Below are positions 1 to 58,108 of a DNA stretch of 58,108 bases, piece by piece. The translations under genes were made by a program, and so were the position numbers. The stretch lies in the sequence record DRR378314_108, one strand, 5' to 3'. The notes below the pieces were generated by a model. It was not told the origin of the DNA. It saw nothing but the letters and a program-made list of their open reading frames with translations, and did no database searches. Position 1 is the stretch's first letter. Each line of letters opens with the position of its first letter.

Positions 1-2
1 AC

Positions 3-1289
3 GTCAGGCCGCGACCACCATTCGCGGACCCCGACGCCAACCCCGAAGCCCAGTTATACAATTGGGTGCTGGTGGACGCCAGCGGAGATGCCCAGGCCCG
101 GGGAACCGCAGACCCGCGAGACGCTATTGAACAGACGCTGGCTCAGAACGATCTCGACAACGTGCTGTTGGTTGGCCTCATTCCCGGCGATGAGGCGCTC
201 TTCTGCGTAGCGGACATTCCCGCCAAGCAGACCCGATTCGTTCATCAGGCGCTTCCCTATGCGGTTGAGGAGCAGGTTGCGCAGGATATCGAGAGTGTGC
301 ATCTGGCGCTTGGTAATCGCACCGAACGGGGCTTCCGTGTTGCAGCGATCGACCATGGCCAAATGGCCGAATGGGTCGTGATGTTCAGTGGTTGGGAGCA
401 TCTGAAGCTGGATGCCATATACCCGGACTCCAGTCTGCTGCCTGTGACCGAAGGCGGTTGGTCGGTTTGCCTGGATGGCGATTCCGCCATGCTGTCCAGT
501 GATCAGGGAGAGTGGCTCAGCGTTCACGCGAGGAATCTGGCCATGTTCGCCCAAACGCTCGCGTTGCCACCCTCCGATGAAGTGGTCGCAGAGGTGCCGG
601 TCACGGTTTACGGCACTGAGCAGGAATTCGAGCACCAACAGGCGGATCTGGCTGAGTTGAAATCATCAACGCGCCTGGTGGTCCGGGAGGAAACGCTCGA
701 ATTGATGCCATTGGAGCTCCTGGCGCACTCTCATCACCATCATCTTTGTGAGCCGATCAATCTGTGCCAGGGGGCTTACAGCATCCGCACCGGCAAAACC
801 AGCGTACTGGGAGCCTGGAAACCGCTGCTCGCTGTAGCCTGCGTGTGGTTTGTCATTCAGATTGGTGTTGAAGTCGGCATGGGGTTCTATTATCAGCAGC
901 AGGCGGATGAGATCCGTGAGCAGGCGATGGCGGTCTACCGGGAGGCCTTTCCGGGTGACGCCAGGACCCATTCAGGAAACGTGCGCCGGGTTGTAGAAGG
1001 GCAGTTGCGCCAGCTTCAGGCCGAGGGGCCGAATGCCGGTTTCATCACCCTGATGAAGTACACCGGTGAACAGTATTCGAAGATTCCCGATTCACGCTCT
1101 GTCACCTTCAATTCCGTCAACTACAGCCAGAATCGCGGGGAACTCGTGGTGGATGTTCGGGCAGATAGCTACGACAAGCTCAGCACCCTGAGAAATGGCC
1201 TGACCAATCGCGGGCTGGAAGCTCAGATTGGTTCAGTGGTCAACGAGTCGAATGGCGCCCGCGGTCGCCTGACGGTTTCTGGAGGATAA
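3..1289 (+). CDS. gspL: Type II secretion system protein L (5'-truncated by window edge)
   Basis: Frame is open from base 3 (VRPRPPFADPD...). Contains the GspL-like 'ALPYAVEEQVAQDIESVH' motif, one TM helix and a periplasmic C-domain, and is followed by a gspM-like gene. Confidence 0.9.
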   Translation, partial: VRPRPPFADPDANPEAQLYNWVLVDASGDAQARGTADPRDAIEQTLAQNDLDNVLLVGLIPGDEALFCVADIPAKQTRFVHQALPYAVEEQVAQDIESVHLALGNRTERGFRVAAIDHGQMAEWVVMFSGWEHLKLDAIYPDSSLLPVTEGGWSVCLDGDSAMLSSDQGEWLSVHARNLAMFAQTLALPPSDEVVAEVPVTVYGTEQEFEHQQADLAELKSSTRLVVREETLELMPLELLAHSHHHHLCEPINLCQGAYSIRTGKTSVLGAWKPLLAVACVWFVIQIGVEVGMGFYYQQQADEIREQAMAVYREAFPGDARTHSGNVRRVVEGQLRQLQAEGPNAGFITLMKYTGEQYSKIPDSRSVTFNSVNYSQNRGELVVDVRADSYDKLSTLRNGLTNRGLEAQIGSVVNESNGARGRLTVSGG

Positions 1290-1293
1290 CGGC

Positions 1294-1824
1294 ATGCTCA
1301 ACAAGATCAAGGAACAGCCAGCCGTTGGAAAGCTGATCGCTCAGTACGACCAGTTACCCCGCCGTGACCAGCAGGCACTCTCGGTTCTCGCCGTGGCGAT
1401 TATTCTGGGAATTCTTTACTTCGGTGTCTGGCGACCCGCAACCGATTTCCATAACGACGCCGTGGAGGCCAGGAGCAGTGCCACGGAATTGCTGGCCTGG
1501 CTTGAGGCCAATCGCCAGTCACTGGACCGCCTGTCCAGTGCCGGGTCGTCCCAGGGAACGGCAGGCGCTGATACGCCGGCTGATGGTCGGGCGCTCATGG
1601 CCCTGGTAACCCGCAGCGCCAGCGAAGCGGGGCTGTCACTGCAGCGCTTTGAGCCCAGTGGCGAGGACGCCATTCGCGTGTGGCTCGAGGGTGCGCCATT
1701 CACTGAGGTGGCAAGCTGGCTGGAACGCTTGAATACTGGCCATGGTGTGCAGATAGACCAGGCCTCGATGGACCGGCAGAACGCCCCGGGGATCGTATCT
1801 GTACGTCTGACATTGACGATTTGA
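1294..1824 (+). CDS. gspM: Type II secretion system protein M
   Basis: N-terminal 'LPRRDQQAL' then one TM helix and a ferredoxin-like C-domain ('IRVWLEGAPF...WLERL...GIVSVRLTL'). Lies 4 bp after gspL. Confidence 0.9.
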   Translation: MLNKIKEQPAVGKLIAQYDQLPRRDQQALSVLAVAIILGILYFGVWRPATDFHNDAVEARSSATELLAWLEANRQSLDRLSSAGSSQGTAGADTPADGRALMALVTRSASEAGLSLQRFEPSGEDAIRVWLEGAPFTEVASWLERLNTGHGVQIDQASMDRQNAPGIVSVRLTLTI

Positions 1825-1846
1825 GGCAGACACTGGAGAACACTGG

Positions 1847-2512
1847 ATGAACGACGGTACACAAAACAAGAAAGAACCGCAGGCCGTCATTGTGCGGCTC
1901 GACGGTAGTGCCCGAAATGAGGCAATCTCCATACTGGTCCACGCGTACCGGGATGAACCGACATTCCAGTACCTGTTTGATCACCGCCGCCCGGGCTATC
2001 AACAGCGCGTGCGGGCGACCGTTCGGGAACTGATTGATCTCTACTTTGGTTTGGACCAGGACGCGGTTGGTGTGTTGGTGGATGATACACTCGTCGCCGT
2101 TGCCTTCATCGGTGAGCCGGAACTGCGTCTGAATCTGGCAGAGCAGCTTAGCTGGCGTATTCGCATGGTCCTGACTGCCGGCTTTGCCTGCACCCGTCGC
2201 TATCTGGACTACCACGAGAAGATCCGGGAAATGCTGCCGCAGCCACTGGCTCACCAGTTGCCACTGATGGGGGTGAACCCGAACTACCAGAACAAAGGGT
2301 ATGGGCGATTGCTGTTGTCGACGGTGGAGAAGCTCTGCGCGGAAAATCCGCGGGGAAGCGGGCTTGTCCTGGATACCGGCAACAGCCGATACCTTCCGTT
2401 CTATGAATCCGAAGGGTTCCGCAGCCTGGGCACCATCCGCCTGGGCAACTTTGAGGATCACATACTCTTCCGTGAGGTCCGCCCTGATGAACAGACGGCG
2501 GTGTCCGGTTGA
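1847..2512 (+). CDS. GNAT-family N-acetyltransferase
   Basis: Acetyl-CoA motif A 'MGVNPNYQNKGYGRLLL' and 'FYESEGF'; GGAG RBS upstream. Confidence 0.8.
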   Translation: MNDGTQNKKEPQAVIVRLDGSARNEAISILVHAYRDEPTFQYLFDHRRPGYQQRVRATVRELIDLYFGLDQDAVGVLVDDTLVAVAFIGEPELRLNLAEQLSWRIRMVLTAGFACTRRYLDYHEKIREMLPQPLAHQLPLMGVNPNYQNKGYGRLLLSTVEKLCAENPRGSGLVLDTGNSRYLPFYESEGFRSLGTIRLGNFEDHILFREVRPDEQTAVSG

Positions 2513-2545
2513 ATGAAGTAATGGTCGAAAACGACAGGAGATGCT

Positions 2546-3907
2546 GTGTCTGACAGACAGGATTTTGATCTGATTGTTGTAGGTGCCGGTTCCGGCGGCG
2601 TAAGGCTGGCCCGTATGTCTGCTGCAAAGGGCGCCCGCGTGGCGGTGGTTGAGTCGCGCTATCTGGGCGGAACCTGCGTTAACGTGGGTTGTGTGCCCAA
2701 GAAACTGTTTGTCTATGGTGCCCATGCCGGTGAGGACATTGAGGACGCGGCAGGCTACGGCTGGAACGTGCCGGGTGATCAGGTCAGTTTTGACTGGACC
2801 AGGCTGGTTGCCAATAAAAACGCCGAAATCGAACGGCTCAACGGTATCTATGGCCGTATGCTGGCCAACGCCGGTGTTACCGTTATTGAAGGCACTGCGT
2901 CACTGACCGACGCCCATACCGTCGTTGTCGGTCAACAATCCTACACGGCGAAGCACATCACCATTGCCACGGGCAGCTGGCCCGTGGTTCCCGATGTACC
3001 CGGCAAGGAATGTGTACTGACCTCGAACGAGATGTTCTACCTGCCGCAACTGCCGCGGCAGGCGGTTGTCTGGGGTGGCGGCTATATAGCGGTCGAGTTT
3101 GCCGGCATTCTTGCCGGCCTTGGGGTAGAGACCACGCTCCTGTACCGCGGTGATCTGTTCCTGCGGGGCTTTGACAACGATGTTCGTGAATTTACCGCGT
3201 CGGAAATGCGCAAGAAAGGCGTGGACCTGCGTTTTGGCGTCAATATCGAATCCATCGAGAGCGAGGATACGCACTACAACGTCGATCTGACCGACGGCAC
3301 GCGACTGAATACCGGCCTTGTGATGGCCGCTACCGGGCGCCGGGCATTGGTGGATGGTCTTGGGCTTGAGGCGCTGGGCGTCCAGCTCAGTGCGTCCGGC
3401 CATGTGGTCGTTGATGATTATTTCCAGACGGCCGTGCCCTCCATAACCGCTCTGGGTGACGTCATAGGCACACCGCAACTGACGCCCGTAGCGCTTGCTC
3501 AGGGCATGGTGCTTTCCCGCAGGCTGTTCGGCGATGGCCAGGGCGAGATGGACTATACCTGCATACCCACGGCGGTGTTCTGTCAGCCCAATATTGGAAC
3601 CGTTGGCTTGACTGAGGCGCAGGCGAGGGAAGCCGGCCATAGGTTGCGGATCTACCGGTCGGAATTCAAACCGATGAAACACACCCTGAGTGGACGGGAT
3701 GAACGTTCGCTGATGAAACTGGTGGTGGACGATGCCACGGATCGGGTTCTTGGGGCCCATATGGTCGGGCCCGACGCGGGAGAAATCACCCAGGGGATTG
3801 CTGTTGCACTGAAGGCCGGCGCGACGAAGGCGCAGTTCGACAGTACGGTTGGTATCCACCCGACGTCGGCAGAAGAATTCGTCACCATGCGTGAACCGGT
3901 GGCCTGA
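2546..3907 (+). CDS. gor: Glutathione-disulfide reductase
   Basis: GAGSGG FAD motif, redox-active '[13 protein letters not shown]', GGGYIA NADPH motif, C-terminal '[12 protein letters not shown]'. GTG start with AGGAG RBS. Confidence 0.95.
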
Positions 3908-3940
3908 TTCCAGGCATTGCCCGCCGTCAGAGCCGCTGGT

Positions 3941-5884
3941 TTACACCCGTATCCAGCGGCTCAGTACCGCTCTCAGATTTTCCTTCCTTACGGGTTTGGC
4001 CAGGTAATCGTTCATTCCGGCCTCGCGGCAACTGGACTCGGTGCCCGGGAGGGCGTCGGCGGTGAGTGCAATAATCGGGGTTCCACCCTGGCCGTTGCTC
4101 TTTTCCCATTCGCGGATACAGCGGGTTGTTTCATAGCCATCCATGACCGGCATCTGGCAGTCCATCAGGATAACGTCGTAGCCGCAATGATTGGTCTGTA
4201 CAAGCTCCAGCGCTTCCTCACCATTGGTTGCGGCATCTGTATCGAAGCCCAGCCGTTTGAGCAGGGCAGTAGCGACCCGCTGGTTCACCAGGTTGTCTTC
4301 CACCACCAGCGCCCGGGCTTGGTCTCCTCCGGTTTTGAGAGGGCCCATTTCCAAACGCTCAATGTTGTCGGACGGCGTAGCCAGCTCGAAGGGGAGCTCA
4401 AAACGGAACTGCGACCCTTTGCCGATGTCCGTTTCCACCTTGACGTGACCGCCCATGAGTTCGACGAGTCTCTGTACCAGTGAAAGCCCCATGCCGGTAC
4501 CACCGTAGCGGCGGGAGTTGCCGGTCTCGAGCTGTTCGAAGGAGTTAAAAATGTCATGAATCCGTTCGACCGGAATACCGCAGCCGGAATCGCTGACGGT
4601 GCAATTGAGCAGCACGCAGTTGTCCTCAAGCGCAAACCAGCCAGCCTGCACTTTGATGAAGCCATCGCCGGTGAACTTGATGGCGTTGTCGATCAGGCCC
4701 GCCAGAATCTGGCGTAGACGAGGCGCGTCCCCCATCACAACCGGTTGGTCCGGCCAGTCACCGATAAACGACGAGGTAAGGGCCAGGCCCTGTTGTTCCG
4801 CGATATGACGGTAGCTGGCCGTGCAATTGGTCATCAGTTCTTTAAGATCAAATTCGCGGTTGTCCAGTTCCAGCGTTCCCCGGTCAATATGGGAGTAGTC
4901 GAGGATGTCATTGATCACGGTCAGCAAATCCTCGGTGGACTGTCGGGCCGTCTGGAGGTAATCGGCCTGCCTGTTGCTCAGGGATTCTTCGGTGACCAAC
5001 TCAATCATGCCCAGAACCCCGTTGAGCGGTGTCCGTAGTTCGTGGCTCATGGTGGCAAGAAATTCGGACTTGGAGCGGTTTGCGAGCTCGGCCCGCTCAC
5101 GTGCTTTCTCCGATGACGCCAGCGTTTCATCCCTGGATGCCTGAAGGTTCCGGAGATGCTTCGACAGGGCATTGAGGCTTTCCTCCAGGTCACGGATTTC
5201 TCGGGTTGTGCCGCTGGTCGTGACGGGCACTTCTTCGTATTCCCGATTGGTCAGCTTTGCAACGCGACGCGTCAGGCCATGGATGGGAGAAACGATGCTG
5301 TTCAGCGAGTGGTTGACAATGAGCAGCGTAAACAACAGCAATGAGAAGCCTACCGCCAGCGATGTCCAAAGGATGTCCTGCCGCCGCGCGGCCAGTTGGG
5401 CCTTGTTGACGCCAACCTGAATGGTTCCGACCCGCAGGGCTCCGGAGCCGAAACCGTAATTGGGTTCAAACCATTCGGTCTGCCGATCTTCTCCAAGGTC
5501 AAGCGGTTGCTGGAGGATCTCTGCCTCAAAAACATCGAAGGTTTCCTGAGCGCTGATATCGCCAGGGTCTTCGGTGGAAACGAATCCAACTTCGTCACCC
5601 ACTACGTTGGAGACCCGTATCCACTGGGCGCGACTGCGGCGCAACGATTGTGAAAGAATCTGGTTAAGGGCCGTTGTATTACCAGAGACGACGGCGTATT
5701 CCACGGCAGGCGCAAGGCTGTCGGCAAGCATCTGGCTGCTGTCCGCCAGATCCTTTCGGGCGTCATCGAGCCGAGCGGAGGTAAAGAACACCATCAGCAC
5801 CACGAACATGACAATGGCTGGCGCAGCACCCAGTAGCAGCAACTTCCGTGTGAGGGGAACCGGACGACCCATGCGTTTACTCAT
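3941..5884 (-). CDS. Membrane-bound hybrid sensor histidine kinase (HAMP-HisKA-HATPase-REC)
   Basis: Two TM helices, H-box 'FLATMSHELRTPLNG', N-box 'NAIKFT', G-boxes and a receiver domain ('VEDN..N', 'LMDCQMPVMDG', 'KP'). Start placed at ATG 5884, overlapping the upstream stop. Confidence 0.92.
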   Translation of the reverse strand: MSKRMGRPVPLTRKLLLLGAAPAIVMFVVLMVFFTSARLDDARKDLADSSQMLADSLAPAVEYAVVSGNTTALNQILSQSLRRSRAQWIRVSNVVGDEVGFVSTEDPGDISAQETFDVFEAEILQQPLDLGEDRQTEWFEPNYGFGSGALRVGTIQVGVNKAQLAARRQDILWTSLAVGFSLLLFTLLIVNHSLNSIVSPIHGLTRRVAKLTNREYEEVPVTTSGTTREIRDLEESLNALSKHLRNLQASRDETLASSEKARERAELANRSKSEFLATMSHELRTPLNGVLGMIELVTEESLSNRQADYLQTARQSTEDLLTVINDILDYSHIDRGTLELDNREFDLKELMTNCTASYRHIAEQQGLALTSSFIGDWPDQPVVMGDAPRLRQILAGLIDNAIKFTGDGFIKVQAGWFALEDNCVLLNCTVSDSGCGIPVERIHDIFNSFEQLETGNSRRYGGTGMGLSLVQRLVELMGGHVKVETDIGKGSQFRFELPFELATPSDNIERLEMGPLKTGGDQARALVVEDNLVNQRVATALLKRLGFDTDAATNGEEALELVQTNHCGYDVILMDCQMPVMDGYETTRCIREWEKSNGQGGTPIIALTADALPGTESSCREAGMNDYLAKPVRKENLRAVLSRWIRV

Positions 5885-6857
5885 CAGAAGCCTCCTCGGA
5901 ACTGGCAAGACGCTCTCTCACGGAGTCGATGATGTCCTGGCGGTCGGGTAGCGGAATATTCAGGGAACGTGCGACCTGGCGATTAAGCTCAATCCTGAAG
6001 GTGTCGGGGTAGGCCGGTGAGGGGAACCGTCCGTCGACACGGTACTGCTCAATGTACTCCGCTGCCAGATTGGCAATCTCGGTCAGTGGCGTGTAGGTGG
6101 ACGCCAGGGAACCCGCCTTGACATAAGCCTGACTCGGCCCGATGACAATGCGGTTACGGCGATAGGCTGTCAGCAGGATGTGCTTGATGGTTCTGGGGTT
6201 GTATATACCGCTGTCTGGCGCCGCCAGAATAAAGTCGCCGTAGTTCAGTGCGTGGATGAGTGTTGGTATCAGGTCGTTGTCGGAACTCACCACAAATACC
6301 CGGGCAGTGAGGCCGTAGGCGGGTAGTTGATCAACCAGGGGCTCGTAGCGTTCGACGGTATCCGGGCGCGCAAGCATCGCCACCCGTGTGGCATGGGGCA
6401 GGATGACCTGTCCGGCGACTGCCTGCCTCACCAGCGGTGGATTATAAAGTATGCCGGAAACCGTGCCTCCGGAACGCTCTGCATATCCATCAATGAACGT
6501 TTGGTCCACAAGCAGGGCTAGGATAGGCACGTTGCGATTCTCCTGCCTGACCCGCGTAAAGGCCTCTGGGCCAAGCGTTATGACCGGCGTGGTGTTGTCC
6601 TGAGAGGTCTGGCCGCTACTGAACGCGCGAATAACCGTGGTACTGCCGAAGGCGTTTTCGAGCAGGGACAACATTCGGCGGTTCAGCGCGGAGTTCTCCG
6701 AACCGGCCAGATACACCAGAGACCCAGAGGTTGATTGTGCAGAAACAGGCGGCGCTGCCAACGTGACCATCAGCAACAGGGTGGCGATGACCAGCACACG
6801 TCGGCGGCCATTGCCACGGGGTCCTGTTACTGCTTGTGCGTTGTGCGTTGGTTTCAT
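5877..6857 (-). CDS. Exported ABC-type substrate-binding-like protein (no cognate permease nearby)
   Basis: Signal peptide and ABC_sub_bind-like C-terminal signature 'YVKAGSLAS...IELNRQVARSLNIPLP'. Confidence 0.7.
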   Translation of the reverse strand: MKPTHNAQAVTGPRGNGRRRVLVIATLLLMVTLAAPPVSAQSTSGSLVYLAGSENSALNRRMLSLLENAFGSTTVIRAFSSGQTSQDNTTPVITLGPEAFTRVRQENRNVPILALLVDQTFIDGYAERSGGTVSGILYNPPLVRQAVAGQVILPHATRVAMLARPDTVERYEPLVDQLPAYGLTARVFVVSSDNDLIPTLIHALNYGDFILAAPDSGIYNPRTIKHILLTAYRRNRIVIGPSQAYVKAGSLASTYTPLTEIANLAAEYIEQYRVDGRFPSPAYPDTFRIELNRQVARSLNIPLPDRQDIIDSVRERLASSEEASDE

Positions 6858-6891
6858 ACCGTCCAGGGTCGGATGTCGTCCGTGTGTTGCC

Positions 6892-9078
6892 TTAGAATCT
6901 TACACCGACTTCAGCGAAGAACTGGTTGTGGTCCCTGATAATGTTATCGGGGCTAAGATCCACATCCCGGTTCAGGTAGTGCTGCATGGTAACGGCAAAC
7001 TCATAGCTGTAGCCGGTTCTGAAAATGTGCCTCGCCAGTCTCAGGTCCAGACGTTCGAACTGCGAACGACGGAACTCATCCGCGAAATAGAACGCTGTCG
7101 AGGAGGTCAGGTTGAACGGCAGATCCTGTATCCACGCGAAGCTACCGGAATGCCTGACCGATAAACGCCCGAGCAGGTCTATGGCGTATTGTTTATCACC
7201 AGCGTCGCGATCATTGGCACCGGTGTAACGCCCATCCTGATCCAGATAAGCATAGCTCATCCTCAGCTTGGTACCGGGAAAGTCCAGTGACGCTTCAACT
7301 TCAAAACCTTCCTGGTCCAGTGCCACATTGTTGTCGATGGTCCAGTCTTCCTCGTTTATGACGCCACTGATCATGTCACGAAGCTTGTCGTTGAAATAGC
7401 GGATCTCGAGCGACAGCGTGGAGCTGTCCAAATAAAACTGACCAAAATAGCTTATTTCACGGGATGTTATTCGCTCTTCTTCAAGTGTTTTCCCGTAAGT
7501 GGACGTGGCGGGATCGACAAGATCAGCGACCAGGAACCGTTGCCCTTCAAGGAACTCATAAGGTGCCTGAACGTTTCTTGGTCGATACGACCAGTCCGGA
7601 TTCTGTTCGAAGGCATCCGGTGTACGGACAGCCTTAGAGTACACAAACCGCAGTGTGTGGTTGTTGGCCAGAATGAAGTTGGCGGCAACCCTCGGTGAGA
7701 AGTAGCCTTCGTCCGTGGTTGTGGTTGTCTCCCAGTTACCACCGGTATTAAGCGTGAGCCAACGAAATGGAGAGTACTCGAGGTTCCCGAAAACCCGCGA
7801 CTGGTAGTTATTGCCCCGCCCGTTGAAATAGGTCTCGGAGCGATAGGTATCCTTGCGATAGCCGAGCCCTGATACCAGCTTCAGGTCCGGATTGAACAGC
7901 AGGGTATCCTGGATTTCAAACTCGAGGCGGGATTCTTCAATGTCTTCGTTCAGGTCGGCCCTGAACGGGTCCACTTCATTAGCGGTGCAGGGTTCCAGAT
8001 CGGGACTGTTTCCCATCAGGATCTCGTTAAAGGTATCTCCGGGAATGCAGACGCTCCAACGCTGACGGTGATTGTAGTTCTGGAAGCTTGCCTGGACATG
8101 GTAGAAATGGCTTTCGGAGGTGTGGACGTTCAGGCGGGTCTGGAGGTAATAGTCGTCAACAATAATATCGGGATGATCATTTGCACCCAGCTTCCCGTTT
8201 TTTATCTCGTCCTCTTCATCGACGCCATCCACCACACCGGCTCGTAGATCCAGGCTGTGGTTGCCGGCCAGGGACAGCGTACTGTCGTAGGTAAAGGTGT
8301 TGACGTCATAGCCATCGTGGAACGGGTAATAGACGTCGTCATCTTCCTGCTCGTCAAATCCGTCGGACTTGCGCTTCTCGTAGGCCAGTCGCCAGTTATA
8401 GTCGCCGCTTGCATTGCCTGCAGACCCAAAGACTCTTTTATACCCCCTGGAGCCGGTAACGGCGCGCGCTTCAAAGCCGGCCGTATCCTCGGGGGAACGG
8501 GTAATGATATTGATGGTGCCGAGAAAGGCATTGATCCCGTAGGCTGCGCTGTTCGGTCCACGGCTGACCTCAATGCGTTCGATCAATTCCAGTGGAACCG
8601 GCATGGTATTCCAGTCCATATCCGACAGGTTGGGGCGATAGGCTGTGCGGCCATCCACCTGAACCTGCAATCGGCGCTGCTCATAATGGACTGTGCCGTG
8701 ATAACTGGTCACCGGATTGTTGCTGCCGACTTCGGCGACGGTCATGCCCGGGACGAGACGGAATACCTCCACCAGGTTCATGATGCCAAGGTCACGGATC
8801 ATTTCGCCGGTAATAATGGTGGTTGTACCGGGCACCCGGGACTTTGGTTGTCTTAGCCGCGTGGTTGTCAGCACCTCGGGGATGGGGGACCCCATGTCAT
8901 AGGTTTCCGGTGCATCACCAAGTGCCGCAAGTTCGAAGGACTGATCGTCGCTTTCTGCGGCTCCGGCTGGCGTCGCGGCTATCAATACGCCCGCAAATAG
9001 CGTCGGAACGGCCCGACGGAAGCCGGTTTCCGAGCGTACAAGCGCAGGAATTTTAATGAGATAGGTCGTAACGGACAT
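6892..9078 (-). CDS. TonB-dependent outer-membrane receptor
   Basis: Signal peptide, plug motifs ('VLTTTRL', 'VQVDGR', 'IERIEVSRGPNSAAYGINAFLGTINIIT'), beta-strand-rich body and terminal Phe ('EVGVRF'). Confidence 0.92.
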   Translation of the reverse strand: MSVTTYLIKIPALVRSETGFRRAVPTLFAGVLIAATPAGAAESDDQSFELAALGDAPETYDMGSPIPEVLTTTRLRQPKSRVPGTTTIITGEMIRDLGIMNLVEVFRLVPGMTVAEVGSNNPVTSYHGTVHYEQRRLQVQVDGRTAYRPNLSDMDWNTMPVPLELIERIEVSRGPNSAAYGINAFLGTINIITRSPEDTAGFEARAVTGSRGYKRVFGSAGNASGDYNWRLAYEKRKSDGFDEQEDDDVYYPFHDGYDVNTFTYDSTLSLAGNHSLDLRAGVVDGVDEEDEIKNGKLGANDHPDIIVDDYYLQTRLNVHTSESHFYHVQASFQNYNHRQRWSVCIPGDTFNEILMGNSPDLEPCTANEVDPFRADLNEDIEESRLEFEIQDTLLFNPDLKLVSGLGYRKDTYRSETYFNGRGNNYQSRVFGNLEYSPFRWLTLNTGGNWETTTTTDEGYFSPRVAANFILANNHTLRFVYSKAVRTPDAFEQNPDWSYRPRNVQAPYEFLEGQRFLVADLVDPATSTYGKTLEEERITSREISYFGQFYLDSSTLSLEIRYFNDKLRDMISGVINEEDWTIDNNVALDQEGFEVEASLDFPGTKLRMSYAYLDQDGRYTGANDRDAGDKQYAIDLLGRLSVRHSGSFAWIQDLPFNLTSSTAFYFADEFRRSQFERLDLRLARHIFRTGYSYEFAVTMQHYLNRDVDLSPDNIIRDHNQFFAEVGVRF

Positions 9079-9151
9079 GAGTGTCGTTTTATACTTTGCC
9101 GAGTGTGGGATTTTTTATAGTGAACGCTTTTTCTTTATCCTAAGTGACCAG

Positions 9152-9178
9152 ATTACATTTGTCTCTCTAAAATGTAAT
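9152..9178. promoter_or_regulatory. 9-bp inverted repeat ATTACATTT-N9-AAATGTAAT in the divergent promoter region
   Basis: Read directly from the sequence; AT-rich intergenic region between the TonB receptor and J-domain-like genes. Confidence 0.35.
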
Positions 9179-9191
9179 GAATATCTGATGA

Positions 9192-9887
9192 ATGAGTTAC
9201 AACTCTATGAATTGTTGGGAAGTTTTGGGCATTGAGCCTACCGGTGATCACGCCCGTATACGGGCCGCTTACGAACAGCAGGAGAAATTTGCGTCTGGTG
9301 AGGAGCTTGAGCGGCTGCGGCAGGCCTTCAGGGAAGCAACGGGCGGTGAGTCAGTCACTGCGGACAGTCAGCCCGTTGCAGCTGAAGAATCTCGTGAGCC
9401 CCGTGCAGCCGCCCCCGAGCCGACGCCGGCAGCCGTGAATGTTGATGCGGCAGAGTTGGATGCATCGGAACGACAGGTGGTGCGCGAAGTGGTGATACAG
9501 GTGCGGGCACTGCTGAATGACAGCAGCCGTAGCAAGGACGCGCAGATCTGGAAAGCCATTCTCGGCGAGCCGCCGGCGGATCAACCCCATGTCCGGAAGG
9601 AGATCGCCGCCGCGTTGGAGCCGCAGGTTCGGCCGATGGCTGAGAACGGTACCTTCCCGGCGCCGGTTGTGCAGTTTCTGGCCGGATGGTTTGATTGGTA
9701 TAGCCTGCGGGACGTGCCCGAACACGACACTGACGAAGAGTCGCAGGCGGAGAGGGCCTCGGGCGACGAGCAACCGCAGGAAGACTTGCCGCCCCAAATG
9801 GTTAACTTCTGGCCAGCGGTCATTGGCTGGATTGTGGGCCTAGCTGTTCTGGCAACGTTATTCAGTGGCATGGGAGGCGGCGGCTGA
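9192..9887 (+). CDS. Membrane-anchored protein with a degenerate N-terminal J-domain-like region
   Basis: 'CWEVLGIEPTGDHARIRAAY...LERLRQAFREA' resembles J-domain helices but has no HPD loop; C-terminal TM helix. Confidence 0.6.
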   Translation: MSYNSMNCWEVLGIEPTGDHARIRAAYEQQEKFASGEELERLRQAFREATGGESVTADSQPVAAEESREPRAAAPEPTPAAVNVDAAELDASERQVVREVVIQVRALLNDSSRSKDAQIWKAILGEPPADQPHVRKEIAAALEPQVRPMAENGTFPAPVVQFLAGWFDWYSLRDVPEHDTDEESQAERASGDEQPQEDLPPQMVNFWPAVIGWIVGLAVLATLFSGMGGGG

Positions 9888-10862
9888 CGCCGCCTCTATC
9901 TTGCGGCGATAGGTCTGCGCCAGCATGGCACCCACGATCACCTGGATCTGGTTGTAGCACATGATCGGCAGAACGATCATGCCAAACCCGGGATGCCCGG
10001 AAAACAGTACCTTGGCCATAGGCAGCCCCGATGCCAGGCTTTTCTTGGAGCCGCAGAACACCACTGCGGCCTCGTCCTCCAGGCTGAACCCAAAACGGCG
10101 AACCACAAACATCGCCAATACCATAAAGAATCCGAGCAATGCGAAACACAGGGCGATGGCCAGCAAGATCGCCTTCAGCGGCAGGTTTTGCCAGAGACCA
10201 CTGGCCACCGAATGGGAAAAGGCGGAGTACACGATCAGCCAGATCACGCACTGGTCGTAACGTGAGGTGAGGCTTTCATGCCTTTCCAGAATCCCGCCCA
10301 GCAGGGGGCGAAGACCGTGGCCTACCGCGAATGGCAGCAGTAACTGCAGTACAATGTCTTTCAGCGCCTCAGCCACTGAAAAACTTCCGTCGCCGGACGT
10401 GCTCACCAGCAATAGCAGCAAAAAGGGCGTTAGCATCATTCCAAACACATTGGACGCGGCGGCGCTGCAGATCGCCGCTGGCACGTTGCCTTTCGCCATG
10501 GCGGTATACGCGATCGAGGACGATACGGCCGACGGTAGAACCCCCAGATACAGAAACCCCAATCCCAGATCTGCAGGCATCCATTGGGGCGCAAAGCGGC
10601 TGATTTCGTTGATCGGTAGTGCTACCAGGGGGAAAAACACGAAGGTGAACGCCGTAATAATAATGTGCAGGCGCCAGTGGGTGGCACCAGCGATGATCTG
10701 CGCACGGGACAGTGCGGCACCGTGAAGAAAGAACAGAAGTGCTACCGCCACGGTCCCGGCCGTTGCCAGTGCATCGGCCGCGCCGCCTCGCACCGGCAGG
10801 AAGGTGGCAAGGACAATCGCGCCCAGGAGCAACAGGGTGAAGGTGTCTATCCTTGGCTTCAT
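9858..10862 (-). CDS. Bile acid:sodium symporter family (YfeH/SBF-like) transporter
   Basis: About 10 TM helices with 'LFFLHGAALSR', 'LPSAVSSSIAYT..AKGNV' and 'FCGSKKSLASGLPMA' motifs. Confidence 0.88.
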   Translation of the reverse strand: MKPRIDTFTLLLLGAIVLATFLPVRGGAADALATAGTVAVALLFFLHGAALSRAQIIAGATHWRLHIIITAFTFVFFPLVALPINEISRFAPQWMPADLGLGFLYLGVLPSAVSSSIAYTAMAKGNVPAAICSAAASNVFGMMLTPFLLLLLVSTSGDGSFSVAEALKDIVLQLLLPFAVGHGLRPLLGGILERHESLTSRYDQCVIWLIVYSAFSHSVASGLWQNLPLKAILLAIALCFALLGFFMVLAMFVVRRFGFSLEDEAAVVFCGSKKSLASGLPMAKVLFSGHPGFGMIVLPIMCYNQIQVIVGAMLAQTYRRKIEAASAAASHATE

Positions 10863-11539
10863 GGGTGCTTGCCGCCCAGGACGTCGAGGCTTGGTTGAAG
10901 TAGGGCCCGCGCCAGCGTTTCTGCTTTTCTGGAATCCTGGCGCCGAATGGCGGCCAGTAACAGCTCGTGGTCTTCCTGGGACGGCTCGGGGAGCTCGGCA
11001 TCGAGTTCGGTCAATTCGATGGTCTGGGTCACGGAATGCGCAAAGTAGTCGTACAGTTCGGTAAGGGCAGGGTTGTGTGACGCGGCCACCAAGGCAGTGT
11101 GAAAGGTCTGATCGTGATGGATCCGACCTGAAAGATCGTCGTTTGCTTTCGCGCGCTCGTCCAGGGCGAGTGTCATTTTCTCCAGATCCTTCGCATCCCG
11201 ACGTTCGGCGGCGAGCTTTGCCGCCTCGGTTTCCAGCATGATCCGTACTTCGAGCTTGTCCCGCAGCTGGGCCCGGTTGATTCGCCGCAGGGTTTCTCCG
11301 GCATCTTTCGTCGCCCGCACATATGTGCCGTCCCCCTGGCGAGTCTCAAGCATGCCCACATGGACCAGTACCCGGACCGCTTCGCGCACGGTATTGCGGC
11401 TGACGCCAAGGGATTCCGACAGCTTCGCCTCAACGGGCAGTCGTTCACCAATCGCCCAATAACCCTGTTCAATACCGTGGCGAAGGCTGTCTATGGCGGT
11501 TTCAACGAGGGACCCTTTGGCGATTTTTGCGAGCTTCAT
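10859..11539 (-). CDS. GntR/FadR-family transcriptional regulator
   Basis: wHTH 'GERLPVEAKLSESLGVSRNTVREAV...RQGDGTYV' plus FCD domain. ATGA overlap with the symporter; start moved to ATG 11539. Confidence 0.9.
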   Translation of the reverse strand: MKLAKIAKGSLVETAIDSLRHGIEQGYWAIGERLPVEAKLSESLGVSRNTVREAVRVLVHVGMLETRQGDGTYVRATKDAGETLRRINRAQLRDKLEVRIMLETEAAKLAAERRDAKDLEKMTLALDERAKANDDLSGRIHHDQTFHTALVAASHNPALTELYDYFAHSVTQTIELTELDAELPEPSQEDHELLLAAIRRQDSRKAETLARALLQPSLDVLGGKHP

Positions 11540-11568
11540 GTCTAAGATCCGGCTAAATGATGATCCAA

Positions 11569-11579
11569 TCATCCTATGA
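11569..11579. promoter_or_regulatory. Candidate FadR-type autoregulatory operator TCAT-CCT-ATGA
   Basis: Short palindrome about 30 bp upstream of the GntR/FadR start codon. Confidence 0.45.
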
Positions 11580-11628
11580 ATGTGATCAGGCTGTCAAACG
11601 ACGGATCTGGAATCATGCAGTTACGGGT

Positions 11629-13110
11629 TTAGGGCGAAGGGTGGAGGAACTCATAGTCATCGGGGTTAACGTCGCGCGTGGCTTTACGGTAGGTGAAGGT
11701 AAAGCCCGGCCAGTTGACTGTGTTTTTGCCATTGCTGTCCAGATACCAAGAGTGGCAGCCGGATTCCCAAACGCTGTGTTGTAGTTTTTCCTGAATATCG
11801 GTGGAGAACGCACGAAGCCGGTCGGGTTTGACGTCCATGGCTGTACCCCGGGTAGTGTCCAGCGTTTTGATGCAACTGAGCACGTACCGAACCTGGGATT
11901 CCAGCATAAACACAATGCTGTTATGGGCGAGGTTGGTGTTGGGGCCGTAGAGCATGAAAAAATTGGGAAAGCCCGACACCGTTATGCCTTTATAGGCTTC
12001 GGAGCCGTTTGACCAGGCCTCATTCAGGGAGGCGCCGTTACGGCCGGTGATGTTCATTGGCGACAGGAACTCTGAGGCGGCAAAGCCGGTGCCGACGATG
12101 AGCGTATCGAGTCGGTGCAAGGCACCGTCTGTGGTGATCACGCCGTCTGTAACGACGCGTTCAATACCTGTGGTTACCAGCTCGACGTGAGGCTGATCCA
12201 CCGCCGAATACCAATCATTCGATATCAATATCCGTTTACACCCGATCTTGTAGTCCGGAATCAGGTGCTTGAGCTTGGCCGGGTCGCGAACCTGGTGTTT
12301 AGCGAAACGTTTGGCCTGCCATGCGAATATTTCGAGGAGGCTGTTGAACCGCGTAAAGGCCAGGGCGCGACTTTCGTTCTTCCAGTAGATCAGGTAGCGA
12401 TAGAGACGATCCCAGGCCGGAATTTTCCGGAACAGCGTCTGTTCCCAGCGATAGAACGGTCGATCCGGTTTTGGCAGCACCCACGCGGCAGACCTCTGAA
12501 AAAGGCTAAGGGTTTTTACCGCAGGCACGATTTCCGGTACGAACTGGATCGCACTGGCGCCGGTGCCTATCACGCCGACATTCTTGCCAGTCAGATCCGC
12601 ACCATGGTCCCAGCGAGCGGAGTGGAAGGTCTTGCCGGCAAAGGTGTCGAGGCCGGGAATAGTAGGCCAGGCCGGCTGGTTCAACTGGCCCGTGGCGGTG
12701 ACGACAATATCAGCGGTCAGGGACTCGCCGTCGGTCGTGGTTACGGTCCAGGTCGTGGTGGCCTCATCGAAAACGGCGCTGGCAACTTCCTTTTCGAACC
12801 GAATGTGCTCTGCCAGTCGGTATTTCTCCACGCAATGCTGCATATAGCCAAGAATTTCGGACTGCAATCCGAATTTTCTCGACCAGTCGTGTTTTGGCTC
12901 GAAGGAAAAGGAATAGAAGTGGGATTGAACATCACAGGCCGCACCGGGGTAGGTGTTATCCCGCCAGGTGCCGCCGACGCCAGAGGCCTTTTCAAGCAGT
13001 GTAAAATTTACAATGCCGGCGTTTTGCAGCTGGATGGCCATGCACAGGCCTCCAAATCCGGTACCGACAATGATTACGGATGGCGTGTTACTGCGACTGT
13101 TCTCTGCCAC
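11629..13110 (-). CDS. Type I Baeyer-Villiger / flavin-containing monooxygenase
   Basis: GTGFGG, 'GGTWRDNTYPGAACD', BVMO fingerprint FxGxxxHxxxWD ('FAGKTFHSARWD') and a second Rossmann motif GTGASA. Confidence 0.9.
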   Translation of the reverse strand: MAENSRSNTPSVIIVGTGFGGLCMAIQLQNAGIVNFTLLEKASGVGGTWRDNTYPGAACDVQSHFYSFSFEPKHDWSRKFGLQSEILGYMQHCVEKYRLAEHIRFEKEVASAVFDEATTTWTVTTTDGESLTADIVVTATGQLNQPAWPTIPGLDTFAGKTFHSARWDHGADLTGKNVGVIGTGASAIQFVPEIVPAVKTLSLFQRSAAWVLPKPDRPFYRWEQTLFRKIPAWDRLYRYLIYWKNESRALAFTRFNSLLEIFAWQAKRFAKHQVRDPAKLKHLIPDYKIGCKRILISNDWYSAVDQPHVELVTTGIERVVTDGVITTDGALHRLDTLIVGTGFAASEFLSPMNITGRNGASLNEAWSNGSEAYKGITVSGFPNFFMLYGPNTNLAHNSIVFMLESQVRYVLSCIKTLDTTRGTAMDVKPDRLRAFSTDIQEKLQHSVWESGCHSWYLDSNGKNTVNWPGFTFTYRKATRDVNPDDYEFLHPSP

Positions 13111-13164
13111 GGAAGCGTCCCTTGGAAGTTATTATGGGAGTTTGGGATCCGTGTAGAGTATACG

Positions 13165-14133
13165 TCAGAAGCGAATCAAGGCAGAACCCCAGGTGAAACC
13201 ACCACCGAACGCTTCCAGAAGCAGCACTTCGTTCTTCTTGATACGCCCATCTCGGACAGCCACGTCGAGGGCCAGGGGAATGGAGGCGGCTGAGGTGTTA
13301 CCGTGCTTGTTGACGGTCACCACCACCTGGTCCATGGACATATTCAGTTTACGGGCCGTGGCGGCGATGATCCTGAGGTTTGCCTGGTGAGGTACCAGCC
13401 AGTCAACGTCGGACTTTTTCATCTGATTGGCGTCCAGGGTTTCGTCCACAATCCGGCCCAGGGTGTTCACGGCAATCTTGAACACCTCGTTGCCTTTCAT
13501 ATGGACATGGCCCTTGCCAGCCCGGACCTGGTCAAAGCCGTCGCCAATACCAAAGGGGACGTGGAGCAGGTCTTCGTATTTGCCATCGGCATGGATATGG
13601 GTCGACAGGATGCCGGTCTCCTCACTGGCTTCCAGCACTACGGCGCCAGCCCCATCGCCAAACAGTACGCAGGTGCCTCGATCTTCCCAGTCGAGGATGC
13701 GGGAGAACAGCTCCGCACCCACCACGAGAACCTTTTTGCTGCTACCGGTCTTGATGAACTTGTCTGCCACTGACAGGGCGTAAACGAAACCGCTGCAGAC
13801 GGCCTGGATGTCGAACGCAGGACAGCCGTGGATATCGAGCCGTGCCTGGAGGATGCACGCTGAGCTTGGAAAGATTTTGTCGGGTGTGGACGTGGCGAAG
13901 ACGATGAGGTCAATATCGCTCGGCGTCAGACCGGCGGCTTCAATGGCCAAGCGAGATGCCTTTTCGGCCAGGTCGACGGTGGTTTCACCTTCAACGGCGA
14001 TATGTCGTTGCTCAATGCCGGTACGCTCACGAATCCACTGGTCGCTGGTGTCGACGATTTTCTCCATGTCTTCGTTTGTCATGACATTCTCGGGCAGATA
14101 GGAGCCCGTGCCGACAATTCGCGCGTACGTCAT
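13165..14133 (-). CDS. fabH: Beta-ketoacyl-ACP synthase III
   Basis: Intact Cys-His-Asn triad ('AVCSGF', 'VPHQAN', 'HGNTSAAS'), '[13 protein letters not shown]' and 'AFGGGFTWG'. Confidence 0.95.
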
Positions 14134-14322
14134 GTGCTAGCTTCCTCAGATGAACGAATCATTTCTCAGTTTCTTTCAATCATCCTATACCCTATTGATC
14201 GCTCGCAGCTATTAGCGTTTTGTCAAAGGTGAGGGCAATGATGCCTGCAGGAAAAGCTGGTACTTGGGCTGGGATCAGCTATACCTTTAGACAGGGCCAC
14301 TTGCTGTGAAGGAGTGTTGCTG

Positions 14323-15105
14323 ATGACAGACCTTCCCCTCGGTATGAAGTATTACCTGCTTATTCTGACCTCAAGCCTGATTGAAGACCTCAATGACTAC
14401 GGCGTCAAATGGATTGCAAACGAACCCGGTGTTGCGGTTCGTGACGTCGAGAATGCCTTTTTCTCAGCCCGGGCGATCGAAACGCGCTTGCCGGATGAGC
14501 CCGGCCAGGCAGATCCTCGGCTATGGCCGGACCTGATGAAGTCTATCCATACCATTCGTCGTGTGCTGGACGTGGTTGAGAAGACGACGTTTGATGCCGT
14601 GATTGCGGAGGCGATGGAAACCACGTCCGATATGGCCAGGGCGGACATAAAACAGGTTTTCGATCAGAAACGCGAAGCTGGGGAGGTTGATTTCCGGCTC
14701 CATGGACTTCTCAAGTCCAAACCCTGTCGGGACGAGCCAGACCCGGCCGTTCGGGAAGCGTTCATGCTCAAGCGTGCGCGGCGTTACCAGGCCTTTATGG
14801 GATTTGACGGAGCCACACTGAACGACGAGGAGAGCGTCATCGTGAAAGACGCCAAAGCTGTTGCCCGGCACATAATGGACGGAGATCGGGACAACAGGCG
14901 GATCGACGCGCTGCTTGTTATGGGGGCGGTGTTGATTGAGACTGCCAGTGTGAGAGTGAAGAGCAACATCCCCAAGCTGATCCGCGACAGTTTTGACCGA
15001 ATGGCAACGAAGGCCGCAATGGCGCTCGGTGCGATCGTTTACCGGGACGAATACCGTGAATTCAAGGCGTCCCTTGGCTTGGAAAGGCTGGATTCCGATT
15101 TGTAA
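14323..15105 (+). CDS. Hypothetical soluble protein, probably all-alpha (260 aa)
   Basis: Long ORF filling the intergenic space, with AAGGAG RBS 8 nt before ATG 14323; no motif recognised. Confidence 0.7.
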   Translation: MTDLPLGMKYYLLILTSSLIEDLNDYGVKWIANEPGVAVRDVENAFFSARAIETRLPDEPGQADPRLWPDLMKSIHTIRRVLDVVEKTTFDAVIAEAMETTSDMARADIKQVFDQKREAGEVDFRLHGLLKSKPCRDEPDPAVREAFMLKRARRYQAFMGFDGATLNDEESVIVKDAKAVARHIMDGDRDNRRIDALLVMGAVLIETASVRVKSNIPKLIRDSFDRMATKAAMALGAIVYRDEYREFKASLGLERLDSDL

Positions 15106-15189
15106 CGTTCCGGTCTCTCAGCTGTTCACAAGCCCGGAGTATGAATGGCATCCTGAATAACCACTCTGCGAGAATAAGGAGACAAGGTA

Positions 15190-15444
15190 ATGGGCATTTC
15201 CAACCATGAGCTTCACAACGAATTTCCTCAGTACGGAGAATTGATCGACGAACTCAAACAGAACGACCCGAAGTTTCAGGAGCATTTCCGGCAGTACGCA
15301 GAGCTGGATCAGGAAATCGAAGGCCTGGAACGCAGGGATGCCCCCATCGGAGATGACCAGTTACACCAGATGAAGCAACAACGGCTGCAACTGAAGGATG
15401 ACCTCTACAAAACGCTCGTAAAGAGGTCGAACGGCGCAACATAG
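15190..15444 (+). CDS. DUF465/YdcH-family small coiled-coil protein
   Basis: 'HELHNEFP...LKQNDPKF...Y.ELDQEI...MKQQRLQLKDDLY' pattern; RBS present. Confidence 0.8.
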   Translation: MGISNHELHNEFPQYGELIDELKQNDPKFQEHFRQYAELDQEIEGLERRDAPIGDDQLHQMKQQRLQLKDDLYKTLVKRSNGAT

Positions 15445-15465
15445 GTACAACTTGCTAGGCTCGCA

Positions 15466-15482
15466 AGCCCCGAAACGGGGCT
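15466..15482 (+). terminator. GC-rich hairpin after the DUF465 gene (AGCCCCG-AAA-CGGGGCT)
   Basis: 7-bp perfect stem 21 nt after the stop codon, but no U-tract, so the terminator role is uncertain. Confidence 0.4.
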
Positions 15483-15584
15483 GCGTAGTGGTTTCCAAGT
15501 ATGGGGGCGGGCAGGGATCAGCCATAAAATAGGTAACTACTTAAGACCGGTTACGGTTATCCCTTTGTCGTTACCTATGAATGG

Positions 15585-15746
15585 ATGATTGAGATGAAAA
15601 GAGCAGCGTCACTTTACAAAGGGTGGAGAATGAAGCGTAACTTCCTCCACCTGGTCCTGACTATGGAACCCCGCCTTCTGAAAGATGTGGGTTACCCACC
15701 TGAAATTGTTGCCCAGCGCCTGCAGACGCCGTTCTGGAAATTCTGA
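15585..15746 (+). CDS. Small DUF1127 (YjiS-like) protein, 53 aa, not in the ORF track
   Basis: Hand translation: MIEMKRAASLYKGWRMKRNFLHLVLTMEPRLLKDVGYPPEIVAQRLQTPFWKF. 'LLKDVG' and the terminal 'PFWK' match the DUF1127 pattern. Alternative start at 15594. Confidence 0.7.
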   Translation: MIEMKRAASLYKGWRMKRNFLHLVLTMEPRLLKDVGYPPEIVAQRLQTPFWKF

Positions 15747-15763
15747 ACAGCGAGCTGAAACGG

Positions 15764-17146
15764 TTATTTCAGTACGGCAGTTTGCAGGAATCGCAGCAGC
15801 TTGTGGTTGTTCGCATGGGCGATGTTGATTCGTAAAGCGGACTCCCCATTCTGGTCAGCCAGCTCAAAAAGCTGGCTGGGCGCCAGAAAAATACCCTCTC
15901 CGGCAGCCTGGCGGCTGAGTGCCATAGCGTCCACGCCATGTGAAAGCGGGCACCACAGGTAATACCCACCCGTCGGGCTTTCGATGTTGTCCAGGCCGAT
16001 GCCTCTCAACGCCGACACTGCGTCGACACTGGCGTTGGCTACCCTGTCCCGCAGCCTCTTCAGATGACGACGATACCGACCTCTGACGATCATTTCATGG
16101 ACGATGCGTTCCGTGGTGCCGGAGCTGTTAACGATGGTCAGCATCTTGATGTCTGTCAGTGACGTGATCAGCGCCGGATTTGCGGCGATGTACCCACAAC
16201 GCAGGCTAGCCGACAGCGTTTTCGAGAACGTTCCCACGTAGATCACCCTGTTCAGCGCATCCAGTGACGCAAGATGGGGCGTCGCCTTTGGCAGGATATC
16301 GGCAAAGGGATCGTCTTCGATCAGCACCAGATCGTACCGTTCCGCCAACGTAAGCAGCCGGTGCATTTTCTGCAGCGACATGGATGTGCCCGTCGGGTTA
16401 TGCGCCATGGGTTGCACAAAAAACAGCTTGGGCCGGTATTGCCGAATCTTTTCCTCCAGCATGTCCAGATCCGGGCCGTCCGATTCCCGCGTTACGCCAA
16501 TGACGTTGGCTTTCTGAAGCTTGAGTTTGCCAAACATCGGGTAATACCCCGGTGTCTCGACCAGAACTGGGTCACTGGGTTGCACAAAATGGCGAACGAT
16601 CAGGTCAAGCGCATGGTTGGCCCCAAAGGTCATCAGGATCTGATCGGGACTGGCGCTGATGGCACGGTCCGTCAATGCCCGGGCAATGTCTTCCCGCAGA
16701 GCCTGAAGCCCTTGTGGTCTGCCATACTCGAAGTCGTCGGCGAGATCCGAGGTGCTGGCGTTGCGCTTCAGGTAGCGGCCAATCTCTGAACTTTCCATCC
16801 AGGTTGCGGGTAGGCGGCCGTCACCGGCACGGATTTCATAGTGCTGGTTCAACTGTTCTCGCAAGAGCGAAACCAGATCCAGTGCTTCCGTGACGTGTTC
16901 GGAATAGGGGATAGGTTGCGTGGGGTTGGCCGCCTGAACGTAGAAGCCGGACCCTCTGCGAGGGCTAATGTAACCGGTTGCTACGAGGCGATCATAGGCA
17001 TCCGTTACCGTGTTCTTCGAGACCCCATGGCTTTCGGCCGCCACCCGGATAGACGGCAGCCGAGCCCCAGGCAATAGCTGCCCCGTGCCGATCTGTTGAA
17101 TCAATGTGTCCGCGATTTGTTGCGCACGGGAGACGTCACCTGCCAT
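15764..17146 (-). CDS. MocR/GabR-family PLP-dependent transcriptional regulator
   Basis: GntR wHTH 'GARLPSIR...GVSKNTVTDAYDRL...RRGSGFYV' plus aminotransferase domain ('HNPTG', 'IEDD', 'GTFSKTL'). GGAG RBS before ATG 17146. Confidence 0.92.
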   Translation of the reverse strand: MAGDVSRAQQIADTLIQQIGTGQLLPGARLPSIRVAAESHGVSKNTVTDAYDRLVATGYISPRRGSGFYVQAANPTQPIPYSEHVTEALDLVSLLREQLNQHYEIRAGDGRLPATWMESSEIGRYLKRNASTSDLADDFEYGRPQGLQALREDIARALTDRAISASPDQILMTFGANHALDLIVRHFVQPSDPVLVETPGYYPMFGKLKLQKANVIGVTRESDGPDLDMLEEKIRQYRPKLFFVQPMAHNPTGTSMSLQKMHRLLTLAERYDLVLIEDDPFADILPKATPHLASLDALNRVIYVGTFSKTLSASLRCGYIAANPALITSLTDIKMLTIVNSSGTTERIVHEMIVRGRYRRHLKRLRDRVANASVDAVSALRGIGLDNIESPTGGYYLWCPLSHGVDAMALSRQAAGEGIFLAPSQLFELADQNGESALRINIAHANNHKLLRFLQTAVLK

Positions 17147-17159
17147 ATCAACTCCAAAG

Positions 17160-17195
17160 TGTACCAGTAATTTAACTGGTACAGTCCGTGGTACA
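17160..17195. promoter_or_regulatory. Candidate MocR operator: TGTACCAGT-N6-ACTGGTACA plus a further direct-repeat TGGTACA
   Basis: Perfect 9-bp inverted repeat at 17160-17183 and a direct repeat at 17189-17195. Combined inverted and direct repeats are typical of MocR operators. Confidence 0.65.
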
Positions 17196-17311
17196 CATGC
17201 GATAAGTGTCACTTGTCCATTCTAGCCAGCTGTCCTAATTTGTACAGGTGCACCGTGCAGGTGTACGCGGCAATAACAAACACAAAAACCACCAGTACGA
17301 TGGAGAACACT

Positions 17312-18367
17312 ATGAATCAATCGATGCGCCAGAAGGCTTTTGTCGGTCTTCGTCATGCCTGCAAAGGTGTTGTCGCAGCAGCCGCGATTTTTACCGGTGT
17401 GACCTCGGCCGCGGAGTTGCCTGAGGTAAACTGGCGGATGCAGGCGTTATGGGATGCCGGAACGACCCCTTACGAGTTTGAAAAGCGATTTGTCAGCCGT
17501 GTCTCGGAACTGACCGATGACCAATTCACCATCCGCCTGTTCGCCGGCGGCCAACTGGCTCCATCCGCTCAGGCGTTTGAAGCCGTTCGGGGCGGCGCTT
17601 TTGAGATGATGAAAACCTTTGATGGTTACGAGGCAGGCTCCATTCCCGCGTTCGCGTTCACCAGTACGATACCTTTCGGGTTTCCCGAATCTGACCAGTA
17701 CGAAGCGTGGTTCTATGAGCGTGGCGGACTTGAATTTGCCCGCGAAGCGTACGCCAAGGCAGGGCTCTTCTACATCGCACCGACCGTTTACGGCCAGGAG
17801 CCCATTCACTCCAAGTTTCCGATTAACACATTGGACGACGTTGAAGGCAAGAAAGGCCGTTTTGTTGGGCTGGCCAGCACGGTGATGGCGGAATTTGGTG
17901 TATCGACCACGCCTTTGCCGACTGCTGAAGTCTATCAAGCGCTTGAAAAAGGGGTCATCGACTTTGCTGACAGGGGCGACCTGACCGCCAATCTGGAAGC
18001 CGGCCTTGGTGAAGTGGCCAAGTACGTCATCGTACCCGGGTTCCACCAACCCACCACCGCGACCAGCTACGTTGCCAACCAGCGTGCCTACGATAAATTG
18101 CCGGATTCCTACAAGGCTGCCCTGGAAAGCGCTGCCCGCGAGATATCCGCAGCGCTTCGCCAGCATAACGTGGCCCAGGACGCCGTCGCCCTCAAGAAAT
18201 TTGAAGAGCAGGGCGCCGAGATCATCCACCTGGACGCTACTACTGTGGCGCAGGGTCGCCCCACAGCCATGAAAGCCTGGGAGAAAGCCGCTGGTGACAA
18301 TGAGCTCGCCAACAAGGTCCTGGACAGCCAGGTTCAGTTCATGAAGGAACTGGGACTGCTGGAATAA
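17312..18367 (+). CDS. dctP: TRAP transporter substrate-binding protein (TakP-like monocarboxylate binder)
   Basis: Signal peptide, 'NWRMQALW', 'AWFYERGG', conserved Arg in 'GKKGRFVG', 'EVYQALEKGVID'. GGAG RBS before ATG 17312. Confidence 0.88.
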   Translation: MNQSMRQKAFVGLRHACKGVVAAAAIFTGVTSAAELPEVNWRMQALWDAGTTPYEFEKRFVSRVSELTDDQFTIRLFAGGQLAPSAQAFEAVRGGAFEMMKTFDGYEAGSIPAFAFTSTIPFGFPESDQYEAWFYERGGLEFAREAYAKAGLFYIAPTVYGQEPIHSKFPINTLDDVEGKKGRFVGLASTVMAEFGVSTTPLPTAEVYQALEKGVIDFADRGDLTANLEAGLGEVAKYVIVPGFHQPTTATSYVANQRAYDKLPDSYKAALESAAREISAALRQHNVAQDAVALKKFEEQGAEIIHLDATTVAQGRPTAMKAWEKAAGDNELANKVLDSQVQFMKELGLLE

Positions 18368-18435
18368 TACCCACCCTGCCATAAAACAGAGCCAGCCCGG
18401 TCAGCCGGGCTGATACCGCAGAGTGAGGAGCTGTT

Positions 18436-18951
18436 ATGTCTATTGTTCAGGGCTACTGCAAGGCCGTCACAGGCCTGAACCGGTGGCTGGCAGTGTTGGC
18501 ATCGTTGTTGGTGTTCATCATGGTCGCCGTCATCTCCTACGAGGTGGTTGCCCGCTACTTTTTCGATGCGCCCACAGTCTGGGCACTGGAGTTGTCCACG
18601 CTGTTGCTCGGCCCCTACTTCATGCTGGCCGGCCCCTACCTTCTGCATACCGCCGGGCACGTCAATGTCGACATTGTCTATGGCAAATTGTCACCAAGGG
18701 CTGCGGCGATCGTGGATGCGGGGATTTACCCCGTTATCGGGTTCATTGCCTGCGTACTTATCTACCAGAGCATCCCCGTTGCGCTGAATTCCATTGAGTC
18801 CGGAGAGACTTCGTTCTCCTCCTGGAATCCCGCGATATGGCCGGCGAAGACCTTGATACCGGTCGCCTTTTCTCTGCTGCTGCTCCAGTCGATCGCCGAG
18901 ACATTGCAGGCGATCGTGCGAATCCGGACGGGTGGGGAGAGTGCGTCATGA
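18436..18951 (+). CDS. dctQ: TRAP transporter small permease
   Basis: Four TM helices with 'YEVVARYFFDAPTVWALE' and 'GHVNVD'. Confidence 0.9.
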   Translation: MSIVQGYCKAVTGLNRWLAVLASLLVFIMVAVISYEVVARYFFDAPTVWALELSTLLLGPYFMLAGPYLLHTAGHVNVDIVYGKLSPRAAAIVDAGIYPVIGFIACVLIYQSIPVALNSIESGETSFSSWNPAIWPAKTLIPVAFSLLLLQSIAETLQAIVRIRTGGESAS

Positions 18952-20270
18952 GCTCGACCTTTGTTTTGTCCGCGATGTTTATCTCCCTGCTGTTGCTGTT
19001 ACTCAGCGGGATGCCACTGGCGTTCGTTCTTATCTCCCTGGCGGTGCTTTTTACCGTAACGCTCTGGGGAACAGATGCCCTTGTTCTGTCGGTGTTGCAG
19101 ACATTCGATGTCATGACATCCGATGTGCTCCTCGCAATACCGCTCTACGTGCTCATGGCCAGTATCCTGCAGCGGTCCGGCATCATTGAAGCTTTGTACA
19201 AGGCCATGGAACTGTGGTTTCGACGGCTACCCGGTGGTTTGGCGGTGGGCACCATCGCAATATGCACCGTGATGGCAGCGATGACCGGCATCGTCGGGGC
19301 GGCCGTTGCGGCGATGGGCATTCTGGCACTGCCATCCATGCTCCGCCGAGGCTACGACGAAAAACTCGCATTGGGGACCATTTGTGCCGGTGGCACTCTG
19401 GGCATCCTGATCCCGCCGTCCATCATCACCATTGTTTACGCGGCAACCGCGCAGGTATCGGTGGGCAAGATGTTTGCCGCTGGTATTGTTCCGGGCATGG
19501 TGTTGGCGGGGCTGTACGTTGCCTATGTGGTGATCCGTACCCTGTTAAAGCCGAGTGTGGCGCCACGGCCGGAACACGTGGATGTGTCGGTCCGCGAAAT
19601 GTTTGCGTCCCTCAAGTCGCTGATACTGCCAACGCTGATTGTCTTCAGTGTGCTTGGGAGTATCTATGCGGGTATCGCCACACCAACGGAGGCGGCAGCT
19701 GTAGGCGTTGTGGGCGCTATGGTGTCAGCGGCTTTGCAACGTACCCTCACACCCGCCAACCTGAGTGCCGCCGCCATGGATACGCTGCGGGTGACCACCA
19801 TGATCATGTGGATCACCATCGGCGCCAAGATATTCGTATCGATCTTCACCGGTACCGGCGGAGCAGACTCCCTGCTGACGTTTATCCAGGATCTGGAACT
19901 GAACCGCTGGCTGGTGTTACTCGCCATGATGGGCATCTTGGTGCTGCTAGGACTGTTCCTGGATGAGATCGGCATCATTCTGCTGTGTGTGCCGGTGTTC
20001 CTTCCCATTATCAACGCCTTCGATTTTGACCCGATCTGGTTTGGCGTGCTGTTCCTGATTACCGCGCAGATGGCCTATATCACGCCGCCCTTCGGATACA
20101 CCCTGTTCTACATCAAAGGGGTACTTCCGGCCGGTATTGGAATGGAAACGGTCTATCGGGCCATCGTTCCTTTCCTGCTGCTTCAGATGATAGCGCTGGT
20201 GCTGTTCATGGTATTCCCGGATTTGGTGACTTGGTTGCCTAACCAGCTTTCCCAGCGCCTGGCGTCCTGA
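18948..20270 (+). CDS. dctM: TRAP transporter large permease
   Basis: 'GMPLAF', 'AIPLYVLM', 'GTLGILIPPS', 'GIATPTEAA' and 'ITPPFG'; ATGA overlap with dctQ. Confidence 0.92.
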   Translation: MSSTFVLSAMFISLLLLLLSGMPLAFVLISLAVLFTVTLWGTDALVLSVLQTFDVMTSDVLLAIPLYVLMASILQRSGIIEALYKAMELWFRRLPGGLAVGTIAICTVMAAMTGIVGAAVAAMGILALPSMLRRGYDEKLALGTICAGGTLGILIPPSIITIVYAATAQVSVGKMFAAGIVPGMVLAGLYVAYVVIRTLLKPSVAPRPEHVDVSVREMFASLKSLILPTLIVFSVLGSIYAGIATPTEAAAVGVVGAMVSAALQRTLTPANLSAAAMDTLRVTTMIMWITIGAKIFVSIFTGTGGADSLLTFIQDLELNRWLVLLAMMGILVLLGLFLDEIGIILLCVPVFLPIINAFDFDPIWFGVLFLITAQMAYITPPFGYTLFYIKGVLPAGIGMETVYRAIVPFLLLQMIALVLFMVFPDLVTWLPNQLSQRLAS

Positions 20271-20293
20271 CAAACGTAATGGAGATTCTCTCA

Positions 20294-21565
20294 ATGCACA
20301 CTCAAAACTCCCGTATATCCGGCTTTCACAAGCTGTCGATGTCGGAACGGCTCAACAAGGTCATGGAAGTAACCGGTCTGGGTCGGGATATGGAAGCACA
20401 ACTCTCGAATACCGGAAATCTGGATGCTGCCGTTGTCGACGCCATGATCGAAAACGCCGTCGGCACCATGAACATCCCACTGGGCGTTGCCACCAACATG
20501 ATTGTTGATGGCGAGGATGTTCTTATTCCGATGGCAACCGAGGAATCCTCGGTGGTTGCTGCGGTTTGCAACGCTGCGAGGCAGTGTCGTGACTCCGGCG
20601 GATTTGTTACCTCGTTGTCCGGATCGCTGATGATTGCGCAGGTGCAGCTCATAGAGGTCAGTAATCCCGAATTCGCACGCCTTCAGATTCTTGAGAACAA
20701 AGACAGGATTCGAGAAGTCTGCGACCAGACCGACCCGGTTCTGCTGAAACATGGTGGCGGGTATCGAGACCTGGAAGTCAGGGTACTCGAAGGGGGGCGC
20801 AACGGACCCATGGTCATTACCCATCTGATCGTCGATACCCGCGATGCAATGGGCGCCAATGCCGTCAACTCCATGGCAGAAGCAGTGGCGCCTTTGATCG
20901 CGGAATGGACCGGCGGCAAGACGTATCTCCGGATTCTGTCCAACCTTGCCGATCGCCGCCTCGCCAGGGCCAGGGCCACTTGGTCGTTGGACGCCATTGG
21001 TGGGGAGTCTGTTCGCGAGGGGATTCTGTCGGCTTTTGATTTTGCGGATATTGACCCGTACCGGGCTGCAACGCACAACAAAGGCGTCATGAACGGGGTA
21101 AGTGCCGTTGTGTTGGCCACCGGTAATGATACACGCGCGGTTGAGGCAGGTGCTCACGCCTACGCCGCGCGGACAGGGCACTATCGTTCGCTGACCCGCT
21201 GGGAAGTGGACCAGAACGGAAATCTGACCGGGATGATCGAGATACCGATGGCCGTCGGGCTGATCGGCGGGGCGACCAAATCACATCCGACTGCACGCAT
21301 TGCGCTGGATATCATGAACATCAAAACGGCGGAAAAATTGGCCAGAGTGATCGCGGCGGTCGGGCTCGCACAAAATTTCTCTGCGTTGAAAGCGCTGGCC
21401 ACCACGGGCATCCAGAAAGGACACATGGCGCTTCATGCCAAGAACATTGCCGTGATGGCAGGTGCCAAAGGCTCGGAAATTGACACCGTGGCTAAGGAAC
21501 TGGTTCAGGGGGGCAAGGTACGGGTGGATATTGCTGAGGAGATTCTGCTGCGCATTCGGGGTTAG
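20294..21565 (+). CDS. mvaA: Class II (degradative-type) hydroxymethylglutaryl-CoA reductase
   Basis: 'SRISGFHKLS', 'MIENAVG', 'PMATEESSVVAA', 'DAMGANAVN', 'ATHNKGVMNG', 'GNDTRAVEAG' and catalytic His in 'GIQKGHMALH'. GGAG RBS before ATG 20294. Confidence 0.93.
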   Translation: MHTQNSRISGFHKLSMSERLNKVMEVTGLGRDMEAQLSNTGNLDAAVVDAMIENAVGTMNIPLGVATNMIVDGEDVLIPMATEESSVVAAVCNAARQCRDSGGFVTSLSGSLMIAQVQLIEVSNPEFARLQILENKDRIREVCDQTDPVLLKHGGGYRDLEVRVLEGGRNGPMVITHLIVDTRDAMGANAVNSMAEAVAPLIAEWTGGKTYLRILSNLADRRLARARATWSLDAIGGESVREGILSAFDFADIDPYRAATHNKGVMNGVSAVVLATGNDTRAVEAGAHAYAARTGHYRSLTRWEVDQNGNLTGMIEIPMAVGLIGGATKSHPTARIALDIMNIKTAEKLARVIAAVGLAQNFSALKALATTGIQKGHMALHAKNIAVMAGAKGSEIDTVAKELVQGGKVRVDIAEEILLRIRG

Positions 21566-21570
21566 AAGCG

Positions 21571-22476
21571 CTAACCGGATCCGAGGCTGGTTCGTAGAAA
21601 GTCGATAAACAGCCTGGCGCGGCGCGGCAGGTAGTGGCGGTCTGAGTAAACTGCATAGATGGAGCGTCGGGCAGGTAACGCGTCCAGCTCCAGCTCCCGC
21701 AGTCTGTCATCCGCCAGCTCCTGCCTGATGTAGGCGCGTGGGACCAGTGCGACCCCGAGGCCAGCCACGGCAGCATCAACCAGTACAAGCGAATTGTCAG
21801 CCACCAGGGGCCCGGATACGGCAACGTTCAAGGGGGTGTGACCCTTGCCTGCAGCCCCAGCCGGAACAAACTCCCAGCTTTTGGCATCCGTGCTGAGGCT
21901 GTAGATAAGACACTGGTGCTGCCGGAGATCGGCCACCGTTGACGGAATGCCAGCGGACGCCAGATAGTCAGGGGATGCGACAACAACCCTGTCGAGCGCG
22001 CCCAGTCTGACCGCAATGAGCGAGGAATCCTCGGGTGCCTCGATTCCCCGAATCGCGAGGTCGACCCCGGACCCAATCAGGTCGGTCAACTGATCGCTCA
22101 TCTGCAGGCGAATGGACAGCTCGGGGTGGGCCGCCCGAAAACGAAAAACCAAAGGCGCCATGACTTTCATGGACAGCGAGACCGGGCAGGCAATCACCAG
22201 TTCACCCGAAAGATGGTCTGACTCGGCGACCGAATCCAACAAGTGTTCCGTTTGCTCGATGGTCGACACGCAGTACTCGTAGAATCGCTCGCCTTCGTCG
22301 GTAAAGCTGATCGTGCGGGTATTCCGGTTGATCAGTTTCGAGCCGGTCCATGACTCCAGAAACCGTACGTACTTTGAAATAACCGCATTCGAACATTGGA
22401 ACTCGTCGGCAGCGGCTGTAAAAGAGCCCAGTTCGTAGATTCGCTTGAAATACTCCACACCCTTGAGGCGGTCCAT
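21571..22476 (-). CDS. LysR-family regulator (CrgA/DmlR-like)
   Basis: 'MDRL...GSFTAAA...ISKYV..LE...G.KLINRNTR.ISFTDEG' HTH and substrate-binding domain. Start moved to ATG 22476 (GGAG RBS). Confidence 0.9.
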   Translation of the reverse strand: MDRLKGVEYFKRIYELGSFTAAADEFQCSNAVISKYVRFLESWTGSKLINRNTRTISFTDEGERFYEYCVSTIEQTEHLLDSVAESDHLSGELVIACPVSLSMKVMAPLVFRFRAAHPELSIRLQMSDQLTDLIGSGVDLAIRGIEAPEDSSLIAVRLGALDRVVVASPDYLASAGIPSTVADLRQHQCLIYSLSTDAKSWEFVPAGAAGKGHTPLNVAVSGPLVADNSLVLVDAAVAGLGVALVPRAYIRQELADDRLRELELDALPARRSIYAVYSDRHYLPRRARLFIDFLRTSLGSG

Positions 22477-22566
22477 GCCGGCACTCCACATCAGATCACG
22501 ATCGATGGGAGGATTATACAGGCAAGCGCCGGGGGTGTGGGCCGAATTCAATCGCAGCGGCGGCGT

Positions 22567-23199
22567 TCAGACCGCCTGAATCAGTTGCGACAGGGGCCTG
22601 CGCACCTTCGGCATGGTTGCCATCCGGTCCTCCTTGGTGTCCCTGAAGCCCAGCGCAGCAATAACCACACTGCTCAGGTTTTCTCTGTCCAGGTGCAGGA
22701 CCTGGTCCAGCGCAGAGGGGTTAAAGCCTTCCATCGGCGAGGCGTCAACGCGCTCGACAGCGGCAGCAGCAAGTGTGAAACCAAGAGCTATATAAGCCTG
22801 TTTGGCGGCCCAGGCCTGCTTCTCAGTGGCCGTCTCTAAACCATTGATGGTGCCTTTGATCGCCTCAGCGAAGCCGTTCAGGTCGGAAACGGCAACGCCC
22901 CTTTCCGCAGCGGTGAGCTCCATGTAACGGTCCACTGTTGCTTCTCCCAGGTCTGTTTTGGTCGCAAATACCAACAGATGTGAGCATTCCTTGACCTGCG
23001 GTTGCGGTGCGGCGCCTTCGTAAATGCGTTCAAGCAGCGAGCGGTCGCTGATGACCTTGATGGTGTACGGCTGAAGCCCGTACGAAGACGGCGCTAGCCT
23101 CGTGGCCTCAAGAATTCTGTCCAGAGTGCCTTTGGGCACCGATTCGCCATTCATACGCTTAGTGGCATAACGCCATTCCAGAGATTCCAGAAAATCCAT
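22567..23199 (-). CDS. Nitroreductase-family NAD(P)H-dependent flavin oxidoreductase
   Basis: 'LEWRYATK', 'LAPSSYGLQP', 'DASPMEGF' and 'PKVRRP'. Confidence 0.9.
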   Translation of the reverse strand: MDFLESLEWRYATKRMNGESVPKGTLDRILEATRLAPSSYGLQPYTIKVISDRSLLERIYEGAAPQPQVKECSHLLVFATKTDLGEATVDRYMELTAAERGVAVSDLNGFAEAIKGTINGLETATEKQAWAAKQAYIALGFTLAAAAVERVDASPMEGFNPSALDQVLHLDRENLSSVVIAALGFRDTKEDRMATMPKVRRPLSQLIQAV

Positions 23200-23364
23200 A
23201 ACGTTCTTCCTGTATCGGTTTTGGTGGGTGACTGATGGCCAACATTAAACGATGGGGCCGAGGGATCGATGGGCCATACGGCAAAGGTGTTTTCACGATA
23301 CGTATGGTGATCCAAAGCAGCCTTACCGTGATGATAGGGCTCGCAAATAAACGGAGGAGTCGCC

Positions 23365-24327
23365 ATGACACAACAAACCGGTACCGCTACGCATCATCCC
23401 GATACGGTATCCATTCTGCTATTAGTCGGTGTCGGTGTGTTGATCGCGCTGATGCTGCCACTGTCCAGGGCGGCCATGGATCTCGGCATGACGCCCCTGG
23501 GCTACGCTTTCTGGCAGGCACTGGGCGGAGGTGTCGTGCTGGTTGTCTGTGGTGGTCGAGGTTGGCCGGTACAACTCAACAGGCCGCTTTTCCGGTACTT
23601 TGGCATTAGCGGACTGACCGCCATTGCGGTTCCCAATGCGTTGGCCTTCATCGTTGTCGGGAATATCGGATCTGGTCTGACGGCAACCCTGTATGCACTG
23701 CCATCTCTTGCCACCTATGCGATTGCCGTAACGCTCGGTATAGAGGCGCTGAGCAGAAGAAAGACGATAGGGTTGAGCCTGGGCGTTATCGGATGTGTCT
23801 GGATACTGTCGCCCAATCCGGCGGGGATCGATCCGGACTCGCTGCCCTGGCTGTTATTGGGGTTGCTGGTACCGTTATCGCTCGCCATCGGCAACGTTTA
23901 CCGCACGACCCATTGGCCAGAAGGCGCCAGTCCTGAGCAATTGGCCCCGGGTATGCTGCTGGCGGGTGCCGTGCTGATTTTCCTGGTGATACTGGTGTCT
24001 GGTCGCGTGCATTCACTGTTTGTTGGTGGCGCGAGTCTGTGGACCATCGTCATTGTCCAGTCTGTCCTGACCGCGATCAGCTATCGAGGTTTCTTCCACT
24101 TGCAGAAGCGGACATCGCCAACGTTTCTCAGCCAGTTGGGATTCGTGATTACACCTTCCGGGTTGGTGTTCGGGATTGTGTTTTTTGGTGAGTCTTATGG
24201 CTGGACCGTCTGGGGTGGGGTGGCACTGCTTCTGATGGGTGTTGTCCTTGCAAACGGTGTTGGCCGGCTGGCCGTAAAGCCGCGTGGCGCCATCAATACC
24301 GGGTTGGCTGCACGTAGCCGGGCCTGA
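23365..24327 (+). CDS. DMT/EamA-family transporter
   Basis: About 10 TM helices in two repeats ('LGIE', 'FFGE'); GGAGG RBS. Confidence 0.85.
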   Translation: MTQQTGTATHHPDTVSILLLVGVGVLIALMLPLSRAAMDLGMTPLGYAFWQALGGGVVLVVCGGRGWPVQLNRPLFRYFGISGLTAIAVPNALAFIVVGNIGSGLTATLYALPSLATYAIAVTLGIEALSRRKTIGLSLGVIGCVWILSPNPAGIDPDSLPWLLLGLLVPLSLAIGNVYRTTHWPEGASPEQLAPGMLLAGAVLIFLVILVSGRVHSLFVGGASLWTIVIVQSVLTAISYRGFFHLQKRTSPTFLSQLGFVITPSGLVFGIVFFGESYGWTVWGGVALLLMGVVLANGVGRLAVKPRGAINTGLAARSRA

Positions 24328-25563
24328 TCAGCAGTCCTGTGTCGCGTTAGCTGGCCGGTCCACCTGGGCCTGTTGTGCCGCTGCACCGGACTGTTGACGC
24401 CATGCCAGCAGGAAAAGACCGAGCCCGGCAACTGCGGTTGTTGCGCCGACGTAGCCAGTGGACTGCCAGCCCAGCCCGGCACTGATGGCCATGCCGCCCA
24501 ACCAGGGGCCAAGCGCATTGGCTACGTTGAAGGCTGCGTGGTGGGAGGCGGCAGCCAGTGTTTGTGCGCCGTCAGCCACATCCATCAGGTGAGTTTGCAG
24601 GGCAGGCCCAAGGCCAACCATCAACGCCACGAGGAAGCACATGACCAGCATGGTCCAGATGGTTTCAGTGGCGTAGGGATACAACAGCAGCATGCTGATG
24701 CTCCACAGCAGCATCCACCCTACGCTGCGGAACTGAAGACGATCGAACAGCCACCCTCCAAGGATGTTGCCGACGAATCCGCCAAGCCCGAAGACCGCGA
24801 GCGCGATTGGAATCCAGAAGGGGCTAACGCCGGTGACTTCCAGTAACGTGGGCGCCAGATAGCTGAATACACAGAACATACCGGCAAACCCGATGGAGCC
24901 AATAGCCAGTGGGTACCAGATCTCCGGCCGATTGAAGGCGCGGATCTCCGAGAACGGGCTTTGTCGAACCTCTTTGCGATTAAGAGGCAGAAAAACAACG
25001 ATCATTAATCCGGTGAGGGCGGCGATGACACCCACAAATCCGAAGGCGTATCGCCAGTCCAGGTATTGCCCAAGAATCGTTGCCAACGGGTTTCCGATCA
25101 ATAACGCGAGGGTGAGCCCCATCATCACCAGGCTGACGACTTTGGCGCGTTTATTCACCGGCACGAGTGAGGCTGCAACCAGGGCAGCAACTCCGAAGTA
25201 CGCGCCGTGGGGCAGGCCGGCAATGAATCGGAACACCAGCAGTGAGCCATACCCTGGTGCCAGGGCGCTGGCAATGTTTCCGAGTGCATAGAACGACATC
25301 AACAGAATAAGCAGATGCCGGCGATAGAGCCTGGCACCGCCAATCGCCAGCAGGGGCGCGCCAACGACCACGCCCAGCGCGTAGGCGCTGATCAAGTGCC
25401 CGACTTGTGGCTCAGTAACGCCCAGGTCCAGGGCTACACCGGGCATGAGCCCCATGATTGCAAACTCCCCGGTACCAATCCCGAAACCGCCCATGGCCAG
25501 TGAGAATATGATCAGCGTAATCCTGACGGGGGAGTATGACGATTCCTGAAACTGAGAGGACAT
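24328..25563 (-). CDS. MFS transporter (AraJ/DHA1-like)
   Basis: 'GFGIGTGEFAIMGLMP', 'ISAYALGVVVGAP', 'RFIAGLPHGAYFG' and 'AFNVANALG'; 12 TM helices. Confidence 0.88.
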   Translation of the reverse strand: MSSQFQESSYSPVRITLIIFSLAMGGFGIGTGEFAIMGLMPGVALDLGVTEPQVGHLISAYALGVVVGAPLLAIGGARLYRRHLLILLMSFYALGNIASALAPGYGSLLVFRFIAGLPHGAYFGVAALVAASLVPVNKRAKVVSLVMMGLTLALLIGNPLATILGQYLDWRYAFGFVGVIAALTGLMIVVFLPLNRKEVRQSPFSEIRAFNRPEIWYPLAIGSIGFAGMFCVFSYLAPTLLEVTGVSPFWIPIALAVFGLGGFVGNILGGWLFDRLQFRSVGWMLLWSISMLLLYPYATETIWTMLVMCFLVALMVGLGPALQTHLMDVADGAQTLAAASHHAAFNVANALGPWLGGMAISAGLGWQSTGYVGATTAVAGLGLFLLAWRQQSGAAAQQAQVDRPANATQDC

Positions 25564-25688
25564 GAGGTGGCTGGCCTTGGCTGCACGAGAGTGAGTTTGG
25601 AACAAGGCCAGACATTGTGAGCCATTCCCGAGCCATTCGGAATAGGCGTATGTCCCGATTAATCAACGGGATATTGGCGGGTGGACGG

Positions 25689-26615
25689 TCAGATTAGCCA
25701 GCCGAACAGAAAATCAAACAACGAGCTGAAAAACCCACCGCTGCTTTGTGCGGTTGTATTGGCTTTTGTGGTGGTGTTTTCCGAAGAGCTCGCCACCTGT
25801 GTTGAAGCCACCTCGGGATTGCCGGAAGACATCGGCTCTTCGGACGCTTCATACCGAACATCCGTTGCCGTTTCTTCGGTCGCTTCTGCGGATACATCCA
25901 GTGCGACTACGGGCTCGTCCGGTGTTGAGAGCTCTTCCTGCGCAGAGGGCGCTTCTGCTACTGAGGGCGATTCAACAACGGGCTCTGCAGGGACCGGGGG
26001 CTCGTCAACAGCGGCAATCTCTACCGGAGTTTCGGGTTCCTCGATGTTCGCGGGAGCGGGCTCCGGGGTGCGAGGGGGCTCCTGAGTGGCTGCCGTTATC
26101 GCCGGTGGTTCCTCAACCGGTTCACTCTGTATCGTTTCCACCGGAGCTTCCTCGGCCACTGTGTACGTGGGCTCCGGGTCTTCTGCTATTACCGGCTCGG
26201 GCTCTTTCCGGACTTCCGGTTCGGGCGCTGTTGCGACAGTGCGTTGAGTAGTGGGTGAACTGTAGCGCTGTTCGCTGATGCCAAGTGCCGACATCGCCGC
26301 TTCGCGGTTGGTCAGCGTGTTGCCGGTAACAGTCGCGCTGTCCTTAACGGCGATGCCGAGCGCCGCCAGCGTTTGTGGATCCAGGTTTCCGGTGGTTTGC
26401 AAGCCATCCTGGCTGGATTGATACTCACGGATGGCGGAGCGCAGGGTATTGTCAATCCACCCATCGGCGGTGCCTATGTCATAACCCGCCCCGTACAGGG
26501 CGTTCTCAGCGGAAAAAATGGTTTCCGCAGGACCGGCGTGAGCTACTGCACAAAAGGATACAATCGCAGCCGTCATAAGAGGGCGGTGCATCCTGGTAAA
26601 TCGTGAATGGCTCAT
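25689..26615 (-). CDS. Exported peptidoglycan-binding domain protein with a long acidic Pro/Glu/Ala linker and hydrophobic C-terminal tail
   Basis: Signal peptide (AHA), PG_binding_1-like 'GYDIGTADGWID..LRSAIREYQ...GLQTTGNLDPQTLAALG', and tail 'GGFFSSLFDFLFGWLI'. Confidence 0.75.
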   Translation of the reverse strand: MSHSRFTRMHRPLMTAAIVSFCAVAHAGPAETIFSAENALYGAGYDIGTADGWIDNTLRSAIREYQSSQDGLQTTGNLDPQTLAALGIAVKDSATVTGNTLTNREAAMSALGISEQRYSSPTTQRTVATAPEPEVRKEPEPVIAEDPEPTYTVAEEAPVETIQSEPVEEPPAITAATQEPPRTPEPAPANIEEPETPVEIAAVDEPPVPAEPVVESPSVAEAPSAQEELSTPDEPVVALDVSAEATEETATDVRYEASEEPMSSGNPEVASTQVASSSENTTTKANTTAQSSGGFFSSLFDFLFGWLI

Positions 26616-26732
26616 GGGTGAATCACTCCCTGATACTTTTTGTCATTGGGTGGAGACTGAACGTATCAGTATTTGAACATGTCGCCTATGACGCAGTTAA
26701 CACATGCGGAAATGTTATGACGCTGTAGAACC

Positions 26733-28736
26733 CTACGACGATGTCTTAAAGCGACGAACGAGGCTGTCGAGATCTTCCGCCATTGTCGCCAGGGATTTAC
26801 TTGACTGATTGACGTGCGCGATGTCGCCGGTCAGTGTGTCGATGGCGTTACTGCTGGCTTCGACGTTTTGAGTCATTTCGGAAGCGGTCGCCCGCTGCTG
26901 CTCGGTGGCACTCGCGATCTGCGTCGTCATTTCCACAATTCGATTGACTGCGGCGATGATTTCCGACAAAGCCTCTCCGGACTTGCCGGCCTCTTCACTG
27001 GCTTCGCTGGCCATCTGCTTGGCCTTGCTCATGTCCACCACAGCGCCCGCCGCACCGCTCTGAATGGTGGCCACGATTCGCTCGATATCAACGGTTGAAT
27101 CCTGCACCCGTCTGGCCAAACCACGAACTTCATCGGCAACCACTGAGAAGCCACGGCCCGCCTCGCCGGCACGAGCCGCTTCAATCGCGGCGTTCAGGGC
27201 GAGCAGGTTGGTTTGTTCCGCTATGTTCTGGATAACCTCCAGCACGTTGCCGATTTCACCGGATTCCTGTTCCAGGCGCTGAATCCTTTTGGAGCCTTCT
27301 TCAACTTGCTCTGCCAATCTCGATACGGCTTTAACCGCCGTCGCCACCGTGGCCTGGCCGGTGCCTGCCAGCTCCGCCGCCTGGCGTGCAGACTCATCGG
27401 TATCATTGGTGTTAGAGGCAATTTCGTCGGAGGTAGACACCATCTCTTGCATGGCAGCGGATACCTGAGTTACTTGATCCCGCTGCTGTTCGGCATTGAT
27501 GGTGGTGCTGTTGGTAACACCGGAGAGGGATTCCGACTCGGAGGTCAGTTGCCGGGACGAACGAACGATTCGGGAAATGATGTCTTCAAGCGTTTCCAGG
27601 AACGAGTTGACCGCTGCAATGAAATCGCCAATTTCATCCGGGCGCCCTTTGGTCAGGCGGGTAGATACGTCGCCTTCGTCTCGACCAATACTGTCCAGAT
27701 AGCCGAGAATTTCCGCTCGGGCACGTTTCACGCTGGCGCCCATCATTCGGCTCATCAGCAACGCCACCACAAGACCCAGAACGACCGAACTGACAAAGGC
27801 GGTCAGCGTCAGATTGAGCGCTGTTTCGGTTTCCACTTCGGCTTCATCCGCCACCGTCTCTAGCGACGCGAACACTTTCTGCTCAAGGTCCCGGGCAAGC
27901 GCCGTGATCTGGGGGCCTAGAACATCAAGTTTCTGTTCTTTGGTACCCAGCATTGCCTTCTGTTGGACCAGCAGCGTGTTGACTGAATCCTGGTACTGGT
28001 TCAATGCTTCAATGGCGGTATCAAAATACTGTCTGACATAGTCAGGAACGGTGTCCATGTCGAGAAACTCAAGGCCATCTGAAATGTCTTCCATGGCATA
28101 GCTCAGTGCCGTTTCCGAGGATTCATCGCCATCGGCAAAGTACCGCTGCGCCGCCATCCGCATCAGGAGCGTGTCGTGGATCAACTGCTCGAGAACGATG
28201 CGCAACCGGCTGTCTGGTTCCCGGTTGGTCACGCCATCAATCGCCCTGCGCAGGGCCTGGGATGCCGTTGGCCCATACTCGTCGAGTTCATTGGCAATGA
28301 TGCTCTTCACCTGCTGCTTGGCAGGCACCAGTTCGTCTTTGAAAATGCTCACGTACTGACGCGTGGCCTGTTCAATATCACTTACAAGCGCCTCACGGTC
28401 GGCACTGTTAATCGACTGCCTGGCATCGCCCAGTTCGCTGAAGAAATCCGAGGCGATCTGATCGAACCGGGAGAGGGTTTCCTCATGGCCGGTTGCGTAA
28501 TAGTCGTAAACCCGCAATCTCATGTTGTAGAGATTGATCAAGACGCCGGTTGCCACAGAGGTTTCCGGCGCCAGATCCCGGGCGACAGTATCCAGGCGTT
28601 CGTCCAGTGCCTGGAACTCCCGGATGCTGTAGAAGGTGACAAGGGCAAACAGCAACAGAATGAAAACAGGCGCGACGAGAAGTTTTCCGCTTACGCCAAG
28701 CCGGCGTTCTATTGATTCAAATGCATTCACAGCCAC
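26733..28736 (-). CDS. Methyl-accepting chemotaxis protein with a large helical periplasmic sensor
   Basis: Two TM helices and the signalling hairpin '[34 protein letters not shown]'. Confidence 0.93.
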
Positions 28737-28811
28737 TTTTTTGCCCCTTTAAGCGTTCGCGATCTTTAGGTTAACGACTGAATAACGATTAACTGGAGCC
28801 AATTGTATGAT

Positions 28812-29777
28812 TTATTCAACAAATAGGGATTGGCTCGCGATCATGGGAGAGAGTTGCAGGTTCCAGTGATCCATCCCGCTCTGGCTGTAGACATAGTGGC
28901 CGCTCAGGGAATTCATTTTTGGAATGCGGTCTGGTTTGACACCATTGAGAATGAGTGAGGCCAGTCGAGCAGCGGTGACGCCTTCCTGGTGGGCCGAAAT
29001 AGTGAACCCGCCAATGGCCTGTTGTTTGCCGATGAAAATATCCCAGAACGAGAAGATGGGCACCTGGGCCCGGCTAAATGCCTCGTTAATCAGTTTATCC
29101 GGCGTGATGTAGGTTCCCGCGGAATCCCGAATGGTGTGGTGGGTCCCCACGACGATGGCATCGTACTGTTCATGGGCCTGGAAAACCGACTGCAACCAGG
29201 TGTCTTTGTCGTTGGTGAGAACGATGTCCAGTTTAGAGCCATAGACCTCAGCACTTCTCTTGTCGCCGAAGTATTCGTTCACCGCGTTGCGCATGGTGGG
29301 GGAATCGTCCATCAGCACCAGGAAGCGTTCGTCGACTCTCAACACTTTCTGCAAATGGCGGATGCTCTCCGCGAAAAACGGGCGCTCCAGGATGCCGGCA
29401 ACCAGGGGATGGTTCAGGGTAGGGTGCTGAACCGGCCCGCCATTGACACCCAGGAAGACAACGGGGATCTCCACGTCAACAAGGTGGCTGGCCATCAGGG
29501 AGAACGCATTGTCGTCACCGAGGATGGCAATCTCCGGCTGAATCTCGGAAATGGATTGCTGGATGCTGGCGACTTTTTGCGGCCATTCGGATTTCGGCAG
29601 CCGTTTCGTGTCTAATGCCAGCACATGAATATCGTGGTCTTTACCCAGGACTGAGCGGACGGCAGCGATGTAATCGGCATCCCATTTGTATCCCTCATGG
29701 TAGCTTTCGATGATGACGACGGTTTTACTGAAACACAGGGGACTTACCAGCAGTAGAGCCAGGACGAGAAAACGCAT
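28812..29777 (-). CDS. Exported ABC-type substrate-binding-like protein
   Basis: Signal peptide, 'VVIIESYHEGYKWD', 'GDDNA', 'PVVFLGVN' and 'AIGG...S...EG..AA.LA..IL.G..P..IP'. AAGGA RBS before ATG 29777. Confidence 0.75.
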   Translation of the reverse strand: MRFLVLALLLVSPLCFSKTVVIIESYHEGYKWDADYIAAVRSVLGKDHDIHVLALDTKRLPKSEWPQKVASIQQSISEIQPEIAILGDDNAFSLMASHLVDVEIPVVFLGVNGGPVQHPTLNHPLVAGILERPFFAESIRHLQKVLRVDERFLVLMDDSPTMRNAVNEYFGDKRSAEVYGSKLDIVLTNDKDTWLQSVFQAHEQYDAIVVGTHHTIRDSAGTYITPDKLINEAFSRAQVPIFSFWDIFIGKQQAIGGFTISAHQEGVTAARLASLILNGVKPDRIPKMNSLSGHYVYSQSGMDHWNLQLSPMIASQSLFVE

Positions 29778-29992
29778 GCGTTGTTCCTTATTGTTATCAG
29801 GGTGGCGGCACACACTCGTTCTATCTTGTCGGTGATGCGTCTTTATTGTTGTTGCCGGCCACTGATACAGGAACCATGCCAGAATCGTAAGTATCTGAAA
29901 TTAAGTTTGATTATAGGATCTGGCGATCAACACGGGTCTTTTTCAGGGCCCGACTGTCTGGCTATCTGGACAACTTTTGGTATGCAGGGGGG

Positions 29993-30018
29993 AATGTGTC
30001 CGCGGCCGCGGACACATT
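29993..30018. repeat. Perfect 26-bp palindrome AATGTGTCCGCGG|CCGCGGACACATT just downstream of purU
   Basis: Read directly from the sequence; probably a 3' hairpin or terminator of the sox-purU transcript. Confidence 0.6.
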
Positions 30019-30043
30019 GTCTGGTTTTTCGGGCGGTACTCGC

Positions 30044-30910
30044 TCAGTCCGGGAACACGACTGTGCGGTTGCCGTGCAGGAAAACCCGTTTTTCGATGTG
30101 GTAGTGGACGGCCTTGGCCAGTGTGTGGCTTTCAATATCCTGCCCCTTGGCGATAAGGTCCTCGGGATAATGACTATGGTCCACAGCCTGCACGCCCTGG
30201 GTGATGATCGGGCCTTCATCCAGGTCGTCGTTTACGTAGTGGGCGGTTGCTCCAACCAGTTTTACGCCCTGGGCCCATGCCTGGTGATAGGGTTTTGCGC
30301 CCTTGAAACCAGGCAACAGGGAGTGGTGAATATTGATCGCCCAGCCATCAAGCCTGTCGGCCAGTTCGGGTGACAATACCTGCATGTATCGTGCAAGTAC
30401 CACAAGCTCGCAGCGGTGTTCGTTAATCAGCTCCCATACCCTGGCTTCCTGCTCCGGCTTCGTCTCGGGTGTGATGGGCAGGTGGAAGTAGGGGATGCCA
30501 TGCCACTCCACAAGGGATTCCAGGTCCGGATGGTTGGAGATGACCAGTGGGATTTCGATCGCCAACTCCCCGGTGCGGTACCGGTAGAGCAGGTCATTGA
30601 GACAATGGTCATACCTCGACACCAGAATGGCGACCCGCGCTCGATGTTCAGGTTCGGTCAACTCCCATTGCATGTCGAACTTGGCGGCGCGGGGTGACAA
30701 CATCTCTTGAAGTTTCTCAAGAGACGCAGTGCCGCCCAGAGGGCGGAACTCGACCCGAATGCTGAAACTTTCCGTGGCCTTGTCGTCGAACGAGTTCAAC
30801 GCCACGATGTAGTTCTCACTTTCGGCCAGGCTGCGGGTAACCGCATCAACGGTGCCCAGACGGCTCGGGCATTGAGCTGTCAGGATCCAGAGTTTCTCTT
30901 TAACGCCCAT
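30044..30910 (-). CDS. purU: Formyltetrahydrofolate deformylase
   Basis: ACT-like N-terminus, 'HCLNDLLYR', 'VLARYMQVLS', 'INIHHSLLPGFKGAKPYHQA' and 'DLDEGPII'. Confidence 0.95.
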   Translation of the reverse strand: MGVKEKLWILTAQCPSRLGTVDAVTRSLAESENYIVALNSFDDKATESFSIRVEFRPLGGTASLEKLQEMLSPRAAKFDMQWELTEPEHRARVAILVSRYDHCLNDLLYRYRTGELAIEIPLVISNHPDLESLVEWHGIPYFHLPITPETKPEQEARVWELINEHRCELVVLARYMQVLSPELADRLDGWAINIHHSLLPGFKGAKPYHQAWAQGVKLVGATAHYVNDDLDEGPIITQGVQAVDHSHYPEDLIAKGQDIESHTLAKAVHYHIEKRVFLHGNRTVVFPD

Positions 30911-30920
30911 CGGTATACCC

Positions 30921-31640
30921 TCAGTTTTCAACCGGGCTCGCCTCGAGCCGACCAGCACGATTTGTGGAGGCGTCTTGAGGCGGTTGATCCAGGCTCAGGC
31001 GGTATTCCTGGCTTGCGTCAACCAGCCAGCGCCAGACGTAGTCCGCGAAACTGCGGCGTACCACCAGTTCCCACTCGTCGTCGCCGACACGGCGGATTGT
31101 TGCCTGGGATTTGCCCAGGACCGTGGTCACCACCTTGCCGACCGGGAAGTTGCGGTCGTGCACGTCGTAGGGGCAGCTCTTCATCAGTACCGAGCGCGCC
31201 CTGGCACCGGCCAACCGTACCAGCGTCTGGCCACCGCCGACATTAATCACCGCATAGTGGCCGTCAAGTTGCTCCCGTAGCGCCATTTCCATGGCCAGGG
31301 CCTGATCGCCCGGGCCCGTCAGCAACCATTCGTCGGGCGCGATCCAGCTCAGGGCCCATTCGCTGTTTTGGTTGCTTCGCAACGCCTCCGGCAACGCAAG
31401 CCCGGTGGCGGTCTCGACACCCTTGGCGAAATCGGCATTGCTGGCATCCCCCCGCAGGGCGAGGTGTGTCTTCAGGCTGAGTTCCCAGAGGTGGACGCCG
31501 GGGTTTTCCGGTGTTGTGCCAGACCCGGTTTGCACCTGGTGCGCCAGCGGGCTGCGTGCTGGCACGTCGGTGGCCGGCAACTGGTCCATGATGGCTACCT
31601 GGGTCGACACAAGGGTCGCCTCGTTGATGGCTTCAGACAT
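30921..31640 (-). CDS. soxG: Sarcosine oxidase gamma subunit
   Basis: 'WIAPDEWLL', 'ARSVLMKSCPYDVH..NFPVGK' and 'VRRSFADY.W.WL'; overlaps the soxA stop. Confidence 0.92.
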   Translation of the reverse strand: MSEAINEATLVSTQVAIMDQLPATDVPARSPLAHQVQTGSGTTPENPGVHLWELSLKTHLALRGDASNADFAKGVETATGLALPEALRSNQNSEWALSWIAPDEWLLTGPGDQALAMEMALREQLDGHYAVINVGGGQTLVRLAGARARSVLMKSCPYDVHDRNFPVGKVVTTVLGKSQATIRRVGDDEWELVVRRSFADYVWRWLVDASQEYRLSLDQPPQDASTNRAGRLEASPVEN

Positions 31641-34600
31641 TTTGACGCTCCCCCTTCGGATCCAAAAAGATAGTGCTGCAGATTTCCGCTTCGACAACCC
31701 GGCCGTCGACCAACGGGTAGTAGACGGTGTCGCCCGTTCGCTTATGGCCGTTCTTGATCACGCCCATGGCAACGGAGCGACCAAGGTTGGCGCTGTAGTA
31801 GCTGGAGGTGACGTGCCCCAGCATTGGTACCGGCGTGGGGTGATTGGGGTTGTCGACAGCCTGGGCGCCCTCGGGCAATACAATGCTTGGGTCCCTGGTT
31901 TTCAGCCCGACCAGTTGCTTGCGGTTTTCCCGCACGCAGTCTTCCCGTTTCATGCCACGTTTGCCAATGAAGCTGAACGGCTTGTCTTCCTTGACGGCCC
32001 AGCCCATGCCCAGGTCGTAGGGGTGAACGGAACCATCGGTGTCCTGGCCAGCGATGATGAAACCTTTCTCGGCGCGCAGGATATGCATGGTCTCGGTGCC
32101 ATAAGGCGTCAGGTCGTACTTTTCGCCGTGCTCGAACAGCTTTTCCCAGACGTGCAGGCCGTAGTTCGCCTGAACGTTGATCTCGTAGGACAGTTCGCCG
32201 GTGAAGGAGATACGGAACACTCGGGCCGGCACACCAGCGACGGTGCCCTGGCGCCAGTCCATGAACTTGAAGGTGTCCTTGTCCAGATCAATGTCGTCGG
32301 TCAGTTCGGCCAGCAGCTTGCGTGCGTTTGGCCCGGCAATGGTCATGGTGGCCCAGTGGTCGGTCACGGTGTTCATGTAGACCTCAAGTTCCGGCCACTC
32401 GGTCTGGTGATAGAACTCCAGCCACTCAAGCACGCCAGCGGCGCCGCCGGTGGTCGTGGTCATCAGGAAGTGGTTCTCGGCGAGGCAGGAGGTGACCCCA
32501 TCGTCGAACACCATGCCGTCTTCCTTGCACATCAGGCCATAGCGGCATTTACCCACCGGGAGTTTTGCCCAGGCGTTGGTGTAGATGCGGCCAAGGAACT
32601 CGCGGGCGTCCTTGCCCTGAATGTCGATCTTGCCCAGGGTCGAGGCGTCGAGAACGCCGACACTGTTGCGCGTTGCCAGGCATTCCCGATCAAGCGCCTG
32701 CTGCATGGTTTCGCCGGCCTTGGGGAAATACCAGGGGCGTTTCCATTGGCCGACGTCCTCGAACTTGGCGCCGTGCCTGACGTGCCATTCATGCATGGCG
32801 CTGTAACGCTTCGGTTCGAACAGGTCACGGCAGTGTCGCCCGGCAATGGCGCCGAAGGTAACCGGCGTGTAGTTCGGCCGGAAAATCGTCGTACCGGTTT
32901 GCGGAATCGTCTGGTTCAGGGACTTGGCCGCAACGGCCATGCCGTTGATGTTACCGAGCTTGCCCTGATCGGTGCCGAAGCCCATCGCCGTGTATCGCTT
33001 CACGTGCTCGATGGATTCAAAACCCTCGCGGGTTGCCAGTTCGATACCAGCGGCGGTCACATCGGTCTGGAAGTCGACGAACTGCTTCGGTGCGCGGCTG
33101 TTGGGTTTATGGTGCGGCACGCAGAACAGTGCCATGGCACGGGTTTCCGGTCGGGTTTCAGTCGACGGTGCAGGGGCCGGCTCTGTCTCGAAGCCGGATT
33201 TGGTGGCCGCTTCGGCGCCAATACGGGCTCCGTCGGCAAGGCAGCCGGCCAGGGAATAGCAACCGGTCACGGCGCCGGCCGTGAGTTGCTTCTGAACGGT
33301 CTTGCCCGGCACGAATCCGATGACGTCGTCATCCCAGACCGGGCGGCTGCCGGTATGGCATGACAGATGAACCGCCGGGCTCCAGCCACCGGAACTGGCC
33401 AGGGTGTCGCAGCTCAGCACAGTGCCTTGCCCGGTGACTTGGGTGCCGTCAGCATTCAGGCCGGCGACCACCGCGCCTGTCACTCGCATCCTACCCTTGG
33501 CGTCGATGACAGCCTGGCCTTTCAGTATCCTGATGCCACGTCGGCTGGCCTCGTCCTGCCAGGCGCCTTCGGCATTGGGCCGGGTGTCGACGATGGCGAC
33601 GACTTCCCGCCCGGCATCCTGCCAGTCGAAAGCCGTGCGATAGGCGTTGTCGTTGGTGGTCATCAGTACCAGCTGGCGGCCGGGCACCACGGCGTAGCGG
33701 TTGATATAGGTCGACACCGCCGACGCCAGCATGCAGCCGGGCAGGTCATTGTTGCCGTACACCAGCGGCCGCTCATGGGCACCGGTGGCCAGTACCACCC
33801 ACTTGGCACGCACCCGGTGCAGGCGTTGACGGGACTGGTTCACCGGAGCGCGGTCACTCACGTGATCGGTACGACGCTCGTGAATGGTCAGGAAGTTGTG
33901 GTCGTGGTAGCCATTGACGGTGGCGCGGGGTAGCAACAGGACATTGTCGTACTTCGACAGTTCCTCCAGGGTATTCCGTACCCAGTCGCTGGCCGGTTTA
34001 CCGTCCAGGGTATCGCCACTGTCGAGCAACGAGCCCCCCATCTCGGCCTGTTCGTCGGCAAGGATTACACGTGCTCCCGAACGGGCGGCGGACAGGGCTG
34101 CGGACAGCCCGGCAGGCCCGGCGCCGACGATCAGCACATCGGTATGGTGATTCAGGTGGTCGTATGTGTCGACGTCCGGATCCCGCGGCGAACGGCCAAA
34201 GCCGGCAGCCTTGCGAATGTACTTCTCATAGGTTTCCCAGGCCGCCTGGGGGAACATGAATGTCTTGTAGTAGAAGCCGGGAGGCAGCATGCGACCGAGG
34301 AAGGAGCCAAAAATGCCCAGTAAATCAAACTGCAGGTTTGGCCAGCCGCTAGTGGGTTGGCTGACCAGCCCATTAAACAGTTCCTGCTGGGTGGCGCGGA
34401 CATTCGGTACCTGGGTTGCTTCGGTGGCACCGAGCTGGAATACCGCGTTTGGCTCCTCGGCGCCAGCGGCGACGATGCCGCGGGGGCGACTGTACTTGAA
34501 GCTGCGGCCGATTACATCGACGCCATTGGCGAGTAACGCCGAGGCCAGCGTATCACCGGCAAAGCCCTTGTACCGTTGACCGTTGAATTCAAAGGTCAGG

Positions 34601-34653
34601 TGCTTGCTGCGGTCGATCCGGCCGCCGTGGTCGAGACGGTTGGGTTGTGTCAT
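31633..34653 (-). CDS. soxA: Sarcosine oxidase alpha subunit
   Basis: 'GDTLASALLANG...GRSFKYSRPRG', GAGPAG, 'KRYTAMGFGTDQGK' and a GcvT-like C-domain. Start moved to ATG 34653. Confidence 0.95.
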   Translation of the reverse strand: MTQPNRLDHGGRIDRSKHLTFEFNGQRYKGFAGDTLASALLANGVDVIGRSFKYSRPRGIVAAGAEEPNAVFQLGATEATQVPNVRATQQELFNGLVSQPTSGWPNLQFDLLGIFGSFLGRMLPPGFYYKTFMFPQAAWETYEKYIRKAAGFGRSPRDPDVDTYDHLNHHTDVLIVGAGPAGLSAALSAARSGARVILADEQAEMGGSLLDSGDTLDGKPASDWVRNTLEELSKYDNVLLLPRATVNGYHDHNFLTIHERRTDHVSDRAPVNQSRQRLHRVRAKWVVLATGAHERPLVYGNNDLPGCMLASAVSTYINRYAVVPGRQLVLMTTNDNAYRTAFDWQDAGREVVAIVDTRPNAEGAWQDEASRRGIRILKGQAVIDAKGRMRVTGAVVAGLNADGTQVTGQGTVLSCDTLASSGGWSPAVHLSCHTGSRPVWDDDVIGFVPGKTVQKQLTAGAVTGCYSLAGCLADGARIGAEAATKSGFETEPAPAPSTETRPETRAMALFCVPHHKPNSRAPKQFVDFQTDVTAAGIELATREGFESIEHVKRYTAMGFGTDQGKLGNINGMAVAAKSLNQTIPQTGTTIFRPNYTPVTFGAIAGRHCRDLFEPKRYSAMHEWHVRHGAKFEDVGQWKRPWYFPKAGETMQQALDRECLATRNSVGVLDASTLGKIDIQGKDAREFLGRIYTNAWAKLPVGKCRYGLMCKEDGMVFDDGVTSCLAENHFLMTTTTGGAAGVLEWLEFYHQTEWPELEVYMNTVTDHWATMTIAGPNARKLLAELTDDIDLDKDTFKFMDWRQGTVAGVPARVFRISFTGELSYEINVQANYGLHVWEKLFEHGEKYDLTPYGTETMHILRAEKGFIIAGQDTDGSVHPYDLGMGWAVKEDKPFSFIGKRGMKREDCVRENRKQLVGLKTRDPSIVLPEGAQAVDNPNHPTPVPMLGHVTSSYYSANLGRSVAMGVIKNGHKRTGDTVYYPLVDGRVVEAEICSTIFLDPKGERQNV

Positions 34654-34664
34654 GTCATCGCCTC

Positions 34665-34967
34665 TCAGGACTGCTGCTGTTCGGTGAAATGGGTAACGCG
34701 CGGTGCGTCGCCCATCCGGTAGGTTTCCAGGATTTCGTAGCTCTGGGTGTCGCGCGTGGCGTTGAAAAACTTGCGACAACCGATGGCATGAACCCAGATC
34801 TCGTGGTGCAGGCCGCGAGGGTTGTCGCGGAAGTAGATGTAATTTCCCCACTCCTCGTCACTGCAGGCGTCCGGATCGGCCGGGCGGGACAGATGGGCCT
34901 GGCCCTTGGGGTGAAATTCCTCTTCTTCCCGATATTCGCCACAATAGGGGCAATAGATGTGAAACAT
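34665..34967 (-). CDS. soxD: Sarcosine oxidase delta subunit
   Basis: 'IYCPYCGE.REEEEF', 'RDNPRG.HHE.W.H..GCRKFFN..RDT' Zn ligands. Confidence 0.95.
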   Translation of the reverse strand: MFHIYCPYCGEYREEEEFHPKGQAHLSRPADPDACSDEEWGNYIYFRDNPRGLHHEIWVHAIGCRKFFNATRDTQSYEILETYRMGDAPRVTHFTEQQQS

Positions 34968-34982
34968 GTTGTGTTACCTCGC

Positions 34983-36242
34983 TCAGTGGGCCACGCCAGC
35001 AGCGCCGTGTTCATCGATCAGGGCCCCGTTGTGGAACCGGAACATGGAGAACGGCTTCGCCAGTTCGTGGGCCTCGCCCTTCGCCAGGGTGGCGGCAAAA
35101 ACGTGCCCCGAACCGGGAGTTGCCTTGAAGCCGCCCGTGCCCCAGCCACAATTGAAGAAGAGATTTTCAACCGGGGTATCGGAGATGATCGGGCAGGCAT
35201 CCGGGCAGGTATCGACTATGCCGCCCCACTGCCGGTTCATGCGCACGCGGCTGAACATCGGGAACATTTCGACGATGGCCTGCAGGGTATGTTCGATGGT
35301 CGAGTAGGAGCCGCGCTGACCGTAACCGTTGTAGCCGTCAATGCCGGCCCCGATCACCAGGTCGCCTTTGTCGGACTGGGAAATGTAGCCATGTACCTGG
35401 TTGGACATGACCACGGTGTCCAGAATTGGCCGAATAGGCTCGGATACGAGAGCTTGCAACGGGTGTGACTCAAGCGGCAGCTGGAAGCCGGCCATATTGG
35501 CCAACACACTGGAGTTGCCGGCCACAACGCAGCCAATCCGGCCACCATAGATCGTGCCATGCTGCTTGGTTTTCACCCCGATGGCTTCGCCGTCTTCAAT
35601 CGCAAAGCCGTTCACTTCGCATTGCTGGATCAGATCCACCCCCATGGCATCCGCGGCACGGGCATAGCCCCAGGCCACCGCGTCGTGACGGGCCACGCCG
35701 GCACGAGGTTGCCAGGAAGCGCCCAGGATCGGATAGCGGGCGTTGGCGGAGCAGTCCAGGATCGGTACGATTTCCTGAACACCCTGGGTGTCGAGGGCCT
35801 CACTATCGATGCCGTTAAGACGATTTGCGTTCACCCGGCGCTCGATATCGCGCATATCCTGGAGGGTGTGCCCGAGGTTCAGTACACCCCGTTGGGAGAA
35901 CATGACGTTGTAGTTCAACTCCTGGGACATGCCTTCCCAGAGTTTCATGGCGTGCTCGTACAGCCACGCCGCTTCATCCCAGAGATAGTTCGAGCGCACG
36001 ATGGTGGTGTTCCGCGCCGTGTTGCCGCCCCCCAGATACCCCTTTTCGATCACAGCCACGTTAGTGATGTTGTGGACCTTCGCGAGATAGTAGGCCGTCG
36101 CCAGACCATGACCACCGCCCCCGACGATGATGACATCGTATTTCTTTTTCGGCTTGGGATTGCGCCAGACCCGCTGCCAGTTCTCATGGAACGTCAGCGC
36201 ATGTTTTAGCAGTCCAAATCCGGAATATTTCTGCATTGTCAT
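34983..36242 (-). CDS. soxB: Sarcosine oxidase beta subunit
   Basis: '[14 protein letters not shown]', '[15 protein letters not shown]', '[11 protein letters not shown]' and '[11 protein letters not shown]'. Confidence 0.96.
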
Positions 36243-36385
36243 GTCCTCTTCGATGGCAACCCAAGGGGAAGCTTCTTGTCTCGCCGTCTGGATCGGCGCT
36301 TATTTTAAGGGTGTGCCCCGGTTCGTTGTTATGGGACGGATTGAAAGGATGGTATGCGCACCACCGTCCTGTCATCTGCTCGCTC

Positions 36386-36412
36386 ACGACATTCCAATGA
36401 GGATTTGCGACA
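36386..36412 (-). promoter_or_regulatory. GbdR/SouR-type tandem site upstream of soxB (TGTCGC-N15-TGTCGT on the minus strand)
   Basis: Plus strand reads ACGACA(36386)-N15-GCGACA(36407); the same spacing recurs at other promoters of the cluster. Confidence 0.7.
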
Positions 36413-36422
36413 GGCCGAACGG

Positions 36423-37805
36423 CTAACACTCGATCACATTGACGGCCAGTCCGCCGCGGGAGGTTTCCTTGTACTTATCAAGCATATCCCGCCCGGTGTC
36501 CCGCATGGTCCGGATCACCTTGTCCAGCGATACGAAGTGGTCGCCATCGCCCCTCAGCGCCATCACCGCCGCATTAATTGCCTTAACGGCCCCGACCGCA
36601 TTGCGTTCGATGCAGGGCACCTGAACCAGCCCGCCAATGGGATCGCAGGTAAGCCCAAGGTGATGTTCCATGCCGATCTCCGCTGCGTTCTCGACCTGTT
36701 CCGGAGAACCGCCTGTTACCGCGGCAAGGCCGGCCGCCGCCATTGCACAGGCCGAGCCGACTTCACCCTGACAGCCCACTTCCGCGCCGGAAATCGAGGC
36801 GTTTTCCTTGAACAGGATGCCGATCGCCGCTGCTGTCAGCAGGAACCGGATGACACCGTCCTCGCTGGCATTGGGGCACCAGTTCCAGTAGTAGTGCAGC
36901 ACCGCCGGTATGATGCCGGCAGCACCGTTGGTGGGAGCGGTCACCATGCGGCCACCGGCGGCGTTCTCTTCGTTCACCGCCAGGGCATAGAGGTTGACCC
37001 AGTCCATGGCACTCAGGGAGGGCGTGATCAGGTCCATGCGATTGAGATCCATCAAAGACGCGTAAAGCTTCGCCGCCCGCCGTTTGACCTTGAGCCCGCC
37101 GGGCAGGATGCCTTCGTTGGTGATACCGTTCTGCACGCACTCCTGCATCACCTGCCAGATGTGCAGGATGCCTTCCCGTATCTCGGCTTCGCTGCGCCAG
37201 ACCTGTTCGTTGGCCATCATCAGGTCAGCGATCGACAGGTCGTGGTCCTTGCACTGGTTTAGCAGGTCGACAGCGCTCTTGAAGGGATAGGGAAGAGGGG
37301 TCTTGTCCTCCACGATCCGGTCAGCACCGGCGGCCTTCTCATCAACCACGAAACCGCCGCCGACCGAATAATAGGTACGTTGGCGCACCACCTCGCCGTT
37401 GCCATCGAAGACGGTAAACATCATGCCGTTCGGATGATAGGGCAGGGTTTCCTTTCGGTGGTAGGTCAGGTCGGCCTTCTCGTTGAAGGCAATGGGATGC
37501 TCCCCGAGCAGGCGGAGTTCCCCCTGGCTACGAATCTCCTCCGTCCGCGGCCCCAGGATGGTGGGGTCGACGGTGTCCGGGCTGTGGCCCTCGAGCCCGA
37601 GTAGCACTGCCGGGCCGGTACCGTGACCTTTGCCCGTCGCGCCCAGGGATCCGTAAAGCTGAATATCGACGCGGGCGACGCCGGTGAGCCCTTCGGCTTT
37701 CTTCAGACCCTCGACAAACCGACGGGCCGCCTGCATCGGACCCACAGTGTGGGAACTGGATGGACCGATGCCGATTTTCAGCATATCAAACAGACTGATG
37801 GCCAC
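36423..37805 (-). CDS. sdaA: L-serine ammonia-lyase (Fe-S, single chain)
   Basis: '[15 protein letters not shown]', 'YYSVGGGF', '[14 protein letters not shown]' and '[21 protein letters not shown]'; GTG start. Confidence 0.95.
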
Positions 37806-37817
37806 GGGTAACTCTCC

Positions 37818-39080
37818 TCAACCGTACGCCGGAAAATCCCGGCACAACTGATCGACTTTCTCTCGCACCGCACTAATGGTGGAACCGGCATCGCCGTCCT
37901 GCAGGCCATCCAGGATATCGGCGATCCAACCGGCCAGGGTGCGGGATTCAGCTTCTTTCAGGCCGCGGGTGGTAATCACCGGTGAACCGATGCGCAACCC
38001 GGAAGTGACAAAGGGCGACTGGGGGTCATTGGGTACGGCATTCTTGTTTACGGTGATGTGCGCTTCACCCAACGCCGCGTCAGCTTCCTTGCCCGTCAGG
38101 CCCTGCTTGACCAGGCTGAGCAGGAACAGATGATTGTCGGTGCCGCCGGACACCACGTCGTAACCGCGCTCGATAAATACATCGGCCATGGCCCGGGCAT
38201 TACGGACAACCTGTTGCTGATAGCTCTGGAACTCGGGTTCGGCGGCTTCCTTGAAGGCCACTGCCTTGGCCGCGATAACGTGCATCAGAGGGCCGCCCTG
38301 GCCGGCCGGGAAAACCGCCGAATTGAATTTCTTCTCCAGGTCCGGCTGGCCCAGGGACAGGATCAGACCACCACGTGGGCCCCGCAGGGTTTTGTGGGTG
38401 GTGGTGGTCACCACATGGGCGTGGGGCAGGGGATTGGGATAGACACCAGCGGCAACCAGGCCTGCAACGTGCGCCATGTCCACCATCAGGTAAGCGCCGA
38501 CGGCATCGGCAATCTCACGGAAACGCGCCCAATCGACAACGCGGGAATAGGCCGAGAAACCGGCGACGATCATGCCCGGCTTGTGCTCCTTGGCCAGTGC
38601 TTCGACCTGATCGTAGTCGATCTCGCCAGTGGACTCGTTCAGGCCATACTGCACGGCGTTGTAGATCTTGCCGGAAAAGCTGACGTGGGCGCCGTGTGTC
38701 AGGTGGCCGCCATGGGCCAGGCTCATGCCCAGTACGGTATCGCCAGGGTTCAGCAGCGCCATGTACACCGCCGCGTTGGCCTGGGAGCCGGAATGGGGCT
38801 GTACGTTGACGTAGTCGGCACCGAACAGCGCCTTGGCACGGTCGATCGCCAGTTGCTCGACACGGTCGACGTGTTCGCAGCCGCCGTAGTAACGCTTGGC
38901 CGGATAACCTTCGGCGTATTTATTGGTCAGGCAAGACCCCTGGGCTTCCATCACCACGGGGCTGGTGTAGTTCTCGGAAGCAATCAGTTCCAGATGGTTT
39001 TCCTGGCGCACCGCCTCGTCCTGCATGGCCGCCCAGAGAGTTTCGTCGTATGAGGAAAGCGTTTTTGTTTTGCTGAACAT
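37818..39080 (-). CDS. glyA: Serine hydroxymethyltransferase
   Basis: 'LELIASEN', '[14 protein letters not shown]', 'HGGHLTHG' and PLP Lys in '[14 protein letters not shown]'. Confidence 0.97.
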
Positions 39081-39177
39081 GGCTGAGATTCCTGATAGTG
39101 AAAACAGACCTGACGGATCAGGTGTGGGTTATCAGGAGGGATAGTAGGCCTGCTGGCGGATGTCGGTCTGCTCGGGC

Positions 39178-39237
39178 ACGACATGGGATCGAGAATTTGC
39201 GACAGAAGCCTGTCGCACACTACGAAGTCGGTGTCGA
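39178..39237. promoter_or_regulatory. Back-to-back pair of GbdR/SouR-type tandem sites upstream of glyA
   Basis: ACGACA(39178)-N15-GCGACA(39199), a 6-bp gap, then TGTCGC(39211)-N15-TGTCGA(39232). Confidence 0.7.
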
Positions 39238-39241
39238 AACA

Positions 39242-40225
39242 TTATTGCCGGTTATGCCTGGCCTCGGATGGCGTTATGCCGTAGTAGTCCTTGAAACAGT
39301 TGCTGAAGTGGCTGCTGCTGACAAAGCCACTTGCCAGGGAAATGTTGAGGATGCTCCGGTTGGTTTGCATCAGCAGGCGCCGGGCATGGACCAGCCTGAG
39401 TTCCAGATAGTAGCGCGACGGTGATGTGTCCAGGTGGTTCTGGAACAGGCGCTCCACCTGTCGCCGGGAAATAGTGGCGCATTCCGACAGCTCCAGGAGG
39501 GAGAGCGGTTCTTCGATGTTGGCCCGCATCAGTGCCAGCAGGGTTTGCAATGCCTCCGGAAGGGTTGGATCGTCACCCAAGTTCAGTGGCATCGGGCCCA
39601 CCTGCTCGGCAACCTGGTCACAGCTCAGGATTTCACGCACCGCCCGAACGATGTGCGGATTGTGCAGCAGTTCGCCGATCAGCTTCAGCATCATCTCCAA
39701 TGCACTGACCGGGCCGGCACAGGTGGCGTGGTGGTCCTCGATCTCGTAGGCGTTGGTGGATAACTTCACGTTGGGGAAGTTCTCACGCACATAGGCATGG
39801 TTGTCCGGATGCAGGGCGCAGGCATGGTGCCCCATCAGCCCTGCCTGAACCAGCGACACGCCGCCGTTCCATAATCCGCCCAAACGAATGCCTTTTTGAT
39901 CGGCTGTTCTCAGGGCATTTAGCAGATACGGTTCGGGGTCCAGCTGGCTGCGATAGCCGCCACAGACAATCAGCATGTCGACATTCTCTGGCTTGATCGC
40001 CAGGGAATCCAGTGTGGTCCCGGTGGACACCTCGATTCCGAGGTCGCTGAGCACGGTCCGGCTTCCGGTCCCTATGGTGAAGTGCTCGAACACCGGCTCC
40101 GGTGTGACCAGGTTTGTGGTAACCAGCGTGTCAACGGCGGCGGTAAAGGTGACCATGGAAAAATGCTCGCGCAGGATAAAACCGATGCGCAGCGGCGTTT
40201 TTACACGAGGCAGCCCCCGACTCAT
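39242..40225 (-). CDS. GlxA-type AraC-family regulator (DJ-1/GATase-like plus AraC HTH)
   Basis: 'IGFILREHFSM', 'MRANIEEPLSL', 'ISRRQVERLF...SPSRYYLELRL' and 'GFVSSSHFS'. Confidence 0.9.
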   Translation of the reverse strand: MSRGLPRVKTPLRIGFILREHFSMVTFTAAVDTLVTTNLVTPEPVFEHFTIGTGSRTVLSDLGIEVSTGTTLDSLAIKPENVDMLIVCGGYRSQLDPEPYLLNALRTADQKGIRLGGLWNGGVSLVQAGLMGHHACALHPDNHAYVRENFPNVKLSTNAYEIEDHHATCAGPVSALEMMLKLIGELLHNPHIVRAVREILSCDQVAEQVGPMPLNLGDDPTLPEALQTLLALMRANIEEPLSLLELSECATISRRQVERLFQNHLDTSPSRYYLELRLVHARRLLMQTNRSILNISLASGFVSSSHFSNCFKDYYGITPSEARHNRQ

Positions 40226-40983
40226 TGGTATTGCCTCAAAAACCGGTTCGCATGAATATCTCGAATAGACTGCAACACGCCGCGCAATTCCAGTTTGGCG
40301 AGGGCGAGGTTGATGCGGTCCACCAATTCCTGGGCGTCCTCGGCGTTTTTGGGCACCAGGATGTGCATTTTCTGGCGCGAGAACACGAAGCTGAGCCTAC
40401 GCACGGCGTTCGGGTTTTCAAAGACCGTATCGATGGCCTTCCTGGCGGAGAATATATCCACGGGAATGACATCCACTTTGCCGGCTTTCAACAGCTCGAA
40501 ACAGTCTGCCAGAGTTTCGGCTTGTTCCAGGGTGGTACCTGGCTGCTGCAGAAGGAAGGTCAGGTCGTGCGTGAAGTAGCCCTGGGGGCGGCAGAAACGA
40601 TGCCCGGCGAGCCCCGCCAGTTCCGTCGTCCGGACCTGGCCGGCGGTTAACACGAACGGCACGATGTAATTGGACATCAGGGGTTCCGTATAGTGGAACC
40701 GCTTGGCCCTGTCTTCACTGAAGTACCAGGGAAACGTCGCCTGGTAGCGCCCTTCTTCGGTGCCGGAAAGCAGGGCATTCCACGTAGGCTGGAACACGAT
40801 TTCATGCTCCAGATCGGCTTCCGACATGACGCGATCCACGATTTCAACAATCATGCCACGGCCTTTGAGGTCTTCACCGGTAAAGGGGGAAAAGTTTCCT
40901 GAGGTGACCAGCCGAAAGGGGTCCGCCGACGCGGTACTGAGCAGGCTGATTAGCAGGAAGCCAGAGATAAGGAACTTCTTCAT
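40222..40983 (-). CDS. Orphan periplasmic solute-binding protein (family 3-like)
   Basis: Signal peptide, 'FSPFTG.DL.GRGMIVEIV', 'FPWYFSEDR..RFHYTEPL' and 'LLKAGKVD'. ATGA overlap with the regulator. Confidence 0.75.
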   Translation of the reverse strand: MKKFLISGFLLISLLSTASADPFRLVTSGNFSPFTGEDLKGRGMIVEIVDRVMSEADLEHEIVFQPTWNALLSGTEEGRYQATFPWYFSEDRAKRFHYTEPLMSNYIVPFVLTAGQVRTTELAGLAGHRFCRPQGYFTHDLTFLLQQPGTTLEQAETLADCFELLKAGKVDVIPVDIFSARKAIDTVFENPNAVRRLSFVFSRQKMHILVPKNAEDAQELVDRINLALAKLELRGVLQSIRDIHANRFLRQYQ

Positions 40984-41224
40984 ATAGGTACCCGTATCCA
41001 GTCGGTGCTGAAAAGAGGTCCTATAGAGGCAGTCCGTTACCGTTTACGAAGAACCCGTTTTCAGGAGAGAAAAAGGACGGGGTGTCCACTTGGGTCCATA
41101 AAGCTTAACCCCGTCAATATGGGCATGGCCGAGATTCCCGATGGTAAAAACGAACCTGATGGCTTAGGCGCCGATTAGTTTGAAGGCATAGTAGGCGTGA
41201 TGGAGGATGTTGAGATGACCGGAC

Positions 41225-41302
41225 GCGACGAGGGAGGAATGGTTTGCGACAGGGCGCATGAGAACGGGTAGGGCGTGTCCGGTGTAAGAAAGAATCTGTC
41301 GT
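41225..41302. promoter_or_regulatory. Two oppositely oriented GbdR/SouR-type tandem sites in the SBP/fdhA divergent promoter
   Basis: GCGACG(41225)-N15-GCGACA(41246) and TGTCCG(41276)-N15-TGTCGT(41297). Confidence 0.6.
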
Positions 41303-41385
41303 TTACAGGCATGTGCCCGGTGGCCGGGTGTTTAAAGTAAGGAGGGCACTTCCACCACAACAGCCTGATAACGAAGGAAGACAAA

Positions 41386-42585
41386 ATGACAGTTAATGCA
41401 TCCAACCGTGGGGTCATTTACCAGGGCCCTGGCCAGGTTTCCATCGACGCCATCGATTTCCCAAAACTTGCCCTTGGTAAGCGACGCTGCGACCACGGCG
41501 TGATCCTGAAAGTACTGACCACTAACATCTGTGGTTCCGACCAGCATATGGTACGCGGCCGCACCACCGCACCCCAGGGCCTGGTGCTCGGCCATGAAAT
41601 TACCGGTCAGATTATCGAATGCGGCCGGGACGTTGAATTCCTTAAGGTCGACGACATTGTTTCCGTACCCTTCAATATCGCCTGCGGCCGCTGTCGTAAC
41701 TGTAAGGAAGGCCGCACCGGCATCTGTCTGAACGTTAACCCCGCCCGTCCCGGCGCCGCCTACGGCTATGTGGACATGGGTGGCTGGGTCGGGGGCCAGG
41801 CCGAATATGTCATGGTCCCTTATGCTGACTTTAACCTGCTGAAGTTCCCCAATTCAGACCAGGCCATGGAGAAGATCAAGGACCTCACTCTGTTGTCCGA
41901 CATATTCCCCACCGGCTTCCACGGTTGTGTCACCGCTGGCGTCGGCCCCGGTTCCACCGTCTACATTGCCGGTGCTGGTCCGGTCGGCCTGGCCGCTGCG
42001 GTCAGTGCCCAACTGCTCGGCGCCGCCTGCGTCATCGTCGGTGACATGATCGACGAGCGCCTTGACCAGGCCCGCAGCTTCGGCTGTGAAGCCGTCGACC
42101 TGAAACAGGATGCCGAACTGCCCGATTTGCTTGAGCAGATCCTCGGCGAGCCGGAAGTTGACTGCTTCGTGGACTGTGTCGGCTTTGAAGCCCACGCCTG
42201 CGGCCACCATCACCATCACGAGCAACCGGCCACGGTACTGAACTCCGCGATGCAGGTTACCCGGGCCGGTGGCGAGATCGGCATTCCCGGTCTTTATGTG
42301 ACTGAAGACCCTGGTGCCTCCGAAGAATCCGCCAAGCAGGGTGCGTTGAGCATGCGCTTTGGCCTCGGGTGGGCCAAGTCTCACTCCTTCCACACCGGCC
42401 AGTGCCCGGTCATGAAGTATCACCGCCAGCTCATGCAGGCCATCCTGTTCGAGCGCGTGGATATCGCCAAGGCCGTAAACGTGCAGATGATCAGCCTCGA
42501 CCAGGCTCCCAAGGGGTACGCTGATTTTGATGGCGGTGCTGCCAAGAAGTTCGTGATCGATCCGCACGCATCAGTGGCTGCCTGA
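41386..42585 (+). CDS. fdhA: Glutathione-independent formaldehyde dehydrogenase
   Basis: 'TNICGSDQHMVRGRT', 'GHEITG', 'CGRCRNC...C', 'LSDIFPTG' and 'GLYVTEDPGA', as in Pseudomonas FdhA. Confidence 0.95.
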   Translation: MTVNASNRGVIYQGPGQVSIDAIDFPKLALGKRRCDHGVILKVLTTNICGSDQHMVRGRTTAPQGLVLGHEITGQIIECGRDVEFLKVDDIVSVPFNIACGRCRNCKEGRTGICLNVNPARPGAAYGYVDMGGWVGGQAEYVMVPYADFNLLKFPNSDQAMEKIKDLTLLSDIFPTGFHGCVTAGVGPGSTVYIAGAGPVGLAAAVSAQLLGAACVIVGDMIDERLDQARSFGCEAVDLKQDAELPDLLEQILGEPEVDCFVDCVGFEAHACGHHHHHEQPATVLNSAMQVTRAGGEIGIPGLYVTEDPGASEESAKQGALSMRFGLGWAKSHSFHTGQCPVMKYHRQLMQAILFERVDIAKAVNVQMISLDQAPKGYADFDGGAAKKFVIDPHASVAA

Positions 42586-42609
42586 CGTCAGCTTCTGGTT
42601 GACCTACTC

Positions 42610-42641
42610 GTGCGGGGGCCGCCTGTTAATGGCCCCCGCAC
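42610..42641 (+). terminator. 11-bp stem hairpin after fdhA
   Basis: GTGCGGGGGCC-N10-GGCCCCCGCAC; weak U-tract. Confidence 0.55.
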
Positions 42642-42769
42642 CCCTTAGCCGTTAGCAGTCTGATCCCCCCAGGCTACAATTCCCTATATATTGCCACCGC
42701 CTGCTCAAGCACTACGGGCCCCTCCCCATGGAGCAGACCTTCATCACAAAAACAGGGGGTAAATAGATA

Positions 42770-44725
42770 ATGACAATCCAGAGCCGTTTCCTGGCTGTGC
42801 TCCTGGCAGGGGTCACTCTACCAACCGTTGTAGTCGCAGTCCTCTCCCTGTACCAGTTCCGGGCGAACATTCTTGATAACTACCAGGCCACCAGCCTCGC
42901 CGAAATGAAGCAGATAGAACGGGGGTTTACGTTCTATCTTGACGGGTTGTCGTCCAGTGCGGAATTCTTCGCAAACACCGATGCCATCAGGCAACTGGAT
43001 AGCTCCGTCACCAGCTACGTCGATCGTTCAAGCGAGGCCGGACCGCCTTCCGACGTCAGCGATGTGGAGGCGGAGGCCTTCGGATTAATGGATGCCTTCG
43101 GCAGGTCACGAGAGGACCTGGCCTATGTATTTGTCGGGCTTAGCGATGGCGGTTATATCCAATGGCCCGCTGGCGGCCTGCCGGACAACTACGACCCCCG
43201 GGCCAGGCCCTGGTACATTACCGGTAAGGAGGGTGACGGCGAGCCGGTCCGCGTTCCGGCCTACGCGGACTCGAATACCGGAGCCCCGCTTCTCGATTAT
43301 GTCGTTGAGTTCACCACCAGGAGCGGTCTGACCGGTGTCATGGGTATTGATGTCACCCTGAGGAAGCTGACGGACCTGATCAGCGAGGTGCGGTTGGGGG
43401 CGAGCGGTTATCTCGTGCTCGTGGAGGATACCGGCACAGTACTGGCAGACCCACGGGAGCCGGACAACAACTTTCGTGCGATCGATGGGCTGGAGACTGT
43501 CTACAGCAACCTTGGTGCGGATTCCGATCTACGGGAAATCGAATGGCAGGGTGAGAACTGGTACGTCAACCAGTATACCTCGCCAGATACTGGCTGGAAG
43601 TTTATCGGGATTGTGCCGTCCCATGAGGTGTTGGCAAAAGTTTCCCAGCTCCAGCAGTTTATTATCTGGATAAGTATCGTGCTCGTCGCCCTGTTTGGTG
43701 CCCTGGGGTATTGGATGAGCCGGGTCATGTCCCGTCCGATCAAAGCGGTTACAGACGGATTGAACGAAGCTGCCAGCGGGGAAGGGGATCTCACCAAACG
43801 ATTGCCTGCCCACCGGAAAGACGAAACGGGGCAGATGGCCAGCGCGTTCAATGCTTTCTCAACAGTCATCCACGACCTGATCGTTGCGATCAAGGACCGT
43901 GCCAAATCCGTCGCCATGGAAGCGAAGACGTCGACGGATGTTTCTCATCATATAGAGTCCATCGCGTCCGCCCAGTCCGAGTCGCTGGAACAGATATCCA
44001 CGGCCAGTAACGAGATGGTCGCCACCGCAAACGAAGTTGCGCAGAGCTGCAATGATACGGCGGAATCCGCGGACCAGTGCCTGGCCGAGGTGGAAACCGG
44101 CACGAATCTGATCCGGCAAACCCGTAACAGCGTCAATCTGCTTGCCGCAACCCTGAGCGACGCCAATACCGCCATGGATGAACTGGTGGAGGAAAACAGG
44201 AAGATCACAACCATCCTGGACACTATCCGGGCAATAGCGGAGCAAACCAATCTGCTTGCCCTCAATGCCGCCATTGAGTCGGCGAGGGCAGGTGAGCATG
44301 GGCGAGGGTTTGCCGTGGTGGCGGACGAAGTGCGTGAGCTCTCCCGCAAAACGGCACGCTCAACCGAGGAGATCGACTCTTTGCTTTCGTCATTGAACGA
44401 AAGAACGGTACTGGTATCAACGAAACTGGCGGGCAGCTCCGAGCACTCGGACTCAACCGTCAGGACCACCGAGGCCGCCGCGGACATATTCCGTGCCATC
44501 CATGAGCGGGTGAGCAGGATTAGGGATATGGCTACGCAGATCGCAACGGCCACCGAGGAACAGCATTCCGTTGCCGAAGACATTAGCCGGAATGTCACCG
44601 GGGCCTATAACGATGCATCTCGCGCCCGGGAAGTGGCAATGAATGCGAACCAGACCGCCATGACTCTGGATAGCCTGTCGGAGGAGCTCGAGGATCTAGT
44701 CAAGCAGTTTAAGACGGGGAGCTAA
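42770..44725 (+). CDS. Methyl-accepting chemotaxis protein with dCache_1 sensor
   Basis: Two TM helices, 'YDPRARPWY', '[16 protein letters not shown]', HAMP 'GEGDLTKRL' and '[34 protein letters not shown]'. Confidence 0.93.
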
Positions 44726-44731
44726 CAGGGC

Positions 44732-44780
44732 CCGGATGGGCGAGATGCATGAAGTCCTTTGCATGCTCTCGCCCATCCGG
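44732..44780. terminator. Long hairpin between the convergent MCP and gbcA genes (probably a bidirectional terminator or REP-like element)
   Basis: Perfect 14-bp arms CCGGATGGGCGAGA / TCTCGCCCATCCGG. Confidence 0.6.
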
Positions 44781-44814
44781 TAAAACTGACGGTTCGGTTT
44801 TCCGTCCTGGGGGA

Positions 44815-46086
44815 CTACAAACTGTCGTGGGTCAGGTTTTTAAGGACCGTTTCACCATACCAGTCCAGGAAGTTGATCACGCCAAACTCGTAGGTTTCCG
44901 AATAGGGGCCGGGTTGATAGGCCAGTGAATTGATGCCCCGCTGGTTTTGCTCCGCCAGTTCCCGGTCCTGTTTGTTGGTCTGGTCCCACACGTAGCGCAT
45001 GCGTTCTACGTCGTAGTCTTCACCTTCCACTGCGTCCTTATGTACCAGCCATTTGGTGGTTACCAGCGTTTTCTGTGCGGAAACCGGATGCACCTGAAAC
45101 ACGATTACGTGATCACTTTGCATGTGATTCCACGAATTCGGCAGGTGCAGGATCCGCATAGAACCCAGGCTCTGGTTTTGGATGCGTCCCAGGTTTTTCT
45201 TGCAGGCCGGTTTGCCATCCATGGTCATCACCGCCGTGCCTTCCTTTAGCGGCATCCGCACGATCCGGTTCTGTAACCCGAATTCCACATGTTTGTGTGG
45301 AATGCCTTCACGGTCCCATTCCGCGGCCTGGCGCTCGTAGTGTTCCTTGAATTCCGGTGTGGCCCGGGGGTCGTTGGTGTCGTCCCATTCCAGCAGGGTG
45401 CGCAGCAATTCCGGGTGGGAGCCCGAGCAGTGATAACACTCCCGGTTATTTTCCAATACCAGCTTCCAGTTGGCGTTCTCCTCCAGGGTTGACTCTGCCG
45501 CCACCTTGGCGTTTTCCATGTCGTAGGGTTCCATATAGGCGTCCAGGGCGGTCAGATAGGCATCGATCTCGGGTGGTTCGCCCTCGGCGAGGCAGACATA
45601 GATAAAGCCGCCGGCCGTTTTGCAATGCGCCGGTTTCAGGCCAAAATCGTTTTTATCAAAACCATCGCCCATTTCCGTTCCGGCGAAAATCAGATTGCCT
45701 TTCAGATCATAGGTCCACTGATGATAGGGGCAGGTCAGGTTCGCCACCTTACCTTTCTTGGCGGTGCAAACTCGCGAGCCCCGGTGGCGGCACACGTTGT
45801 GGAATGCGCGAACGTCGCCGTCACGGTCACGTACGACCAGCACCGGGTTCTGCCCGACCTCCACCGTTATGTAGGCACCCGGTGTTGGCACTTCGCAGGT
45901 CATGCCGACAAACAACCATTCCTTCATGAACACTTCTTCCATATCCACCCGGAAGAGAAAGGGCTCGTTATACAGCGCCTGGGGCAGGGAAAGGTTTCGG
46001 GACCGCTCGGTCAGCGTCCGGCTCATATCCCGTCGGGCATCCCCAATGTGGTTGTATTGTAGGTTGAGTAGGTCGTATTCGGTCAT
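44815..46086 (-). CDS. gbcA: Glycine betaine monooxygenase, Rieske oxygenase subunit
   Basis: Rieske 'NVCRHRG...CPYHQWTY', mononuclear Fe site 'NWKLVLENNRECYHC...HPEL', GbcA-like 'GSMRILHLPNSWNH' and 'AYQPGPYS'; divergent from its reductase. Confidence 0.88.
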   Translation of the reverse strand: MTEYDLLNLQYNHIGDARRDMSRTLTERSRNLSLPQALYNEPFLFRVDMEEVFMKEWLFVGMTCEVPTPGAYITVEVGQNPVLVVRDRDGDVRAFHNVCRHRGSRVCTAKKGKVANLTCPYHQWTYDLKGNLIFAGTEMGDGFDKNDFGLKPAHCKTAGGFIYVCLAEGEPPEIDAYLTALDAYMEPYDMENAKVAAESTLEENANWKLVLENNRECYHCSGSHPELLRTLLEWDDTNDPRATPEFKEHYERQAAEWDREGIPHKHVEFGLQNRIVRMPLKEGTAVMTMDGKPACKKNLGRIQNQSLGSMRILHLPNSWNHMQSDHVIVFQVHPVSAQKTLVTTKWLVHKDAVEGEDYDVERMRYVWDQTNKQDRELAEQNQRGINSLAYQPGPYSETYEFGVINFLDWYGETVLKNLTHDSL

Positions 46087-46203
46087 CGGAGCATTTCCTG
46101 TTATAGGGGTGTACTTCAGCACGTGACGTTACCCGTCAATGACTCGGGCGCGGGTTTCCGGTAACACATTTTCGCAGGGGCCACGGGCGCCGGTTATCCG
46201 TTT

Positions 46204-46230
46204 ACGACATTCGCGGTTTTTAATTCGACT
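46204..46230 (-). promoter_or_regulatory. GbdR-type tandem site upstream of gbcA
   Basis: ACGACA(46204)-N15-TCGACT(46225); a further half-site TGTCGT at 46287 faces gbcB. Confidence 0.55.
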
Positions 46231-46382
46231 TGGCGGGGATGGATGATGAGTACAGGCCGGACGGCTGGAGAAGTTGATCAAGACTTTGTCGTAAATGGGT
46301 AACTCAGGGCTTTGGAATTTCACCAGAATGGATGCTCACAATTCCACCGGTGCCGAATCACCCACGATGGAGATTAAGAACA

Positions 46383-47510
46383 ATGACCAGCGTCACCGAA
46401 GCCCCCGAACCCTCGTCTCACTTCAATCCGCTCAACACACGGGTTTGGGCCAACGGCCGCCACCTGGTCCGATGTGTTCGCGTTATCCAGGAAACCTGGG
46501 ACGTGAAAACCTTCTGCTTCAATGCAGAACAATCCGTCATGTTCTTCTTCAAGCCTGGTCAGTTCGTCACCCTGGAGCTGGAAATCGATGGCGAACAGGT
46601 CATGCGTTCCTACACTATCTCAAGTTCGCCATCTGTTCCCTATAGTTTTTCGATCACGGTCAAGCGGGTGCCCGGAGGTTATGTATCCAACTGGCTGCAC
46701 GACAACCTCAAAGTACATGACGAGCTTGCCGTTCATGGCCCGGTCGGTGACTTCAATTGCATCGATTATCCTTCCGAGAAGTTTCTGCTGCTCTCCGGCG
46801 GTGTCGGCATTACGCCCCTGATGTCCATGGCGCGCTGGTATTTCGACACCAATGCGGATGTCGACATGACCTTCATCCACAGCGCTCGTGCGCCCAAAGA
46901 CATCATTTTCCAGCGTGAACTCGAACACATGTGTTCGCGAGTTTCTAACTTTAACCTCAGTGTTATTTGCGAGCGGACCGAAATCGGCCACGCCTGGAAT
47001 GGCTACCGGGGCTACCTTGACCATGCCAAACTCGAAATGATCGCACCGGATTACCTGAGCCGCCGCATTTTCTGTTGTGGCCCGACCCCCTACATGCGTG
47101 CCATCAAGAACCTTCTCATCGAGAACGGTTTCGACATGTCGAGATACCATGAGGAATCTTTCGGAGCCACTCCGGCGGATGTCACCGAGGAAGCGCTCGA
47201 ACAAGCGGAAATAGCCGTTAAAGAAGCAGAGGAGATCAAGGACGCTGATACGTTTACTGTTGATTTCACCGCCTCCGGCATGAGTGTCCAGATCCTGCCG
47301 GGAGAAACCGTCCACGCTGCTGCCAGTCGTCTTGGGCTTAATATTCCCAAGGCCTGCGGAGTCGGCATTTGTGGTACCTGCAAGGTGCTGAAGACCTGCG
47401 GCGAGGTCGATATCCAGCATAACGGTGGTATAACCGAGGAAGACCTGACCGAGGGTTACATTCTCTCCTGCTGCAGCACTCCTTTATCCGATCTCAGCAT
47501 AGACGGTTGA
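46383..47510 (+). CDS. gbcB: Glycine betaine monooxygenase reductase subunit (FNR-type flavin plus [2Fe-2S])
   Basis: 'FKPGQFVTLEL', 'RSYTISSSP', 'GGVGITPLMSM', 'CCGP' and 'ACGVGICGTCK...C'. GGAG RBS before ATG 46383. Confidence 0.88.
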   Translation: MTSVTEAPEPSSHFNPLNTRVWANGRHLVRCVRVIQETWDVKTFCFNAEQSVMFFFKPGQFVTLELEIDGEQVMRSYTISSSPSVPYSFSITVKRVPGGYVSNWLHDNLKVHDELAVHGPVGDFNCIDYPSEKFLLLSGGVGITPLMSMARWYFDTNADVDMTFIHSARAPKDIIFQRELEHMCSRVSNFNLSVICERTEIGHAWNGYRGYLDHAKLEMIAPDYLSRRIFCCGPTPYMRAIKNLLIENGFDMSRYHEESFGATPADVTEEALEQAEIAVKEAEEIKDADTFTVDFTASGMSVQILPGETVHAAASRLGLNIPKACGVGICGTCKVLKTCGEVDIQHNGGITEEDLTEGYILSCCSTPLSDLSIDG

Positions 47511-47664
47511 TTTAGGCGGCTTTACGCTGCGTTGTCCTGCTCAGGTGTGCTGGCTCCCGGTTATCTGAGGGCCAGTGCACCCATGTCGCAATTAAGCTCA
47601 AATATATACCTAAAGTGACGCTTTTGGGCGGTTGCCCGTTCAGCGCCGGGCTTACTATTAGCAC

Positions 47665-47678
47665 TTGATCAAGATCAA
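47665..47678. promoter_or_regulatory. Perfect FNR/ANR consensus box TTGAT-caag-ATCAA upstream of gbdR
   Basis: Exact match to TTGAT-N4-ATCAA, inside the inverted repeat ACTTGATC-AA-GATCAAGT (47663-47680). Confidence 0.55.
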
Positions 47679-47808
47679 GTACGACATGCAGGGAGAGGCG
47701 TTGGCTTTTTCCTAATAAAAACAAAATCCTGACGGTGGTCGCTCGGCCCGGACGTGTTTCGGGACCCGCTGATCAACTGGGCTTGCAATACATGAGAGGG
47801 GTAAGTCC

Positions 47809-48954
47809 ATGAAAGAGAATATCGTTCCTCAGCCTGACCTGATTAGCGCACAGCCCTATCGGGTTGGTTTCCTGTTGATCGATAACTTCACCCTGGCTGC
47901 CTTGGCGTCGACCATAGAACCTTTGCGCATGGCCAACCAGCTCACCAGTACCGAACTTTACACCTGGCAGCTATTGTCCCGCGACGGCGAGATAGTAAAG
48001 GCCAGTGATGGTCTCAAGATTTCTCCAGATGGCTCGATTGCCGACAACAAGGTTTTCGATATTGTCATCGTGGTGGGTGGCGTTGATATCACCCGGAGCT
48101 ACACCACCAGGGAAGTGAGCTGGCTCCAGCAGCAGGCGCATAAAAAGGTCCTGCTTGGCGCCGTATGTACCGGTGCCTACGTGCTGGCCAGCGGAGGCCT
48201 GCTCGATGGCTATCATTGCAGTGCCCATTGGGAATGCCTGGCCTCCCTCCAGGAGCGGTTTCCCCGTGTAAACTGTACCAACCAGCTCTACACCCTCGAC
48301 CGGGACCGGATGACCTGTACCGGAGGCAATGTGCCAATGGACATGATGCTCAGCATGATCGCCCGCCAGCACGGCAAAGCGTTAACCAATGCGATTTGCG
48401 ACATGTTCGTCTGCGACCGCGTGCGCCCGGATAACGAATTGCAGCGCACCCCGCTGCGCCGTCTGCTCACATCGGCCCAACCGAAACTCGCCGAAGTCAC
48501 TGAGTTGATGGAGGCGAATATAGAGGAACCCATTGAACTCGAGGAACTTGCCAGCTTTGTTGGCATTTCCCGTCGTCAACTGGAGCGGCTCTTCCTGAGG
48601 CACCTGAACTGCACGCCTTCACGCTACTATCTGAAACTCCGACTGGACCGGGCGCGTCAGTTACTGAAACAGACCACCTGTTCCATCATTGAAGTTGCCT
48701 CCATGTGCGGTTTCGTATCAGCTCCTCACTTCAGTCGCTGTTATCGCAAGTACATCGGCATCTCTCCCAAGGAGGAGCGAGCCGAGGTATGGTCTCTAAA
48801 GCAACTGACTCCGCCAGCCCCCGGTGAAGTCGCCGCCCTGCATACCTCCTCCTATATTGCTCTGCAGCTGGCTCAGGCGGAGCCTTCCTGTGGTGCGGTT
48901 AACTTCATGTCGGCTTCCGTGCCGTTTGTTCAAAGGCTTGCCGCTTCGGGGTAA
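47809..48954 (+). CDS. gbdR: GbdR-like AraC/GlxA-family activator of glycine betaine catabolism
   Basis: 'VGFLLIDNFTL.ALAS.IEPLRMANQL', 'AQPKL.EV..LMEANIEEPI' and 'PSRYYLKLRL'; sits between gbcAB and the dgc operon. Confidence 0.82.
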   Translation: MKENIVPQPDLISAQPYRVGFLLIDNFTLAALASTIEPLRMANQLTSTELYTWQLLSRDGEIVKASDGLKISPDGSIADNKVFDIVIVVGGVDITRSYTTREVSWLQQQAHKKVLLGAVCTGAYVLASGGLLDGYHCSAHWECLASLQERFPRVNCTNQLYTLDRDRMTCTGGNVPMDMMLSMIARQHGKALTNAICDMFVCDRVRPDNELQRTPLRRLLTSAQPKLAEVTELMEANIEEPIELEELASFVGISRRQLERLFLRHLNCTPSRYYLKLRLDRARQLLKQTTCSIIEVASMCGFVSAPHFSRCYRKYIGISPKEERAEVWSLKQLTPPAPGEVAALHTSSYIALQLAQAEPSCGAVNFMSASVPFVQRLAASG

Positions 48955-48975
48955 CCCGGGAACGCGGATAAGGTG

Positions 48976-48999
48976 AGGGGCTTCGGCCCCTTTTTTTTT
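48976..48999 (+). terminator. Rho-independent terminator after gbdR
   Basis: AGGGGC-TTCG-GCCCCT stem-loop running into a 9-T tract. Confidence 0.9.
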
Positions 49000-49063
49000 A
49001 AGGCTCCGGCCCGGTGCTGGCCCTCACCATTCCCGGTGCCGCCGCTTCTCATCCGCGACGACC

Positions 49064-49090
49064 TGCCGATTTTGGTGTTTGCCCTGTCGC
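49064..49090 (+). promoter_or_regulatory. GbdR-type tandem site upstream of the dgc operon
   Basis: TGCCGA(49064)-N15-TGTCGC(49085). Confidence 0.6.
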
Positions 49091-49165
49091 TTCCAGTGAA
49101 CTTGCCCGAACGCGCCGTGGATACACTCCCTCTATGTTCCAACCAATCAACCGTCGGGGTGTCAC

Positions 49166-50143
49166 ATGAACGAAACCGAATTGCACCAGGACTCCATCGT
49201 CATCGATGGCCTCATCATCGCCAAGTGGGGCCGTGAACTCTTCGAGGATATGCGCAAAGGCGGGCTGACCGCCGCCAACTGCACCGTTTCCGTCTGGGAG
49301 GACTTCCAGGCCACGGTCGACAACATCGTCCTGGTTAACGAACTGATCGAAGAGAACAGCGACCTGGTGATGAAAGTCAAAACCACCGACGACATCCGCA
49401 AAGCCAAGGAACTGGGCAAGACCGGCATCATCATGGGCTTCCAGAACGCCCACGCCTTCGAAGACCAGCTCGGTTACATCCAGATCTTCAAGGACCTGGG
49501 CGTTGGCGTGGTCCAGATGTGCTACAACACCCAGAACCTCATTGGCACCGGCTGCTACGAGCGGGATGGCGGTTTGTCCGGTTTCGGCCGCGAAGTTGTC
49601 GCGGAGATGAACCGCGTCGGCATCCTGTGTGACCTTTCCCACGTTGGCAGCAAGACTTCCGAGGAAGTCATCCTCGAATCCAGGATGCCTGTCTGCTACT
49701 CCCACTGCCTTCCGTCCGGCCTGAAAGAGCACCCACGCAACAAATCCGACGAAGAACTCAAATTCATCGCTGACCATGGTGGTTTTGTCGGAGTGACCAT
49801 GTTTACACCCTTCCTCAAGAAGGGCGTTGACGCCACCATCGACGATTACGTGGAAGCCATCGCCTACATCGTCGACATTGTCGGCGAAGATCAGGTCGGC
49901 ATTGGCACCGATTTCACCCAGGGGCAGGACAAGGCCTTCTTTGACTGGCTCACCCACGACAAAGGCTACGCCCGTGAGCTGACCTATTTCGGCAAGATCG
50001 TTAACCCCGAAGGCATCCGCACCGTCGGCGAATTTCCGAACCTGACCGGAGCCCTGCTGCGAAGCGGCTTTTCCGAAGAACTCACCCGAAAGATCATGGG
50101 TGAGAACTGGCTGCGCGTCCTTGGCGAGGTATGGGGAGAATGA
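49166..50143 (+). CDS. Membrane dipeptidase-family (peptidase M19-like) protein of the dimethylglycine catabolic operon
   Basis: 'IVIDGL', 'GFQN', 'CDLSHVG', 'YSHCLP..LKEHPRNKSDEEL' and 'VGIGTDF'; occupies the usual first position of the dgc operon. Confidence 0.85.
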   Translation: MNETELHQDSIVIDGLIIAKWGRELFEDMRKGGLTAANCTVSVWEDFQATVDNIVLVNELIEENSDLVMKVKTTDDIRKAKELGKTGIIMGFQNAHAFEDQLGYIQIFKDLGVGVVQMCYNTQNLIGTGCYERDGGLSGFGREVVAEMNRVGILCDLSHVGSKTSEEVILESRMPVCYSHCLPSGLKEHPRNKSDEELKFIADHGGFVGVTMFTPFLKKGVDATIDDYVEAIAYIVDIVGEDQVGIGTDFTQGQDKAFFDWLTHDKGYARELTYFGKIVNPEGIRTVGEFPNLTGALLRSGFSEELTRKIMGENWLRVLGEVWGE

Positions 50144-50145
50144 CC

Positions 50146-50679
50146 ATGACCACGCACGCCCCCGAAATGCCCATCGAAGTGGACAGCGAGACCGGTATCT
50201 GGACCACCGACGCGTTGCCCATGCTGTATGTGCCCCGGCACTTCTTCATCAACAACCACCAGGCCATCGAAGCCGAGATTGGCCCTGAACGATACGCCGA
50301 GATTCTCTACAAGGCCGGTTACAAATCGGCCTGGCACTGGTGTGAAAAGGAAGCGGCCCTGCACGGCCTCGCAGGCAGTGAGGTGTTCGACCACTACATG
50401 AAACGGCTCTCCCAACGGGGCTGGGGCCTGTTCACCGTCGAGCATCTCGATATCGCCAGTGGTCAGGCACGGGTCCGCCTCGACCACTCCGCCTTTGTCT
50501 ACCACTACGGAAAGGTCGGACGAAAGATCGAGTACATGTTTACCGGCTGGTTCGCAGGCGCCATGGACCAGATCGCCAAAGACCTCGGATATGACGTGCG
50601 CACCCAGGCGGTCCAGACCCAAAGTGCCGCTGAAGACGGCGTCGATTTTGGCCTGTTTGAAGTTACAAAAAGGGGTTAA
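50146..50679 (+). CDS. V4R/4-vinyl-reductase-like hydrocarbon-binding protein of the dgc operon
   Basis: 'PIEVDSETGIWTTDALPMLYVPRHFF', 'RLSQRGWG' and 'YMFTGWFAGAMD'. Confidence 0.8.
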   Translation: MTTHAPEMPIEVDSETGIWTTDALPMLYVPRHFFINNHQAIEAEIGPERYAEILYKAGYKSAWHWCEKEAALHGLAGSEVFDHYMKRLSQRGWGLFTVEHLDIASGQARVRLDHSAFVYHYGKVGRKIEYMFTGWFAGAMDQIAKDLGYDVRTQAVQTQSAAEDGVDFGLFEVTKRG

Positions 50680-50681
50680 TC

Positions 50682-52745
50682 ATGTCCCAATTCGAAGCAC
50701 TCTTTCGACCGTTACAGATCAACCAGTTGACCATCCGCAACCGGGTCGTCAGCACCGCTCATGCCGAGGTCTACGCCACCGATGGCGGCATGACCACTGA
50801 TCGCTACGTCAAATACTATGAAGAGAAGGCCAAGGGCGGCTGCGGTCTGTGCATCTGCGGCGGCTCCAGCGTCGTCTCCATTGACAGCCCGCAAAGCTGG
50901 TGGAGCTCCGTCAACCTCTCCACCGACCGCATCATTCCCCATTTCCAGAATCTGGCGGAGGCGGTACACAAACATGGCGGCAAGATCATGATCCAGATCT
51001 CCCACATGGGGCGTCGCTCCCGTTGGGATGGCGAGCACTGGCCCAACCTGATGTCGCCCTCCGGCATCCGGGAACCCGTGCACCGCGCTACCTGCAAAAC
51101 CATTGAGGAAGAGGAAATCTGGCGAATCATCGGTGATTTCGCCCAGGCCGCCCGCCGTGCCAAGGAAGGCGGTCTGGATGGCGTCGAGCTTTCCGCCGTA
51201 CACCAACACATGATTGACCAGTTCTGGTCGCCACGGGTCAACAAGCGCACCGACGACTGGGGCGGCACCTTCGAAAACCGCATGCGCTTCGGTATGGAAG
51301 TGCTGAAGGCCGTACGCGAGGAAGTCGGCCGCGATTTCGTCGTCGGCATTCGCATCTGCGGTGACGAGTTCCACCCGGACGGTCTGAACCACGACGACAT
51401 GAAGCAGATCGCCAAGTACTACAACGACACCGGCCTGCTGGATTTCTTCGGGGTCGTCGGCTCCGGCTGTGACACCCATAATACCCTGGCCAACGTCATT
51501 CCCAACATGTCCTATCCGCCGGAGCCGTTCCTGCACCTGGCCGCCGGCATCAAGGAAGTGGTTGACGTGCCCGTCATCCACGCCCAGAACATCAAGGACC
51601 CGAACCAGGCCGAGCGCATCCTGGAAGCCGGCTACGTCGACTTTGTCGGCATGACCCGCGCCCACATTGCCGACCCGCACATCATTGCCAAGATCAAGAT
51701 GAACCAGGTCGACCAGATCCGTCAGTGCGTCGGCGCCAACTACTGCATCGACCGCCAGTACCAGGGTCTCGATGTGCTCTGCATCCAGAACGCCGCTACC
51801 TCCCGCGAGCATCTGGGCATGCCACACATCATCGAGAAAACCGAAGGCCCGATCCGCAAGGTGCTGGTCATAGGCGGCGGCCCCGGCGGCATGGAAGCGG
51901 CACGGGTTGCCGCCGAACGCGGCCACCAGGTCACCCTGATCGAAAAAGATGGCGAACTCGGCGGCCAGATCACCCTCGCCGCCAAGGCGCCGCAACGGGA
52001 CCAGATCGCTGGCATCACCCGTTGGTACGCCCTGGAACTGGATCGCCTTGGGGTCGAGTTACGCTTCAATACCGAAGCCGATGGCTCCCTGGTGCGGGAT
52101 ATCCGGCCGGACGTCTGTATCCTCGCCACCGGCGGCGTGCCCTTCATGGAGCAGAACCCCGAATGGGGTTTCGAGGACGGCCTGGTGGTGTCCTCCTGGG
52201 ATATCCTCAGCGGCCGGGTCGAACCGGGGCAGAACGTCCTGGTTTACGACACCATCTGCGAATTCTCGGGTATGTCTGTAGCGGACTACCTGGCCTCGAA
52301 GGGGGCCCAGGTTGAACTGGTCACCGACGACATCAAGCCCGGCGTCGGGATCGGCGGCACCACCTTCCCAACCTACTACCGCACCCTGTATGAGCGGGAA
52401 GTGATCATGAGTTCCGACATGATGCTGGAAAAGGTCTATGCCGAGGGCGACAAGAAGATCGCCGTGCTGGAAAACGAGTACACCGGGCAGAAAGAGGAAA
52501 GGGTGGTGGATCAGGTAGTGATCGAGAACGGCACCCGGCCGAACGAAGCCCTGTATTACGAGTTGAAGGCGGGCTCGATCAACAAGGGGCAGATCGATGT
52601 CGATACCCTGTTTGCCTGCAACGCCCAGCCAATCCTGGAGGAAGCCGACAAGGGAATGATCCTGTGGCGGTTGGGAGATTGCGTGTCCCAGCGGAATACA
52701 CACGCGGCGATCTATGACGCGTTGCGTTTGTGCAAGGACCTGTAA
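50682..52745 (+). CDS. dgcA: Dimethylglycine demethylation protein DgcA (old yellow enzyme-like TIM barrel plus Fe-S/FAD domain)
   Basis: 'IRNRVVSTAHAEVYATDGG', 'QFWSPRVNKRTD.WGG.FENR', 'CVGANYCIDR...CIQN' and GGGPGG. Confidence 0.9.
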   Translation: MSQFEALFRPLQINQLTIRNRVVSTAHAEVYATDGGMTTDRYVKYYEEKAKGGCGLCICGGSSVVSIDSPQSWWSSVNLSTDRIIPHFQNLAEAVHKHGGKIMIQISHMGRRSRWDGEHWPNLMSPSGIREPVHRATCKTIEEEEIWRIIGDFAQAARRAKEGGLDGVELSAVHQHMIDQFWSPRVNKRTDDWGGTFENRMRFGMEVLKAVREEVGRDFVVGIRICGDEFHPDGLNHDDMKQIAKYYNDTGLLDFFGVVGSGCDTHNTLANVIPNMSYPPEPFLHLAAGIKEVVDVPVIHAQNIKDPNQAERILEAGYVDFVGMTRAHIADPHIIAKIKMNQVDQIRQCVGANYCIDRQYQGLDVLCIQNAATSREHLGMPHIIEKTEGPIRKVLVIGGGPGGMEAARVAAERGHQVTLIEKDGELGGQITLAAKAPQRDQIAGITRWYALELDRLGVELRFNTEADGSLVRDIRPDVCILATGGVPFMEQNPEWGFEDGLVVSSWDILSGRVEPGQNVLVYDTICEFSGMSVADYLASKGAQVELVTDDIKPGVGIGGTTFPTYYRTLYEREVIMSSDMMLEKVYAEGDKKIAVLENEYTGQKEERVVDQVVIENGTRPNEALYYELKAGSINKGQIDVDTLFACNAQPILEEADKGMILWRLGDCVSQRNTHAAIYDALRLCKDL

Positions 52746-52772
52746 CTCAAGTTCGATCCAAAGAGGTACACC

Positions 52773-54713
52773 ATGCTCCCTGACTGGCTGCTCCCAGCAC
52801 TCGTGGCTACCGCACTCGCCTTGCTGGTTATCGGCGCCGTCCGCCGTATCCTTCTCTGGCGTGCGGGCCAACCCGACCCGGTGAACATTATCGCCGGGCT
52901 CATGGCCATGCCGCGCCGCTACCTGATCGACCTGCACCACGTGGTCGAGCGGGACAAAGTCATGTCCAACACCCACGTCGCCACGGCGGGCGGTTTTGTG
53001 TTGTCCATGCTGTTGATCATCCCGGTGCATCTGTTCGGCCTGGAAAGCCGGTGGCTCAGCATTCCCTTGCTGATCGCCACGGCCATCATGTTCACCGGTG
53101 CCATCTTCGTCTACCGGCGCCGGCTCAATCCACCGGCCCGCCTGTCCAGGGGGCCCTGGATGCGGCTGCCGAAAAACCTGCTGATGTTTTCCGCATCGTT
53201 TTTCCTGCTCACCCTGCTGACCTCCGGTTTCCTGCCGGAGAATTTCGGCAGTTGGGTGCTCGTGGCCATACTGCTGGTGGGCGTGACCCTGGGGCTGTCC
53301 GAAATGCTCTTTGGCATGGGCTGGGGCGGGCCGATGAAGCATGCCTTTGCGGGTGCGTTGCACCTGGCTTTCCATCGTAGGCCTGAACGTTTTGGCGGCG
53401 GCCGATCCACTGGCCTGAAACCGGTGGACCTGGACGGCAAGCTTGGCGTGGCGGACCCCAAGGATTTCAAATGGAACCAGCTTCTGGGGTTTGACGCCTG
53501 CGTACAATGCGGCCGCTGTGAAGCCGTTTGCCCGGCTTTCGCCGCTGGCCAGCCGCTGAACCCGAAGAAACTGATCCAGGATATGGTCGTGGGTCTGGCC
53601 GGGGGAACCGACGCCAACTACGCAGGCAGCCCCTATCCCGGCACCGAAGTCGGCAAGGCCCAGGGTAACCCGCACCAGCCCATTGTCGACGGCCTGGTCA
53701 ATGCCGACACCCTTTGGTCCTGTACCACCTGCCGTGCCTGTGTCGAAGAGTGTCCGATGATGATCGAGCATGTTGACGCCATCGTCGATATGCGCCGTCA
53801 CCTGACCCTGGAACGGGGTGAAACCCCGAACAAGGGTGCCGAGGTACTGGACAACCTGATCGCCACCGACAATCCCGGAGGCTACGAGCCCGGCAGCCGG
53901 ATGAACTGGGCCGCCGACCTTGACCTGCCACTGATGGCCGACAAACAGGAAGCCGAGGTGTTGTTCTGGGTGAGCGACGGCTGTTTCGACATGCGCAGCC
54001 AGCGTATCCTGCGCGCCTTCGTCAAGATCCTGAAGGCCGCGAAGGTGGACTTCGCCGTGCTCGGTAACGAGGAACGGGATTCCGGTGATGTTGCCCGCCG
54101 TTTAGGCGACGACGCCACCTTTCAGAGCCTGGCCAGACACAATATTGCCACGCTCGGTAAGTACCGTTTCCAGCGCATCGTCACCACGGACCCGCACGCA
54201 TTTCATGTGCTGAAAAACGAATACGGCGACTTTGGGGGTCACTACGAGGTCTTGCACCACAGCACCTTCATCAACGAACTGGTCGAACAGGGCCGGATTC
54301 AGTTGGACCGCTTCAAGGGTGGCACCGTTACCTACCATGATCCCTGTTACCTGGGGCGTTACAACGGCGAGTACGAGTCCCCCCGGGCGCTTCTGGGAGC
54401 CCTTGGTATCCAGGTCAGCGAGATGGAACGCTCCGGCTATCGTTCACGCTGCTGCGGCGGTGGGGGTGGGGCACCCATCACGGACATTCCGGGGGAGCAC
54501 CGCATTGCCGACATGCGTGTCGATGACGCCCGCAAGGTGGACGCCGAAACCATCGCCGTCGCCTGTCAGCAGTGTACGGCCATGCTCGAGGGCGTGGTGG
54601 AACCGCGCCCGGAAATACGTGACCTGGCGGAGCTGGTGGTTGATGGCCTGATCATCGAAGCAGCAGAACCGTCCACTCCGGCCGCCCAGCCCATCGCCGA
54701 GGAGGTGCTCTGA
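52773..54713 (+). CDS. dgcB: Dimethylglycine demethylation protein DgcB (membrane Fe-S, CCG domains)
   Basis: N-terminal TM helices, 'CVQCGRCEAVCP', 'CTTCRACVEECP', 'YHDPCYLGR' and 'CCGGGGG'. Confidence 0.9.
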   Translation: MLPDWLLPALVATALALLVIGAVRRILLWRAGQPDPVNIIAGLMAMPRRYLIDLHHVVERDKVMSNTHVATAGGFVLSMLLIIPVHLFGLESRWLSIPLLIATAIMFTGAIFVYRRRLNPPARLSRGPWMRLPKNLLMFSASFFLLTLLTSGFLPENFGSWVLVAILLVGVTLGLSEMLFGMGWGGPMKHAFAGALHLAFHRRPERFGGGRSTGLKPVDLDGKLGVADPKDFKWNQLLGFDACVQCGRCEAVCPAFAAGQPLNPKKLIQDMVVGLAGGTDANYAGSPYPGTEVGKAQGNPHQPIVDGLVNADTLWSCTTCRACVEECPMMIEHVDAIVDMRRHLTLERGETPNKGAEVLDNLIATDNPGGYEPGSRMNWAADLDLPLMADKQEAEVLFWVSDGCFDMRSQRILRAFVKILKAAKVDFAVLGNEERDSGDVARRLGDDATFQSLARHNIATLGKYRFQRIVTTDPHAFHVLKNEYGDFGGHYEVLHHSTFINELVEQGRIQLDRFKGGTVTYHDPCYLGRYNGEYESPRALLGALGIQVSEMERSGYRSRCCGGGGGAPITDIPGEHRIADMRVDDARKVDAETIAVACQQCTAMLEGVVEPRPEIRDLAELVVDGLIIEAAEPSTPAAQPIAEEVL

Positions 54714-56014
54714 TGACCGATATTCCCAGGCGCGACCCCCGTACTGAATGGATACTGCGCAATCGCCTGCATCCTCAATACGATGAGGTGATCGCCATCA
54801 ACAGCGGGCCGATGCGCGGTCCCACCGGCCTGTTGCGCAAGAATCCCCATGCCGTTGGCTTTATCGGGCCCAATGGCATCAAACGCATCGACCGCAGCGC
54901 GGGTCTGACCGGCGGCGCGGGCGGTCTTTCATTACGCGGCAAGGGGCGCTCTGCCCAGGCCGAAGCCGAGTTGCCCCTGCATCGGGTTGAGCAGCCCGAC
55001 TTCCATGTGGCCGTGGTTGTCGACCTGGCGGGTGGCCGCTTGAGCGGTCATGACAAGGACGTGCTTGGTCAGGCGCGTCAATTGGTGAAAGCCACGGAAG
55101 GCGAGGGCGCCGTGGTCGTCGTCGCCCTTGGCGAAGCGCGGGAGGCGGCCTTTGATATGGCGGGCGCCGACCGCCTGATTCATCTGACCGAGGTTCATGG
55201 CCAGCCGCTGACCGGCTACTGCCCGGAACACAAACTGGCGGTGCTTGAGGCGGTTGAAGCTGAACTCGCGCCACGCTACTGGCTGTTCCCGGATTCGGTC
55301 CACGGCGGCGCCGACCTCGGCTCGCGCCTGGCTGCCCGGCTGGGGGAACGCCCGGCCGTCCATGCCTGGCAGGTGGATGCCGAACACACCGTCTGTCGCG
55401 GTGGCAGCCAGTTGACTGACTGGCACCGACCCACGGCCCGCATGATGCTGTTGGCAGAGGAATGCGCGCTACCGATTGACGAGACCCGGCACGAAGCCAA
55501 ACCGATTGAACTGGTTTCGATTCCCAGGGTAACACCCCGGATTGAAGACCTCGGCCAGGTGGAGGTTGACCCGAGCAAGATTGCCCTTGGAGAGGCCGAA
55601 TTCATTCTCTCCGCCGGTAACGGTGTGCGCGACTGGAACCAGTTCCACGATGTGGCCACCGCCCTTGGCGCCACCGAAGGTGCCAGCCGGGTCGCCGTTG
55701 ACGACGGCAACATGCCGCGTTTCCGCCAGGTGGGCGCCACCGGCACCTGGGTTACGGCACGGGTTTATGTTGCCGTGGGTATCTCGGGGGCCATCCAGCA
55801 CATGCAGGGTATTGGCAAGTGCGACAAGGTGGTGGCCATCAACCTTGATGATGGCTGCGACATGATCAAGCGAGCCGACCTGAGTGTGATTGGTGACAGC
55901 CAGGGCATCCTTGCAGAACTGATGCAGCTGGCCCGGGCCCGTCAAAGCGGAACAGCGCCGGAGCACCACGAAGCAGTTAGCGAACCCAACGAGGAGCCCC
56001 GTCATGTTGCCTGA
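54713..56014 (+). CDS. etfA: Electron transfer flavoprotein alpha subunit
   Basis: 'GASRVAVD', 'QVGATG', 'YVAVGISGAIQHMQG' and 'VAIN.D'. Confidence 0.9.
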   Translation: MTDIPRRDPRTEWILRNRLHPQYDEVIAINSGPMRGPTGLLRKNPHAVGFIGPNGIKRIDRSAGLTGGAGGLSLRGKGRSAQAEAELPLHRVEQPDFHVAVVVDLAGGRLSGHDKDVLGQARQLVKATEGEGAVVVVALGEAREAAFDMAGADRLIHLTEVHGQPLTGYCPEHKLAVLEAVEAELAPRYWLFPDSVHGGADLGSRLAARLGERPAVHAWQVDAEHTVCRGGSQLTDWHRPTARMMLLAEECALPIDETRHEAKPIELVSIPRVTPRIEDLGQVEVDPSKIALGEAEFILSAGNGVRDWNQFHDVATALGATEGASRVAVDDGNMPRFRQVGATGTWVTARVYVAVGISGAIQHMQGIGKCDKVVAINLDDGCDMIKRADLSVIGDSQGILAELMQLARARQSGTAPEHHEAVSEPNEEPRHVA

Positions 56015-56810
56015 CTCTCTCCCTGGCCCTTTCCCTAACGCCACCCTCAAGGTCGCTTCGCTGATCTCCGTGGGCCAACACGCCAAGTCTGGCCGCGCGC
56101 GGCGGGCCAATCAGGATGCCCGGGCCGTCGAGCTCGGCCTGAAAATAGCAGGTTCCTCTTCCCGGCTTGTCCATGTCGGTGGCGGTGACGAAACCGGACT
56201 GCGCCAATACCTTGGCATGGGGTTGCCGGAAATGACCCTGCTCAAGGCTGATGCAAAGGCGGATGTCGTCCCTGTTCTGGCCAACTATCTCAAGGAACAG
56301 CCCGCCGACATCGTCCTCACCGGCATTCACGCAGAACAGGGCGAGGCCTCCGGCATGGTGCCCTACCTGCTGGCGGAACACCTCGATTGGCCCATTGTTA
56401 CCCGTGTTGCCGATATCCAGAAGGTCGAGGGCGGTATTGCCGAAGTGCTGCAGGCCCTGCCACGGGGCCAGCGCCGCCTGCTGCGCGTGCCGCTGCCGTT
56501 CATTGCCACCGTTGACAATGCCGCTCCCGAGGCGCGGCAATACGCTTTCGGCCCGGCCCGGCGTGGACTGATGGATGACATAGCGATTAACGCGCCGGTT
56601 GACGAGGCCCGGTCGGAATGGCATGAGAGTCCCGCCAAACCCCGCCCCAAGCGGCTCAACGTGGTCAAAGCAAAATCCGCCGCTGACCGGTTCAAGGCGG
56701 CCACGGCAAAACCCCAGGGGCAGGGCGGCAAAGTCATCCGTGACGGAACTGATCGGGAGAAAGCCGAGGCCATCGTGGAGCTGCTGGTTGCCGAGGGAGT
56801 GGTGAGGTAG
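56004..56810 (+). CDS. etfB: Electron transfer flavoprotein beta subunit
   Basis: 'DARAVELGL', 'YLGMG' and 'DIVLTG...EQGEASGMVPYLLAE.L.WP'; follows etfA in the dgc operon. Confidence 0.85.
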   Translation: MLPDSLPGPFPNATLKVASLISVGQHAKSGRARRANQDARAVELGLKIAGSSSRLVHVGGGDETGLRQYLGMGLPEMTLLKADAKADVVPVLANYLKEQPADIVLTGIHAEQGEASGMVPYLLAEHLDWPIVTRVADIQKVEGGIAEVLQALPRGQRRLLRVPLPFIATVDNAAPEARQYAFGPARRGLMDDIAINAPVDEARSEWHESPAKPRPKRLNVVKAKSAADRFKAATAKPQGQGGKVIRDGTDREKAEAIVELLVAEGVVR

Positions 56811-57056
56811 TTTTCCGAGGGGGCAATAATATCCCGACCTTGCCGCATTAAGACACGTAACCCCCTTTCCTTGTCGCAGTTGGAGTTCTGGCCTTATCGG
56901 CAATGCCATACCATGATCCTCGCCCGGGACAGATTGGATCGGCTGGCAGCACGGAAACCGTGCTCAGGTGAACCCCGAGATGCCGGCCTTATTCGATATG
57001 GCCTCGGGCTCTCAAAAAAAACAACCCGATAACAACGAATTATCCTGGAGAGCCCT

Positions 57057-58108
57057 ATGACCGAACGTGTGAAACCCTCGGTCGACGCTGATCGCCCTTA
57101 CGACGACGTCGATTACCAGATCGGCCAAGACAATATCCAAGTTGCCGGATTTGACGTCCACAACCCGGTGTTTGGCATCAGCGCCGCACTCATTCTTGTT
57201 TTTGTTGCAGGTACCCTGTTCGCGACCGAAGCGGCCAACGGCATGCTGTTGGGCGCCCGCGGCTGGGTGATTGAGCACTTTGACTGGCTGTTCATGGCCG
57301 GTGGCAACCTGTTTGTGATCTTCTGCCTGGCGTTGATTTTCCTGCCAGTCAGCAAGGTCCGTATTGGTGGTGACAACGCAAAGCCGGAATTTTCCACCGT
57401 GTCCTGGTTTTCAATGTTGTTTGCGGCGGGCATGGGCATCGGCTTGATGTTCTGGAGCGTGGCCGAACCCGTTGCCTACTTTACCGACTGGTATGGCACC
57501 CCGCTTGGTGTGGCCGCCAATACCGCCGAGGGCAAATCCATGGCCCTTGGTGCCACCATGTTCCATTGGGGGCTTCATCCCTGGGCCATGTACGGCATAG
57601 TCGGCCTTTCGCTGGCATTTTTTGCCTATAACAAAGGCTTGCCATTAACGATTCGTTCCGCCTTTTACCCGCTTCTCGGGAATCTTATTTGGGGACCGGT
57701 TGGCCATATAATCGATATTGTTGCCGTGTTGGCGACCATCTTTGGTCTGGCTACGTCGCTTGGCCTTGGCGCGCAACAGGCCGCCAGTGGCCTGGCCTAC
57801 CTCGGCATCGTGGAAAACGGCATCTCTACCCAAATCGGATTGATCACGTTCATCACCGCCATTGCGGTTATCTCGGTGGTTCGAGGTCTGGATGGCGGCG
57901 TTAAGGTACTCAGCAACATCAATATGGTCATTGCGTTCGTGTTGCTGCTTTTCGTGATCCTCGTGGGTTCCGTTAGCGGTTTCTTCACCAACCTCTTCGA
58001 CCTGTTCTGGTCGTATGGCAAAAACATTCTGCCCTTGAGCAACTGGGTAGGCCGGGAAGACGAGACCTGGTTCCATGGCTGGACCGTGTTCTACTGGGCC
58101 TGGTGGAT
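57057..58108 (+). CDS. BCCT-family (betaine/choline/carnitine) transporter, 3'-truncated by the window edge and absent from the ORF track
   Basis: Hand translation MTERVKPSVDAD...; contains 'PEFSTVSWFSMLFAAGMGIGLMFWSVAEP', 'FHWGLHPWA', 'FGLATSLGLG' and ends in 'WTVFYWAWW'. GGAG RBS. Confidence 0.93.
   Translation, partial: MTERVKPSVDADRPYDDVDYQIGQDNIQVAGFDVHNPVFGISAALILVFVAGTLFATEAANGMLLGARGWVIEHFDWLFMAGGNLFVIFCLALIFLPVSKVRIGGDNAKPEFSTVSWFSMLFAAGMGIGLMFWSVAEPVAYFTDWYGTPLGVAANTAEGKSMALGATMFHWGLHPWAMYGIVGLSLAFFAYNKGLPLTIRSAFYPLLGNLIWGPVGHIIDIVAVLATIFGLATSLGLGAQQAASGLAYLGIVENGISTQIGLITFITAIAVISVVRGLDGGVKVLSNINMVIAFVLLLFVILVGSVSGFFTNLFDLFWSYGKNILPLSNWVGREDETWFHGWTVFYWAWW

Follow-up and report, generated by a model that had tools for sequence, protein, structure and literature searches.

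A candidate mevalonate uptake and oxidation module in a Marinobacter-like marine bacterium: a TRAP transporter linked to an NAD-type HMG-CoA reductase

In a stretch of 58,108 nucleotides (called the window hereafter) from a Marinobacter-like marine bacterium, the genes of a TRAP transporter are directly followed by one coding for a class II HMG-CoA reductase (HMGR), which raises the question of what is imported and in which direction the enzyme works. The initial annotation of this DNA read the locus as a mevalonate-scavenging system and knew of no characterised mevalonate TRAP system. Comparative genomics (synteny, an NAD-type enzyme and relatives devoid of the biosynthetic pathway) supports this reading, and each of the computational checks proposed in that annotation came out on its side. 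Judging from the sequences, the module is most likely a regulated uptake-and-entry system for mevalonate catabolism, in which the imported mevalonate would be used as food. Literature searches found no paper connecting TRAP systems with mevalonate, nor any description of a gene by which bacteria naturally import mevalonate.

The ORFs of the window were assigned to domains by means of Pfam and NCBIfam profiles (Table 1) and, together with the refined starts, these bear out the arrangement first described, dctPQM with the HMGR 23 bp further on, a divergent MocR and a convergent LysR. The longest open frames extend over 15764-17212 (minus strand) for MocR, 17213-18367 for DctP and 20279-21565 for HMGR. 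By reading the sequence, the start of dctP was placed at ATG 17312, with a GGAG 5' of it, and that of dctM at ATG 18948, which shares ATGA with the dctQ stop. The HMGR start was refined to ATG 20294, with a GGAG 9 nt before it and orthologues of 422-424 aa, so that the gap to dctM is 23 nt (8 nt with 20279 as the start). The MocR gene probably starts at ATG 17146 rather than at GTG 17212, since the longer frame would contain the conserved operator described below. No terminator-like site was found between dctM and the HMGR gene, and dctP-dctQ-dctM-HMGR would be co-transcribed as a four-gene operon. The stem-loop that separates dctP from dctQ lacks a T-run on the plus strand and may act in mRNA stabilisation or transcription attenuation, yielding more binding protein than membrane subunits.

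Table 1 Features of the locus (window coordinates) with the profile matches or sequence traits that identify them
Feature	Coordinates	Strand	Evidence or remarks
MocR/GabR-type regulator	15764-17146	-	GntR winged-helix domain and fold-type-I aminotransferase-like domain; PF00392 53 bits, PF00155 130 bits
Predicted palindromic operator TGTACC-N12-GGTACA	17160-17183		MocR/dctP divergent region
Third half-site TGTCAC	17207-17212		Direct repeat of first half-site, 24 nt past palindrome
DctP, TRAP periplasmic solute-binding protein	17312-18367	+	PF03480 151 bits
G+C-rich stem-loop, dctP/dctQ gap	18392-18413	+	9-bp stem, 7 G-C pairs
DctQ, small membrane subunit	18436-18951	+	PF04290 84 bits; GAGGAG 5' of ATG
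DctM, large membrane subunit	18948-20270	+	PF06808 282 bits; TIGR00786 329 bits (cut-off 268)
Class II HMG-CoA reductase, NAD (Asp) type, 423 aa	20294-21565	+	PF00368 370 bits; TIGR00532 468 bits (cut-off 260)
LysR	21571-22551	-	Convergent

The known system closest to this one is the mvaAB operon of Pseudomonas mevalonii, which encodes the HMGR MvaA and the HMG-CoA lyase MvaB and serves mevalonate catabolism. Both have an NAD-type class II HMGR, working oxidatively in P. mevalonii, but the window has no adjacent lyase, and its HMGR is the last gene of a TRAP operon with a divergent MocR. We know of no importer gene or MocR regulator for mvaAB, and literature searches found none. The best solved relatives of the window HMGR are the P. 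mevalonii enzyme (1QAX, 4.5e-139), 6DIO, 9V7Y and 6P7K, and it is identical to the P. mevalonii enzyme at all eight positions checked (E83, S85, D146, R261, K267, N271, D283 and H381). It contains the cofactor motif QTDPVLLKHGGG, whose Asp aligns with the Asp at P. mevalonii chain position 146 (counted from the printed alignment), is also an Asp in the other three chains and corresponds to the Tyr of 'YPSIVKRGGG' in chain 5WPJ. Burkholderia cenocepacia, Delftia acidovorans and Bordetella petrii have orphan 'oxidative' HMGRs that fall within this top solved set (6P7K, 6DIO) and have the Asp position in common. According to the available part of PMC12292504, 5WPJ is the Streptococcus pneumoniae enzyme, the cofactor position is Asp in five aligned NAD(H)-dependent enzymes and Tyr or His in four NADPH-dependent ones, and the change D154K shifts the R. 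pomeroyi HMGR towards NADPH; that same part describes neither the gene context nor a physiological role of the HMGRs of B. cenocepacia, D. acidovorans and B. petrii. Same-family relatives of these species (Acidovorax L010 and Bordetella L027, related by family) carry the MocR-dctPQM-HMGR module. By its sequence the window HMGR is of the Asp (NAD) type, with the P. mevalonii catabolic enzyme as the closest one, as had been proposed from its Asp-containing cofactor helix.

The window DctP has an N-terminal signal peptide, as judged by eye, and groups with the TakP/TTHA0766 subgroup, whose ligands are monocarboxylates (lactate or 2-oxo acids). Its best solved relatives are the lactate-binding TTHA0766 (2ZZV, 5.5e-59), followed by 4PE3, the 'ketoacid-binding protein' 7UG8 and TakP (2HZK), all of them distant (108-203 bits). 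In common with TTHA0766 and with TakPQM, the 2-oxo acid TRAP system of Rhodobacter sphaeroides, it has kept the carboxylate-binding Arg, a point already made in the initial annotation, but the genomic partner here is an HMGR. This Arg (in KKGRFV) aligns with the one in KLRVP of TTHA0766 and is present in 15 of 15 aligned sequences, namely the window and 14 of the 17 HMGR-linked orthologues found in related loci (the other three were missed by ORF calling). The HMGR-linked orthologues make up a highly conserved group of their own with invariant ADRGDLTAN and GFHQPTT stretches, and their names in the databases are generic, none of them with a known ligand. The Asp in ADRGD aligns with an Asp of TTHA0766 (DAADF) and, from offsets rather than an alignment with TakP, would be at a cation-binding position like Glu214 of TakP.

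We consider it likely, on the strength of these sequences and their context, that the module takes up mevalonate through the TRAP transporter, oxidises it to HMG-CoA with NAD and leaves the cleavage to a lyase encoded elsewhere. DctP would bind mevalonate, with the invariant Arg holding the carboxylate and probably a bound cation as in its relative TakP, and DctQM would import it driven by an ion gradient. In the cytoplasm, HMGR would convert mevalonate, CoA and 2 NAD+ into HMG-CoA, to be split into acetyl-CoA and acetoacetate by an HMG-CoA lyase from another location (leucine/liu cluster). The divergent PLP-dependent MocR would control dctPQM-HMGR, and probably its own gene as well, by binding a three-part operator, made up of an inverted repeat and a single direct repeat, within the 165 nt that separate the two genes. 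We infer mevalonate as the DctP ligand, the oxidative direction of the flux and the sign of the MocR regulation.

The effectors of characterised MocR regulators are amines or PLP, and mevalonate is free of nitrogen, which counts against the mevalonate reading. The window MocR has PdxR as its best NCBIfam match (278 bits, under the cut-off of 320) and is below the cut-off of every named subgroup. The combination of wHTH and aminotransferase-like domains, the PLP lysine and an operator of repeated half-sites are in common with GabR, PdxR, EnuR/EhuR and TauR, but its presumed target pathway has a nitrogen-free substrate. A MocR is found at 5 kb or less from the HMGR in 33 of the 80 related HMGR loci compared, and the PLP lysine in FSK (K331 of the 482-aa frame) is invariant in the 30 HMGR-linked MocRs out of 30. 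The operator pattern TGTMCC-N12-GGKACA has one match in the 58-kb window, where 0.02 would be expected, and 11 of 85 loci have a single exact match, each at the MocR 5' end; in three relatives (G001, G002 and G143) the exact site is unique genome-wide. Allowing up to two mismatches, 19 of 29 loci have it at most 350 nt from the MocR 5' end, the background being 70 matches in 917 kb. Furthermore, the third half-site, YGTHHC at +23/+24, accompanies all 20 operator sites (window plus 19 loci) against 2.3% of random positions, and is kept irrespective of what comes next, be it dctP, the gene of a TctA-type importer or the HMGR itself. Of the two bounding regulators described at the outset, MocR is conserved with the module and has its own conserved operator, whereas the convergent LysR is not conserved and is not part of the system. 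No paper on a MocR-HMGR pairing was found in literature searches, and this MocR goes unmentioned in the body of the MocR regulon survey PMC5320631.

A different but related substrate, another hydroxy acid or an amino-hydroxy acid oxidised by this HMGR clade and sensed by MocR through its amino group, would agree with the invariant PLP lysine and with the effectors of characterised MocRs, amines or PLP in what is available of PMC5320631 and PMC8739950. It would also agree with a DctP group lacking any known ligand, and with a separate Roseobacter-type HMGR subclade whose gene neighbours are of quite another kind (SDRs, BKACE, 3-hydroxyacyl-CoA dehydrogenase and Fe-ADH). We nevertheless find it unlikely. 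The eight substrate, catalytic and cofactor positions checked are all those of the P. mevalonii enzyme, and in related loci a true HMG-CoA lyase comes directly after the HMGR, which settles that the product there is HMG-CoA. In three of the 17 TRAP loci (L022, L034 and L050) an XRE-cupin regulator takes the place of MocR 5' of dctP, so the module can do without an amine sensor, and even the Roseobacter-type enzyme is reported to oxidise mevalonate in vitro (PMC12292504, available part).

A survey of dctPQM-mvaA synteny, suggested in the initial annotation, found the linkage kept: orthologous dctPQM genes are directly 5' of the HMGR gene and on the same strand in 17 of the 80 loci, from alpha-, beta- and gammaproteobacteria, with 0-92 nt between the dctM and HMGR matches and identities of 63-81% (DctP) and 59-89% (DctM). 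The Marinobacter maritimus family was sampled with 151 genomes; few of them (nine) have the DctP orthologue, and the seven that bear the HMGR all have it ~2 kb upstream. The Marinobacter genome G120 carries an orphan DctP orthologue (69% identity), which counts against the mevalonate reading; tblastn over the surrounding 15 kb found no DctQM, HMGR or MocR, nor did that genome as a whole give an HMGR at E <= 1e-60. Other importers beside the HMGR in the 80 loci are Liv-type ABC (9) and TctA/TctC-type (10). In the HMGR tree, the 53-row side (SH-aLRT 100) is almost wholly proteobacterial and includes 18 orthologous TRAP systems (counting the window), five other TRAP, nine Liv-type ABC and eight Tct-type importers, and the TRAP label requires at least five changes on the starred branches. 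The nearest non-Marinobacter relatives of the window HMGR, those of Halomonadaceae, have a TctA-type importer. The orphan DctP and the lactate or 2-oxo acids bound by the best solved relatives could suggest that the adjacency is metabolically meaningless, with a TRAP system importing lactate, pyruvate or another 2-oxo acid and an HMGR merely on the same transcript. This is very doubtful considering the four-gene order kept across three proteobacterial classes, the co-occurrence within the M. maritimus family, the unrelated importer families at the same position beside the same HMGR clade, and the MocR operator that goes with the HMGR also in loci without a TRAP system.

As originally stated, HMG-CoA lyase, mevalonate kinase and HMG-CoA synthase are missing from the window: tblastn with a locus-derived lyase query gave no lyase homologue, and the other two were absent among 39 ORFs scanned with Pfam (34 of them of at least 250 aa, from 52 listed frames, many overlapping on the opposite strand). 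A FabH (13165-14133) gives a sub-threshold HMG-CoA synthase match only. The genome search proposed at that stage for the lyase and the MVA/MEP genes was run on five relatives carrying the TRAP-HMGR locus; none of the five had a mevalonate kinase or an HMG-CoA synthase above cut-off, four had Dxr and four an HMG-CoA lyase above cut-off, while Azospirillum sp. G004 had no lyase above cut-off, which counts against the proposal. That the HMGR is reductive and makes mevalonate for isoprenoid biosynthesis is hardly credible, in spite of a reversible reaction and of archaeal class II HMGRs (55-60% identity, presumably biosynthetic) that lack these neighbours, given those gene counts, the NAD-type Asp and the coupling to a binding-protein-dependent transporter, since such TRAP systems act as importers. 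An HMGL-like gene is found within 5 kb of the HMGR in 13 of the 80 loci, and the two tested reached 474 and 370 bits (NF004283 cut-off 246); a lyase adjoins in only two of the 17 TRAP loci, which again counts against the proposal. In Marinobacter maritimus the lyase is located in a liu-type cluster, together with an acyl-CoA dehydrogenase, both carboxylase subunits and an enoyl-CoA hydratase.

Profile matches place a MocR-type regulator, a dctP-dctQ-dctM set, a class II HMG-CoA reductase (HMGR) and a LysR gene in the window, in agreement with the gene set and positions of the initial annotation. Together, the MocR gene, dctPQM and the HMGR gene probably form a mevalonate-scavenging module. A TakP-type TRAP system would take up mevalonate, the HMGR would oxidise it to HMG-CoA with NAD, a lyase encoded outside the window would cleave the HMG-CoA, and MocR would control the module through a three-part operator. 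Apart from the operator, this interpretation had already been put forward from a first reading of the window, and it is supported, at the level of sequence, by the conserved linkage, the swapping of importers, the gene content of relatives and the operator.

Features of the module and of the other genes discussed in the window
Feature	Position	Strand	Profile matches
GntR-like HTH match	11312-11491		
FMO/Baeyer-Villiger-type flavin monooxygenase	11629-13110	-	
FabH	13165-14133		
ORF of 263 aa (region 14314-15764)	14314-15105		
MocR-type regulator, longest frame	15764-17212	-	PF00392, PF00155
Conserved palindrome of the operator	17160-17183		
Third half-site of the operator	17207-17212		
dctP, dctQ, dctM, in that order on one strand	dctP ATG 17312; dctM ATG 18948	+	PF03480, PF04290, PF06808
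G+C-rich hairpin, 3' of dctP	18392-18413		
Class II HMG-CoA reductase, 423 aa	ATG 20294	+	PF00368, TIGR00532
LysR, convergent	21571-22551	-	
Cluster resembling glycine betaine, dimethylglycine and sarcosine catabolism	30044-56014		

The starts were read from the DNA. A GGAG precedes the dctP start, the dctM start overlaps the dctQ stop as ATGA, and the HMGR start, with GGAG 9 nt upstream, gives a product of orthologue-like length and reproduces the 23-nt spacing between dctM and HMGR described before. No terminator-like site was seen between these two genes. The MocR gene most likely starts at ATG 17146, judging from the position of the conserved operator, which falls inside the longer frame. 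Mobile-element repeats flanking ~14000-23500 were searched for and only short, chance-level matches were found.

The HMGR gave a full-length match to TIGR00532 (468 bits, cut-off 260) and a PF00368 match of 370 bits, and its homologues at 94% identity carry the name Marinobacter sp. Its closest solved relative was the P. mevalonii enzyme (1QAX, 4.5e-139), followed by 6DIO, 9V7Y (the species assignment of which is our guess) and 6P7K; enzymes of the NADPH type from Gram-positive cocci scored much lower. Counted on the alignment with 1QAX, the window enzyme shares all eight of the P. mevalonii residues E83, S85, D146, R261, K267, N271, D283 and H381; among them we take Glu83, Lys267, Asp283 and His381 to be catalytic and Ser85, Arg261 and Asn271 to bind HMG. 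The Asp in 'QTDPVLLKHGGG' aligned with P. mevalonii Asp146, opposite the Tyr of the S. pneumoniae motif 'YPSIVKRGGG', and it matches an Asp in the four top solved relatives, which PMC12292504, in the part available, treats as NAD(H)-dependent. According to the same part of that paper, this position is Asp in five aligned NAD(H)-dependent class II enzymes and Tyr or His in four NADPH-dependent ones, and the change of Asp to Lys in the Ruegeria pomeroyi enzyme increased NADPH activity 53.7-fold. The alignment with Asp146 and these statements uphold the earlier description of an Asp-containing, NAD(H)-type cofactor helix, and the window HMGR is, by its sequence, an Asp-type enzyme predicted to favour NAD(H).

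The adjacent P, Q and M genes make up, by their Pfam matches, a complete DctP-type tripartite transporter set. The nearest solved relative of DctP is the calcium-lactate-binding protein TTHA0766 (2ZZV, 5.5e-59), followed by 4PE3 and the 'ketoacid-binding protein' 7UG8, with TakP (2HZK) lower down, and the protein is assigned on these matches to the monocarboxylate subgroup. The top match reached just 203 bits, there was no orthologue among the solved structures, and the public databases hold only generic names for this DctP group. In TakP the carboxylate is salt-bridged to Arg177, and a cation links the ligand with the protein, as described in the accessible part of PMC1839085. The Arg in KKGRFV of the window DctP aligned with the Arg of TTHA0766 and does not vary among the 15 sequences compared (the window protein and 14 of the 17 HMGR-linked orthologues, the three missed by ORF calling being left out), so that the carboxylate-binding Arg noticed at first is indeed kept. 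The comparison with the TakP pocket is indirect, the Arg and one acidic position being the only ones traced, via TTHA0766.

The linkage was surveyed in 80 HMGR loci (one genome per species, scanned with an HMGR alignment), and neighbours were counted by tblastn with the window proteins and proteins from the loci as queries; ORF calling missed some of the genes. In 17 of the 80 loci, dctPQM orthologues lie immediately upstream of HMGR on the same strand (DctP 63-81% and DctM 59-89% identity, distance between the dctM and HMGR matches 0-92 nt). These loci belong to Marinobacter, Limnohabitans, Hydrogenophaga, Acidovorax, Allopusillimonas, Castellaniella, Bordetella, Azospirillum, Thalassospira, Breoghania and Roseibium, and also to several MAGs. 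Upstream of the importer there is a divergent MocR in 13 of them, an XRE-cupin regulator in three (L022, L034 and L050) and neither in the Breoghania locus L023, which despite this carries a one-mismatch operator-like site upstream of dctP. The conserved unit is MocR plus dctPQM-HMGR, since the genes 3' of HMGR are not conserved and lie more than 90 nt away in most TRAP loci. Over the whole set, MocR was found within 5 kb of HMGR in 33 of 80 loci and an HMG-CoA lyase-like (HMGL-like) gene within 5 kb in 13. Other importers adjoin the enzyme elsewhere: a Liv-type ABC binding protein (Peripla_BP_6) in 9/80, TctA-like genes in 8/80, TctC in 2/80 and a distant TRAP system (DctP 26-30% identity) in 5/80. 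By tblastn, none of the importer, lyase or MocR neighbours was found in the archaeal loci.

The reverse test was carried out on 151 genomes of the M. maritimus family. HMGR is patchy there, present in seven genomes, and in each of them a DctP orthologue precedes HMGR at a distance of about 2 kb, in the same orientation and on the same contig; together with the 17 loci this answers favourably the question of conserved synteny raised by the initial annotation. The DctP orthologue occurs in nine genomes, two beyond the HMGR carriers. In the first, the contig with MocR-dctP breaks off just behind dctP. The second, the Marinobacter genome G120, has an orphan dctP orthologue (locus L086, 8011-9102, 69% identity), and no DctQ, DctM, HMGR or MocR was found by tblastn within the surrounding 15 kb.

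Two other kinds of neighbourhood were observed among these loci. In the Roseobacter-type loci L041 (1951-15439), L051 and L067 the HMGR (58-60% identity) is preceded by a different TRAP system (DctP 26-29% identity) and surrounded by an FCD-GntR regulator, several SDRs, a BKACE enzyme, a 3-hydroxyacyl-CoA dehydrogenase, an Fe-ADH and a fused E1 dehydrogenase; these genes may encode another, or an enlarged, pathway built on the same enzyme. In Marinobacter lutaoensis (L002, 11273-14118) and in loci L038, L040, L011 and L017, HMGR adjoins a family III CoA-transferase and an enoyl-CoA hydratase; this pair could let free 3-hydroxy-3-methylglutarate or methylglutaconate in by a side route.

A quick maximum-likelihood tree of 81 HMGRs (LG+G4, with SH-aLRT support only) split into sides of 28 and 53 rows with a support of 100. 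The smaller one contains 26 rows of archaeal loci (two without phylum label) and two Brevibacillus, and the larger one is proteobacterial save for one MAG labelled Saprospiraceae. The window HMGR groups with that of M. maritimus (99), and both fall with M. lutaoensis and three Halomonadaceae in a set also supported at 99; in the three Halomonadaceae the order is TctA-type importer, HMGR, HMG-CoA lyase. Along the 53-row side the importer label shifts repeatedly, the orthologous TRAP system alone accounting for 7 changes, at least 5 of them forced by the starred branches. So a single enzyme clade repeatedly swaps unrelated importers at the same position, which is expected if the importers carry the substrate of HMGR. 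On the archaeal side of the tree, the loci L052 and L060 of the two Firmicutes (Brevibacillus) have HMGR followed by TctA-like and HMG-CoA-lyase-like genes, an arrangement that suggests a separately assembled catabolic module.

As for the fate of HMG-CoA, mvaAB of P. mevalonii is a mevalonate-catabolism operon, and the B. cenocepacia HMGR is reportedly oxidative. An operon of the mvaAB type has the lyase beside HMGR, whereas the window HMGR lacks an adjacent lyase; no HMG-CoA lyase homologue was found anywhere in the window, as had been noted from the start. HMGL-like genes lie right after HMGR in a Vreelandella locus (L006, 474 bits) and in the TRAP-type locus L023 of Breoghania (370 bits), the cut-off of the lyase model being 246 bits. 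The genome search for lyase and for genes of the MVA and MEP pathways that the initial annotation proposed was made in five TRAP-HMGR genomes (two Marinobacter, Allopusillimonas, Azospirillum and Thalassospira). Matches over the cut-off were obtained for HMG-CoA lyase in four of the five (not Azospirillum), for Dxr in the same four, and for mevalonate kinase and HMG-CoA synthase in none. Furthermore, the lyase of M. maritimus adjoins genes for an acyl-CoA dehydrogenase, a carboxyltransferase, an enoyl-CoA hydratase and a biotin carboxylase, that is, a liu-type leucine cluster. Given these gene counts and this cluster, the HMGR of these relatives cannot have a biosynthetic role, and its product has an outlet. 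The Azospirillum sp. genome (G004, locus L013) has MocR-dctPQM-HMGR, with no lyase over the cut-off and no Dxr match found, which points to an incomplete assembly or to another fate of HMG-CoA in this genome.

The MocR protein combines a GntR winged HTH (residues 30-92) with a fold-type-I aminotransferase-like domain (residues 154-476), and the PLP lysine, the K in GTFSKTL, is invariant in 30 of 30 HMGR-linked MocRs. It stayed under every cut-off of the named subgroups PdxR, GabR, EhuR, MocR, YczR and PtsJ, the best being PdxR with 278 bits against 320. The intergenic regions share an operator consisting of an inverted repeat, TGTMCC-N12-GGKACA, and a half-site, YGTHHC, 23-24 nt further. The palindrome has one match in the window versus 0.02 expected. 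It was found exactly once in each of 11 of 85 loci, every time at the MocR 5' end; when up to two mismatches were allowed, 19 of 29 loci had it close to the 5' end of MocR, compared with 70 matches in 917 kb elsewhere. In the whole genomes of three relatives (G001, G002 and G143) the operator at the locus is the only exact site. The third half-site accompanies 20 of 20 operator sites, versus 2.3% at random positions, and is kept whether dctP, a Tct importer gene or HMGR comes next. Additional sites in two other genomes (two exact ones in G089 and one off-locus in G134, where the locus proper carries a one-mismatch operator) were considered as regulon members and treated as chance, because the G089 site examined falls inside a long ORF and a reversed control pattern gave 0-5 matches per genome.

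MocR therefore belongs to the system and LysR does not, the MocR operator being conserved and LysR-like matches lying near HMGR in just 2 of 80 loci (27-34% identity, more than 3 kb from HMGR). Of the two flanking regulators described initially, the divergent MocR thus stands as conserved with the module and the convergent LysR falls away. A nitroreductase, which lies with LysR on one flank of the module and was also considered as a part of the system, was near HMGR in 0 of 80 loci, and neither of these two genes has a counterpart in the two nearest Marinobacter loci. MocR family members with known effectors respond to amines or PLP; mevalonate is nitrogen-free. The fact that an XRE-cupin regulator stands in for MocR in three TRAP loci argues that the MocR signal would be a pathway metabolite and not an amine.

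What is already known is the catabolic route with its two enzymes; the literature searched contains neither the dedicated importer with its interchangeable versions nor the control by MocR. Our searches found no relevant publication on TRAP uptake of mevalonate or on a MocR-HMGR link, in line with the earlier statement that no mevalonate TRAP system had been characterised. In the MocR regulon survey PMC5320631 the words mevalonate, HMG and reductase are absent from the main text, and its supplementary tables could list this group. PMC13488460 presents a similarity network of bacterial HMGRs, with a genome-neighbourhood diagram limited to the pathway of Borrelia itself; its text contains neither the word transporter nor the word lyase. 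As far as the available portion of PMC12405511 (2025) goes, mevalonate import systems exist in several bacteria and the only importer known before was MCT1 F360C, a mutant mammalian transporter. That dctPQM might be the first natural importer of mevalonate with high affinity to be defined by its genes, together with a PLP-dependent MocR responding to a nitrogen-free pathway metabolite (mevalonate, mevaldehyde or HMG-CoA), is a tentative and rather doubtful proposal. If true, the nitrogen-free effector would be a new sensing mode for the MocR family and a ready-made mevalonate biosensor, and the patchy module with its swapped importers would mean that members of marine and soil communities trade free mevalonate as a public metabolite.

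Judging from the portion of the literature at hand, the NAD-dependent 'oxidative' HMGRs of proteobacteria without a mevalonate pathway have been studied as enzymes, with no physiological setting described for them, and the module gives them one that can be tested. A natural binding-protein-dependent mevalonate importer with its regulator would be of use in isoprenoid engineering, cross-feeding consortia and biosensors, and a PLP-type regulator over an amine-free pathway would be a clean case for study. In ecological terms, the module suggests that mevalonate is a carbon source which bacteria scavenge.

Outside the module, the 263-aa ORF has no Pfam or NCBIfam match; 3' of it there are ~660 nt without a long ORF and with the lowest GC of the window's first half (0.532). 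The flavin monooxygenase gene adjoins FabH, and a GntR-like HTH match lies nearby. The large cluster resembling glycine betaine, dimethylglycine and sarcosine catabolism includes a PurU-like formyltransferase, a sarcosine oxidase alpha subunit (1072 aa), a DAO-family oxidase, SHMT, two DJ-1/AraC (GbdR-like) regulators, a Rieske oxygenase with its reductase, an Oxidored_FMN/Pyr_redox protein, a DUF3483/CCG Fe-S protein and an ETF alpha subunit.
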